A DNA stretch of 64,000 bases from Eledone cirrhosa (taxonomy: Eukaryota): the NCBI GenBank assembly GCA_964016885.1, contig OZ024740.1, positions 113,770,001 through 113,834,000 on the forward strand. Reading direction: 5' to 3'. The position numbers were made by a program, and so were the translations under genes. Under the pieces are notes generated by a model. The model was not told the DNA's origin, searched no databases, and worked only from the letters and a program-made list of their open reading frames with translations. Every line of letters starts with the position of its first letter. Within the stretch, counting starts at the first letter, position 1. Shown here piece by piece: positions 1 through 64,000 of this stretch.

Positions 1-1545
1 CCCTGTTGTTCTTTACAGAAGAGGAAAACGTTTGTGGTTTCTAAGTAAAAAAATATTGTTGTGGGATATAGAGAGGGAGAAAGAATTTAGTGCTCTAGTG
101 AGAGGGGGAAATGTGAGAGAGAGTGAGGTATGTAGTGGGATATAGACAGTGGGGAGCATTTGTTGGTTTAGTGAGAGGGTATTGTGAAAGTGAGAGAAAG
201 TGAGGTATGTAGTGGAATATTGGAGGGTGAGAGAATTTGTTGGTCTAGTGAGAGAGGGAGAATTGTGAGAGAGAGAGATTGAGATATGTAATGGAATATA
301 GAGAGCTGGAGAGAGTTTGTTGGTTTAGTTAAAGAAGTAATTAAGAGAGTGAAAGAGAGTGAGGTATGCAGTGGGATATAGAGAAGGGAGAGAAATTGGT
401 TGTCTAGTCAGAGAGGGGGGATTGTGAGCGAGTGTAAGGTATGAAGTGGGTTATAGAGAGAGGGAGACAGTTTATTTGCCTAGTGAGAAAGGGAGTATTG
501 TGAGAGTGAATATAGAGAGTTGAATATAGAGAGGGTAAGAGAATTTGGTGGTCTGGTGATAGAGGGGGAATTGTTAGCAAGAGTGTGATATATGTGGTGG
601 AATATAGAGAGCGGGAAGGGGTTTCTTGAAGTGGTTAGATAGGGGAAATTAAGAGAATGAAAGAGATTGAGTTATGTAGTGGAATATAGTGGGAGTGGAC
701 ATATTTTGGAGGTCTAGTGAGAGAGGGGGAATTATGAGAGAAAGTGAGCTATGTAGTGAGGTATTAAGCGAAAGAGAGACAGTTTGTTGTTTTAGTGAGA
801 GAAGGGGGAATTGTTAGAGAGATTCAGGTATGCAGTGAGCTTAGAGAGAAGAAGTGAATTCGGCGGTCTATTAAGAGAGGGGGAATTGCGAGAGAGGGTG
901 AGATATAGTTATGTAGTTGGATAGAGAGAGAGAGGGGGGGGGGGGCGTTTGTTGGTCTAATGAGAGACGAGAAGTAAAAAATGAGTAGAGTGAGGTATGT
1001 ATTGGAATATAGAGAGCGGGAGAGTATTTGCCGGTTTAGTGAAATAGAATGAGATATGTAGTGGAATATAGAGAAGGTGAGAGCATTTTGTAGTCTAGTG
1101 AGAGAGAAGGTATTTTGTGACTGAGAGAGAGTGAGGTGGGTAGTGGGATATAGAGTGCGGGAGAATGTTTGTTGGTTTAGTGAGAGAGGGGGAATTGTGA
1201 GAATGATGGAGAGTGATGTATGTATTGGTAATAGAGAGGGAGAGAAATTTTCGTGGTTTAATGAGAAAGGGGGAATTGTGAGAGTGACAGAAAGTGGCGT
1301 AAGCAGTGGGATATAGAAAGAGGGAGAGTGTTTTGTGGTTTAGTGAATGGGAATCGTGAGAGTGAGGTATGTAGTCAGATATATCAGATGGTGGGAGAGA
1401 GTTTGATGGATAATGATAGAGTGGGAGTACTGATCTAGTGAGAGTGAGTGAGGTATGTAGCGTTATGTAGAGAGGGTGAGAAAAGTATAATGTTTTAGTG
1501 AGAGAGGGGTAATAATTTGAGAGAGATTGACAAAAGTATTGTAGA
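1..1545. repeat. Degenerate purine-rich minisatellite, ~78-bp unit, ~19 copies (may extend beyond the window start)
   Basis: The motif gtgaggtatgtagtggaatatagagag...ttgttggtytagtgagagagggggaattgtgaga recurs about every 75-80 bp (near 125, 203, 361, 991, 1131). Confidence 0.85.
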
Positions 1546-1831
1546 AGGGAAGAATGTTTTAATATTGGGTTTCACGGTAAAGTGGCTCTGTATATGAGTG
1601 TGTGTGTTTATATGTATAGGTGTGTATGTGTTTATATGTATAGGTGTGTGTTTGTTTATATATATATGTGCGTGGTTGTATGTTTCAATATATATGAGAG
1701 TGTGTGTTGTTTATATGTGTGTGTGTTTATATATATTTGTGTGTTCATTTCACCAGCAGGCTCTCTCATTAATAGTATCAACTGGAACATTCGTCGTCGT
1801 AACCGTGTATGTGTGTGTGTGTGTGTGTATG

Positions 1832-1862
<31 letters not shown>

Positions 1863-2004
1863 GTTTGTCGGGTTCAATCGGGGGTAACCACAGTAAGTAA
1901 GGTACTCCATACATAGGCAGAGTATAAATATTTATAAGTAATACATATTTATATGGTTTGTACAGGACTAGAACTGTTTCATTCGGGAAAAATCTTCAGG
2001 AAGC

Positions 2005-2042
<38 letters not shown>

Positions 2043-2139
2043 GTGCCTGTGACGTATATACACTGGTCACACACACACATATATACACACACGTAGAAAA
2101 CCTTCATATTGATCAGGAAATATTCGCTAAACATATAGT

Positions 2140-2310
<171 letters not shown>

Positions 2311-3186
2311 ATATATCATATATATACATACAGTCAGGATGGCTAACGAAAACAGTAATTTGATAAGCCGATCAATTACCAGAACTTTGGTGCGGCAGAT
2401 AAAATTCTTATCGATATTTGTTACGGCTTTCCCTTCTCTGTCCAAAAATCCACAATGGTCAACTTTACTTTTCGTCCTCCTGAGGATGATAAAATATGAA
2501 CCACTTAAATACTGAGTCCCATTTAGTCAACTTTTTATCTCCTTAGATTGATGTACTCATGCCTATATTAAAAACCATTAGTTTGGAAATTTACAGATAT
2601 TTGTGTCACGTGGTGATATTTATAAATGAAACAGATTATCGGTCACATATTATACATGAAAATGAAATAGTTATATTTCAGATATATTATTTTTTGTTGG
2701 AGCTGCAGTTAACATTGAATAAAATGCACGATATAGTGCCGTGATCTTCATTCTGCCAATGGAATCTACATAATCGCATATTCTACAAAAGATCTATTAT
2801 CACAAGGCCTATTACATACAAACCAACTGTTTTAGTTGCCATCATAAAACAACCACCATCCATATATTATTAAAAAAATGTGTGGCTAAATCATGAAATC
2901 CAGCAACAAATTTTATTTGCATTTTTGCTTTACTTTTCTTCTGCAGGCACAATTTGTATATGATAATTGTATTATTTTTCTTTTTGCGTATTTTAGCTTT
3001 ATCGCACATCAATGTCAGATTCTCTGATTCCTAAATATAATAGAGTGCCGCAACAATATTATTCTGCTCTGACTGCTGGAAAAAAGTTTTATAGATTTTT
3101 TTTTTTTTTGTAGTTGGGTAGTTATTTTAAAAGGTTTCTGAAGACGCAAATATTCTTCTGATTTATTTACATTCAGTACCTTTGTC

Positions 3187-3218
<32 letters not shown>

Positions 3219-3322
3219 CTTCTTCTTCTTCTTCTTCTTCTTCTGCTTCCGTATGAATATCAAATTTATCAATAATCTTATATAACCATTGTGTAAAGCC
3301 CCAAAAGAAACACAAATTGTAT

Positions 3323-3353
<31 letters not shown>

Positions 3354-3937
3354 ACATACATATATATGTGTGGGTGTGTGCGTGCATGTATGGATGCACG
3401 CGCACACGCGTATGTGTGCGTACAAACACAGGAATTTGATAGATGGGCTATATTATTATTTAAACTTTATTCCTGCTTCCGGTTTTAAAGATTAACTGCG
3501 ACAGTTTCGACTTAGCTGATACATCATCGTAAGAATGTAGTTTGTAACACACACACATTGAAAAATTGTGATTGCAGATTAAATTCCCCGGTAAACTAGC
3601 ACGCAAACGCCACAGTTATTTATTCTCTTCAAAATTTCAACACATTCTTCATTCTTATCCGTTTTGCAGTCTTTCCCTCCATTTTATCCAAATCTTCTCC
3701 CCATATCTCCCCATTACTACAGCTATATTTTACTTTGCTCATCTAGTAATTCCAGTTGAACCGAATCGAGCGTCCATCAGATTTGGAATAAATAAGAAAT
3801 GCGTTATTTTAGCAAGTGGATTGTATATGCTTGTATATGCTAGACGAACTATATAACACTGTTTATATATACATATATTTTGATAGCGCTAGTTTGTGAT
3901 TTAAATTCAGGAATTTTATATTCTTTGAATGAAAAGA

Positions 3938-4021
3938 ACCTTCTGACGAGAATCTCTCTTTGCAACGAAGGCCGTATGGTCTCCGTTTTACTTTTGGGAT
4001 TCGAAACCGATCGGTAAAGGT
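3938..4021 (+). ncRNA. Minimal type-I hammerhead ribozyme motif
   Basis: ACCTT-CTGACGA-GAATCTC...GGGATTC-GAAA-CCGATCGG-TA-AAGGT. Stem I ACCTT/AAGGT, stem II GAATCTC/GGGATTC, palindromic stem III ACCGATCGGT, GUA triplet. Confidence 0.85.
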
Positions 4022-4194
4022 AACTATAGTAGGTAAAGTCAATTTTTTAAAATTTATTTTGAAACTTTTTCATTATTTACTAAACCTTGTTTATATTTGT
4101 TCTGGCTCGTTAATTTATTAACCCACCATTGAACCACACTGGCACTTGGTTGGACAATACATGCGTACCTTGGCGCCTTGTGCGTGAAGGGACG

Positions 4195-4232
<38 letters not shown>

Positions 4233-4703
4233 AGTGGGTGTAACTTGGAGTTACTGCAGGTTCACCCAGCAGAGCACTCAATGTTTAGGTTCACTTCTGT
4301 GATGAGGTGTAGAACTATACAAAGTGTAATATATTGAAATATGAATATATATATATGAATATATAAATATATATATATGAATATATATATATATATATAT
4401 GAATATATATATATATATATATATATATGAATATATATATATATGAATATATATATATATATATGAATATATATATATATATATGTGTATATATACGTGT
4501 ATATATACGTATATAAACACAATTTACCTGAAACCATTTTTAACTCTCACAAGTTTATTCCTTTTTATTTATTTATCTAAGATCAACTTTCCATTATTAA
4601 GTATTGCGCGTGGAAAAAATAATAAATGCTAATGAATAACCCGTTGTTGTTGTTGTTGTTAATCTTATTGTTATTATTATTATTGTCATTATTATTACTA
4701 TTA

Positions 4704-4773
<70 letters not shown>

Positions 4774-6401
4774 CATTAGATTGATATGGTAAGTTTTTCC
4801 CATCATTATTGTTTTTGTTCGTTCACTATACTCCAATTCTTGAATAACATTAACTGGATCGATTAATATTTGTCATTGTGGTACATTGGTGAATTATATC
4901 GAATACATTTTATAAATCATAAATCATGATTTTAGATTGCAATCTTGTATTCATGTAGCTGCTTTCTATCAGACATTTCTTTATATATTATTTTTATATA
5001 CCTGTTGAATACATTCCGTTAGTATAGATAGAAACCTCAATTTTTCTCACCTTCCTTCTCTCATTGTATTCAATGGTGGAAGAGAAGGGAAAAACACAAT
5101 AGTAAACTATATCTTTTCTCTAAAAGCAAAGCCAATTCAATGTTAAATATTTTCTTTTTCAGGTTGATATATCAGGGAAATGATCGGTATAGGAGTGTAA
5201 AATTTTTGGTAAATATTTCTGGTGTTCGTACCACTGTCTCTACCACCCAGGCAGATAGATATCTCTCTCACACCGGGAAAACACATAGACACGTGTCACC
5301 TACTAAATGCCAACTGGCTGCGGGTTTTTGCTTGCTTAAGCCTGCTTATATCGGTGAGTTGTTCCTACTACACTGTATATATATATTTTCATTTCATGTC
5401 CGTGGACCCAAACTTCAGTTTCAGTAACTGACTGTAGTATCAGTAACTGACTGCAATTTAAGTGTTTGCATGCCACTGGAAAACCTTTATTCTAAATATT
5501 CCCTAACACTGAGTGGAACGTTTGATGATTTGGGTAGCAACATTTTAAATTCAAAGCTACTACGTGGCAGGCAAGGTTTCAGCTACTGAGTGACAACATT
5601 TTGATTTATATGGCACAAATAGATGACCATGCGACAGCGCATTCGCACAGCTTAAATGAATCGTTGACGTTTCTATTGTTTCTATTGCTTCATCAGCAGA
5701 GTTTAAAAACAACCATCTTTTAAGCAACTCCAAAAATAAATAAACAAACATTTTCTGTATTGATAGCTTATTTTTAAATCTACCAAAGATGTATATCACT
5801 CGACTAAATAGGTATATAGATTGCCTTTTAGCACTTGATTGTTGATTAGTCCTGATTGAGTAGTTATTTAGAGTAGATATTTCAGCTGTGTACTTATGTG
5901 TGTATATGAATGTATGTTTGTATATACGTATGTATATATGTATGTATGTGTGTGTGTGTATGAGTGATTGTATGTATATATGTTTGTATGTATGTATAAT
6001 TTCCGCGAAGAAAAGTTGATTTATTATTTCCTTTTCATGGCGGAAAATCTATGTAGAAAAGTGATTTCAAAAAACGTACATAAATTCAGTTCTTACAACA
6101 ATCAATTCTTTAAGAGGAAAAAAATAAAATTAAATACTTCTGAAGAGAGTGTTAAAATGATGCAATGATCTCACGTAGATGTGACCACGTTTGAAGACTT
6201 ACCTAACTTGTTTGGATAACAGTATTTGATATATTATGTTGGCATATGCTGTAGAATGTATGATAAGTTTAAAGGCATCAAGATCATGCCAGTTGTAGGA
6301 TGAAATGAAAATACAGTCTCAGATATTCATGTGTGTGTTAATTTAAGAAGGGCGATTCGAAACCATCACATGTTCCTTATCATTAAATCCATTATAACTG
6401 T

Positions 6402-6990
<589 letters not shown>

Positions 6991-8483
6991 GTATCAGAAG
7001 ACCGAATAGTGTGCGAATATGAAATAACGCACATGGCATCAGAACGTAGCGTGCCTCATAAATATACACTGCTAAACATAGCAGCCGGGTTCACACATTT
7101 AAATTAGCTCGACAAGAAGGAGGCGACAATATCAGATATTGAGTTAGAAACTCAAAATAGTCTATTTGTCTGGGTGTTTCAGGCAGTTGCTCAATATAGG
7201 TTCCTACTTCTTTTTCTTGATTAATTACTTTAAATTGAGTCTGGCAAACCATATTGTTATAGTTAGTATTTTTTTCCACTCTAGTGAACTTGGTCTTTTA
7301 CAATTCGAACACATGTATGTTTATATTTGTGTTTATCTCTCTTGTATATTCAATTATATTACACGGCTCAGAACAACTTCTTTCTTTGAGCTATTTAATT
7401 GTAAGAGACTATTTTGAATTTCTAACGCAATATCTGATATATATATATATAGGCATGTATAGGTGCCTGTGTATATATATGAATAGAAAGAGAGATGGGG
7501 ATTGTCAAATGGCTAAAACATCCAATCAACGACGGCTATTCTTGCATGTTCAAGAGCAAAATACCCTCGTTGAGAGGATTCAAATCAATGGCAGCAAGCA
7601 AGGAAAGAAATTCTGAACTGACCTTTTAAGATAGTTCCACAAAGCTGCTACACATCAAAGATGTTTAGCAATTTATTAATTGATCGCCAGAAATTAATCT
7701 ATATTTAAATTTATTACACAAATTTGTATAAAACCACGATCTTCAAAGTTCTGTAATGAACCGCTATCTCTGCCATAGGAAGATCTCTATTTGGCGTTAA
7801 TGGCAGTGAATGTCCAGGCTTAGTGACTGATTTGTACGTGTATTGATGTAAACTATAAAAATCATACTAATATAATGCCAAACTAATTCGCTGAAATATC
7901 AATTTTGAGGATTTATTTTTTCCCATGTGACATCACCATACTTCATCGTCTGATGGGCGTTTATATTAAAAAAACAAATGCATAAACTATGTTGAATAAT
8001 CCTTACATATGCAGCCCAGATTACAGATATTAACGTTTAAATTACATGAGACTATTTAGAAATCGATATACTATACTCTATAATTAGATTTCACGTCCTG
8101 TTTTCTTCTTTTTCTTCTTCTAATTCTTGTGATTACCGTTTAATATTCCGATTTATTTTAATTTTTATTGAAATATTTAAACATTTTAATCAAAATAATC
8201 TCCCTTAATATAACAATTTACCAGATTATATCAGAATTATTTAGAATTGGATAATAGCATTTAAGTATACACTCCACCCATCTTTTTTCTCCTCTTTCGT
8301 TATTTCTTTTATTATTTCAAAATACATTTTTTGCGTTTTCTTTGTTTGTACGAAGTATTATTATGGTTTCTATCTCTATTTTATCGCCAGCATTTTCCTT
8401 CATCGGTGAGCATTTCTAAATGATGAATGGCTTTAGATTCCGATGCCAAATCTCTTTTATTTTTTATACTCGCACACATACAA

Positions 8484-8601
<118 letters not shown>

Positions 8602-9509
8602 ACCCATACATAAATAGTTAAAGAGACATATACGAACAAACACACATACATAAATACAGACACACGCGTACATATATGTGTGGATGTATGCTTGGACGTG
8701 TGTATGTGTGTCTGTCTATGTGTGTAATGTGGTTTCGTGCTATATATACATTTATGGTATTTTATTTTCTTCCTGGTGTTAGAGTATCTCTGCATCAGTA
8801 GATTTTATAAACGGGTGACTGACAAAGGTCTTTAAACTTCATTGATCAAATAACGTGTTTAACCTTTTTTTTCCACGTTTGATACAGGTCACTAGAATAT
8901 CGCTTTGTCATGCTTGAATATGTATGTGTCAAAGGGTTCTTCCTAGTTTTTGAATATATTAATTAGTATTACTCATTTGTACATTTTTACCACACTGATC
9001 CAAATCTTTCAACAGTTATTCCTACCTATCCTCCTACCAACACACAGTAGGCCACCATATATTTATTCTCTCTTATGATGCTAGAGATTTAACGATGCAT
9101 CGTTTATTCATTTCCATTTTGTTTTTATATGTATTTTGTCATTTATTATGCATATATTTATTTATTCGTTTCGGTTTTTCTGGATGATGTCTGACACTTC
9201 CTCGCTTAATTCTCTTTCAGTTTGGTGGGTTATGTCTTACTTATTTTGAATTTTCCTCTCATCGTTTTCTCTATCTGTCTATTCGCATTTGTCTCTATCT
9301 CTCTCCTTCACTTTCACTGATGCTATTCGTGTCTTCTGCGTATTTCTCTCGCTGTATCTCATTCTCTTTTCGCTGCTCCTTTCCATGTGATCCGCTCTGA
9401 TTAACACAAAATGACGCTGCCATAACTTACATTCTCTTTACATTATTACACACGGTGAATTGGCAGTATCGGTAAAGGGTCGGGCGCCATGCTTTGCAGC
9501 ATAGTTAGG

Positions 9510-9640
9510 TCCCTTTACGGTCTGAGTTCAAATCCCGTCGAGGTTAACTTTGCCTTTCATCCTTACGGAGTCGATAACATAAAGTACCAGTAATGCACTG
9601 GCATAATTGCTGGCCTTGTGCTAAAAGTAGAAACAATTAT
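9510..9640 (+). mobile_element. SINE copy (cephalopod-type tRNA-derived SINE body and 3' part)
   Basis: gagttcaaatccc (B-box-like)...gaggttaactttgcctttcatccttacggagtcgataa...aaagtaccagtaatgcactgg...ggccttgtgctaaaagtagaaacaatta. The same sequence recurs at least 5 times in the window. Confidence 0.8.
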
Positions 9641-9706
9641 TACACAAACTACGTTTCCCATGCACATAAATACATACATTCATATATTCACACACGCACA
9701 CACACA

Positions 9707-9757
<51 letters not shown>

Positions 9758-10344
9758 CTCCTAATCGCAATATAATTTCTCTATCAATATTAATATGTTA
9801 TATCGCCTAGAGCAAATGTTCTCAACCCAATTCGGCCAAACCCCCCTTTTACCCCTCGAAATCACGAAACGCCTCCCTACCCTATTTTTCCATTTTTTCA
9901 GTAGATTACTGGGCCAAATCAATTTATGTTAGAATCTTTAAAAAATACTCGTACGAATTAATTACAAAAAAGTTTCAGTCCAAAACAAAAGCAAACTATT
10001 TCAAATTATATATTTTTGAAAAATAGACGTGAATGTTTTCAAAGATTTGATCTCAGTCGAAAAAGCTTTTTGTTTCTTAAATTCTATATTTCCCTGTTAG
10101 CTGTTGTAATATTTTGAGTGGATAGACAATTCTACTATTCAAACTGTAAAGTCAAAATACAAAAGATGCAAAATATGAAGAATTTCTTACCTTTCTCTGA
10201 AATCACAAACCCAGAGGGAAAGAGTACCTTGCAAAATAAAATACCTCGTAGCAAAATAAAATACTTAGTAGCAACGAATGAATTGAGAAGCTAGGTGACA
10301 GTGAGAAAGAAATATCTGTATTCCTTATATATATATATGCATAG

Positions 10345-10389
<45 letters not shown>

Positions 10390-10578
10390 ATCGCGCACGC
10401 ACACATACACACACAGACACACATGTATATATATATACACACACACATATATACATACACATACACAAACTTCTGTGTGTGTGTGTGCCTTGGTTTTGAT
10501 ACAGAAAGAATTTCGTCTCCATTTTTTTTGTTGCCAGGTCAAAGGCCACCTCTCTTTTCAACAACGCCAAATAACAGC

Positions 10579-10669
<91 letters not shown>

Positions 10670-10879
10670 ATACTTGGGGAGGGTCTTATTTGTGTAATAT
10701 TGCCAGAATTAATAACAGAACACACTCAGTGTTTGGTCGGTCTTCGCTTCTCGCTTCTGTGTCTTTTATATCGGTAATCTAATATAATATAATATACTCG
10801 GTCCTCAATGTTGCCATTGACTGACTGACGGTCAAAAATAATACAGATACAATATAGACACAAACACATATATATAGTT

Positions 10880-10923
10880 TATCATAAATCTTTCGTTGCA
10901 CAACTGCAACATCGTCAGTGGTT
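10880..10923 (-). ncRNA. Hammerhead motif in the 3' region (pseudo-LTR) of the PLE, same strand as its ORF
   Basis: Minus strand aacca-CTGACGA-t-GTTGCA-gttg-TGCAAC-GAAA-gat-TTA-tgat. Stem II is perfect; stems I and III are imperfect. Confidence 0.65.
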
Positions 10924-11199
10924 CTATTGTTTCCTCCTGTTGAATTGTATGGCTACGCCATTTTTATTCAGTCTGTCTATATATTTATTTATTTATTTGC
11001 TTGTTTGTTTATTTTATTTTGTCTTTTTGCGCATGCGTTTGCGTGTGTGTATAGTGTTTTGTGTGATGTGTGATGTGTGTTCGTGATTGGGTGACTAATG
11101 TGTGTTTATGTGTTTGTTGTTATTGTGCTTGTGTATGTATTTATTTATTTATTTATTTATTTATTTTATTTTATTTTATTTACTTATTTATACTTCTCT

Positions 11200-14155
11200 T
11201 AGGTCAGTGTTGTTTGTTTGGGTGTTGTTGTTATTCCATTCATTCTTTCTGTTTAGTCTTGGTCTTCTAATTTCTATTTCACTGGCCTCTCTGATTTGCC
11301 TATCTGCTGGGTCATTTCTATGTTTAGATATTATTCTAATTTCTATGTTGTCTATGTTACCGTCATGTTGTTGTGTGGCATGTTCGTATAGTACTGACCC
11401 GTTTTTTCGTCCTTTTAGTTCCCCCAGTGTTGGTCTATCCTTTCACCTATGCTACGAGCTGTCTCACCTATGTATGTTGTTGTCATGATTCTGCAGGTAC
11501 CCTCTGTACATCTTATGCTATAGACTACGTTTCTAGTTTTACAGTTTATCCGGGGGTTTACCTTACACATGCTACATTTCCTGTTGGTACAGTGGGTTTT
11601 CTTAAAAGGGTAGGTTTTGCTGATCAGGGATTTTATGGTGGTTCCTGGTTTTTCTACCACCTTAATTTTTAAGTGGGTCTTTCTCAGGGCCTTTCTACAC
11701 TGGTTAGCTAATTTCCCTCCAGGGGTAGTGTCCACAAACATGATACTCTGGTATCTCTGGTTATCGTACCATGAGGTGGCTTTCCCTATCTTATGTCTAG
11801 CCCTATCTAAGCTATTCCATGATTTGCTCCTGTATAATGGGCAAATTCCTTTCATGTCCAGTTCTATGAGGGTCCTATACTTCTCCATGGCTCCTTCGTA
11901 TACTCTGACTCTGTCTCTTTGGTTGTAGCCAGAGAACTGCATGCGGTTGATGAAGTGTTGGGTGTGTCTTTCCATTTCTGTTGGGTCGCACATGCGGGAC
12001 ACATTCTTCATCACTCGTACCAAATCTGCGATCAGAATATTAAACTTAGCACTACTGGACATTGCTGAGTTTTTTAGTATCTGGTATTTGGAGGCCATGG
12101 GTTTAGCATAGTGTGAGTGGATAATTTCGGCTCTCTCGTCTATAGTGTTAATCCAGAGTTCTGTGTCTAATACAGGTAGTCTATTGTTAGGGTGTTTGGA
12201 AGGGAAGTCGCTAGTTATCGAGGTTATGGTGGGGGGTCTACCTCTTATGGGTCTACTAGGGCAGAAACGTCTAAGGTCATGGCTGTCTAGGTAGTCAGTG
12301 TCGTAGGTAAGTCTAAGTAGGAGGCCCAGTTCGTCTGTGTCGACGTCGCAGAACTCCACCTCACTCTCAATGATCATATCCACACATTTTTCCCACAGCA
12401 AAATCAATGTTAATGGATGGGTACAGTGACACCACATCCATGCTGCCTATTATGCAGTTGGATAGGTTCCTGTTTTTGTTGCACTCACTGATTCTGCTGA
12501 GGAGGTCCCCTCTACTGTCACATACATCCGGGGACATCTTAATTATGGGGCGTATAACCATTGAGAGGAAGTAGGAGATCCTGTAGTTACTAGCTATATA
12601 TGCTCCGCATACGGGTCTTGTTGGTGGTCCTGTTGTCGGGTCGTCGACTGTCTTGTGGTCTTTGCCATACAAGAGTGGTATGCCATTGTTAGACTCCTGG
12701 AAGTTGTTGGCAGTGCGTCTGTTTGGCTTTAGGATGTCAGTCCACATCATCATGTGAGCGTTGAGGATTTTCTCTCTCCCATCGTGTGTTTGTTGTGCAA
12801 TTTCGCTCGTGTTGGTGATGTGGGATTGCATATCCTTGATGTAGTTCAGCATGCTATCTATTGACATCCTACCAGACTTATCCGTGGGTAGACATACTAC
12901 CTCACCATCCCTTGTGCGCTGCTTGAGGCTAACCAAGCCTTCTACAGGTTTCTTCCCAAGTTGTTGGGCCTTTGGTCTGCTCTGTCTCTCAGTATACCAG
13001 TCTACTATTTGTCTAATCTTATTTCTAGCTATGGTGAACTGTGCCTCTGTCTCGTCATCTATTTGTTGTGGTATGCAAACTCTTTTATTAAAGGGTAACC
13101 TCGTAGGATAGATATTACCTTACTTATATGTTTTTTCAGCTGGGTTGAAAAATAGTTTCTCTAAGAGGTTGTCATTATATCTATCGTCATAGTTGTGTGT
13201 GTTGCTATTATTGTTATCATGGTGGTTGTTGTTGTTCCTATCATTAGCATTATTATTATTGTTATGATTGCTAGATGTATTGTTGTTTACTTCACCGTTA
13301 TTGTTGTTGTTACTGTTATTTCTACCATTGTGGTTGTTACTATTATTATGTTTCTTGTTTTTGATGTGTCTATCATTAATGTTGCTACATGTATTATTTC
13401 CATTATTACGACTGTGGTTATTATTGTTGTTGTTCGTATTGTTACCGTTATTACTACTGTGGTCGCTGCTGCTGTGTCTGTGGTTAATGTTTCTATTATT
13501 ATTATTATTGTGGTTGAAGTTGTTCTGTCTATAGTTACCATTATTACTATTTCTCACTTTCCTGTTATTGTTATTGTTATGGCTGTTATTTCTATACTCA
13601 GAGTTATTGTTTATATTACTACTACCGTTATTATTGTTGTTGTTGTTGTTGTTTACCTTTGCATGCCAACGTATTTTTGTGAAACACTTTTCCAGCTCCG
13701 TTTTGCACTCCATAGGGTTAATCTTTTTGTAGATGGCAAATGTTGGTGGTAGCTGCAGGATTTGTTGTTCTTGTTCACTGATTAAAGTGTTCCCATAAAT
13801 ATTTACTGTGTGGTCATTGGTAAATTCTTCCGGTAGTTTTACATCAGTCATGCGGATATTGTTGATGTTATCTGGGTATTTTTGAGAATATTCTATTTTC
13901 CTTTCTAGTAGTTTTTTTATTATTCATCCACTCTAATTTCTTATTGAAGTGCCTATTGCATTCGTTTCGGGCGTATTTCGTTTCACGTCGGATGACGCTC
14001 ATGAAGTTATCCTTCTCGTTTGGTGCGGTGAGATTTCGGACTTCCTTACCGTTAATGCGTTTCTGTCTGTAAAGTTCGTTGACTTTTGTGTATGTTGTTC
14101 TTTTCATATTAACTGTTATTGTGTGTTTTAGTCGTTCAGCTTGTGTTTTGTTCAA
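11200..14155 (-). pseudogene. PLE polyprotein pseudogene: RT (catalytic core deleted), Cys linker, GIY-YIG endonuclease
   Basis: Motifs PTDKSGR, PPTRPVCGA, GSMDVVSLYPSI, DFPSKHPNNRLPVLD, HYAKPMAS, MQFSGY, CTNRKCSMC, NVVYSIRC...YIGETARSIGERIDQH, then in a shifted frame SVLYEH...RQIREA...LNRKNEW. Multiple frameshifts and stops; no YxDD. Confidence 0.9.
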
Positions 14156-14450
14156 TAATAAATTATTTACTTGTTTTGATATGTTTGTTGTGTATATTTT
14201 GGAGGAAACACAGTGTTTTAAGAAGCGGATTTGTTATGTTGTTATTGTAGTTTTTATATAACAGAAAACAGTGTCTTTCAATAACCTATCAGCTTGGCAC
14301 AAGCTAATGCCATAACGGCGATGAATTAGTTTTGCGAGGTTTTTTATATGAAATCGTGTGTCGAAACAAATATTGTTATACTTGGTGAGGGTCATATTTG
14401 TGTAATATTGCCAGAATTAATAACAGAACACACTCACTGTTTGGTATATG

Positions 14451-14550
<100 letters not shown>

Positions 14551-14572
14551 TATATATATACCTATATATATT

Positions 14573-14718
<146 letters not shown>

Positions 14719-14785
14719 GAAAGAAAGAGGGAGGGACCGAGAGAGAGTAAGAAATGTGTGTGTGTGTGTTTGGTACACGTCTATA

Positions 14786-14825
<40 letters not shown>

Positions 14826-14944
14826 AATCTAACTATTATCTATCTATCTCCAACAGGGGTTCAAACATGCGGCACGCGAACTACTTTTCTGTGGCCTGTG
14901 GTAGAACCAATATTTCATATTGCATTATAATTGGTGAAAATAAG

Positions 14945-15155
14945 GCGGTGAGCTGGTGGAATCCTTAGCACATCTGGCGAAATGCTTAACGGTGCTTCTT
15001 CCATTTTTACGTTCTGAATTCCGCCGATCTCAACTTTGCCTTTGATCCTTTTGGGGTCAATGAATTAAGTACCAGTTGTGTACTAGGATCGATGTAATCG
15101 ACTGAACTCTAAACCCCAAATTAAATGCCTTGTACCTATAATAGAAATGATTATA
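14945..15155 (+). mobile_element. SINE copy (same family as 9510-9640, longer 5' part)
   Basis: ggcggtgagctgg...gaatccttagca...aactttgcctttgatccttttggggtcaatgaattaagtaccagttg. Confidence 0.75.
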
Positions 15156-15269
15156 ACTGGTGAAAATCTTCACCAACCACCACGTTTGGCCCACTGTGCC
15201 TCTCCTCCAGGACGTAATGGCCCTTTTGTGTCCTTGAGTTTGAGACCCCTCTTCTACACACACACACAC

Positions 15270-15515
15270 ACATGTATACTTTAATTTTTCTGTCACTGGA
15301 CTACGCCCATTCTGGAGCATCACCTTGATAAGTTATGGGGACGTCAACAAACCAACAAGCATTGGTGGGAGGGCAAACACAAACGCAAAGACATATATAC
15401 ATATATACGACGGGCCTCTTTTAGTTTCGGTCTATCAAATTCACTTTGGTCGGCCCGGGCAGTGGGACTGAACCCGGAAATATGTCGTCGGGAGCAAGCT
15501 TCTTGTCACACTGCG
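15270..15515 (-). mobile_element. Degenerate tRNA-derived SINE (second family)
   Basis: cgacgggcctcttttagtttcggtcta...ttggtcggcccggg cagtgggactgaacccgg; the reverse strand has a B-box-like ggttcagtccc. Confidence 0.6.
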
Positions 15516-15580
15516 CATATATATATATATATATATGAAAGGAGGAGGTTATAGTTCACTTGAAGCATTGTGTAATGAGG

Positions 15581-15987
15581 TATAAACGTTTGTATATGTA
15601 TAATAAAGCCAAAACAATGCAGTATGGACATAGAATAAAGAATGCAAATACAAAAGATATTGTTGACAATTAGTCTTTTACCTTAGATTTATTTAAATGT
15701 CCTTAATCTTCGAGATAATATCTCTTCTTCAGAGGGAAGTAAAGCTCTCAACCAGTGTTATACATAGCTTGCCCAAGTCATGCTTGACTTGGGCAAGCTA
15801 TTTAGAACACTGGTTTTTAGAGCTTTACTTCCTTCTGAAGAAGAGATATTATCTTGAAGATTAAGGACATTTAAATAAATCTAAGGTCAAAGACTAATTG
15901 TCAACAATATCTTTTGCATTTACATTCTTTATTCTATGTCCATACCTGCATTGTTTTGGCTTTATTGTACATATACAAGCGTTTATA
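15581..15987. repeat. ~200-bp-arm palindrome between TA arrays
   Basis: Centre gcttgcccaagtca-tgct-tgacttgggcaagc near 15780; the arms are reverse complementary with a few mismatches. Confidence 0.9.
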
Positions 15988-16116
15988 TATATATATATGT
16001 ATGTATGTATGTAGAATTTTTATATATATATCTATGTATTATAAATGTAAGCTATCGCCGTATTATATATATATATATATATATATTATAAATGTAAGCT
16101 AAAGCCGTTTTATATA

Positions 16117-16283
<167 letters not shown>

Positions 16284-16302
16284 TATATATGTGTGTGTGT
16301 GC

Positions 16303-16347
<45 letters not shown>

Positions 16348-16353
16348 GTGTGT

Positions 16354-16600
16354 TGTAAGAATATTTTCGAAACAGCAGGCGGGTTTCGAAATTATTATAA
16401 CTGTAAGCTATCGCCGTATTTTGACTAAAGAAATTAAAGAAATTATTTAGCCTGATATTGGGGTTAAGAACCCTCGAAGAATGGAAAAGATGAGTATTGA
16501 CGTACATGTACGTCAATACTCATCTTTTAGTGAAAATACGGCGATAGCTTACATTTGTAATCATTTCAAAACCGCCCGCTGTTTCGAAAATATTCTTACA
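16354..16600. repeat. Inverted repeat with central hairpin 16485-16528
   Basis: tgtaagaatattttcgaaacagc.../...gctgtttcgaaaatattcttaca; centre aaaagatgagtattgacgtacatgtacgtcaatactcatctttt. Confidence 0.85.
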
Positions 16601-16761
16601 TATATATATATATATATATGCAAAAGTTCTATTTAAAATTGTTGGGATACAACAAGTAAATATTTTATAACTGATATAAAGCACTCGACAAGCTTCCAAA
16701 AATAATGGTTGCATCTAATAGGGTACGTCAAAATTATTTATAAAACTGTTTATATATTGTA

Positions 16762-16820
16762 TTTTATCTGATGAAGGCATACCATATTTAATTTGGTATC
16801 CCTGAAATATGTATAGTGAA
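16762..16820 (+). ncRNA. Minimal type-I hammerhead motif
   Basis: tttat-CTGATGA-AGGcATACCA...TGGTATcCCT-GAAA-TATGTA-TA-gtgaa; AUA triplet. Confidence 0.7.
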
Positions 16821-16877
16821 ATAAATATGGTTTTATAAATATAGTTTCCATTTATTTAATATCGTTATATATATATA

Positions 16878-17675
16878 TATTACTAATTATATCTAAATGT
16901 TTCTTCTCTCTTCATAATGTATTTTTAACTCTGATACTGGTTCAGTCTGGTTCAAACTGAATTGGTCTGTCCCAGTCATTCATTGAGCAACATCGGTGAA
17001 GTTGGCACCCTTAACTCACAGTTGGGTGCGGATGCATTCATGTATATATGTGTGTGTCGCATGTATCTGTGTGTTCTAAATATATTAATAACTCCCTCTG
17101 GTCGAGCAATCTTTGAAGTGTGGGGACAACTGGAAAGCTTCCATTACTCATACTTCTCGCCTTTCTTCACTACCTCTTCTGCGGCCTCGATATGAATACC
17201 CCCCTCCGCCTCCGTGGTATTTTCTTCGTGGTTATAAGAGCTTAGCTCTGTTTCTCGACCGTTATATCGCGTGACTATCTCCCCCTCCGCCTTTTGGGAT
17301 TCTTTCTCACGTCGTGTAGACGCGTTCTTGAGACTAGTAAAATGAGGTATCCTCTTGATAAGTTGGCAGACCTCGCAAGGACTCTATATCTTTGATATAT
17401 TGTTTTTGTTTATGCCACGAAACTACGTAGTCGAGGAATTTAGGAGCAGTTTAGGTATGATACATTTTATTACTAATTATATCTAAATGTTTCTTCTCTC
17501 TTCATAATGTATTTTTAACTCTGATACTGGTTCAGTCTGGTTCAAACTGAATTGGTCTGTCCCAGTCATTCATTGAGCAACATCGGTGAAGTTGGCACCC
17601 TTAACTCACAGTTGGGTGCGGATGCATTCATGTATATATGTGTGTGTCCGCATGTATCTGTGTGTTTCTAAATAT
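16878..17675 (+). repeat. Partial tandem repeat (590-bp period; ~205-bp direct repeats 16878-17085 / 17468-17675) carrying an HHR
   Basis: Near-identical tattactaattatatctaaatg...ctaaatatat blocks 590 bp apart, bounded by TA arrays. Confidence 0.9.
17350..17437 (+). ncRNA. Hammerhead motif with mutated core (UUGAUAA)
   Basis: TCCTC-TTGATAA-GtTGGCA...TGCCAC-GAAA-CTACGTAG-TC-GAGGA; palindromic stem III, GUC triplet. Confidence 0.7.
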
Positions 17676-17697
17676 ATATATATATATATATATATAA

Positions 17698-18990
17698 TAC
17701 CTAACAGGTTTAATTGACCAGCGTGTATATTGTTTTAATTTTGGGGACAGCGTGTATTTTTTTTCTTTAAGAGAACTGCTGGATTCTAATCTACCAGTCT
17801 CTTCTTAGCGCTGTTAATGTCGATATAATTCTTATATCGTTATTGACTGGGCATCCACTGAGGAGTTTATAAGAGCCCGCTTGTTTATAAAACTATGGAT
17901 TATATACAAGGTTCTACATAACCTGGAAATTATTTGTCCCAAATTGTAGAAATCTTATAACGAAACGGCCATCTGGAAGGAAAGAGATATTTATTTAATA
18001 ATGTCTCATATAAAATAATACAACCAATTATCCACGAAATACTGATTAGTTAGCACCCCAAACACTAAATTTGGATAATACTTCAGTATATCCTAATGTT
18101 TGTTGAGTGAGATGGAGTTGGTCGGAGTATCGCTTAAGGCTTTCTCTGTTTATGTATTGAATATCTACTCTTGGGAGCATGATGTAGATTCCAGTTATAA
18201 GGTATGACTCTCTTTATTATTATTATTTTTTATATGAAATACTGATTGATCTTCCTTATATCCCATGTCTGATTTAGCCTTAGAGAATGGCTATGTGTAT
18301 ATATGGGTGATCCATGCATATATTTATTATGTTTTAATATCTGTGTGTGCATTGGTTGTGTATGCATGTGGTTATTCTTTTACATTTCCAATTCAGTTCT
18401 TATACACGTGGTTAAAACCTAACAGGTTTAATTGACCAGCGTGTATATTGTTTTATTATAAGATGACCTCCCTTTACCCTTTTGGGGACAGCGTGTATTT
18501 TTCTTTGAGAGAACTGCTGGATTCTAATCTACCAGTCTCTTCTTAGCGCTGAGGGAGACCATCACCATTCTGTTAATGTCGATATAATTCTTATATCGTT
18601 ATTGACTGGGCATCCACTGATGAGTTTATAAGGGCCCGCTTGTGTATAAAACTATTGATTATATACAGTGTTCTACATAACCTTGAAATTATTTATCCCA
18701 AATTGTAGAAATCTTATAGTTGCTAAATAGTCGATCGTCCTCTTGTCTCTGACTTTCAGCCCCATGGATTTTATCTGTTATATTCCTGTGTTATATTTTG
18801 AATACCTGATGATATCACCGGATTCATACTGAACCCAGTCATTGAAATGATCATTTCTGGAAGAAATGAGATATTTACTGATTGGTTAGCACCCCAAACA
18901 TTAAATTGGGATAATACTTAAGTATATCCTAATGTTTGTTGAGTGAGATGGAGTTGGTCGGAGTATCGCTTAAGGCTTTCTCTGTTTATG

Positions 18991-18994
<4 letters not shown>
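17698..18994 (+). repeat. Partial tandem repeat (~720-bp period) carrying an HHR
   Basis: acctaacaggtttaattgaccagcg...ttctctgtttatgtatt occurs at 17698-18158 and 18417-18994. Confidence 0.9.
17854..17977 (+). ncRNA. Type-I hammerhead motif with long stem-II insert
   Basis: TCCA-CTGAGGA-GtTTATAAGA...TCTTATAAC-GAAA-CGGCCA-TC-TGGA. Confidence 0.75.
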
Positions 18995-19060
<66 letters not shown>

Positions 19061-19124
19061 ATGGTAGAAGACTGGAGGGTAATATCCGTAGTCGTAGAGC
19101 ACTCAGTCCATGGGACGAGTTAGG

Positions 19125-19274
19125 TAGAAGTGGCTACACAACAATTAAGTCACCATACCGAGAACAATTGTTTCACCTTAGCGTATCCTCAGCTCGTAAT
19201 CACGAGCTGAGGATCCGCTAAGGTGAAACAATTGTTCTCGGTATGGTGAACTAACTGTTGTGTAACCACTTCTA
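19125..19274. repeat. Palindrome carrying two divergent minimal HHRs (19159-19196 -, 19203-19240 +)
   Basis: CGAG-CTGAGGA-tMCgctaagGT-GAAA-CAATTG-TT-CTCG is present on both arms. Confidence 0.8.
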
Positions 19275-19789
19275 TATATATATATTTACCTAAACTGCGA
19301 TTATCTGTTTCTCTCTTTCTCTCTTACTGCTCCCCCGTTCTCTCTGTTTGTCTTACCTTCTTTCGTCCCCTCTGTCAGTTAACACTTTCTCTCGACTGAC
19401 CTCTTCCTCGCACTTCCACTCACTCACTCTCTGTTTCTCCCCTTCGCTAGTAGTGGGGTTCCTTCTTTCTCACACCGCATTCACGGCGTACGGTCTGCTT
19501 CTCTGACCGCTCATGAAATTCACCCAGCTTATGCTGATCGGATAACTATCATGTTGCTTGCTGTTTTCCCAACCTTCGGTTTGCTTTTCCTTCTGTTGTT
19601 TACTTGTCTCACTCGCTTTACGCGTTTCACTTGTCCCAATAGCTTATTTTAGTTATTGCTCGCACCAACCCGAGGTATCTGATTTTTAATGCGATGAAAT
19701 ACCAATGATAGTTGGCAAATCACTGATGAGGGACTAATTTTATAATATGTAATCCATGTGCAACCATGCAGTATTCTTCTCCCCTTGTT

Positions 19790-19852
<63 letters not shown>

Positions 19853-19988
19853 GGTTTGTTGGTTCACCACTGGATAGAACTGGTCATTCCGTATGGTCAA
19901 ACTCGATGTAATATTATGGAGATCACTCAACGTAATGCAACTCACTCGTCTTCGTTTGTGTAGTTGGTGGTGCGAATACGGAGTTAAT

Positions 19989-20395
19989 TATTATAAAATA
20001 ACAGGAGGCTGGACTGGTGTAAATCCTTGAAAAGGTTATTATACTATGATCATTTCAATGACTGGGTTCAGTATGAATCCAGTGATATCATCAGATATTC
20101 AAAATATAACACAGGAATATAACAGATAAAATCCATGGGGCTGAAAGCCAGAGACAAGAGGACGACCGACTATTTAGCAGCTTCTACACCAGTTGGCCGT
20201 TGAGGTAGAAGTTGCTAAATAGTCGGTCGTCCTCTTGTCTCTGATTTTCAGCCCCATGGATTTTATCTGTTATATTCCTGTGTTTTATTTTGAATACCTG
20301 ATGATATCACCGGATTCATACTGAACCCAGTAATTGAAATGATCATAGTATAATAACCCTTTCAAGGATTTACACCAGTTCAGCCTCCTGTTATT

Positions 20396-20403
<8 letters not shown>
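19989..20403. repeat. ~200-bp-arm palindrome with HHRs at 20041-20098 (-) and 20294-20351 (+)
   Basis: ATAC-CTGATGA-tatcaccggattca-tac-tgaacccagtaatt-GAAA-TGATCA-TA-GTAT; the arms are reverse complementary. Confidence 0.85.
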
Positions 20404-20487
<84 letters not shown>

Positions 20488-20577
20488 GTAGGAGGTGAGT
20501 TTTATTGTAGCACAATAAAGCAATGAAAATATCGAATAAGTAGCACTCTACAGTTTGTAGGACTGGAGTATAAATAA

Positions 20578-20899
20578 TATAAGATCAAAATATGGTTAAA
20601 AGAGTTCCAAGTATTTTATTATGCGCATTTCAAAAACAAATACCATCATGGGATGATATCTGCATTTTCATCAGATAAAATAGGGATACATGATATGAAG
20701 CTTAAAAAACACTTGTGAATAGTGAAGTTTTAAATCAACATATGTTGATTTAAACCTTCACTATTCACAAGTGTTTTTTAAGCTTCATATCATGTATCCA
20801 TATTTTATCTGATGAAAACGCAGATATCATCTCATGATGACATTTGTTTTTTAAATGTGCATAATAAAATACTTGGAACTCTTTTAACCATCTTTTGAT

Positions 20900-20905
<6 letters not shown>
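20578..20905. repeat. ~160-bp-arm palindrome with HHRs at 20612-20682 (-, intact) and 20801-20871 (+, GAAA changed to TAAA)
   Basis: Minus strand TATTTTAT-CTGATGA-aaatgcagatatcat...atggtatttgttttt-GAAA-TGCGCA-TA-ATAAAATA; centre tttaaatcaacatatgttgatttaaa. Confidence 0.85.
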
Positions 20906-20965
<60 letters not shown>

Positions 20966-22655
20966 GAATCTACATACATTCATATATAGATACATACATT
21001 TACGTATGTATATAGCTATGCATTTATACATTACGTATGTATATAGCTATGCATATATACATGCTTTTATATTTAAGTATGTAAGGATGTTGTTTTTTTT
21101 GGGTAATGAGAACATTTTTGTCTCCAGATTTTATTACCTAGGGAGATTAAATACCACATCTCTGGCTGAAAGCTGACTAGGTTCCCAACCTCATCAAGCA
21201 CTAACGCCGGCCTGTGTGTGTATATATGTGTGTGTGTGTATGTATGTATGTATGTACGTATGCATGTGTGTGTATTTTCGTATGTATGTATATGTATACA
21301 CCCACACCCGTCACCACTATTGCTTATTTTTGTTGGCATTTCTGTTGAAGTTTTACTTGTAACGGTTGTAAAAGTTGACGTTGTCCTTATTTTTATTTTC
21401 TTTGATTTCTTTTGTTTTTCTTTTATCTCCCTAGGGAATTCGTTGACAAGCTTCTTTTATTTATTTTCTTCGTTTTCTTCACACTTGGTGTCTAAGAGAC
21501 GTATAAATATGACTTATAAAACTTACCAGACTAAAGAGGCTTCCAGCGCCCCTCTAGCGCCCCCAAATCTTCAAATGCCCCCCCTAACGCCCTCTTACCC
21601 CCCCCCCCCCCCTGAAGCTCCCAAACGCGCCACGTTGAGAACCTTTGGTTTAGAGGTGTGCGTTAGATTATGTAGAGAGTTGGACAACATTTCTTTCTGT
21701 ATTTATTTAAGGATATCTCAGTTATCCCTCAAGGCTAACTTTGCCTTTCAGCATACATTACTCTATTTATTAACGTCCTAATAAATTACTGTGTAATATA
21801 ATCTATAACCTATTATATATATATATTAATAGCTTTCTACCTATGTTAAAACTCATTATTATTTCTACTTTACATCCAAATTTACTAATCTCTCTTCCTC
21901 AAAATATTTCATCCATGCATTATATTATGTTATATTAAACACACACACACACACACACACACACATTTACAGGCGCTGCTAATTTGTAACTCGGAAAATA
22001 CTATTTTTTCCCATACTCCGTTGGTTCATTCTTTTCTCGTTCTCTCCAAACTCTCAATTTTCTGAAGAAAGACAGCTCGAAACCCTCATTTAATTCTTCC
22101 CAAACGAGAAACTGATAAAACTTGGTGTTTTTGCATCTCCGTGTTTGTTTTAAAAATTCCAGACAGAATTTGCTATCGAAGCGTCAAGAGTTCAGCTGTT
22201 ACAACAGCAAAACACCGTAAATGATAGTATCGGGTAATATTTACCTCAAAGGAAATCAACGGCTAGAAGTGTATTGACCCGCGAAAGTGATAGGAAGAAA
22301 GGAGAAAAGGAGGGAAATGGACGAGAGCAGATGACACAAACATTCAAATACACTCATCAGCTTCTAGACCACCTGTGGTTTCGAGGGTGTAACTGAAATT
22401 ACCACGTAACATAAACGGTACAACAGAGAAATAAATATTTCTGTTGGTATGATATTTGTGTTAGGAAGGAACAATTTAGATAAATAGACAGACACAACAG
22501 AGAGTGAAAGAAAAAGAAAATACATCCACTCAATATCAGGTCGATGTTAGAAAAGACAACAAAGACTCTAGCCACGGAGGTAGAAGCAAGTGACGGTGAC
22601 AAGTAGGAGTGGTGGTTTGGGGGAAGGGAGAAGGAAAATAAGGAAGCAATAAGAG

Positions 22656-22731
<76 letters not shown>

Positions 22732-22869
22732 ATGAAAGAAGGGGGAAGAAAAAACACCCCAAAAACCTCAGGCATGGTATCCATCAGAAATAGAAAGTTG
22801 CAATCCTGTGATAAGATATAATAAAAAGTTATCTGGAATATAGAGTCTGAAAATACATAAATAACCAAG

Positions 22870-23080
22870 TTTTCAACTTTACCTTTCAGCCTTACGGGGT
22901 CGATAAAATAAAGTACCAATAATGCACTGGGATAATTGCTGGCCTTGTGCCAAAAGTAGAAACAATTATTTTATAAACTTACACTTTACCTTTCATCCTT
23001 ACGGGGTTGATAAAATAAAGCACCTGTGATGCACTGGGATAATTGCTGGTCTTGTGTTAAAAGTAGAAACAATTATAAAC
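22870..23080 (+). mobile_element. Two tandem 3' halves of the SINE
   Basis: actttacctttca..cttacgggg..gataaaataaag..gcactgggataattgctgg..aaagtagaaacaatta occurs twice. Confidence 0.8.
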
Positions 23081-23699
23081 TTACACTCATTTCCTCCAAA
23101 TGCAGAAGGAAGTAGCATTGTATTCCTTTATTTCCGAATTATTTCGTGTTTGGAGACATTCGGCCATGCAGTTGGTAATAAACTATATGTTTTGTATTAT
23201 TTAAAGATTCTGAAGATATCAATACAAAGGAATAAAATGCTACGTCCTTCTGTTTTTCAATGAAACGCATCTAAATGAATTAAATTGTTATTTATGTATT
23301 GTTTTACATATGCTCTGTGCTGTAAAACTACTATGATTGGAAATTTACAAATTGGATTAAATTCCCAACTGTTTATGCCAAACATACTGTGGATGATACA
23401 ATCAGATTCGAGGTTTGAATATATATATATATATATATACACTCTTACAAATATGCGCCTATTACCTACAGTCCGACGGACGTCTACAAAGATACATACA
23501 TACATATATCTGTCTATGCACAAATACGATATACGCATATACGATATACGCACAGAGTCATATAAAGCTACACAATAAATTGAGTTCAGATGCATCACTG
23601 ATTTTTCGTTTTATATTATATCACACTCTGCTCTGTAAGAAAATAGAGAGCTCAACCGGCATACCGCCTATGGAAGCTTCTTAGCTACCATCAGACACA

Positions 23700-23753
<54 letters not shown>

Positions 23754-25852
23754 ATGACACGGGGCATCAAACATCGTGTAGTTACTGCCACACAATTACT
23801 TGCTCAATGATATCTTAAGTATATTCCGAAATCTGGTCGAACGCATTGGACATGACTGGAAGATCGTGATATATGTACAAAATAATTTGATATATATATA
23901 TATATTTGGGGAGAGTCATATCGTTATAATATTGGCAGAAATAATAATAATAATAATATATATATATATATTTATATATATTATATATACAAATTATTTC
24001 ATTTAGTCCTGAACATTTTGCTGTATCTCTCTCTCACGTTCTTTTTCTCTCCCTCATATACACACACATACGCACACACCAAAACACTGATGTGTTCACG
24101 AAAACAATCACTCATTTTATACTTTTCATTTCTTAACAGAACTTTTGTTTTTCAATACAGTTCATTTTCTGAACTGATTCCAGTCTCGCATGCTGACATA
24201 TATTTCTGCCTTTTCTTAATTCGATCGCCTATTTATTCAAGCTCTTCCATTTTCGTTATGCTCTGTATTCATTTGCACATAATTTAAAGTCTTTTGCATT
24301 CACTCTCTTTTATCTCTCTCTTTATCTTTTTCTCTATTTCTCTCCCCAGTACTGATGTTTTTTTATATCTATTTCTTTCTAGTTTTGTCTCTTTTCTCTG
24401 TTCCATTCCTCTTTCCGCCTTTGGGTCTTTATGATATTTTATCTGAATCATCTTATATTAAAATATATTGAAATTAATAGAATATTTGAAAATATAATAA
24501 TAAAACGTTGCACAAATTCTGCATTGCAGAAAATGGCTGCTAAGCTAACTAGTCGATATGTTAATTTAATACAAATATTTGAGATAACTATTATAGAGCT
24601 GTTATGATTTTTAGAAATTATATTTTTATAGAATTATTCAATTCTGCGTTTGAAACCTATCATATATTCACAGTGGAGAACAATAAAAAAAAAAACAATA
24701 TACTAATACGCCTGTCGGTATATACAAGTACAAGAATTTATCGTGTTTGTGTGTGTGTTTTTGTTGTTTATTTAGAGACACAACACAGTAACCATTATTC
24801 AGTGACCATTTTCAGTAACTCTAATACTCGTGGGTAGGACAACCTGGAAAAATGCTTGCAACACAGTAAATTTTAATAAAGACATTCAATAACCAGGTGC
24901 AATTCTTAAATAGAACAAAGACTTAAGTGTAGTAAGATCCCAGAAGCTCAACATCTGCCTCTCTCTCCTCAAATACCAACAAATGCTCAGTCAACTACAT
25001 TTACATTCCGTATCTCTCAGGAAAATAAAGGACATTATTTAGTATTGTGCAAAACATAAATGGAGTTGCTGCTATGCCCATGACAGTTAGTTTTTAGGAT
25101 CTCCGAAACTGATGGAAAGGAGGGAACAAGCTAACTTAAAACTAAAGAGAGCACAGAGGCTTTCAACCAATGATCAAGTAGAGCCGTCAAACTGAGAATT
25201 AATATGATGGATTAAAAATCTATTACCCTAGTACAATAAATCAAGACCATTCCCCAGAAAACAAAGTGACGGAAGAACTGTTGCAAAGCCTCTCATCCGG
25301 TGTTCCACCAACTCTGCTAACCACTCGGGCTGGACGGTTACTTTATTTCATCGACTCCGAATGGATGAAATGAATCTTTGACCTCGGTGAGATATGAACC
25401 CAAGGCGCAAAGAAACAGAACAAATCCCACAACACATCTTGTCATACGACTTAACAACGTTGCTAATACAACACCATGCAGGAGGCAAACATCAAATATT
25501 TGGTTGCAAAGTGACCCCGCTGTGTGTAAGGCAGTTTCTTGAGAGTTAATGATCTATAATATTAGTCGGTTCCGTTGAAAAAGTTCCATTAGTTACTCTT
25601 GCTTTTCCCAGTGAGGCTATTTATAGACAGACACATACCATATTGTAGAATGGTAATGGTTCTTATTTATTAATTTTCTTTTGTTTTGCAGATGTTATTT
25701 ACTTACTATGACACCAGAGGATTTTCGAAAGTTTCGTTTTGAACCACCTAAATGGCAGAGACCACTGCATTCCACGATGTGTTTCAGAATGCATCTATAT
25801 TTTCTTTTTATGTATGTAGCAATGTACATTTATCTAGCTATCTATGCATATA

Positions 25853-25977
<125 letters not shown>

Positions 25978-26951
25978 ATATATATTTTTTTTTATTTGCC
26001 AATATAGCATGTTACACTCGTAAAATACTACTTATTAGAATGTAAATACGATTGTACTTAGACATAGCGCACTTACATAATTTTGTAAAAGTGGTGGCCC
26101 GACAATAATTATTAAAGTACCAACTCTGAATTATTTATGAATTTATAAACAAATATGCAGAGACATATATTATCCACACGAATTTAGTCATGTTACAAGA
26201 TTGGTCTCCTTGGGAATACTTTTAGTATATTTGTAGGAGGATAGATCGGATTGAGAAGGAAACAAATAACACGCAGGGAATAAATTTACCTGAACAGGAA
26301 TCTGTTCAATTATTTATTCAAAATCCTCGCTCTATGGCTATTGCAATCTTTATCTAATACTACATATGCGTATGGAGTAAGTAGGTAATGACGTCAGTAT
26401 CTGCGCAGAAAGTTGTGCTTGTGTGTAATAAATATGTAATACATTTGTAAAGAGTATTATTGACGAATTTTAACCCTCCAGTAAGTAACCACGTAACTAC
26501 CGTACAAGTTGGAATTTTTCACATGACAGCGACAAGAAATGTTCTGATAATTCTACTGAGACTGGAAAAAGAACAGATATAACTTTGTAAAATATTACCA
26601 ACAATCTCATGAGAGAGATAATAGTTTTATATGTAGGTATAGTAATAACCTTGTGATATTATATATAATATTGAAATCATATACTTGTTTCGTCTTTTTT
26701 TTTTCAATTTGTCAAATTGATGTCTTCATTAATTATTTAAAGCAATTATCTAGATTTCTGGTGAATAGTGTCGACAATGACTGTCTGAAATATCAATATC
26801 CATTCCTAAGTTGTTGAATCACTAGGAAATCATAGACGAACTCAAGCCATCATGATACAATACAATCTGAAACTTCACGTTATTATTCCAACAGTAGCAA
26901 CTTTATATAAATGATTGCAATTACTAGTATCATGTAAATATATGTGTGTCT

Positions 26952-27089
<138 letters not shown>

Positions 27090-27290
27090 ATATATATATA
27101 TATATAACGAAGGAAATGAGGTAAGGAACCAGGTGGACCATAACGCACCAAAGTACTCAATACTTAGGGTAGTGGAGTGGGTAATAGGAACAAGTAGGAC
27201 CCCGACGGCTGGTCGAAACGGCTTGAGCTCAGCCGTCGGGGTCCTACTGGTTCTTATATATATATATTATATACTTATATACATTATATA

Positions 27291-27391
<101 letters not shown>

Positions 27392-27408
27392 CTTATATAC
27401 ATTATATA

Positions 27409-27467
<59 letters not shown>

Positions 27468-28313
27468 GTGGATTGGTGTATTTAAGTGTCCTTTCCCTGG
27501 TTACTCACCAATTCGTTAACCAATAATTCTAAGACCGTTTAAATGGTAAGTTTTAAATAAATGGCAAAGTTTGAAAATGTGCAAAATGTCGGAGCAGCCC
27601 GTAAGGACATCCGATCCCTAGTTGGTCTGGCAGATGAAAGGGACTTATTACCGTAATTAACCACTGAAACTACGCTTCATTTACCAAAAATCATTCTCTT
27701 TAGCTAGTGAATTATCTCCCAGATCTCTTCAAGCTGGTATAAGTTAAACGCCGTTCTAATGCAAGTAATCACGTTTTTATTTCAGTCCTAGCATGCAGAG
27801 AACTAAATTAAACTATACCATCATATCCTTTAAAAAGATAGTAAAGTAGAATTTCCCAAAAGTTTGGATGATATTTCTAATCGGTCGTGCAATCAATGTT
27901 CTATAAATGAGTTTTATAAAATATGTATTTTTCTTCCCTTAGGCATACCTTTAAACAGCACATGTTATGGTTCATTCAGTTTTTCAAAGGCTTTCATAAA
28001 AATATAATTCAGCCAAAGCGAGCGGCAGAATTGGTTTCGACAGCAGGCCAAAGAATTCATCTCTTGTGTATTCCAATTCCAAACAAACTACGAATACTCC
28101 AAGTAAGTAAAACAGGGTTGTCCACGTTTCTTTGTTTGAAAAAGCTAATGTAGGTTTGAATGTACACACACACAAACACACACACACACGCACGCACACA
28201 CTCACACACACGCATATATATATTTATTTATATACTTCATATATATATATAAATATGTATAATTGATATCTATTAGTATCCGTCCGTCCAATCAAAAAAT
28301 ATGTGTAACCGAT

Positions 28314-28359
<46 letters not shown>

Positions 28360-28411
28360 TATATGTATAAATTCAAATATTAACAAAATAGATATTCTTG
28401 TGATCAATTAA

Positions 28412-28475
28412 ATTGTATTATACATATTTCAGAGGTATCGAATCAAATTCAACAGTATGTCCTCATCAGATAAAA
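28412..28475 (-). ncRNA. Hammerhead motif (degenerate stems)
   Basis: Minus strand ttttat-CTGATGA-GG...cctct-GAAA-TATGTA-TA-atacaa. Confidence 0.5.
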
Positions 28476-29212
28476 TAAAATGATACATGACATACCCAGA
28501 CATGTTAGCTGGTTAAGATTTAATCAAGGTAGTAATTAACTTATGAGAAAACTCAATATTTATACTCTAATATTGAGAACATGAGAAAACGTAATAGAAT
28601 CAATAGAGAGAGTGTGAGTAAGAAAAACATTGCCTTAATGCAACAGTTATAGAATTTTTTTAATTTAAAATACTACTATAGAACTATGCTGTAGAGAAAT
28701 GTATAGAGGAAGACGCATCTGGAGTTATCATTATTTAGTATTTAGCTTAGGAAGACAAATGATAGATAATTAAAGAGAGGGAGAGACAAAGAGGAGTAAT
28801 TTATGCTCAAATTTCTTTAGACACATATAAACATATATTGCTTTGACAGTTAAATTTCAAAATATTTAATTTATGCTGTTTCTGGGTAAAGAATCAACAT
28901 TTTAGGTTTTAAAAGTTGATGGTTACTTAATTAATTTTATAATATAATTATGTTAAATTTCTAAAATTCAAAATTTTATGAAGACGAATTTAAAGGATTT
29001 ACGAAGCCCGCAAAAGAAAGAAAATATAATGTTCAATATTCCCACAAAGGTAATCTTTAACAAAATTACTTGTAACACTGACAACATTTTCTATAATATA
29101 ATTAATGAGATATTTACAGTTATAACTATTAAGGAATTTACTGTTAAATAGTTACAGTGACTAAAGTATTAGCAGGTCTTATAATTAAACCTAAAAAAGT
29201 CAGAGTTTTCAG

Positions 29213-29294
<82 letters not shown>

Positions 29295-29598
29295 ATTGAT
29301 CATAATATCAGGACTATAATTTATTATTTGTTCATATATTATATTAAGTAATTATATTAGTTCTACCCTTTAGGGAAAACCGAACTCTAATTATGATTAT
29401 ATTATTATACTTTATAAATATATTTGTACAAACTATATATAGAGATATACTAAGTATTAATGAGACGGTATACATTTAATAAATATTTTGTTAATATTTG
29501 AATTAATATTAATAACTCTGGAAAATATCCACTGTAGAGTGCTTCCAATCTACTGTAAAACTCATTCTTTGATGTACTCACTGAATCTTGTTTAACTC

Positions 29599-29666
<68 letters not shown>

Positions 29667-29764
29667 TATAAGTTAGAAATGGCCGACACCTAACAAAGTT
29701 ACCAAAGCTGTATCTATCTGTATGTATCTATCAAACTATATACCCATATATATATATATATAGA

Positions 29765-29871
29765 GAGAGAAATGTGTATGCTCCAAATATCGAGTTGTAC
29801 GTCGGCATATACTGTATATATATATATATGCCGGCGTACAACTCGATATTTGGAGCATACAAATTTCTCTC
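29765..29871. repeat. Hairpin with TA-rich loop
   Basis: gagagaaatgtgtatgctccaaatatcgagttgtacgtcggcatata / tatatgccggcgtacaactcgatatttggagcatacaaatttctctc. Confidence 0.9.
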
Positions 29872-30568
29872 CAAAACCAGTGGTCGTCTTGTCTACCGCA
29901 TATAAAATGTAACCTTTACCACTGAGGGGTAAACAGTAAAACTGTATGTCTAACACTCGTTCTACACCACTTATAGCTCTAGCAGCCCACCACAATTATT
30001 TGCTAATGAATCTCATTTGATAAGTCCATTTAACGTAGAGATTACAATAATATCAATCACATGCCGTAGCTCATAGGGTAGATTACCGTAGTTTCGTTAA
30101 TGTTTACTGAGAGATTTAGAACTTACTTGCGAGTGAAATGTTTTGGAAGAAGTGCCTTTAGCACGCCACTAAAGATTTTGAATGATTTCCCCTGAAACTG
30201 CTTTGTTTTTGTGGTAGCACAACATGTAAGCACTCTCTGTTTTTTAATTATCATAACATTCCTTGTAATGTGTGTACTGACATGATTTCTTCTATGCTAA
30301 TAAAAGGTTGCAAGAGTAATATTTTGATGTAATGCATTATGTACTGCACGTATCTCTTAGTATTGAAAAACAAACAAAAATACACAAAAACAAAATATCA
30401 CAAATGTGTGGCAAGCACCTCTAGGGCTGGGGAGATGGTACTGCCAAATCCTTTTTTGGGGTGGAGCGTATTATCTGGTGAATATAAGTCTAAAGCTGAA
30501 ATAAACCACAGAATTTTAGGGATTGACCTATGTGCCAGATCGGCATTTCCGCCGGCATATATATAATA

Positions 30569-31689
30569 TCTATATATATAAAACAGAGGATTTCTGTCTG
30601 TCAGTCTGTGTAAATCCCTAAAATTCGAGAAGTACCAGACCGATTTTTTTAAAATTTTACACGCGTTGCTTATATTTCTTGAAATGCAATGGGCCCAAAA
30701 AATTAACTTTTTCCGTCCTGGCGCTCACATTAGGCGAAAACCCGTTTTTTTAGGCAATGTTATGCCATTTTGAGGCGTAATTTAAAGATCGTCCAGCCCC
30801 TCGCATTGCTGTGGACAAAAATAAATTCCGATTCCATTAATGGTTTCTAGGAAATTTACGAATTAGCATTGGGCATTACATGTCATTTTCATTTTCAATA
30901 TAAACGCTACTTAAACATCGTAAGTAGCGTATATGTTTCGTTGAAAATTTGGTTTATTTAACAGAGGACCAACACATACTTATTTTTAAGCAAGACCATT
31001 TTCTGGGGATTGAGGAAATGAGGAGGACCTTAACATTTTTGTCGGTGCTCTGTTGACACTTTGTGCTTCCATCACGCGCAAATCCGGACCTTGTGTACGT
31101 TGCCGTGTTATTGACACCGTGAAACTCATATCTGTGCTACTTCTACTAAGACCCTTTTTGTTGCACCGACACCTCAGTATGAACGCCCTGCGCAAGTACG
31201 CAGAACAGCGGTTGCACTAATTTCGCAGTGACCCCTTTTGTCGCACCTTTGTTGCTGAGTAAACGCAGTGCAAACAGCCGCCCAGCGTTTGTGCTAATTG
31301 CACTATGACCCACTTCTGCTGCACCTCCGTTGCCACGCTGATTTCCTCATCTGAATATCCCTACTTAAACGTACATCCCTACTTGGGTTTCACATAATTG
31401 ACTACGTCGCTCCTTCAGGATTGATGTGTTTCCCATCCGTGGCGTAATTCGTGAACAGATTTACGACATACATCGCCCCACAAAACTTACTTACTCCTTT
31501 CGCAAACAGTATTTCCGCAATCAGCCCACTGACACCGCTCCTATTGGATTCGGCCTGCTGGAGTTCTACGTTTCCAGTAGATGAACAATCATTCCCTGAG
31601 AATAAGGGAATTTAAAAAGTGCACAGCTGCATTCCTCAATCTTTCCATATGCGTGTTGCTACCCGTGCAACGCCGGGTCCTGCTGCAAG
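30569..31689 (+). mobile_element. Non-autonomous Helitron (~1.1 kb)
   Basis: 5' A|TCtatatatataaaa followed by ctgtctgtc; 3' GC-rich hairpin acccgtgcaacgccgggt then gcaag|T (variant of CTAG); no TSD. Confidence 0.7.
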
Positions 31690-32815
31690 TATAATATATA
31701 TATATATGTGTGTGTGTATGTGTGTGCATGTGTGTGTATATATATTATATAATATAAATATATATATATTTATATATATATAACGAAGGCATTTTGTATG
31801 CTTAACGATATCCGGTATGTTTACCAATAAACATTTGGAAAGCCATTTAACTACGAATATTGGAAGCTAACTGATACCGCCATCTAACGAATTCCAACAT
31901 AAGCAGTAGAGATAACTATTGACGATCGTTTATGGGTTATGTCCGTTATTAAGAATGTGCTTACACTACACTGCTCTCTGTTGGAATCCCGTATATGGTG
32001 TTAGCCGTCAGCTTAGAATATTCATAGCTAAAATGCTTCAAATAGTATTCGTAAACATACCCGGTATCATATATATATATATATAGAAAGATTTGAATGG
32101 ATACAGTTTAGTTGAAAGGAATTTATTGACACGTGTTTCTATAACAGTTACATAACCTAAAACAGCTGCTATCTACAAACTTTTAGTTATGCAGACATTC
32201 AATATTTCAATGTTATTATTTACTGTCATTTCATCAGAATAATATTACTGAGGACCTATTTAGTTTTTATAGAGAATATTAGGAAGGAGGGGTGAAGTTG
32301 TTAGAAGAATAGTTGAAGGAGTGGTTTTTCGATAGCAGTGATAATTCTTGGTGGCAGTGTGTAATTAGATTCCCATCTGTTGTTTTGACATTTTTTATAG
32401 AATATATTATTGGTTATTTTTCTAAATCAATAGAAGGATTAGAGATAGTAAAGATATGCGTGGTTGGTTTTGTGTTTGCACTTAATTAACATTCAGACTT
32501 AAATTTTTCTTTCAAGTGTACGTATCCTTTCACCCACGCATTCACACACAAATATATTTGCACACCTCTACAAAATACATATACTCACAATTTACATATT
32601 CATACTTACATATATATACACATGCATACACACATATATACACACATGTATTCATGTACATACAATGTGTATACATTTTCATACTCAACTTATCTTTATA
32701 TACACATGTATAGACACACACATATATAGATACTTACTCTAGGCCATGTGTACACACATACACATACATACACATCCATATACACATATATACATTCATA
32801 TACATATACATATAC

Positions 32816-32870
<55 letters not shown>

Positions 32871-33167
32871 TATACATATATATATACACATATATATAAG
32901 CACTTTAATACATGAATACACTTACATCTAACTATACACATCAAACATATATATATATTTACTTATTTATATACATTTTCACATATATATACATACTTAT
33001 GGACGTTTTTAGACACATTCATTATCGCATATTTGCACCTATTCTCATCAGCATATCTTTCCATTATTAGTGTGGTAATTTAAGGTTATTAATATATGTT
33101 GAGAAGAGATTGTTTTTATATTTTTCTAACTAGATTAAGGTTTATATAGTTGGGGGATGTCCCTCTT

Positions 33168-33359
33168 TTATGTAATATTCGGCTTGTAGTGGGAAAAAAG
33201 GGTTTTAGTTCTGTGACGGCAGAATAATGTTCGTTCAATTCTGTTATTCAGCAGTTTCTTCTTGTGTGTGATTATGTAATAAATCTCAAGATTACACAAT
33301 TTGCAGAAATTTTGGCTCCTGGAAAAGCTTTGGGTTTTAGCTAATTTCTCCCATTTTAG
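33168..33359 (-). pseudogene. C-terminal end of a PLE GIY-YIG endonuclease ORF (absent from the ORF track: no start codon)
   Basis: Translates as LKWEKLAKTQSFSRSQNFCKLCNLEIYYIITHKKKLLNNRIERTLFCRHRTKTLFSHYKPNIT*, matching the KW...CxLCxxE...LLNxRxE...CRH terminus of invertebrate PLE ORFs. Confidence 0.75.
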
Positions 33360-33553
33360 GGTAAACTTTTGATCGCTGGGAGAAATTAGCTAAAACCCAA
33401 AGCTTTTCCAGGAGCCAAAATTTCTGCAAATTGTGTAATCTTGAGATTTATTACATAATCACATCGAAAAACCACTCCTTCAACTATTCTTCTAACAACT
33501 TCACCCCTCCCTTCTAATATTCTCTATAAAAACTAAATAGGTCCTCAGTAATA

Positions 33554-33673
33554 TTATTCTGATGAAATGACAGTAAATAATAACATTGAAATATTGAATG
33601 TCTGCATGACTAAAAGTTTGTAGATAGCAGCTGTTTTAGGTTATGTAACTGTTATAGAAACACGTGTCAATAA
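33554..33673 (+). ncRNA. Type-I hammerhead motif (mirror copy at 32123-32242, - strand)
   Basis: TTATT-CTGATGA-aATGACAGT...ACTGTTATa-GAAA-CACGTG-TC-AATAA; palindromic stem III, GUC triplet. Confidence 0.8.
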
Positions 33674-33820
33674 ATTCCTTTCAACTAAACTGTATCCATT
33701 CAAATCTTTCTATTTTTCTCCGGATTACTTTTGGAACTACAACTGGAACCGTCGAGCAAACTCTACGTGAGCTGATAATCTACTGTGTGTAATATTTATA
33801 TTACAACACAACGGAAAATA

Positions 33821-33863
<43 letters not shown>

Positions 33864-33872
33864 CATACATAC

Positions 33873-33974
<102 letters not shown>

Positions 33975-35091
33975 CGAAGGAAATGTGGTAAGGAACCAGG
34001 TGGACCATAACGCACCAAAGTACTCAATACTTGAGGTAGTAGAGTGGGTAATAGGAACCAGTAAGACCCCGACAGCTGAGCTCAAGCCGTTTCGACGGCT
34101 AATTCTGGACTCATACATATATATATATATATATGTATGTATGTATGTACATTATATATATATATATATTTATATCGTATATATATATATATATGTATGT
34201 ATGTATGTACATTATATATATATATTTATATCGTATATGTGTGTGTGTAGGGGGGAGTATGTTTCATGTATGTATGCATATATTGCCTCTATATATTTGA
34301 TTGATTATCCATTATTAATATTTGTCAGTTTGAGTTCTATAAATAATTGATTGATTTTTTTTTTATTCGCTATTTCCAAACAGTCCAGGAAATAATTTTT
34401 TTTTTCATCCTTTCCATTCCTATGATACTTAAATATCCGTTTTCAAATTGAAGTATAATTTTGTTTGTTTAGGATTTGTTTTCTTGTATTTAGTTTACTA
34501 CCGAAATTGATATGAATAATATCTGGTCAAAACTATATAATGAATGAGTACAATAAATTGAGGTCAATAACGGAAAGGCGTAGCTATATGGATAAAACAT
34601 TCGCTTTCCAATGACGTAGTTTCGAAATAAATGCGACTACTCAGCACCCTGCGAGAAGAAAGGATATTCTACCATTGTCTTAGATTGATCAAAGCTTTGT
34701 AAATGAAATCTAATAGACAGAAACTGTATTGAATTCGGTCTGATGTATGGACACGATGAGAAATAACGGAAGGAGTAACTTCATATCATTTTATCAGTAA
34801 GAACAAAGACACGTTCGCTTGATAAAATAGTTATTAGATACACTGTTAATAGAAAAAATGAAAAATGACATGTCAATATATCGGTTGTTTCCGATAAGGA
34901 ATAGAGGAAGGACAAAAATGAGATTCACAGAAAGGTGATGAATACCAGGGAACATGTAGAATGGGGTCGTAACAATTACATAATTGATACCATAGAAAGG
35001 TGTATACCTGCAAATATATAATTGATCAAATGATGTAAAATTTCAGTATACAGTCTTATTCGTCATCATTATACTTGTTATTATAGTTACA

Positions 35092-35222
35092 TCCCTTTAC
35101 GATCTGAGTTCAAATCCCGCCGAGGTTGACTTTGCCTTTCATCCTTACGGGGTCGATAAAATAAAGTACCAGTAATGCACTGGATAATTGCTGGCCTTGT
35201 GCCTAAAGTAGAAACAATTATA
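35092..35222 (+). mobile_element. SINE copy
   Basis: ctgagttcaaatcccgccgaggttgactttgcctttcatccttacggggtcgataaaataaagtaccag... Confidence 0.85.
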
Positions 35223-35375
35223 CTTGTTATTATATTTATTATATATTCATATAATCTTAAATCGAAGAATAATGTACACAATTAGAATAATAGAAATACG
35301 TTTGCCTTTCCTCACTAGAGAGATTTAAACAGCATATAGAAGAGCATACACAAAGATTTAAAAGGTACTCTCGAT

Positions 35376-35640
35376 AGGTTCACGTCAGTATCGAAGTGTA
35401 GAACTAGATAGAGTGTAATATAATACAAGGACGAATGTTTACTCCTTCATTACGATCTGGCCCGACTCTGGAATCAAAAGCTCGACGAGCTTTTGATTCC
35501 AGAGTCGGGCCAGATCGATACGGATCAAGCCTTGAGTTGATCAGTAGCGAAATGCGCGTCACCAACTAATAAACGTAATTATCGTCCTTGTATTATATTA
35601 CACTCTATCTAGTTCTACACTTCGATACTGACGTGAACCT
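35376..35640. repeat. Nested inverted repeats (outer 35376-35434 / 35582-35640; inner palindrome 35454-35518) with a truncated HHR
   Basis: Direct reverse-complement matches; related sequence also lies at 4245-4335. Confidence 0.85.
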
Positions 35641-35705
35641 AAACATCGCGTGCTCACCTGGGTGAACCTACAGTAACTTCACATTACACTCCCTGAATAT
35701 ATATT

Positions 35706-36565
35706 CACTCTCTGCTACTCCCTCTCCATCACTTCCTCCCGTTTGACTTGTGCGAAATCCTTTTCTCGCTCACATTTCAACCAGGTTGGATGATCTTTAT
35801 CTCTCGTCTACGATTTCACAGAACTTATGTTCATCGATTTCAAGGACTTGACTCCTTCCTCCTCACTTTTCGTTGCATTACCATCTTTGTTTGTTTACTG
35901 TCTCGCTCGTTCCCCCTATTTACGTGTCCCAACGACTTTCTTTAACCGTTGCTCGCACCAACCAGAGGTATATGATCTTTAAAGCGATGAAATACAAATG
36001 AAGGCTGGAAGATCACTGATGAAGGACTAATTTTGTTCATATGTAACCCATTTGCAACCACGCAGCACGCCATTTTTTCAAATATTTATATATTTTCCTC
36101 CGCTGTGGCCCGTCTGTTTCTTTCTTACCGCTTCCCCTTTCTCTGTATCTCTCACTTTCTTTTTACCCCCTCTGCCAGTCACTCTCTCAGTAAGCCTCTT
36201 CCTCACGCTTTCACTCCCTCACTCTCTGCTACTCCCTCTCCATCACTTCCTCCCGTTTGACCTGTGCGAAGCTCGCTCACATTTCAACCAGGTTGGATGG
36301 TCTTTATTTCTCCTCTACGATTCCACAGAACTGATGTTCATCGATTTCAGGGACTTGACTCCTTCTTTCTCACTTTTCATTGCATTACCATCTTTGTTTG
36401 ATTACTGTCTCGCTCGTTCCCCCTATTTACGTGTCCCAGCGACTTTCTTTCGCACCAAACAGAGGTATATGATCTTTAAAGCGATGAAATACCAATGAAG
36501 GCTGGAAGATCACTGATGAAAGACTAATTTTATTCATATGTAACCCATTTGCAAACACGCCATTT

Positions 36566-36570
<5 letters not shown>
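35706..36570 (+). repeat. Partial tandem repeat (~515-bp period), related to 19290-19795
   Basis: cactctctgctactccctctccatcac...gatcactgatgaa..actaatttt..ccattttttca occurs at ~35706-36080 and ~36220-36570. Confidence 0.85.
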
Positions 36571-36600
<30 letters not shown>

Positions 36601-36896
36601 ATGTAGAAAGGTAACACGAATTGATATATATATATAAAACAAATAGTAGAAAAGAAAAGGATTTTTTCAGTAGAAAATGCTGAAGTGATTCTTTCAGTGT
36701 AATATCAAAACCTTTATTTATTTATAAAGAGGATACGGGTTTTATCATTATATGCATTATATGCATTGTCAACTGCGGATATGTTTAAGTTCCATATTTA
36801 TATAAATAATAATAATAAAAAGGGGGAGAAAAATTTATTAATTTTTACATATGTTAGTTTGCCAACTAACAGAGAAAGAAGGAGACAAATTTATAT

Positions 36897-37069
<173 letters not shown>

Positions 37070-37770
37070 GTGTATGTGTGCTTCTATGCCTGGTCGTAAA
37101 ACATTGTACCACGTTTCTTTCTTTTAGTGTATTTTCTGCACAAATTCAGGAGTTTTTTATTCTTGATTTCGTATTTACATTGAAAATAATTTGTTGTTGA
37201 TATTTACAAAACAGTATTGAAAAGAAAATATTTAATAAAAATATTAAATAGAACTAATTCTAGAGGTATTATTACGAGTTGTCTCGCAATTAATGCATAT
37301 ATAACGAAATCGCTGGTGTGTTAAATTTTCTGTTTCCTATAATATATTTACTAGAGATGAGGCTGTTAATCGTTATGTAAAAAAAGAAAACTTATTTAAA
37401 GAGAACATTAGAAAACGTGAGAATACTTTATTGAACCAATTAGAAGAATTATATTTAAAGCGGCTGAAACACTCTTATAGATATCTGTAGAATGTTAAGC
37501 AAGCAGCACATTGTAAAATCTCCTGTATTTGCTTTATCAGACATTGAAACCTCCAACGTTTAGATAGAAGATAAACGACAGTCAAACTCATCATCTCTAT
37601 TTGCCTCTGCCCAGTTAATAAGGTATTTGGCAGAGAGGAAGGAATTTTGAGGGGAGGGAAACCGACTAAATCGACCCAATATTTAACTGGTAGTTTATTA
37701 TGTCGGCAGCGGAAAGATGATTGGAAACTTCCACAAGATTTGAATGGAAAATAACGATAACATTTATTTA

Positions 37771-37869
<99 letters not shown>

Positions 37870-38049
37870 ACACACACACACACACACAAATATATATATA
37901 TATATATCTCATCAGAACATATTAATGTTTAAGCAAAGAATCACTGCTTTTACACACACACACACACATATATATATTTATATATATATATTACTCTATT
38001 ACTCTATTATGTGTTCCAGCTGACAGGCAGAAAACATGCTGGGGCAGCA

Positions 38050-38085
<36 letters not shown>

Positions 38086-39339
38086 TGGTGACCCAGCATG
38101 TTTCATTAATATGACAATATCGCAATCAGAGGATCATAAATATATATATGTTTAACTTGACGATTCCAATTACATGCGTCAATGTGATTTTGAAATGTAA
38201 ACTTGGGGGTTTGTTACGTAATTTAATTTTTGTGTGTGAGGACCACCAAAACCTAAACCAAGTTCTGAATATGGCCCTGCGTTTACGCCTATCTCTCTGT
38301 ACACATACCTTAAAAGTATCTCTCATTTCTTTCAACGATTATTACGCAAACATATTCAGCGTTGTTTATATACTCTTACATATAACTCTCTACATACAAA
38401 TTGAGTCACATATTTATAGCCTTGGTAAATATATATAAATGTGTGTGTGTGTGTGTATGTGTGTGTGTATGTGTGTGTGTGTGTGTGTGCGCGCGTGTGA
38501 ATATATATGTGTGTATGTTTGGTGTATGTCTCTTTGTGTATGCATGTGTGTGAGAGTATTTTCTTAAGTCTAGTAGTTTATTTATCCGTCATTGTCTTTC
38601 GATATTCTCTTTGTCTTCGTCTTTTGTTTTATTTCTATCGATTTCCTATTTTATCATTCTTCCATTCTATTCTGTTCTATGACATAAAGAGAGAGAGAAG
38701 GGGGAGGGAGCTTCTTTTTCAGTTGGACAAACGTGAATTGTTGCTATTTTTATCGCCATCTTAACTTCGTCGCTCCCCGTTCATTTTCCATCGTTTTTCT
38801 TCTTTTTCTACTATTTGTTATTTCGTTCTTATAATATAGTTTGTGTTTTCTAATTTCTTTCATATTTTGTTACGACCTCTTCTAAGATGTTTCTTTCCTC
38901 TTCTCTCTTTCACTTTACTTATTTGTTCTTCTTTCCACTTACTCTCACTCTTTCTGTTATATGTTGTTAGTTCTAACATAAACTTCATCGTTTCTCTCCA
39001 TCATTTATTAAGTATTCTTTCAGTATGTGTTTATTATTTTCTTCTTTTTCTTTGATAGAACGAAGCTACGCGGTTAGAGTGTTTGACTGACGATCGAAAG
39101 GCTGTGAGTTCGATCTTCTGTTAAGCGTTTTGTCTCTGGAATTTTCACCTATTTGTTCGGTAATTTCACTAGCGATCTCACCCGCTGACCAAACAACACG
39201 AACAGTTCTCAATGGAACCCCTGTTGGTTCAAAACTGTCTTCATTTTACTCTTTTCTATAATAATTCGCTATGAAATATTGTCTCGCCATCTTCCAATCA
39301 CCCCTACCCACTCTCTTTATATATATATATTAATGGAAA

Positions 39340-39912
39340 AAATTAAATTTCATTTCTCACTCTTAGTACGGCTGATACTTCAATATAAGTATGTATATGT
39401 ACATACATATATGTATACAGACGTACAGTAGTATGTATATACATACATACATGCACACATATGTACATATGAGTTTGCCGAACATTTATTATAATGTTCG
39501 GTTTGTTTGTAAACAAACAGCCCGAATTAAGCCGTACAGTGTTCGGCAACCATCGTTGACCTTTTGTTCAACACTGACAAAGGACCGATGAACTAGTTTC
39601 TAGCTTATTAGCTGTCATCAGCATCGTATACCTTCCTGTCAGTCGATCGAACGTTTGAAAGTATATATTTTCCTTATGCATATTATCGGCTGAGCAGCGT
39701 AATTTGCATATCGAGTGAGTTAGTCGGCAAGGCGTACCGAAAACGATAAATGGAAAAATGGAATTTCATTTCTCACTCCTAGTACGGCTGATACTTAAAT
39801 ATAAGTATGTATACGTACATACATATATGTATACAGAGGTAGAGTAGTATGTATATAAATACATAGATGCACACACGATTTCATAGAAAAATCATTGCAA
39901 AACAAATATATT

Positions 39913-39943
<31 letters not shown>

Positions 39944-39944
39944 C

Positions 39945-39978
<34 letters not shown>

Positions 39979-40503
39979 CATACATACAAACATACATGCA
40001 CACACATTTATATATGTACGTATTGGTTTACCGAACATTTATTATAATGTTCGGTTTGTTTGTAAACAAACAACCCGAATTAAGCCGTACAGTGTTCGGC
40101 AACCTTCGTTGCCCTTTTGTTGAACACGGACAAAGGAACGATGAACTAGTTTCTAGCTTATTAGCTGTCATCGCCACCGTATACCTTCCTGTCAGTCGAT
40201 CGAACGTTTGAACTAGTTTCTAGGAACGATGAACTAGATTCTAGCTTATTAGCTGTCATCAGCATATGTATGTATATACATACTACTGTACGTCTGTATA
40301 CATATATGTATGTACGTATACATACTTATATTTAAGTATCAGCCGCACTAAGAGTGAGAAATGAAATTTAATTTTTTCCATTTATCGTTTTCGGTACACC
40401 CGTTCGACTAACTCACTCGATATGCAAATTAGGCTGCTTAGCCGTTAATAAGCATAAGGAAAGTATATACTTTCAAACGTTCGATCGACAGACAGGAAGG
40501 TAT
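39340..40503. repeat. Tandem plus inverted array of a ~420-bp HHR-bearing unit (family recurs at 55745-56500)
   Basis: Repeated atttctcactc(t/c)tagtacggctgatact..ccgaacatttattataatgttcgg..cgatgaactagtttctagcttattagctgtcatcagc; orientation inverts after ~40264. Confidence 0.85.
39586..39626 (-). ncRNA. Very small (41-nt) type-I hammerhead motif; further copies at 40139-40180 (-), 40227-40265 (-), 55842-55882 (+)
   Basis: CGATG-CTGATGA-cAGCT-aata-AGCTa-GAAA-CTAG-TT-CATCG. Confidence 0.75.
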
Positions 40504-41093
40504 CGTGTGTCGAAACAAATATGGTTATATATACTTGGGGAGGGTCATTAGATGTCGCTTTACCTACAGAGTTTACAAAGGACCATACACTAAACATCTA
40601 TGGTAACACTATAACCAGTGTAGAAGAGGAACAAATTCTACAACTGCCACCAAAATTGAAAAGTCCTTCTCGAAAATACGTTTTAACGCGAATATAAATA
40701 ACAACAATACGAACAACAATAATAATAATAACGCAAGTAGTAATATAAACAATAACACTGAGTATAGAAACAGCAGCTATAATAATAATAGTCATAACAG
40801 TAACAATAGCAGGAGGGATGAAAATAATAATAATAATAATGATTTCTTTATTAACCACAAGGGTTTACATAAAGTAGACATTAAGGACAGTGCAGGACAA
40901 TACAGGACGGTACAAGTGGGCATTTCTACGTGTAAAAAACAAAAACAGAGGATGTAACAAAAAAATAACAATGAAAAATTCCCCAATAGCGGGGGGAGAC
41001 TTCGGAGGGACATTTGTGGAGAAAGCCCAGTAAAAGGCCACAATGACCCTGACCACCAAGGCAAGTACCCTCTCCGAGTTTTCCACCTTTAAT

Positions 41094-44000
41094 TTACAGA
41101 TACGTACTCAGAGTAGGACAATTCACTCGGGCCATTCTTGCTTCTCCCACCCATCTTTCAACAAAATGCTGGGAAGAGAGCACTTCCCTCTCTACTCTGA
41201 TTTTCCTTTTCAAATGAAATTTGAAAAAGTTGATCAGGGCATCACCGAAGAAGTAAGTGCTCGTCTTCAGCCTTTTCAAACGTATCCACCATACTATCTC
41301 TTTCGCCATGGCCACCAGACAGATAAAAACTGCCTGCCCTTCCCGGCTAAAGGAAGAGGGCGGGGCAATCCTCACGATGGACTCAGATGATAGCTCGATC
41401 CGTCCTACAGGCGACAGCAGGTGTTCGACATAAACCCACAAGTCAGGAATTTTCGGACACTGGACGAGTGCGTGCAGGACAGTTTCGTCGCCCTGCGCGC
41501 ATCTCGGAGATGCCCGGCTGACGGCACCTCCATGCCTGTAGAGTTTATCCCGAACTGGCAAGGCTCCTCGGTAGCACTGCCAGGCCAGAGATTTCTGGAA
41601 GTTGTCCATAGGCCCTGGCCCGAAAGTTCTTCCGAAGAGATTGGCTAGTTGATTTTCGTCGACGCCTAGAGTTTCCCCAAGTACGTCGTCTCTCTTCCCC
41701 TCCACTAATCCTCTATAGAACGCCGAGGTGGAGTTTCCACCGATCACATTGCCCGATTGGTCGAGGGTTGTGAGCGCCTGAAGACATTCCAGTCTCCAGG
41801 CGCTCCCTCTCGGTCTTCGCTTGACCCAGGACTGCAGCTCCGTCAAGGAAACGAGCTGGGGAAATACGTGTCTAGCAAACCGCGACCACACCTGATCACC
41901 GTCGAGGAAGAGGTGGAGATGTCGTAGCCTGAGCGCGTGTCTGCGCATCATCAGCCACGGCATGCCCAGCCCTCCACGTAGCGGGTGTTGACAGCAGATG
42001 GACCGCCTGACCATCGGAGCGCGTCCCTTCCACAAAAAGCGAAAGAGCGAACGCTCCAGCGCAGTCAGGCGGGGCTTAGGACAAGGTACGACGGTCAGGC
42101 GGTAGCAGATGACAGACGCGATGTACACGTTAGCGACCTCCGCTCGACCTTTCAGGGATAGCTTCCTCTCCGCCCATTTCTGGGTGAGAGAAGCCACCCT
42201 TCTCGTCACCTCGTCCCATTTTTTGTCCGTCTGGAGGTCAGGACCGAACCAGACACCTAGCAATTTAACCGGTCCGTCCGTCCAGCGTCCGACGCTGTTG
42301 GACGGCATGGACCTGCCTCTCCAGGTGCCGAGCTGCAGGCCCACTGACTTTTCCTGGTTGATCATTGCTCCTGTCACCGCTTCGTATTCTCTTAGTGTAG
42401 TGCCGATCGCCTCGATGTGTTTGGCGTTCGACACCATAACGGTGACATCGTCCGCATATGCTGACACGGATCTTCCGCATCCTAGTTCGCGGAGGGACGC
42501 CCATCAACGTCTCCAGTTTATGCAGTAATGGCTCGAGAGTCAATACGTACAAGAGGAACGAGAGGGGACATCCTTGGCGGACCGAGCGCATGATGTTGAA
42601 CGGTTCCGAAAGGTGACCGTTCACTCTCACCACAGAAGATGGGCCCAGAGCCAGCCGCCCTCAGGACTGCCGCTAGGTAACGATGGTCGACCCTATCGAA
42701 AGCTTTCGACTGATCTAAATTGATCAAGGACCTACCCGTGCCAGGTTCCCTAGCTAGCCTCTCTACGATATATCGCATGAGGTGGAGGTTGTCGTGGATG
42801 GATCTGTCGGGAATGGCGCATGTCTGCGCCTCTCCCACCAGACCACCAACGACAAGCGCCAACCTCTTTGCTAGCACCTTGGTCAAAATCTTGAACTCTG
42901 TGTTTAGCAGAGTTATGGGCCTGAAATTATCTATGTTATCCTCCTTGTTCGGATCCTTTCTCAGCAGTGCCACCGCTCCTCGGCTCACAGAATTCTCCCG
43001 TTCTGTTTCCAGTTTCAGTAGACGTCCGCCAAGAGGCCTCCGAACAAATCTGGCATCTGTACGTAAAGTTCATAGGCCAGACGATTTACCCCTTGTGCAG
43101 CCAGTCATTGACTCCCGTATTTCAGCGGCTGTTATCGGCTTTTCGCAACACTCCGCCTCAGTGGCCGAGAGCCGCCGGCCCACCGCTGCCCCCGAACAGC
43201 TGAGCGAAGTGTCGCTGAAAAGCTTCACACATTTGCCCGGAATCGAGTAGCATGCGCCCGTCGTGGTCCACCAAAGACCGGATCGTGGCTTTTTGGCCAC
43301 GACGCGCCTCCGCCACTCAGGCCCATTGAATGGCTTTCGTCCCTTCGTATCTGAGAGCACGCACCCTAGCTCTGACAACGCAGGCTTCGTGCTTTGCATT
43401 GAAGAATTGGTCAAGGGCCAATTTTGCCGCAAGCTCGTCGGTCGCGATGCCTTTGCTAAGCGCCTCGTCTAATTTTCTAACTAGTTCTCCCTCTGCTCTA
43501 TTTTTCTCTATTGCTAAAGCCTTACTAAACCTAATGGATTCTATTCTAATCGCTCTTTTCAGAGCAAACCACCACTTGTTTTTGACGATGGCCCCCGTCA
43601 ACGCTCACTTAACTAGTTCGCTAATCCGGTCTCTGTATGCCTTGCGCGCTGGTAAGGACGCGTTTAGCTTCCAGTAGCCGGGTCCTCGTCTATGAAGCCT
43701 ATCTAAATCAAGCACACAGATCACGAATGTGTGGTCCGTATAGCTGACGATCTTGAATTGTGGACAGCCTATGCTAGACCTATCTATTTCCCTACAAAAT
43801 ACTCTATCTAGATATGATCTGTCTGGATGACCCTATGCGATTTGTCCAAGTCCACATTGGCACATTCGGGAAATCCAATCGGTACCTGTCAGACAGTTCA
43901 AAACGCCTGAGCAGGTTGGTGAGGCTCTTGCACCCTCCACTCCTATCCGCTAATCCCACACAGTCCCAGCGTGCATCTAAGATCCCGTTCCAGTCGCCCA

Positions 44001-44450
44001 CTAACACTAAAGAGCGGGATTTCCAAGAAAGTTCTCCAGACGCCGGAAGAAATCAGGCCGCCCTGCTCCTGTCGGGGCATAGACGGCCACTAGCCCGAAA
44101 GCTTTCCCGTCTCCGCTGGTCACGTCCAGCACCACCAACTTACCCTCTGGGTCCAGGAAAATGGCCCGTATGGCGAGATCCAAACCTCTCCGAAAAAGCA
44201 CAGCAACTCCTTCCCCCGATCCAGCACAGCTGGGAGATGCGTACACATCGTAGCCGCCGAAGATCGGTGCGAAGGCCCGTGCTTCGGAGATTCTGGTCTC
44301 GCTGATGGCCACTACATCTATGTTTAGTGACCTGAGGTCGTTGAGCAGGTGACCCTGCTTCCATGACGACCTCAAGCCACGCGCATTTATGCTGCCTATT
44401 CTGAGTAAGGTCATGTTTAAAATGGAGTGGAAAAAGATGTGAAACACCAC
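41094..44450 (-). pseudogene. LINE ORF2: AP endonuclease, reverse transcriptase, C-terminal zinc finger (frameshifted)
   Basis: GSINARGL, AISET, VAVYAP, LVGDWN, FRPITLLNTEFKILTKVLAKRL, LDQSKAFDRVDH, SVRQGCPLS, YADD, PRCAQGDETVLHALVQC, spread over at least 7 frame segments. Confidence 0.92.
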
Positions 44451-44605
44451 ATACCGTACTTTTCGTAGAGGAAGGATGGTTTATCCATCCCTTTTCACTT
44501 GATCGTCTTGTGAAGGGACCGTTGAATCATCCTTTCGGCTGGTCGTCGGCTCTTCTATGAGTATGTCCGAATATACTCTCCGGTTGAGAGTCCCTCCTAG
44601 GTCTC

Positions 44606-46618
44606 TCAAATCACCAACTGCTTTGGGGATTTCGTTTTAATGTTTGTGTATTGTTTCTGTGCTATTTTTACCAGTCTTATGTTCGTTGGCGTTTTGATTG
44701 GTGCTGGTATTATGTAGTCGTGATGTGAAATGTCTGTGTGTTCAATTATGTAAGTCATTAGTTTCTTGTTGTGTGTATTTATTGCCGTGCATTTGTTTTT
44801 CTGGGGGTGGGGTGTGGTTCTGCTATTTTCTTGTCGTTGTTGCTGGGTGTGTGTGTTTTGTTGTTGTGTTTGCGATGTTGGTACTTGTGGTGGTGGTGTT
44901 GAAGGTGTTGTTGTTGTTGGCGGTGGGGTTGTCGCCGGTGGTGATGGTGGTGCTAGTGTGGGTGCTGATGGTGTTGGTGGTGTTGCTGCTGTGAGTCTCT
45001 TTGCAGTAGCCTTTACAATTTTAGTATTTCTTTCCTCCCTTTTCGAAGGCGACGATGCGCTGCTTCTGCGTTTGTGCCTTCTTGCGAGCTTTTTACATCC
45101 CTCTCCCACCTCACACTCCATGTCCGATTCTGTGCGATCGGGGAGGCGCACCAGCTCCACTCTTTCCCTTGTTGTTGTTGGTGATGTTTGCACTGGAGTC
45201 TCTGTTGCAGCTGCATTTGGTATTATTGTTGTTGTTGTTAAAAGTCCACTGTTGCTGCTGTTCTTGATTTCCGTGGCCTGGGCATGGGTGCCACGGACCT
45301 ATCGTTCCTGGTTGCCGCTTGTCCTATTGCTGGTAGCCGTGGTGCCGGTTTCGGAAGGAGGGTTTTTCTCCTTTCTCAGGGTCTTCTCGTTGCAGAAGGC
45401 CCTGAGGTGAGTCTTCGATCCACAGCGAAAGCATTTCGGGCGTTTGCCCTCAACACATATGGGCAGTTGAGTGCCGTTATCGAAGTCTATCACATCCGGG
45501 ATAGCTTCGATGCACTCCTGGTTGGTTTGGATTAACATCTCAATGGAGGTACCGACCTAATCTTCTCTTACTTTTTTCTGTACTTGCAGTACAGTTGTTT
45601 TGTCCTCGATTCCGACGAGGACAGACGCGACCAGGCAAGAAGGGGCCATCCGGGGGGAGGGGGGCATGGGTCAGTTTGACCCTCACAATTTTTTGCCCGC
45701 AGTAGGGGGCACCAACACCATTTCCTCGCTCCTTAGGGTCACTAAGGATTGAGCCTTTTCCTACTGTGGTGTGGCAAAAAGCACGTCTACGGTGACATAT
45801 TTCTTGCCTCGGGTGATATGCGTTTTCCGCTGCCACACAGACCCTAAGGCTTTTTGTATTTGAGCCTCTGTGGCTCTTTCAACCCTACGGGATTTCGTGC
45901 TTACTGTACGGTACGTGACTGTACAGTGCTGTTGGGTTTCTAAAATTTTTTCGGCTGACTTGCAGATTGCTCAGTGTCCGGTTTTCGTCACCATCTTCTT
46001 CGCTTCCTGTAATTCCTCATTTGTTATGAGGATGGTTTCCAGGTTCTTTGCGATACCTGCAAACGAGATTGGTTTTTCTTTGCTGCTGTTGTTGTTGTTA
46101 TTGTTGTCGTCAGAGCTGCTGTTACTTTTGTTGTTGCTGTAGGTACTACGACTACTGTCGCCGCCGCTGTTGCTGTGGTTGTTGCTGTTGTTGCTGCTGC
46201 TGCTGTTGTTGTTGCTGCTAATGCTGTTGTTGTTTATGCTGCTGCTGATGATGTTTCGGCTGCTACTGTAGTTTTCCATGTCACTGTTGCTGCTGCTGCT
46301 GTTATTACGGCTGCTACTGTTATTATTCATGACGTCAGACGAATGAAATGGGTTTTCGTATTTACCGCACACCTTTTTCGTCAATGTCGTCGTCGTGGAG
46401 AAATGTTCCATGATTTTCACGTGATTTTTCTTGACTGGCGTCGCTTGCGAAAGAGAAGAGAGGGAGAGAGACACATTTAGAGAAGGGAGGGAGAGAGACA
46501 ATTTTCTCTCTGCTGTAGTGACGATTGGGAAAGAAGAAGGCGGAATGAGTGGGAGTGACCTATGAAAATTCTTTTTCGTGGCCATGTTTTTTTTTTGTTT
46601 AAAATAAATATTGGGCAC
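44606..46618 (-). pseudogene. LINE ORF1 (gag-like, CCHC knuckle, low-complexity termini), disrupted
   Basis: CFRCGSKTHLRAFC zinc knuckle near 45400; Asn/Ser-rich N-terminus and Pro/Thr-rich C-terminus; lies upstream of ORF2. Confidence 0.7.
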
Positions 46619-46987
46619 AAAACCCCAATAAGCGGTTATTTAACCCCGAAGGGCCAAATAACGGGCAGAAAGACCCCTCTCGCGAGGAGGAGGGTGTTTT
46701 TGTCTACAATTTGGTTAAAGTTTAAACAATTTACAATTGTTATAGCGGTCAAAATTTACAATACCTTACAGAGCCGAGCCTCCGTCAACCATGGCATTCA
46801 ATAATAATAATAATAATAATGGAAATAGCAGGTGCACCAATGTTAATGATAGGCGGAACAACAACAACTACCACAGCAAAAACAAGAGACGTAACAATAC
46901 AGGTAACAACTAGAATGGTAGAAATAGCAGTAACAACAACAATAACAATGAAGAGAACAACAACAATACATTTAATGACCCTCCCCA

Positions 46988-47112
<125 letters not shown>

Positions 47113-47130
47113 AAAACTAATTCATCGCCG

Positions 47131-47192
<62 letters not shown>

Positions 47193-47205
47193 CTGTGTGT
47201 GTGTG

Positions 47206-47236
<31 letters not shown>

Positions 47237-47298
47237 GTCTCTCTCTCTCTCTCTCTCCCTCTCTCTCTGTATATATATATATACGTATATATTTATAT

Positions 47299-47333
<35 letters not shown>

Positions 47334-47393
47334 CGTATATATATATATATAAATATATATATATATGTGTGTGTGTATGTATGTATATATATG

Positions 47394-47426
<33 letters not shown>

Positions 47427-47431
47427 ATGTA

Positions 47432-47506
<75 letters not shown>

Positions 47507-47689
47507 GTATGTATATACACACAGAATAATTCATACTGATCTTCTATAGGTTGTAAGATTGAGATCAATGGACAATGAGAATATTTATGCCATGTCATTC
47601 AATACTTCTCTGTAAAACTAAACTATCTATGAGGGCACAGAGGTCGATAGTGATGATAAATTTGAGGATTGTTATGGTGCTGGTGGTTT

Positions 47690-48130
47690 TACTAGAGTTA
47701 GTGTTGCTGGGGGAGAGGTGCAGACGAGAGTGGGTAGTAGTGGTGCTGCTGCTGATGGTGGTGGTGTTGGTGTTGGTGTTGATGTTGGTGCTGCTGCTGA
47801 AGCTGGTGGTGGTGTATTCGTCGTCCACGTTGTCATGTCGTTGGTAGTGTGATGCTGGTTGTAGTGATGGCGGTGGTGGTGGTGTTGGTGCTGCTGCTGA
47901 TGATGATGGTGGTGGGGTATTCGTCGTCCACGTTGTCATGCCGTTAGTAGTGTGGTGCTGGTGGTAGTGGTGGTGGTGGTGTTGGTGCTGCTGCTGATGC
48001 TGGTGGTGGTGTATTCGTCGTCCACGTTGTCATGCTGGTGGAGGTGATCTTGGGGTGTTCGTCGTCCTCGTCGTCTAGCCGTGGAAAGTGGGGTGGTGGT
48101 GGTGATGGTGCTGTTGCTAGTGTTGTTGCT
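47690..48130. repeat. GGT/GCT-rich compound repeat with a recurring 24-mer
   Basis: gtattcgtcgtccacgttgtcatg occurs near 47813, 47917 and 48011. Confidence 0.8.
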
Positions 48131-48698
48131 TCTGGTGGAGAGGATGTGGCGTTGTAGTGTCGCTATTGCTGATGGTGTTACCGATGGACGTCATGCGGCT
48201 GATAGTAGTTATGGTGGTTGCTTTTATGGTCGTGATGGTTTAAAATTTAAACCATCACGACCATAAAAGCAGTCACCATATCTAATAACATTAATAAACA
48301 ACATCACAATCGCAAAAGCAACAACACCGCCATCACCAACAACAGCAACACTACTATTCCACCATCATTTAAACTTTAAATGATGGTGGAAACAGTAGTG
48401 ATGTTGTTTATTAATGTTATTTTGTGTGGGTTGGGAGTGTCGATATCGTTTATGATAGTGATAATGATGATATTCTTGACATTGGTGATGGTCTTAATAG
48501 GGATGGTGAGGATGATGTTATGGTAGTAATGAAGATGGTAATAATGGTAAGGGGTATGGTAGAAAAGATGGTGGTTGCTTTTGTGGTTATGATGGTAGGA
48601 TCATAGTGGTAACGATGTTACTTGTGTTTGCAATAATATTATTGGTATTACTAAGCGATATACCAATATATAGGAAATAAATAATTTTCTATATAGAT

Positions 48699-48845
48699 AA
48701 TTGTTTCTACTTTTGGCACAAAGCCAGCAATTAACCAGTGCATTACTGGTACTTTATTTTATCGACCCCGTAAGGATGAAAGGCAAAGTTAACCTTGGCC
48801 GGATTTGAACTCGGATCATAAAGGGGCGTAACTCTTAGCTGTTAA
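48699..48845 (-). mobile_element. SINE copy
   Basis: Reverse complement of the 35092-35222 sequence. Confidence 0.85.
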
Positions 48846-49853
48846 GCATAGCGTCCGTATTTTCTATATAGATAATAAACACAACCACAAGGAAATGGTC
48901 CGAACGTGGAAGAGCGGAACTCCCACTGGCATCGTCTCCATCTCTCTCGCCCTGCCCATCTCTCTGTATGGTAAGCAAATGGGGTCCCACGTGCTGGCGT
49001 CCCCACAGCCACGGCGGACAGAATGGAGAAGGCGTTTACCCGGAGGATGGTAAGGGAGATGCGCTGGAAGAGCCATTCCATCTGGTGATGGATTGGTGAT
49101 TTCCTTAATGGAGACTATGTATTTGGGCTTACTTGTTTCATTCATGGTGGTAATGTGGCTGGTACGAATGCTAACGGAGCGGGAAGGTGTATAGTTGTAA
49201 GTTTAGGATGTTATACCTGTGAACGTGGCGATGTGGATAATTGGGGTAGTAATATACATTCGTGTTGATGTCGATGCTTGTGATGTTGATGTTTTTGGTA
49301 ATGAGGATAATGGTGAATATGATAGTAATGTTTATTATAAAAGGAATCGTATTGATAGGTGTCTGCCACAAATCCCTAACATTCATGCAAAGTTATGGTT
49401 ACGATGATGGCAATGACGTTTGCTTCTAATTAACCAAAAAAGCCAGTAGTTTCGAAGCGGAAAGAAACTCAATTAAATGATCCTCATTACTTGACCGCTT
49501 TGCAATTTTCGTTCCGGATCTCTGTCCTTTACGGCAAGTCCAATATACCTTCTATCATTTCGAGTTCGATAAAATAAGTAACATATTACTGGAGTCGATT
49601 CCCTCTGTATATCACTTTCTCATTTAATCTATCTTCGCCCTTTCTTTGCCTCTCTTTATTTTGTTCTCTGGAGTTTAGACCTGGAATAGAGACGGGCTCC
49701 GGTTTATCTAAAAATACCCAAGACACGTCATAGGCTACGATAGCGGCCCTGCAATTCCATCAGGAGGTATGGATCCATTCATAAATATGAACAATTCTAT
49801 CAATCAAACAATAATTGTTTCTACATTTGGCACAAGGCCAAACAATAATAAAA

Positions 49854-50292
49854 ATGATTTCTGTATTAAGCACACAGGTTACCACACAGCATAGCATTGA
49901 GGACATTAAGGACAGCACGGGACGGTAGAAATGGGCAATTTTGCGTTTAAAAACAAAAACATAAAACATAAACAAAGGATGTGACAAAAAAGGAAAATTA
50001 CCCTATAGAGAGGTGACTTCTGAGTGTCATTCGTGGAGAAAGCCCACAAAAAAAGCCACGGTGACCTTGACCACCAGAGCAAGTACCCTCTTCCAATTTT
50101 CCACCTTTAATCTGAAGGCGCATATTCAGAGCAGGCCCATTTAGATAGGCCATGCTCGCCTCTCTCCCCCATCTCTACACAAAATGTTGAGAAAGGAGCA
50201 CTTCCCTCTCCATCCTGATTTTCCTTTTCAAATTAAATTTGAAAAGGTTAATCAGGGCTTCGTCAACGATCTCTTTTGCCATGGCCACCAGG
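49854..50292 (-). mobile_element. 5'-truncated 3' fragment of a related Tx1/L1 LINE
   Basis: Similar to 40842-41318; encodes LVAMAKEIV..DEALINLFKFNLKRKIRMEREVLLSQHFV. Confidence 0.85.
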
Positions 50293-50781
50293 ATCTGGTA
50301 CTCGGATGTCCGCTCCACTCGGCGTGTGTTTATGCTAATTGTACGTATGATACTGCACATAGCCGGCGGTGTTCCATGGTGTTTGATGGACAATAATAAC
50401 GCGTTTAATCCTATTGCGGACTATCTCGGTCTACTGGCATTTGACATTATTGTGTAGAGTCTGTTGTGGACAATTATTAACCAATACTTTGTAACTAGAA
50501 TTTTATACAAACGAGCTAAAGTTTAAAACATTTTTTCGTTATGAACCCACGCTCGGACACCTATTCCCATACACATACCCACACATACATACATTCATAC
50601 ACGACACTCACACACACATGCACATAAACATACATATATTAGTGAGTATATTTACAGCAATATTAGTGTCTATATATACACCTATCTATATTTATGTATG
50701 TGTTTATATATGTGTATGGAAATGGGTGCGAATATGTGACTTTCTGTTGGAAAAAGCATCTACACACACATGCACACGCAT

Positions 50782-50863
<82 letters not shown>

Positions 50864-51023
50864 TGTATGTGTGTGCGTTTGGATGATTGTTTGGGTGTGT
50901 GTGTAGGTAGGTTTGAATGTATGAGTGAGGGGGTTGTTCTTGCCGGTATGAAAATCACTTTAGAAGTCAGGGAGCAAATTAGTAGGTAAATAACAAGAGA
51001 TTGACATGTTAAAAGCTTCTTGC

Positions 51024-51800
<777 letters not shown>

Positions 51801-52200
51801 ACAACCATAGATCAATCAGTAACAGAAATGATCACGGAAGCAGCAGTCAGTAGGCGACAGCAATAACTACATCGTTACCGTCGCCTAATAATATGTCTTT
51901 ATATTCTTTGTAATTCCTTAATACACTACAAGAATTTATTGATTCCTAAAGAAGTCAAAGTGCTTAGAAGTCTCTATTGGATATTGTCGGCTCTCATTTT
52001 TATTATATTTTACAACGTAATTGTAGTTGTTGTAAAGATGGAAGAGCTAAAAAAACATATTGTTTCAATTACTTACACGTATTGATATTTTCCTCGATTT
52101 CCAAAATTTGTTCATGCGTATGAATGAACACATAACCATCCTGCATTCAGTTTTGGCACTTTAGGTATACTTACCTAAAGATTTATCTTCATACATCCAT

Positions 52201-52237
<37 letters not shown>

Positions 52238-52274
52238 GAGAGAGAGAGAGAGAGTGTGAGAGAGAGGAGGAGGA

Positions 52275-52386
<112 letters not shown>

Positions 52387-55300
52387 ATGCTGTTCGCTCC
52401 AACATAGCTGTTACATAGTATGTAAAGTTTGTATATCGTATAATATACGATATGTTTACGAATTAACATTTGAAAGCCTTTAGCTGTGGAATTTAAAAAG
52501 TTGTGACAGAGTGTCAGCAACCGGGTTCCATCAACTGCAAGGGGTAGTTACCGACGCCTTTTTCTGGTTTATCGGTCGTTATCAAGGTAATGCATCCTTC
52601 TACATCGATTCCTGTTGCAACTCAAAATAAGCGCAAACATATAGTTTTAACGCTAATGTATATGGGCTGATTGTCTTTATTTGCATAGCCAGATATAAGC
52701 TACCTCGGCCTGAAGAAGAAATATAATTAAGATGTTTGATCCATCGTAGTTGTATAAATATACGTATGTAAAGTTTATATACTAGATAATATACGATAAG
52801 TTTACGAATAAATATTTGAAGGTTTTTAGGTAGTAGCCCTTGCTTCTGCTGGAACTCGATAGGTGGCGCCCTGCGAATACTCATTTTTAATTTATAACTA
52901 AATGTTTTCAACTTTTTTCAATGTTTTCAACTTTTCGCATTATCCCATATTTAAACTTTACATACTTATATACACACAGCTATGTTGGAGAAAACACTTC
53001 AAATCTATGTTTGGTTCTGGCCAAGCCAGCCTACAGCTCCGTATGCAAACGAGACTAATCAGCCCATATACATGAGCGTTAAAACTATTGTCATAGAAGA
53101 GATATTTTATTCCAGAGGAAGTTTCTTGTCCTATTCCTCTTGACTTGCGACATTTGAAGTAAATAGTCATTAATTAATACGATAGTCAATTTATTAGTCG
53201 TTAATGTGTCAATATATTTTCCGGCTTTTTGTTTTTAATCTGAGTTCAAATCAGACCACGTTCAAGATCATATTTCATCCTTTCGGGTTGAATAACTAAA
53301 ATAACAGTCAATGGATGGACTCGCTTTTCCCCACTTTATATTTTTAATGCTAAGATTTCACTTAATGTTTGTTCAAAGGTTTTTGACATCTAATATCAGA
53401 GCAGATTAATTTGTTTCAACATCGTAAATGTGATGTAACTAGAACATTGTGTCTCAGAACTTCCGTCTTACTAAAAGGTTTACGCCACAATTATATAAGA
53501 AGTTAGCAAATGTAAGGTTTTATACATAGTTAAAATCTCATTTGCTGTATGTTGTTTTGCGTAAATGTGCACATTCAAAATAGATTTATTAATACCAACT
53601 GCATTATGTTTGTTTAACCATTAATGGGAAATTGAATGCCCAGTTATGATTATTTAAAGGTTGTTAAGAGGTTGCTTCTATCTGCATAAATGTAACTATT
53701 AATAAATGATTTATTGAATTTATTCTTCTGTAGAAATTTGTTTTTAGTTCAAAACATCTATTGATATACTACATAACCAGGCTAATATATGCAGTTTGAT
53801 TTATATATCAGAATTGTTTTCTCACCAAACAAGCGTTGATTTTGCATATGTGCAGGAAGCATTTAACTGAAAATTATATGTATTTATATTCGGCCAAAAT
53901 CTGTGAAACATGCTAATTGGAGAGAATTTATTTAACAAAATAAATAATAGATAATAAAGCTAATAGCTATTTATTTATGTATGTATATGTTTATTTATTA
54001 CAACATGCCCCTTAAGATATACTATTTCTACATTTATACACACATATATATTTATTAGACCAGTTGATCAGCAAAGGAACTATTAGATGCCGTCGCATTT
54101 GGGCGGATAGGCTTTATGCATATCGTGTTAGGTAAAGTCTGATATAGTCTTTCATTGACATGCAACTGTGATTAATTATACGTTCAACTTCACAGCATAA
54201 TTACAAGAAAATCGAATATTCATTGAAATTAAAGCTATGAATATATGTTTAAAATAGAATTAACAGCTATTGGATATTAATGCAATAATACAATAAACTA
54301 TAATATTAGTTGTACATTCATGTTTAACACCGATTTTGCTAATATAATACAATAAACTATAATATAAGTTGTACATTCTTTGGAAGATTGTGTCTGCAAG
54401 CAAAATGAACCACACCAAAACTCTCCGAAAATGCTATTTAGGTGTATGATCATATTCCTTTCACAATTTCCCATTCTCTCTGCCTCACCGTCTCTTTACA
54501 TATGTACATGTGTATATAGATATTAACAACATATGCACACACACTCATAGATTTATGTACAGGCATTTATCAGAATGTATAACAATAAAGCAGACTATAT
54601 GAAATACGACGAGGAATAAGGCTTATCCATATAATGGTGAGATGATGAAATAGTTATATATCGAAAGGTTAAATGGGATTTGTGGGTGATTGTTTTATTT
54701 GTCAAGTTTTGGAAATGAACTCCAAGAACCTAATATTGTTATTAATTGTACTATCCGCAGAGGTTATTTTATATATACATAATCCATTTTGTAACACATT
54801 GCATTAAGCTGTTGATGCTCCAGTATTCAATATGTAAAGGACGTTGGTGTCTGTGGACAGGCGATAATGTAAAGGCCAGAAGAATTTTTATATATATATA
54901 TATATATATACAAAAATGTACAGATAACCCCCCGCCCCACTCATATATATATCATAATTGTTTTATTTTTGTTTATATATATATATATATATACAAATAT
55001 ACAAACATACAGATGTATATACAATGTATAATTATACAAATATATATATATATATAATCATAATATATTTATGTTTACATATGTACACTGGTGTGACATC
55101 ATCGGATATAAACACAATTATGTGATATGTAGCAGGAAAACGCTTCCGTGTTTGCCAAAGCCCGGTGAACATATGAGTAGTCATTTGACGGTTACTATTG
55201 TATTGATCGCATAACAGCTCCTCACTGATGTGATTGAAATACGTTCTATCCAATAGATAAAATTATGAAATATCTGTCTAAAAGTTAATTTCATGCATAG

Positions 55301-56244
55301 AAACACTGTTGCGTTTGATCTGCACCGTAATGCTGGATAGATATGATTGATGTTGAGTGGTCTTACCTGATTGCACCTGTTCATCAATGAGACATTGCGC
55401 AAGGCACCACGTGCATATAAGCGACACAGTAATTAGCAACTATATATATATATATGAGGGAAAACAAGGTGTTAGCTCTGTATTAGTGAGAAATACAGGA
55501 TATTACAGAGCTTGAAATCAGCCAACAGATATCTAAACAGTAAGACGAAGGTGTTCAGAAAATGCCCGCTATGAAAGCACACCAATCAGAAACTAACCTA
55601 CAACCACCTTAGATACAACATCAGGCGGCATATACTTACAAACAAACGTACATATATAATATGTTTCCCATACAAAAATTAGCATATGACATTACTATTA
55701 ATAAGTAATTTCACAGACTCTTTCCCATAACTTGGGAATACAATTTAACTCACTCGATATGCAAATTAGGCTGCTCAGCCATTAATATGCATAAGGAAAG
55801 TATATACTTTCAAACGTTCAATCAACTAACAGAAACGTATACGAGGCTGATGACAGCTAATAAGCTAGAAACTAGTTCATCGTTCCTTTGTCAGTGTTGA
55901 ACAAAATGGCAACGATGGTTGCCGAACACTGTACGGCTAATAATTTGGGCTGTTTGTTTACATATATGTATGTACGTATACATACTTATATTTAAGTATC
56001 AGACTTACTAAGAGTGAGAAATTAAATTTCCTTTTTTCCATTTATATATATATACATATATATATAGTTATGCATAACTATTAAGCTCTGTTACCTACAT
56101 AGATCACTCCTTTTTCCTGGACTTTTCCGACGGAATTACTTCATTCATACATATATATATATATATACAAAGTATGTATACGTACATACATATATTGATA
56201 CAGACGTACAGTAGAATGTATATATATATATACATACATGCACA

Positions 56245-56299
<55 letters not shown>

Positions 56300-56522
56300 G
56301 TGTGGGTTTACTGAACATTTATTATAGCAACCGAACATTATAATAAATGTTCGATAAACCCATACGTACATATATATATGTGTGCATGTATGTATATATA
56401 TATATACATACTACTTTACGCCCGTATACATATATGTATGTACGTATACATACTTGTATTTAAGTATCAGCCGTACTAAGAGTGAGAAATTTCATTTCAT
56501 TTCATTCTTTTCCATTTATATA

Positions 56523-56553
<31 letters not shown>

Positions 56554-56640
56554 GAATATGATAGCGGCGCCTTATTTAATAGATTGGGAGTTATCGAAGT
56601 ATAATGACTGTCTATAACCATTTGAATAAACTTATAAGTT

Positions 56641-56683
<43 letters not shown>

Positions 56684-56700
56684 CTACCGTATTGATAAGG

Positions 56701-56773
56701 CTGTGATACACATTTCAATGACGACATTGGCAACACGATTCCGCGTACTCAGTGCCATGATCTCACCAGACAG
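56701..56773 (-). ncRNA. Degenerate hammerhead motif (CUGGUGA core)
   Basis: Minus strand CTGT-CTGGTGA-gatcatggca...tgcc..catt-GAAA-TGTGTA-TC-ACAG. Confidence 0.5.
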
Positions 56774-57069
56774 GTTCTTACATAATAAGGTTACGTTCCC
56801 AAGGCAATCCAAATTGAAACGACAAGGGGACGGACAATGATGTTCTTGAAACCTTCGCCCGTTCCATTGTGAGCCCCAATTCATCTCCAATTCATCTCCA
56901 CGCAATTATTAAAGAAGTTGACCATCTAACCACCTCCCCAAAACACACACACATATATAAGTGTGTTGTGTGTGTGTGTGTGTGTATGTGTGTACGTGTG
57001 TGTGTGCGTGTGTGTGTGTGAGCGTTTGTGTGTATGTATATATATATATATATATATATGACGCCTCAT

Positions 57070-57115
<46 letters not shown>

Positions 57116-57126
57116 ATGGGGCGTCT

Positions 57127-57553
57127 TTACAAAAATGATATATCGTCTATGTGTGTGAACGACATCTCATCTCTCTAAGATTATTAATTAAAACAGAAGG
57201 GCTTTAACGATAACAAGGCTAATCTTTTATTAAATGATTCATTTAATAAAACACAACATAATAAATACATTCATAGGACATACCCTGCAAGCTAAACGGC
57301 AATGGCTTAATTCTTACATTCAAGAAGGGATATGAAAATCTCTTGGTCAAAAAACAGGCGTTTTTACAAAGTACGTCCACGTGGCAGGACAAAGGCGACT
57401 GGAATTGAAAACCAAATCTCTTGAGTTTTACATTGGCGTCTCTTCTTTTAGAGAACGCCGAGATAAGGGAAGTAATTCGTTATTTTTGTGTGTTACCCAC
57501 AGGTGGCGACACTGCGTTGCTATAGTCAACACACTGTCGCCATAGTTACTACA
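57127..57553 (-). repeat. 3' LTR
   Basis: Direct repeat of 62660-63085 with about 8-9 differences. Confidence 0.95.
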
Positions 57554-58039
57554 ATCACCTCCGACCAGATTTTTAATAAAAATCGTAAAACAAACGATAG
57601 CATGGAGGAACTAGAAGTTGTAAATTGGTGCAAGAAAAATTCCTGTAGTATATAACAATGAAGCCAAAGCCTTACAAGGTACTCTTTACAAGTTGTTGAA
57701 ACCGGTTTCAAAACGAACAATATAGAGGGGAAATAGGTTAATGCATGCAAGCATTACACAAAAAAATATACAACAAATGCAATAATTATACACATGCAGC
57801 AATAAATGCAAAATGCATTAAAAATACCATTCGCAGTAAGGGTCCCAAATGCGATTTAAAAAAAAACGATAGGCATTGAAAATGCCATAGGCAGTAAGGT
57901 TACAAAATGCAATGAAAAATTATAATATGCCTTAAAAATACCAAAGGCAGTCAGGGTACAAAATGCAACAACAAATTCAATATACAGTAAAAATAACTGC
58001 AAGAAAAAAGAATACAATTCAGAAGTTTATAGTACTGCA

Positions 58040-61000
58040 TAGCTTACGGGGCCAATGCACCCTTCGACCTGAACGGGTCGTATTTCTGTATGTTGGTGGT
58101 GGGGGTGACGAAGAAACAAGTGTATGTGGCGAAGAAAAAGAAGGGGGCATTTGTGGTTCAAGTGTCACTGTGTCAGTGTCCAGATTGGCTCCTTTGAGGC
58201 GATCAACGGAAATAGTTTCCCTGGACCCCTAATGTCCACTGTGAAATGTGTCTCTGTACGAGCAAGCACACGATATGGTCCAGAGTACGGCCGTGTGAGA
58301 GGGGGTCACAGCGTCGTCTCTAACGAACACATGTGTCCACAAGGCAATATCCCTTGGGACGGCAGTTTTTACAGTTTGCTTCCTAGTGTCCATCGGTGGT
58401 AAATCCTGGAAGTAAGAATGAAGCCGGGACACGTAGGAAGCGGGACCTGCGAAGCAAGATCAACAGGAGCAAGCATTTGCCCCGGTAACGCAAGAGGAGT
58501 ACCATAAATCAATTCGGCCGAGGAGAACCCAAGGTCCACCTTTATTGTCGACCGAATACCTAACAATACAATAGGTAGGTACTCACTCCAACGTGAAGAG
58601 TCCATTGAAGCCCTTAAAGAGGCTTTAAGCTGTCTGTGAAATCTTTCCACCATTCCGTTTGATGCTGGATGATATGCCGTGGTTCTTATGCGAGTGGCGC
58701 CAATAATGTGTGTTAATTCACGGAAGAGGTTCGATTCAAATTGACGACCGCGGTCCGTCGTTATTGTGGTTGGTACTCCAAAACAAGCGATCCATGCAGA
58801 TACGAGAGTACGCGCTGTCGTTTCAGCAATGATATCTGTCATAGGGATGGCTTCAGGCCAACGCGAAAAACGGTCAACGATCGTCAAAATATACGAATAA
58901 CCACGACTAATCGGCCACGGGCCGACGATGTCCACATGAATGTGACGAAATCTGGCATCAGGACAGGTCAAAGTTCCGAGAGGAGTTTTAACGTGCTTAT
59001 GAACTTTTGACTTTTGGCAAGCGACACAGGAACGGCACCAAGCAGCAATGTCACGTCTCATATCAGGCCAGAAAAATCTGGCTGTTATGAGTTTTACCGA
59101 GGCTGTAGTTCCTGGGTGAGAAATGCCATGCAAAGCGAGAAATACAGTTCGTCGATGACCAACTGGGACGAGAGGTCGTGGTGAGTCCAACGAGATATCA
59201 CAAAGTATCTGTCCGTCAGCGGTTGATAAAGGAAGGTATTTCATATTGCAGTTAATGAACTCCGGCGATGTGCAATCCAATGATTCAAGCGAGGGTTGGT
59301 CAATGTCCATTTGACGCAAATCTATATCGTTAGACGACGAGATCGAAGCTATCGGGAGACGAGACAAGGCGTCTGCCGCAGTGTTCAAAGCAGCCGGAAT
59401 ATGTTGAATATCATTGGTGTATTGGGAAACAAAATCCAGATGTCTAGTTTCCCTAGGCGAATATTTGTCAGATTTTGATCTTAAAGCGAAAATCAACGGT
59501 TTGTGATCTGTGAAAATAGTGAATGCTCTCCCGTCCAGAACATGGGAGAAATGTTTCACAGATAAATAAATTGCTAAAAGCTCACGCCCGAAAGTACTAT
59601 AACGATTTTCGGCAGGCTTTAGCTTTCTCGAAAAAAATTCCAGTGGTTGTTGTAAACCATCGCACTTCTGTTGCAAGACTGCGCCCACGGCGGTATCCGA
59701 CGCATCAACACAGAGCGATAGCTCGGCGTTGGGTACTGGGTGGGCGAGCAAAGACGCGCTCGCTAACGCCTTTTTCACTTTTTTAAAATCCTCAAGCTGC
59801 GTTTTATTTAAGGAAATGTCCATATTCTTACGCCTGCAATTTTTAAAAATTTCTGTCAACGAGAACAGCAAGTTGGAACAATTAGTCACGAATCGCCTAT
59901 AAAAATGTACAAGGCTTAAGAATTGACGCAATTGTCGCAGTGAACTTGGCGGAGGCAAATCCGATACTGCCTTAACCTTCTCAGGAAGAGGTCGAATACT
60001 ATCGGCGTAAATCAGATGGCCTAAAAATGTTAGTGAAGTCGAACCGAAAACACACTTGGAAGCATTAATACGAACATTATATCTCTGTAAACGACGAAAT
60101 ACGAGATCCAGATGCTTTGAATGCTGCTCAGGAGAAGAACTAGCAATCAACACATCATCGATATACGTGTACACAAAATCCAGGCCCCGAGTAACATCAT
60201 CCATAAATCGTTGGAAGGTACTAGCCGCATTTCTTAGCCCGAAAGGCATAGTAAGGAACTCGAAAGATCCAAAAGGAGTGGCAATAGCAGTATTCGGAAT
60301 ATCCTCCTTTTTAACCGGAATCTGATTATAAGCACGAATCAAATCGAGCTTAGAAAAAATTGTGCAACCTTGTAATGAAGAAGCGAAATCCTGCAAATGC
60401 GGGATTGGATAACGGTCAGGCACAGTAATCGCGTTTAAGCGTCGTTAGTCACCCGTCGGTCTCCAATCACCAGAAGATTTAAGTACCATATGTAGAGGCG
60501 ATGCCCAAGGACTTGTGGAACGCCGAATTATTCCTAATTCCAGCATGTGGTCGAATTCAGACCGTGCAGCTTTCAACTTCTCTGCAGATAATCTTCGAGG
60601 ACGTGAGAAAACAAGTGGACCTGTAGTGGATATAAAGTGTTCAATCACATGATCCGGACTAGCAGTTCGTAATCTTCCTTGCGTCAGCTGTGGGAATGAT
60701 TTTAACAAACTGTGATACTGGTTGCCCACTTCAGCCAAGAAAAATGCAGGGCTTACTGTGGCGATCTCCGGCTTTGTACCCTCGAACGATAGGCCTGTAT
60801 TAGCATCAAAAAGTCGTTGTCTGCGGATGTCAATCGACAAGGAAAAATGGTGGAGAAAATCCGCTGCCAAAATGGCGTATGGCAAGTCGGCGATAGTAAA
60901 TTTCCACTTCAATTAACGACGCAAATTTTTTAACCGAAGAGGAAGCGAAATTTGCCCGTACGTTCGAATGGCCGTGTGGTTGACTGCTCGTACATTTATA

Positions 61001-61110
61001 TTTTATTCAGATGGTGCTTTTTTGAGATAACTGACTGGCCAAATACTCAGCGACGCGCCAGTATCGACAAGGAAAACTTTTTCGACCGCAGGTCGTATAC
61101 GAAAAGGTGG
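58040..61110 (-). pseudogene. pol: Gypsy Pol: protease, RT, RNase H, integrase (a few stops and frameshifts)
   Basis: FLVDTGAS (~61050-61077), SPWASPLHMV, GD*RRLN (stop at 60445-60447), [56 protein letters not shown]. Confidence 0.92.
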
Positions 61111-61147
61111 CGGTATTGTCGATTTTTCCAGAGTTCAATAGCCGCCC

Positions 61148-62101
61148 CTAGTGGCTCTGCTTTGCGTTTTCCGATCTCTTGTACTTACAGGGCGTGCGAC
61201 AACGTTGTGCCCTACTACCGAAGTTAGCATGATACCAACAAAACGAAGAATTATTGTTGTCTGCGTTGTAGTGCTGGCGATAAATAGAAGACGGCGGCGA
61301 ACGGTACTCGTAGCGGTTTCGAGGAATAGCAGACGGAGGCGAACGGTACTCGTAGCGGTTTCGAGGAATAGCAGACGGAGGCGAACGGTACTCGTAGCGG
61401 TTTCGAGGAATAGCAGACGGAGGCGAACGGTACTCGTAGCGGTTTCGAGGAATAGCAGACGGAGGCGAACGGTACCTCAAACGTTGAGAAGGCTCTCTGT
61501 GTTGTACGGTCAAATCCTCCACTTTTTGGGTGAGCGCTTCGATCATCTCCAACAGTTTGCTGTCGGCCACAGAAGAATTGCGTGGGGGAACAGAAGAAGA
61601 AGCCACACAAGGATTATGCCGACTGCTGTTAGAGTCCACCTCTAGTATTCTATCCGCGGATGCGGCAAGTTGATCTAACGATTCCCTCTCCAAATTATTG
61701 ACCAACACCATCTGCGCACTTGGCGGTAAACGAGAGAAAAATAATTGTTTGAGGAATGGGGTGTCCATCCCCTGGGAGTCGCTCAATTCCCGCAGATGTC
61801 GCAAATAGGAGCTTGGCGCCCTGTCACCCATTTGCGCATCATCTAACAATTCCCGAAAACGACTTTCCGCTGACTTGGTATTCCTCCGAATAATTTCCCC
61901 TTTCAACGAGCCATAAGTAACGTCTGCGGCTAAATTGGTTACCACATCCTTCACGGAATATGCCAACGACACAGGCAAGCCACTAACTAGTACCTTCAGT
62001 TTATGCTGTTCTTTGGTTTTGGTTAAATCAAAATAGCATTCAAGCTGCAAAAACCATAACTTGATGTCGCCTGCGAAGGACGGCAAATGATGTTGATTCA
62101 T
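61148..62101 (-). CDS. gag: Gypsy Gag, 317 aa, intact ORF
   Basis: LWFLQLECYF, MGDRAPSSYLRHL, LFFSRLP, and C-terminal CWYHANFGSRAQRCRTPC knuckle. Confidence 0.85.
   Translation of the reverse strand: MNQHHLPSFAGDIKLWFLQLECYFDLTKTKEQHKLKVLVSGLPVSLAYSVKDVVTNLAADVTYGSLKGEIIRRNTKSAESRFRELLDDAQMGDRAPSSYLRHLRELSDSQGMDTPFLKQLFFSRLPPSAQMVLVNNLERESLDQLAASADRILEVDSNSSRHNPCVASSSVPPRNSSVADSKLLEMIEALTQKVEDLTVQHREPSQRLRYRSPPSAIPRNRYEYRSPPSAIPRNRYEYRSPPSAIPRNRYEYRSPPSAIPRNRYEYRSPPSSIYRQHYNADNNNSSFCWYHANFGSRAQRCRTPCKYKRSENAKQSH
61290..61475 (-). repeat. In-frame 42-bp tandem repeat in gag (~4.4 copies of YEYRSPPSAIPRNR)
   Basis: cggaggcgaacggtactcgtagcggtttcgaggaatagcaga is repeated. Confidence 0.95.
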
Positions 62102-62348
62102 GATGCCGAAAGATTTGATGAATTTTTAAGGCCAAATTTTTTATTCGAAGCAGCTATGCGAACAAAAAATGACACTGTAATCCAAAACCTTATTTTGCTA
62201 ATTCAACTGAAATTCTTTTTGAAAATTCTCGCCGGCCAAAATATAATTTGCATAATAAAAAAAATTATTTTCCACGAAAATTATTTGGTAAGAAAATCCC
62301 AAGATGGCTGATTGAAAAATGTGTTTGTGATTTATATCCAGAGAAATC

Positions 62349-62383
<35 letters not shown>

Positions 62384-62644
62384 AGAAGTTGATGCAGAAG
62401 GAAAAATATTGTTCACACAAAGACAATATACCAAACAACAACGGGCCTGAATTCCATATATATATGTGCAGTGTCGCACACTTTGTACATAAAATAAATA
62501 TCATTGTTGATAAAACGCTGGATGAGTTGTGATAATTTTTTTTTTGTTTTTATCTAACTATGCTTGCAAGGCAGGTCAGAAGGGGATACAATTCAGCAAT
62601 ACAGAAGAATTTTAAACACAGAAGAATTTTAAAAATTGTTCTTA

Positions 62645-62657
62645 GTCGGCGTCACCA
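62645..62657 (-). promoter_or_regulatory. Primer binding site, probably tRNA-Trp
   Basis: TGGTGACGCCGAC lies 2 nt after the 5' LTR, one mismatch from TGGTGACCCCGAC (complement of the tRNA-Trp 3' end). Confidence 0.7.
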
Positions 62658-62659
62658 AT

Positions 62660-63085
62660 TTACAAAAATGATATATCGTCTATGTGTGTGAACGACATCT
62701 CATCTCTCTAAGATTATTAATTAAAACAGAAGGGCTTTAACGATAACAAGGCTAATCTTTTATTAAATGATTTATTTAATAAAACACAACATAATAATTA
62801 CATTCATAGGACATACCCTGCAAGCTAAACGGCAATGGCTTAATTCTTACATTCAAGAAGAGATATGAAAATCTCTTGGTCAAAAAGAGGCGTTTTTACA
62901 AAGTACGCCCACGTGGCAGGACAAAGGCGACTGGAATTGAAAACCAAATCTCTTGAGTTTTACATTGGCGTCTCTTCTTTTAGAGAACGCCGAGATAAGG
63001 GAAGTAATCCGCTATTTTTTTGTGTTACCCACAGGTGGCGACACTGCGTTGCTATAGTCAACACACTGTCGCCATAGTTACTACA
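62660..63085 (-). repeat. 5' LTR
   Basis: Begins TGTAGTAAC on the minus strand and is followed by the PBS. Confidence 0.95.
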
Positions 63086-63562
63086 CGTCTAATTGGCATT
63101 GTCGGTAACTATGCTGGGGATCGGTTCTTCCTCTATATCTCTTCGTCAGTTCTCTCTATTTCTCACTCTCATTCTTTCTATGGAGGAACACAGAGGGACA
63201 CACAGGGGTATAGACATGCCCGGGTTGAATACATACATGCACAAATTAAACAGAAATAAATTAGTAAACGACACAATGACGAAATACTATAATTTAACGC
63301 TTGAGTTGTAGTCTTTCATCAGAAATTAGAATGAGACTAAAAATATGAAATAGAGAGACAAATAGTACGAAGAGGAAGAAACGGAAAGAAATATTTGAAA
63401 AGAAACACACGTGCCATCTGGAGTGAAATGCACACACACACACAACATATATATGTGTATGTGTGTTTTATTAGTAGACTATCAGTGAAAGAGGTGGATA
63501 AAGTGGATATCAGATTACAAGGGATGGCAAAAATGGAATGGCGATGTTAAGAGCGAATAAAC

Positions 63563-63652
<90 letters not shown>

Positions 63653-63771
63653 TGAGAGAGAGAGAGAGAGAGAGAAATGGAAAAATGCGGAATTATATTT
63701 TCTTTCATAATATAGTTTCAAAATTCTTTGGATTATTTGACATTCATGGCGCAGAAATTCAATAACACGTT

Positions 63772-63831
<60 letters not shown>

Positions 63832-64000
63832 AAGAAGAAGAATATAGAGTTTGATTTAGTTTTAAATTATGTGGCAAAATCTAAACACACACATACACAG
63901 ATACACACTGACACATACGCACACAAACACATATAAAACACATATAAACACACACATATATTTATATATGTCTGTGTGTCTGTGATCTGTGTCAGTGTGT

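What the first reader, a model, noticed from the sequence alone, without database searches (positions are those of the whole stretch)
3938..4021. Textbook-intact HHR with self-complementary stem III, suggesting dimeric cleavage
All core nucleotides are present, and stem III is the perfect palindrome ACCGATCGGT with no room for a stable loop. Other cassettes use ACTACGTAGT, ACAATTGT, ATGATCAT, ATGCGCAT, ACACGTGT and ACTAGT. Different palindromes at the same position indicate selection for self-complementarity. This fits the known dimer mechanism of minimal PLE hammerheads, in which two copies pair through stem III.
Basis: partly seen in the sequence, partly recalled or inferred. Interest (0 to 1): 0.75.

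Follow-up and report, generated by a model that had tools for sequence, protein, structure and literature searches.

The report
Dimer-type hammerhead in Penelope-footprint retrozyme
This is an intact hammerhead (self-cutting RNA) motif in one truncated copy of a young 483-base non-coding repeat with about 1,200 motif matches in this animal genome; its palindrome stays self-complementary as related families change its letters, so two tandem copies likely pair to cut, and Penelope-type jumping genes likely spread it: a known kind of element.

Summary
Confirmed: a complete type I hammerhead at 3938-4021, with stem III ACCGATCGGT and predicted cleavage after A4016. It is not a minimal hammerhead in a coding Penelope element. 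It lies in a 5'-truncated copy (3878-4204) of a 483-nt tandem retrozyme (1,198 motif matches) inserted in (TA)n.

Dimer reading: in sister lineages about 48% identical, searched with the palindrome left free, 91 of the first 100 hits are perfect palindromes of three kinds, including a central AT-to-TA swap; 7 break the centre. 'No room for a loop' is overstated: 3 bp plus a tetraloop fits. This lone copy has no tandem partner.

Insertions end at two fixed sites 108 nt apart. Of 45 two-armed insertions with both ends intact, 43 use one site per arm: the Penelope tail footprint. Units within an insertion share one haplotype, suggesting a circular template.

Dimeric palindromic hammerheads and Penelope-mobilised retrozymes are published, and this scan already noted such two-armed retrozymes in this genome and palindrome covariation in another. 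Cleavage, expression and the partner enzyme are untested.

The parts
3878..4204 (+). 5'-truncated single-arm copy of the 483-nt retrozyme (unit positions 345-483 then 1-188, counted from the predicted cut)
   Evidence: about 99% identical to many genomic copies; arm mapping
3938..3942 (+). hammerhead stem I, 5' strand (ACCTT)
   Evidence: sequence; stem I pairs kept across lineages
3943..3949 (+). catalytic core CUGACGA (C3-A9)
   Evidence: sequence
3950..4002 (+). stem II, 7 bp, closing an inner hairpin
   Evidence: fold; 5 of 6 tested pairs change on both sides across lineages
4003..4005 (+). core G12 A13 A14
   Evidence: sequence
4006..4015 (+). palindromic stem III ACCGATCGGT; predicted 10-bp duplex with a second copy
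4016..4016 (+). A17; predicted cleavage 3' of this base (GUA triplet)
   Evidence: hammerhead consensus (established knowledge); not tested
4017..4021 (+). hammerhead stem I, 3' strand (AAGGT)
   Evidence: sequence
4092..4096 (+). site A (unit position 80, ...TATAT): fixed 3' end of many other copies; inferred reverse-transcription start
   Evidence: 34 of 48 single-arm sites and one arm of most two-armed sites end here
4097..4204 (+). 108-nt tail between sites A and B
   Evidence: similar spacing in sister lineages
4200..4204 (+). site B (unit position 188, ...CATAT): 3' end of this copy; inferred second reverse-transcription start
4205..4230 (.). (TA)n target microsatellite; a TA-rich stretch also flanks the 5' end (about 3864-3877)
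   Evidence: sequence; most of 103 sites show TA flanks

Best explanation
The motif is an intact type I hammerhead inside a young, non-coding 483-nt tandem repeat (a non-LTR retrozyme) that is likely copied into (TA)n by a Penelope-like reverse transcriptase, and its palindrome likely lets two tandem copies pair to cut the RNA. Shown: the motif, the unit, the copy number, the (TA)n targets, two fixed 3' ends 108 nt apart, one end per arm in two-armed insertions, one haplotype per insertion, and compensatory change in the palindrome. Inferred: (1) a multi-unit array is transcribed; (2) adjacent palindromes form a 10-bp duplex, stems I swap, and cleavage after A17 frees 483-nt monomers, which a host ligase would circularise; a lone unit would cut poorly, which would keep circles intact; (3) a Penelope RT-endonuclease cuts (TA)n and primes at site A and site B using a few bases of TATAT/ATAT homology, one site for each side of the break; (4) it reads through the cut site for up to about ten turns; 5' ends are ragged. 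The window copy is a one-armed, truncated product with a single hammerhead and is probably a dead end.
For: Family: 1,198 exact matches of the 3' half of the motif, control 0; 97 of the first 100 keep the palindrome. Unit 483 nt; longest ATG-started frame 13 aa on the sense strand. Ends: of 103 sites, 51 two-armed head-to-head (43 A+B, 2 A+A, 0 B+B, 6 with one end elsewhere), 48 one-armed (34 A, 13 B, 1 other), 4 complex; P=3e-11 against independent choice of ends; in the subset not picked by similarity 14 A+B, 1 A+A, 3 other of 18. Sister lineages: 8 of 8 two-armed sites A+B among 16 sites; 7 of 8 in the ACTGTACAGT lineage, one unresolved. Two internal start sites define the Penelope tail (PMC11167929); the tail is often at one end only (PMC8557442). 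Palindrome: first 100 of 855 hits, counted by hand from the listing: ACTGTACAGT 56, ACCGATCGGT 31, ACTGATCAGT 4, ACCGTTCGGT 7, single breaks 2; in 12 representative motifs 2 of 5 palindrome pairs change on both sides, 98% of cells paired. Folding: duplex -16.6 versus hairpin -0.9 kcal/mol; in 11 natural tandem windows the hairpin never exceeds P 0.04 and the duplex reaches 0.63-1.0 in 7. Template: units and both arms of an insertion share a haplotype while insertions differ, up to 10 units; one array alternates with period 2, with a G8U core change in every second unit (L067).
Against: No cleavage, expression or circle data were obtained. The central-pair covariation rests on one lineage event (ACTGTACAGT is one clade); the C-G to T-A swap could arise by CpG decay; one lineage (7 of 100 hits) has U-U in the centre. 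In context the double hammerhead beats two monomers by only 2.9 kcal/mol, and both lie above the free minimum (-158.7 and -155.8 versus -163.7); stem I forms with P 0.02 or less in all 11 tandem windows, and the duplex is weak in 4 of 11. The window copy alone gives the monomer stem III P 0.18. 5' ends do not pile up at the cut site (4 seen, 1.9 expected within 3 nt). Four arms run identically from position 331 over 716 nt, which fits a linear uncut transcript as well. One two-armed site (L081) has different haplotypes in its arms. Only 8 variants private to a site and shared by all its units were found in 67 multi-unit sites, against 337 single-unit differences. Neither of two abundant Penelope-like families examined shares clear terminal sequence with the unit. 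Eight of nine Xenopus retrozyme dimers did not cleave in the 2026 preprint.
Confidence: 0.65

Rival explanations
1. Same Penelope-mobilised retrozyme, but the hammerhead cleaves adequately as a monomer (3-bp stem III with a GAUC or GUAC tetraloop); the palindrome is a by-product or an optional aid.
For: The active monomer fold lies only 2.1 kcal/mol above the minimum for the 84-nt motif; the ACCGTTCGGT lineage has spread with an unpaired centre; most invertebrate retrozyme hammerheads cleave as monomers (PMC7761336 passage; PMC7229834 abstract passage).
Against: The four would-be loop bases are not free: G4 and C7 of the palindrome are invariant in 12 of 12 motifs and the centre swaps AT to TA; in ACTGTACAGT and ACTGATCAGT the hairpin is unfavourable (+1.5 kcal/mol); even ACCGTTCGGT gives a -11.2 duplex.
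Confidence: 0.2
2. The template is a linear, largely uncut multimeric transcript; the hammerhead cleaves rarely (or only with the Penelope protein) and plays little part in copying. Arrays are homogenised or extended at the DNA level.
For: No sharp excess of 5' ends at the cut site; excess at 329-345 (15 seen, 5.7 expected, window chosen after looking), with four identical 716-nt arms; in the anole Penelope element cleavage needs protein, is not needed for insertion and unprocessed RNA is the main substrate; the 2026 preprint invokes local tandem amplification.
Against: Many different haplotypes each occur as homogeneous arrays of up to 10 units with both arms alike, which calls for re-multimerisation from one unit in each round; stems and core are kept across lineages about 48% identical.
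Confidence: 0.12
3. The 483-nt unit is only the terminal repeat of a coding Penelope element whose gene-bearing copies were not sampled.
For: Penelope terminal repeats carry such hammerheads; only 103 sites of the family were read.
Against: In the 103 sites the mapped arms run as head-to-tail 483-nt units or their truncated parts and mostly abut TA runs at both outer ends; hammerheads in arrays are about 483 nt apart, not 3 kb.
Confidence: 0.03

Closest known systems
Metazoan non-LTR retrozymes (Cervera and de la Pena 2020, PMC7229834, passages read; review PMC7761336, passages read)
   Same: Non-coding tandem repeats with one type I hammerhead per unit, low GC, dispersed dimers to multimers; proposed circular RNA intermediate and Penelope helper.
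   Different: Unit 481-528 nt against about 170-400 nt; long stem II and no evident loop1-loop2 contact (not tested); (TA)n targeting, two fixed 3' ends and two-armed insertions were not described in the passages read; circles not shown here.
Penelope-associated dimeric hammerheads (Cervera and de la Pena 2014, PMC4209133, parts 1-2 of 4 read; Lunse et al. 2017, not held, known from review passages)
   Same: Type I fold, short helix I, long helix II, palindromic helix III/loop 3, predicted dimer activity.
   Different: Stem III is a full 10-nt palindrome, not minimal; the host is a non-coding repeat, not the terminal repeat of a coding element.
Penelope tail and internal initiation (Frangieh et al. 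2024, PMC11167929, main text read; Craig et al. 2021, PMC8557442, passages read)
   Same: Two internal 3' ends downstream of the hammerhead, AT-rich or (TA)n targets, 5' truncation, inverted second arm, tail at one end.
   Different: Tail 108 nt against 30-40 bp; start sites here carry 4-5 nt of homology to the target, whereas the anole site was reported as not homologous; near-strict one site per arm, whereas in vitro no strand difference in start site was seen.
Animal retrozymes as non-autonomous Penelope derivatives (Li, Clavereau and Pollet 2026, bioRxiv 10.64898/2026.07.22.740005, parts 1-3 of 5 read, supplements closed)
   Same: Same conclusion on the helper; unit lengths of 51-972 bp cover this one.
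   Different: Their evidence is co-occurrence and sequence similarity; here no similarity to a helper was found and the evidence is the insertion footprint.

Membership tests
Type I hammerhead ribozyme | Core C3UGANGA9, G12AA, A15.1-U16.1, H17 | tested here: met
   CUGACGA, GAA, A...U, A17
Type I hammerhead ribozyme | Helices I-III with open helix I, supported by covariation | tested here: met
   91% of cells paired, 8 of 14 pairs change on both sides; slid controls 37-49%; related sequences inflate this
Type I hammerhead ribozyme | Match to an Rfam hammerhead model | tested here: not met
   no hammerhead hit in 3850-4200; a library match, not a defining property of the fold
Type I hammerhead ribozyme | Self-cleavage after H17 | not testable with these tools
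   needs an assay; 5' ends give no sharp signal
Dimeric hammerheads | Self-complementary helix III/loop 3 kept under change | tested here: met
   three palindromes in homologous lineages, 91 of 100 hits; one lineage breaks the centre
Dimeric hammerheads | Helix III too weak for the monomer | tested here: inconclusive
   hairpin -0.9 kcal/mol; dimer better by 2.9 kcal/mol in context
Dimeric hammerheads | Dimer cleaves faster than monomer | not testable with these tools
   needs an assay
Metazoan non-LTR retrozyme | Tandem non-coding unit with one type I hammerhead each | tested here: met
   483-nt unit, arrays to 10 units, no long frame
Metazoan non-LTR retrozyme | Dispersed multi-copy insertions without LTR structure | tested here: met
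   1,198 motif matches; 103 sites read; PBS and PPT not searched for
Metazoan non-LTR retrozyme | Abundant linear and circular monomer RNA | not testable with these tools
   no RNA holder listed; contigs only
Penelope-like element, non-autonomous | Two internal 3' ends (tail), 5' truncation, inverted arm, microsatellite target | tested here: met
Penelope-like element, non-autonomous | Terminal sequence shared with a coding helper | tested here: inconclusive
   two families checked, no clear similarity beyond a short ATAT|TTGYT motif at site A read by eye; other families not checked
Penelope-like element, autonomous | Encodes RT plus GIY-YIG endonuclease | tested here: not met
   longest stop-free frame 74-81 codons in a two-unit stretch

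The most novel reading that the evidence does not exclude
One Penelope protein dimer holds a single 483-nt RNA circle at two start sites 108 nt apart and copies it round and round from both strands of a break in (TA)n, one site per arm. The palindromic hammerhead acts as a multimer sensor: it cuts tandem transcripts into units but leaves the lone circle intact, and a dead ribozyme in every second unit yields a double-length circle (the period-2 array L067).
Probability: 0.3. Interest if true: 0.7.

Novelty: new member of a known kind. Interest (0 to 1): 0.4.

Why it matters
The ribozyme and its dimer mechanism are known. The family adds natural compensatory evidence for the dimer helix in an invertebrate retrozyme, a group mostly reported to cleave as monomers. 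It is also a small, young, protein-free substrate with two sharply defined start sites for testing how Penelope enzymes make tails and inverted arms and whether they copy RNA circles. The near-strict one-site-per-arm rule was not found in the papers searched, though a tail at one end only is described, and this scan has already noted the rule for other families in this genome.

Tried and rejected
Rfam: no hammerhead hit. The repeat finder on the window was swamped by microsatellites. Single-strand folding z-score was not significant (z -0.87). Circular monomer fold: z -1.8 for this family, -6.2 and -4.5 for two sister lineages. Within-family covariation: none, only single changes, because the family is too young; its low mismatch rate in the palindrome is partly set by how copies were picked. 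Expression: no RNA holder listed; two unnamed runs were contigs of unknown kind and gave no splice joint. A possible 5' splice site (AG|GTAAA) after the ribozyme was noticed and could not be tested. Helper search: the window's own Penelope-like element (11.4-14.2 kb, 34,333 candidates) targets (TA)n but has another hammerhead and a tail of about 40-58 nt; a second family with a 713-aa frame (9,894 candidates) showed no clear terminal similarity (its hits were neighbouring retrozyme pieces, one of them, in L229, not resolved). Pfam gave no family for these proteins; their Penelope label rests on a GIY-YIG-like motif read in the frame (recalled motif) and on weak Atlas neighbours. Two hammerheads 5.2 kb apart (L191) are two separate retrozyme copies without a long frame between them. 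A pile-up of 5' ends at the cut site was tested and not found. One search stopped on an error after 11 windows, so the ACCGTTCGGT and ACTGATCAGT lineages were not folded in tandem. Lunse et al. 2017 could not be read. Supplements of the 2026 preprint were closed and those of the other papers were not opened; they may list this family or show tail arrangements.

Full report
Observation. Descriptor scans gave 6 perfect-core hits in the window and none in 8 shuffles. They belong to different repeat families, so alone they are not covariation. Rfam misses the motif.

Host element. The window lies in a 3.0-Gb animal genome. The 3' half of the motif has 1,198 exact matches, control 0, and 97 of the first 100 listed keep the palindrome. 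Copies are head-to-tail repeats of a 483-nt unit with no long reading frame, in arrays of up to about ten units. The window copy covers unit positions 345-483 and 1-188 (3878-4204), holds one hammerhead and ends in (TA)n. The nearest listed family matches lie about 0.84 Mb and 7.7 Mb away, so it has no tandem partner.

Insertion footprint. I read 103 sites: top similarity hits plus the sites of the first 100 pattern matches on contig 1. The 3' ends fall at unit position 80 (site A) or about 188 (site B), each with 4-5 nt matching (TA)n, not at the predicted cut. Of 51 head-to-head two-armed sites, 43 are A+B, 2 A+A, none B+B, and 6 have one end elsewhere; 48 sites were scored one-armed (34 A, 13 B, 1 other) and 4 complex. 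Two of the one-armed sites and one of the six show a short or deleted B arm on inspection, which would raise A+B to 46. Against independent choice, 43 of 45 gives P=3e-11. In the subset not picked by similarity the count is 14 A+B, 1 A+A and 3 other of 18. Sister lineages repeat it: 8 of 8 two-armed sites among 16, and 7 of 8 with one unresolved. Frangieh et al. (PMC11167929, main text) showed that the Penelope tail lies between two internal reverse-transcription starts; Craig et al. (PMC8557442, passages) describe inverted 5'-truncated arms, (TA)n targets and a 30-40 bp tail often at one end. I therefore infer a Penelope-type helper. I did not find it: two abundant Penelope-like families show no clear terminal similarity to the unit.

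Template. All units and both arms of an insertion share one haplotype, while insertions differ; L081 is an exception. That fits repeated copying of one unit, as on a circle. One array (L067) alternates with period 2, with a G8U core change in every second unit, as a double-length circle would give; a DNA duplication could also do this. Against a simple cut-RNA model, 5' ends show no sharp excess at the cut (4 seen, 1.9 expected); broader excesses around the ribozyme (27 against 12.3) and at 329-345 (15 against 5.7) come from windows chosen after looking. Four arms share the same 716-nt extent from position 331, which may mark a transcription start or a strong stop.

Dimer question. A first search with the palindrome fixed found sister lineages (315 matches) about 48% identical to this family, with units of 481-488 nt; there the palindrome is constant by construction. 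I repeated the search with the palindrome free (855 matches, control 1). Among the first 100, counted by hand: ACTGTACAGT 56, ACCGATCGGT 31, ACTGATCAGT 4, ACCGTTCGGT 7, single breaks 2. The ACTGTACAGT lineage has a 526-nt unit. In 12 representative motifs, two of five palindrome pairs change on both sides, including the central pair, which would be loop in a monomer. The weight is limited: ACTGTACAGT is one clade (52 rows, palindrome left out), the C-G to T-A swap can come from CpG decay, and one lineage tolerates U-U. A scan that did not ask for palindromes found 21 distinct stem III strings in 872 kb: 8 palindromes, 1 with G-U and 12 others, of which 7 look like single mutants or a misparse of palindromic families (my reading).

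Folding. The palindrome gives -16.6 kcal/mol as a duplex and -0.9 as a 3-bp hairpin with a GAUC loop; the active monomer lies 2.1 kcal/mol above the minimum. In 11 natural tandem windows the hairpin stays at P 0.04 or less and the duplex reaches 0.63-1.0 in 7, but stem I hardly forms in any. Constrained, the double hammerhead beats two monomers by 2.9 kcal/mol, both above the free fold. The dimer is therefore favoured but not shown, and activity may be low or need protein, as reported for Penelope hammerheads.

Comparison. Palindromic helix III and dimer cleavage are in print (PMC4209133, parts 1-2 of 4; review passages). Retrozymes and their likely Penelope helpers are in print (PMC7229834, passages; bioRxiv 10.64898/2026.07.22.740005, parts 1-3 of 5). 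I found no paper stating a one-site-per-arm rule (searches; subscription papers and supplements not seen). Earlier notes of this scan report two-armed Penelope-type retrozymes of other unit lengths in this genome and palindrome covariation in another genome. I looked these up after my own counts; they are unchecked and are not independent support.

Verdict. A real, probably dimer-dependent hammerhead in a new family of a known kind of element. Shown: anatomy, family, ends, covariation. Inferred: cleavage, dimer, circle, helper. Interest 0.4.

Noticed in passing
window 10660-14445 (-): Broken Penelope-like element with an Asn-rich insert, a GIY-YIG-like motif (about 11440-11530), its own hammerhead near 10918-10880 and (TA)n ends; a very large young family (34,333 candidates, open frames up to 1,304 aa) with a tail of about 40-58 nt.
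   Followed up: partly
   Followed up: partly
L067 (G000:C2:370972997-370974643): Array whose units alternate with period 2, with a G8U core change in every second ribozyme; possible trace of a double-length circle.
   Followed up: partly
L002, L076, L085, L118: Four insertions with different flanks share the same 716-nt arm starting at unit position 331; possible transcription start or strong reverse-transcription stop.
   Followed up: partly
window 4030-4037 and sister lineages: Conserved TAG|GTAAA 13 nt after the predicted cut, resembling a 5' splice site, kept in lineages about 48% identical.
   Followed up: no
L089/L029 left flank; L022 left flank: Retrozyme copies sit next to ends that resemble those of the 713-aa Penelope-like family, either by a shared (TA)n target or by a template switch.
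   Followed up: no
window 41094-45300 (-) and 58369-62125 (-): A LINE-like element in pieces and a Gypsy-like LTR retrotransposon with gag and pol frames (labels read from the translated frames, not tested).
   Followed up: no
window 33299-33431: Long perfect hairpin, probably a small inverted-repeat element.
   Followed up: no
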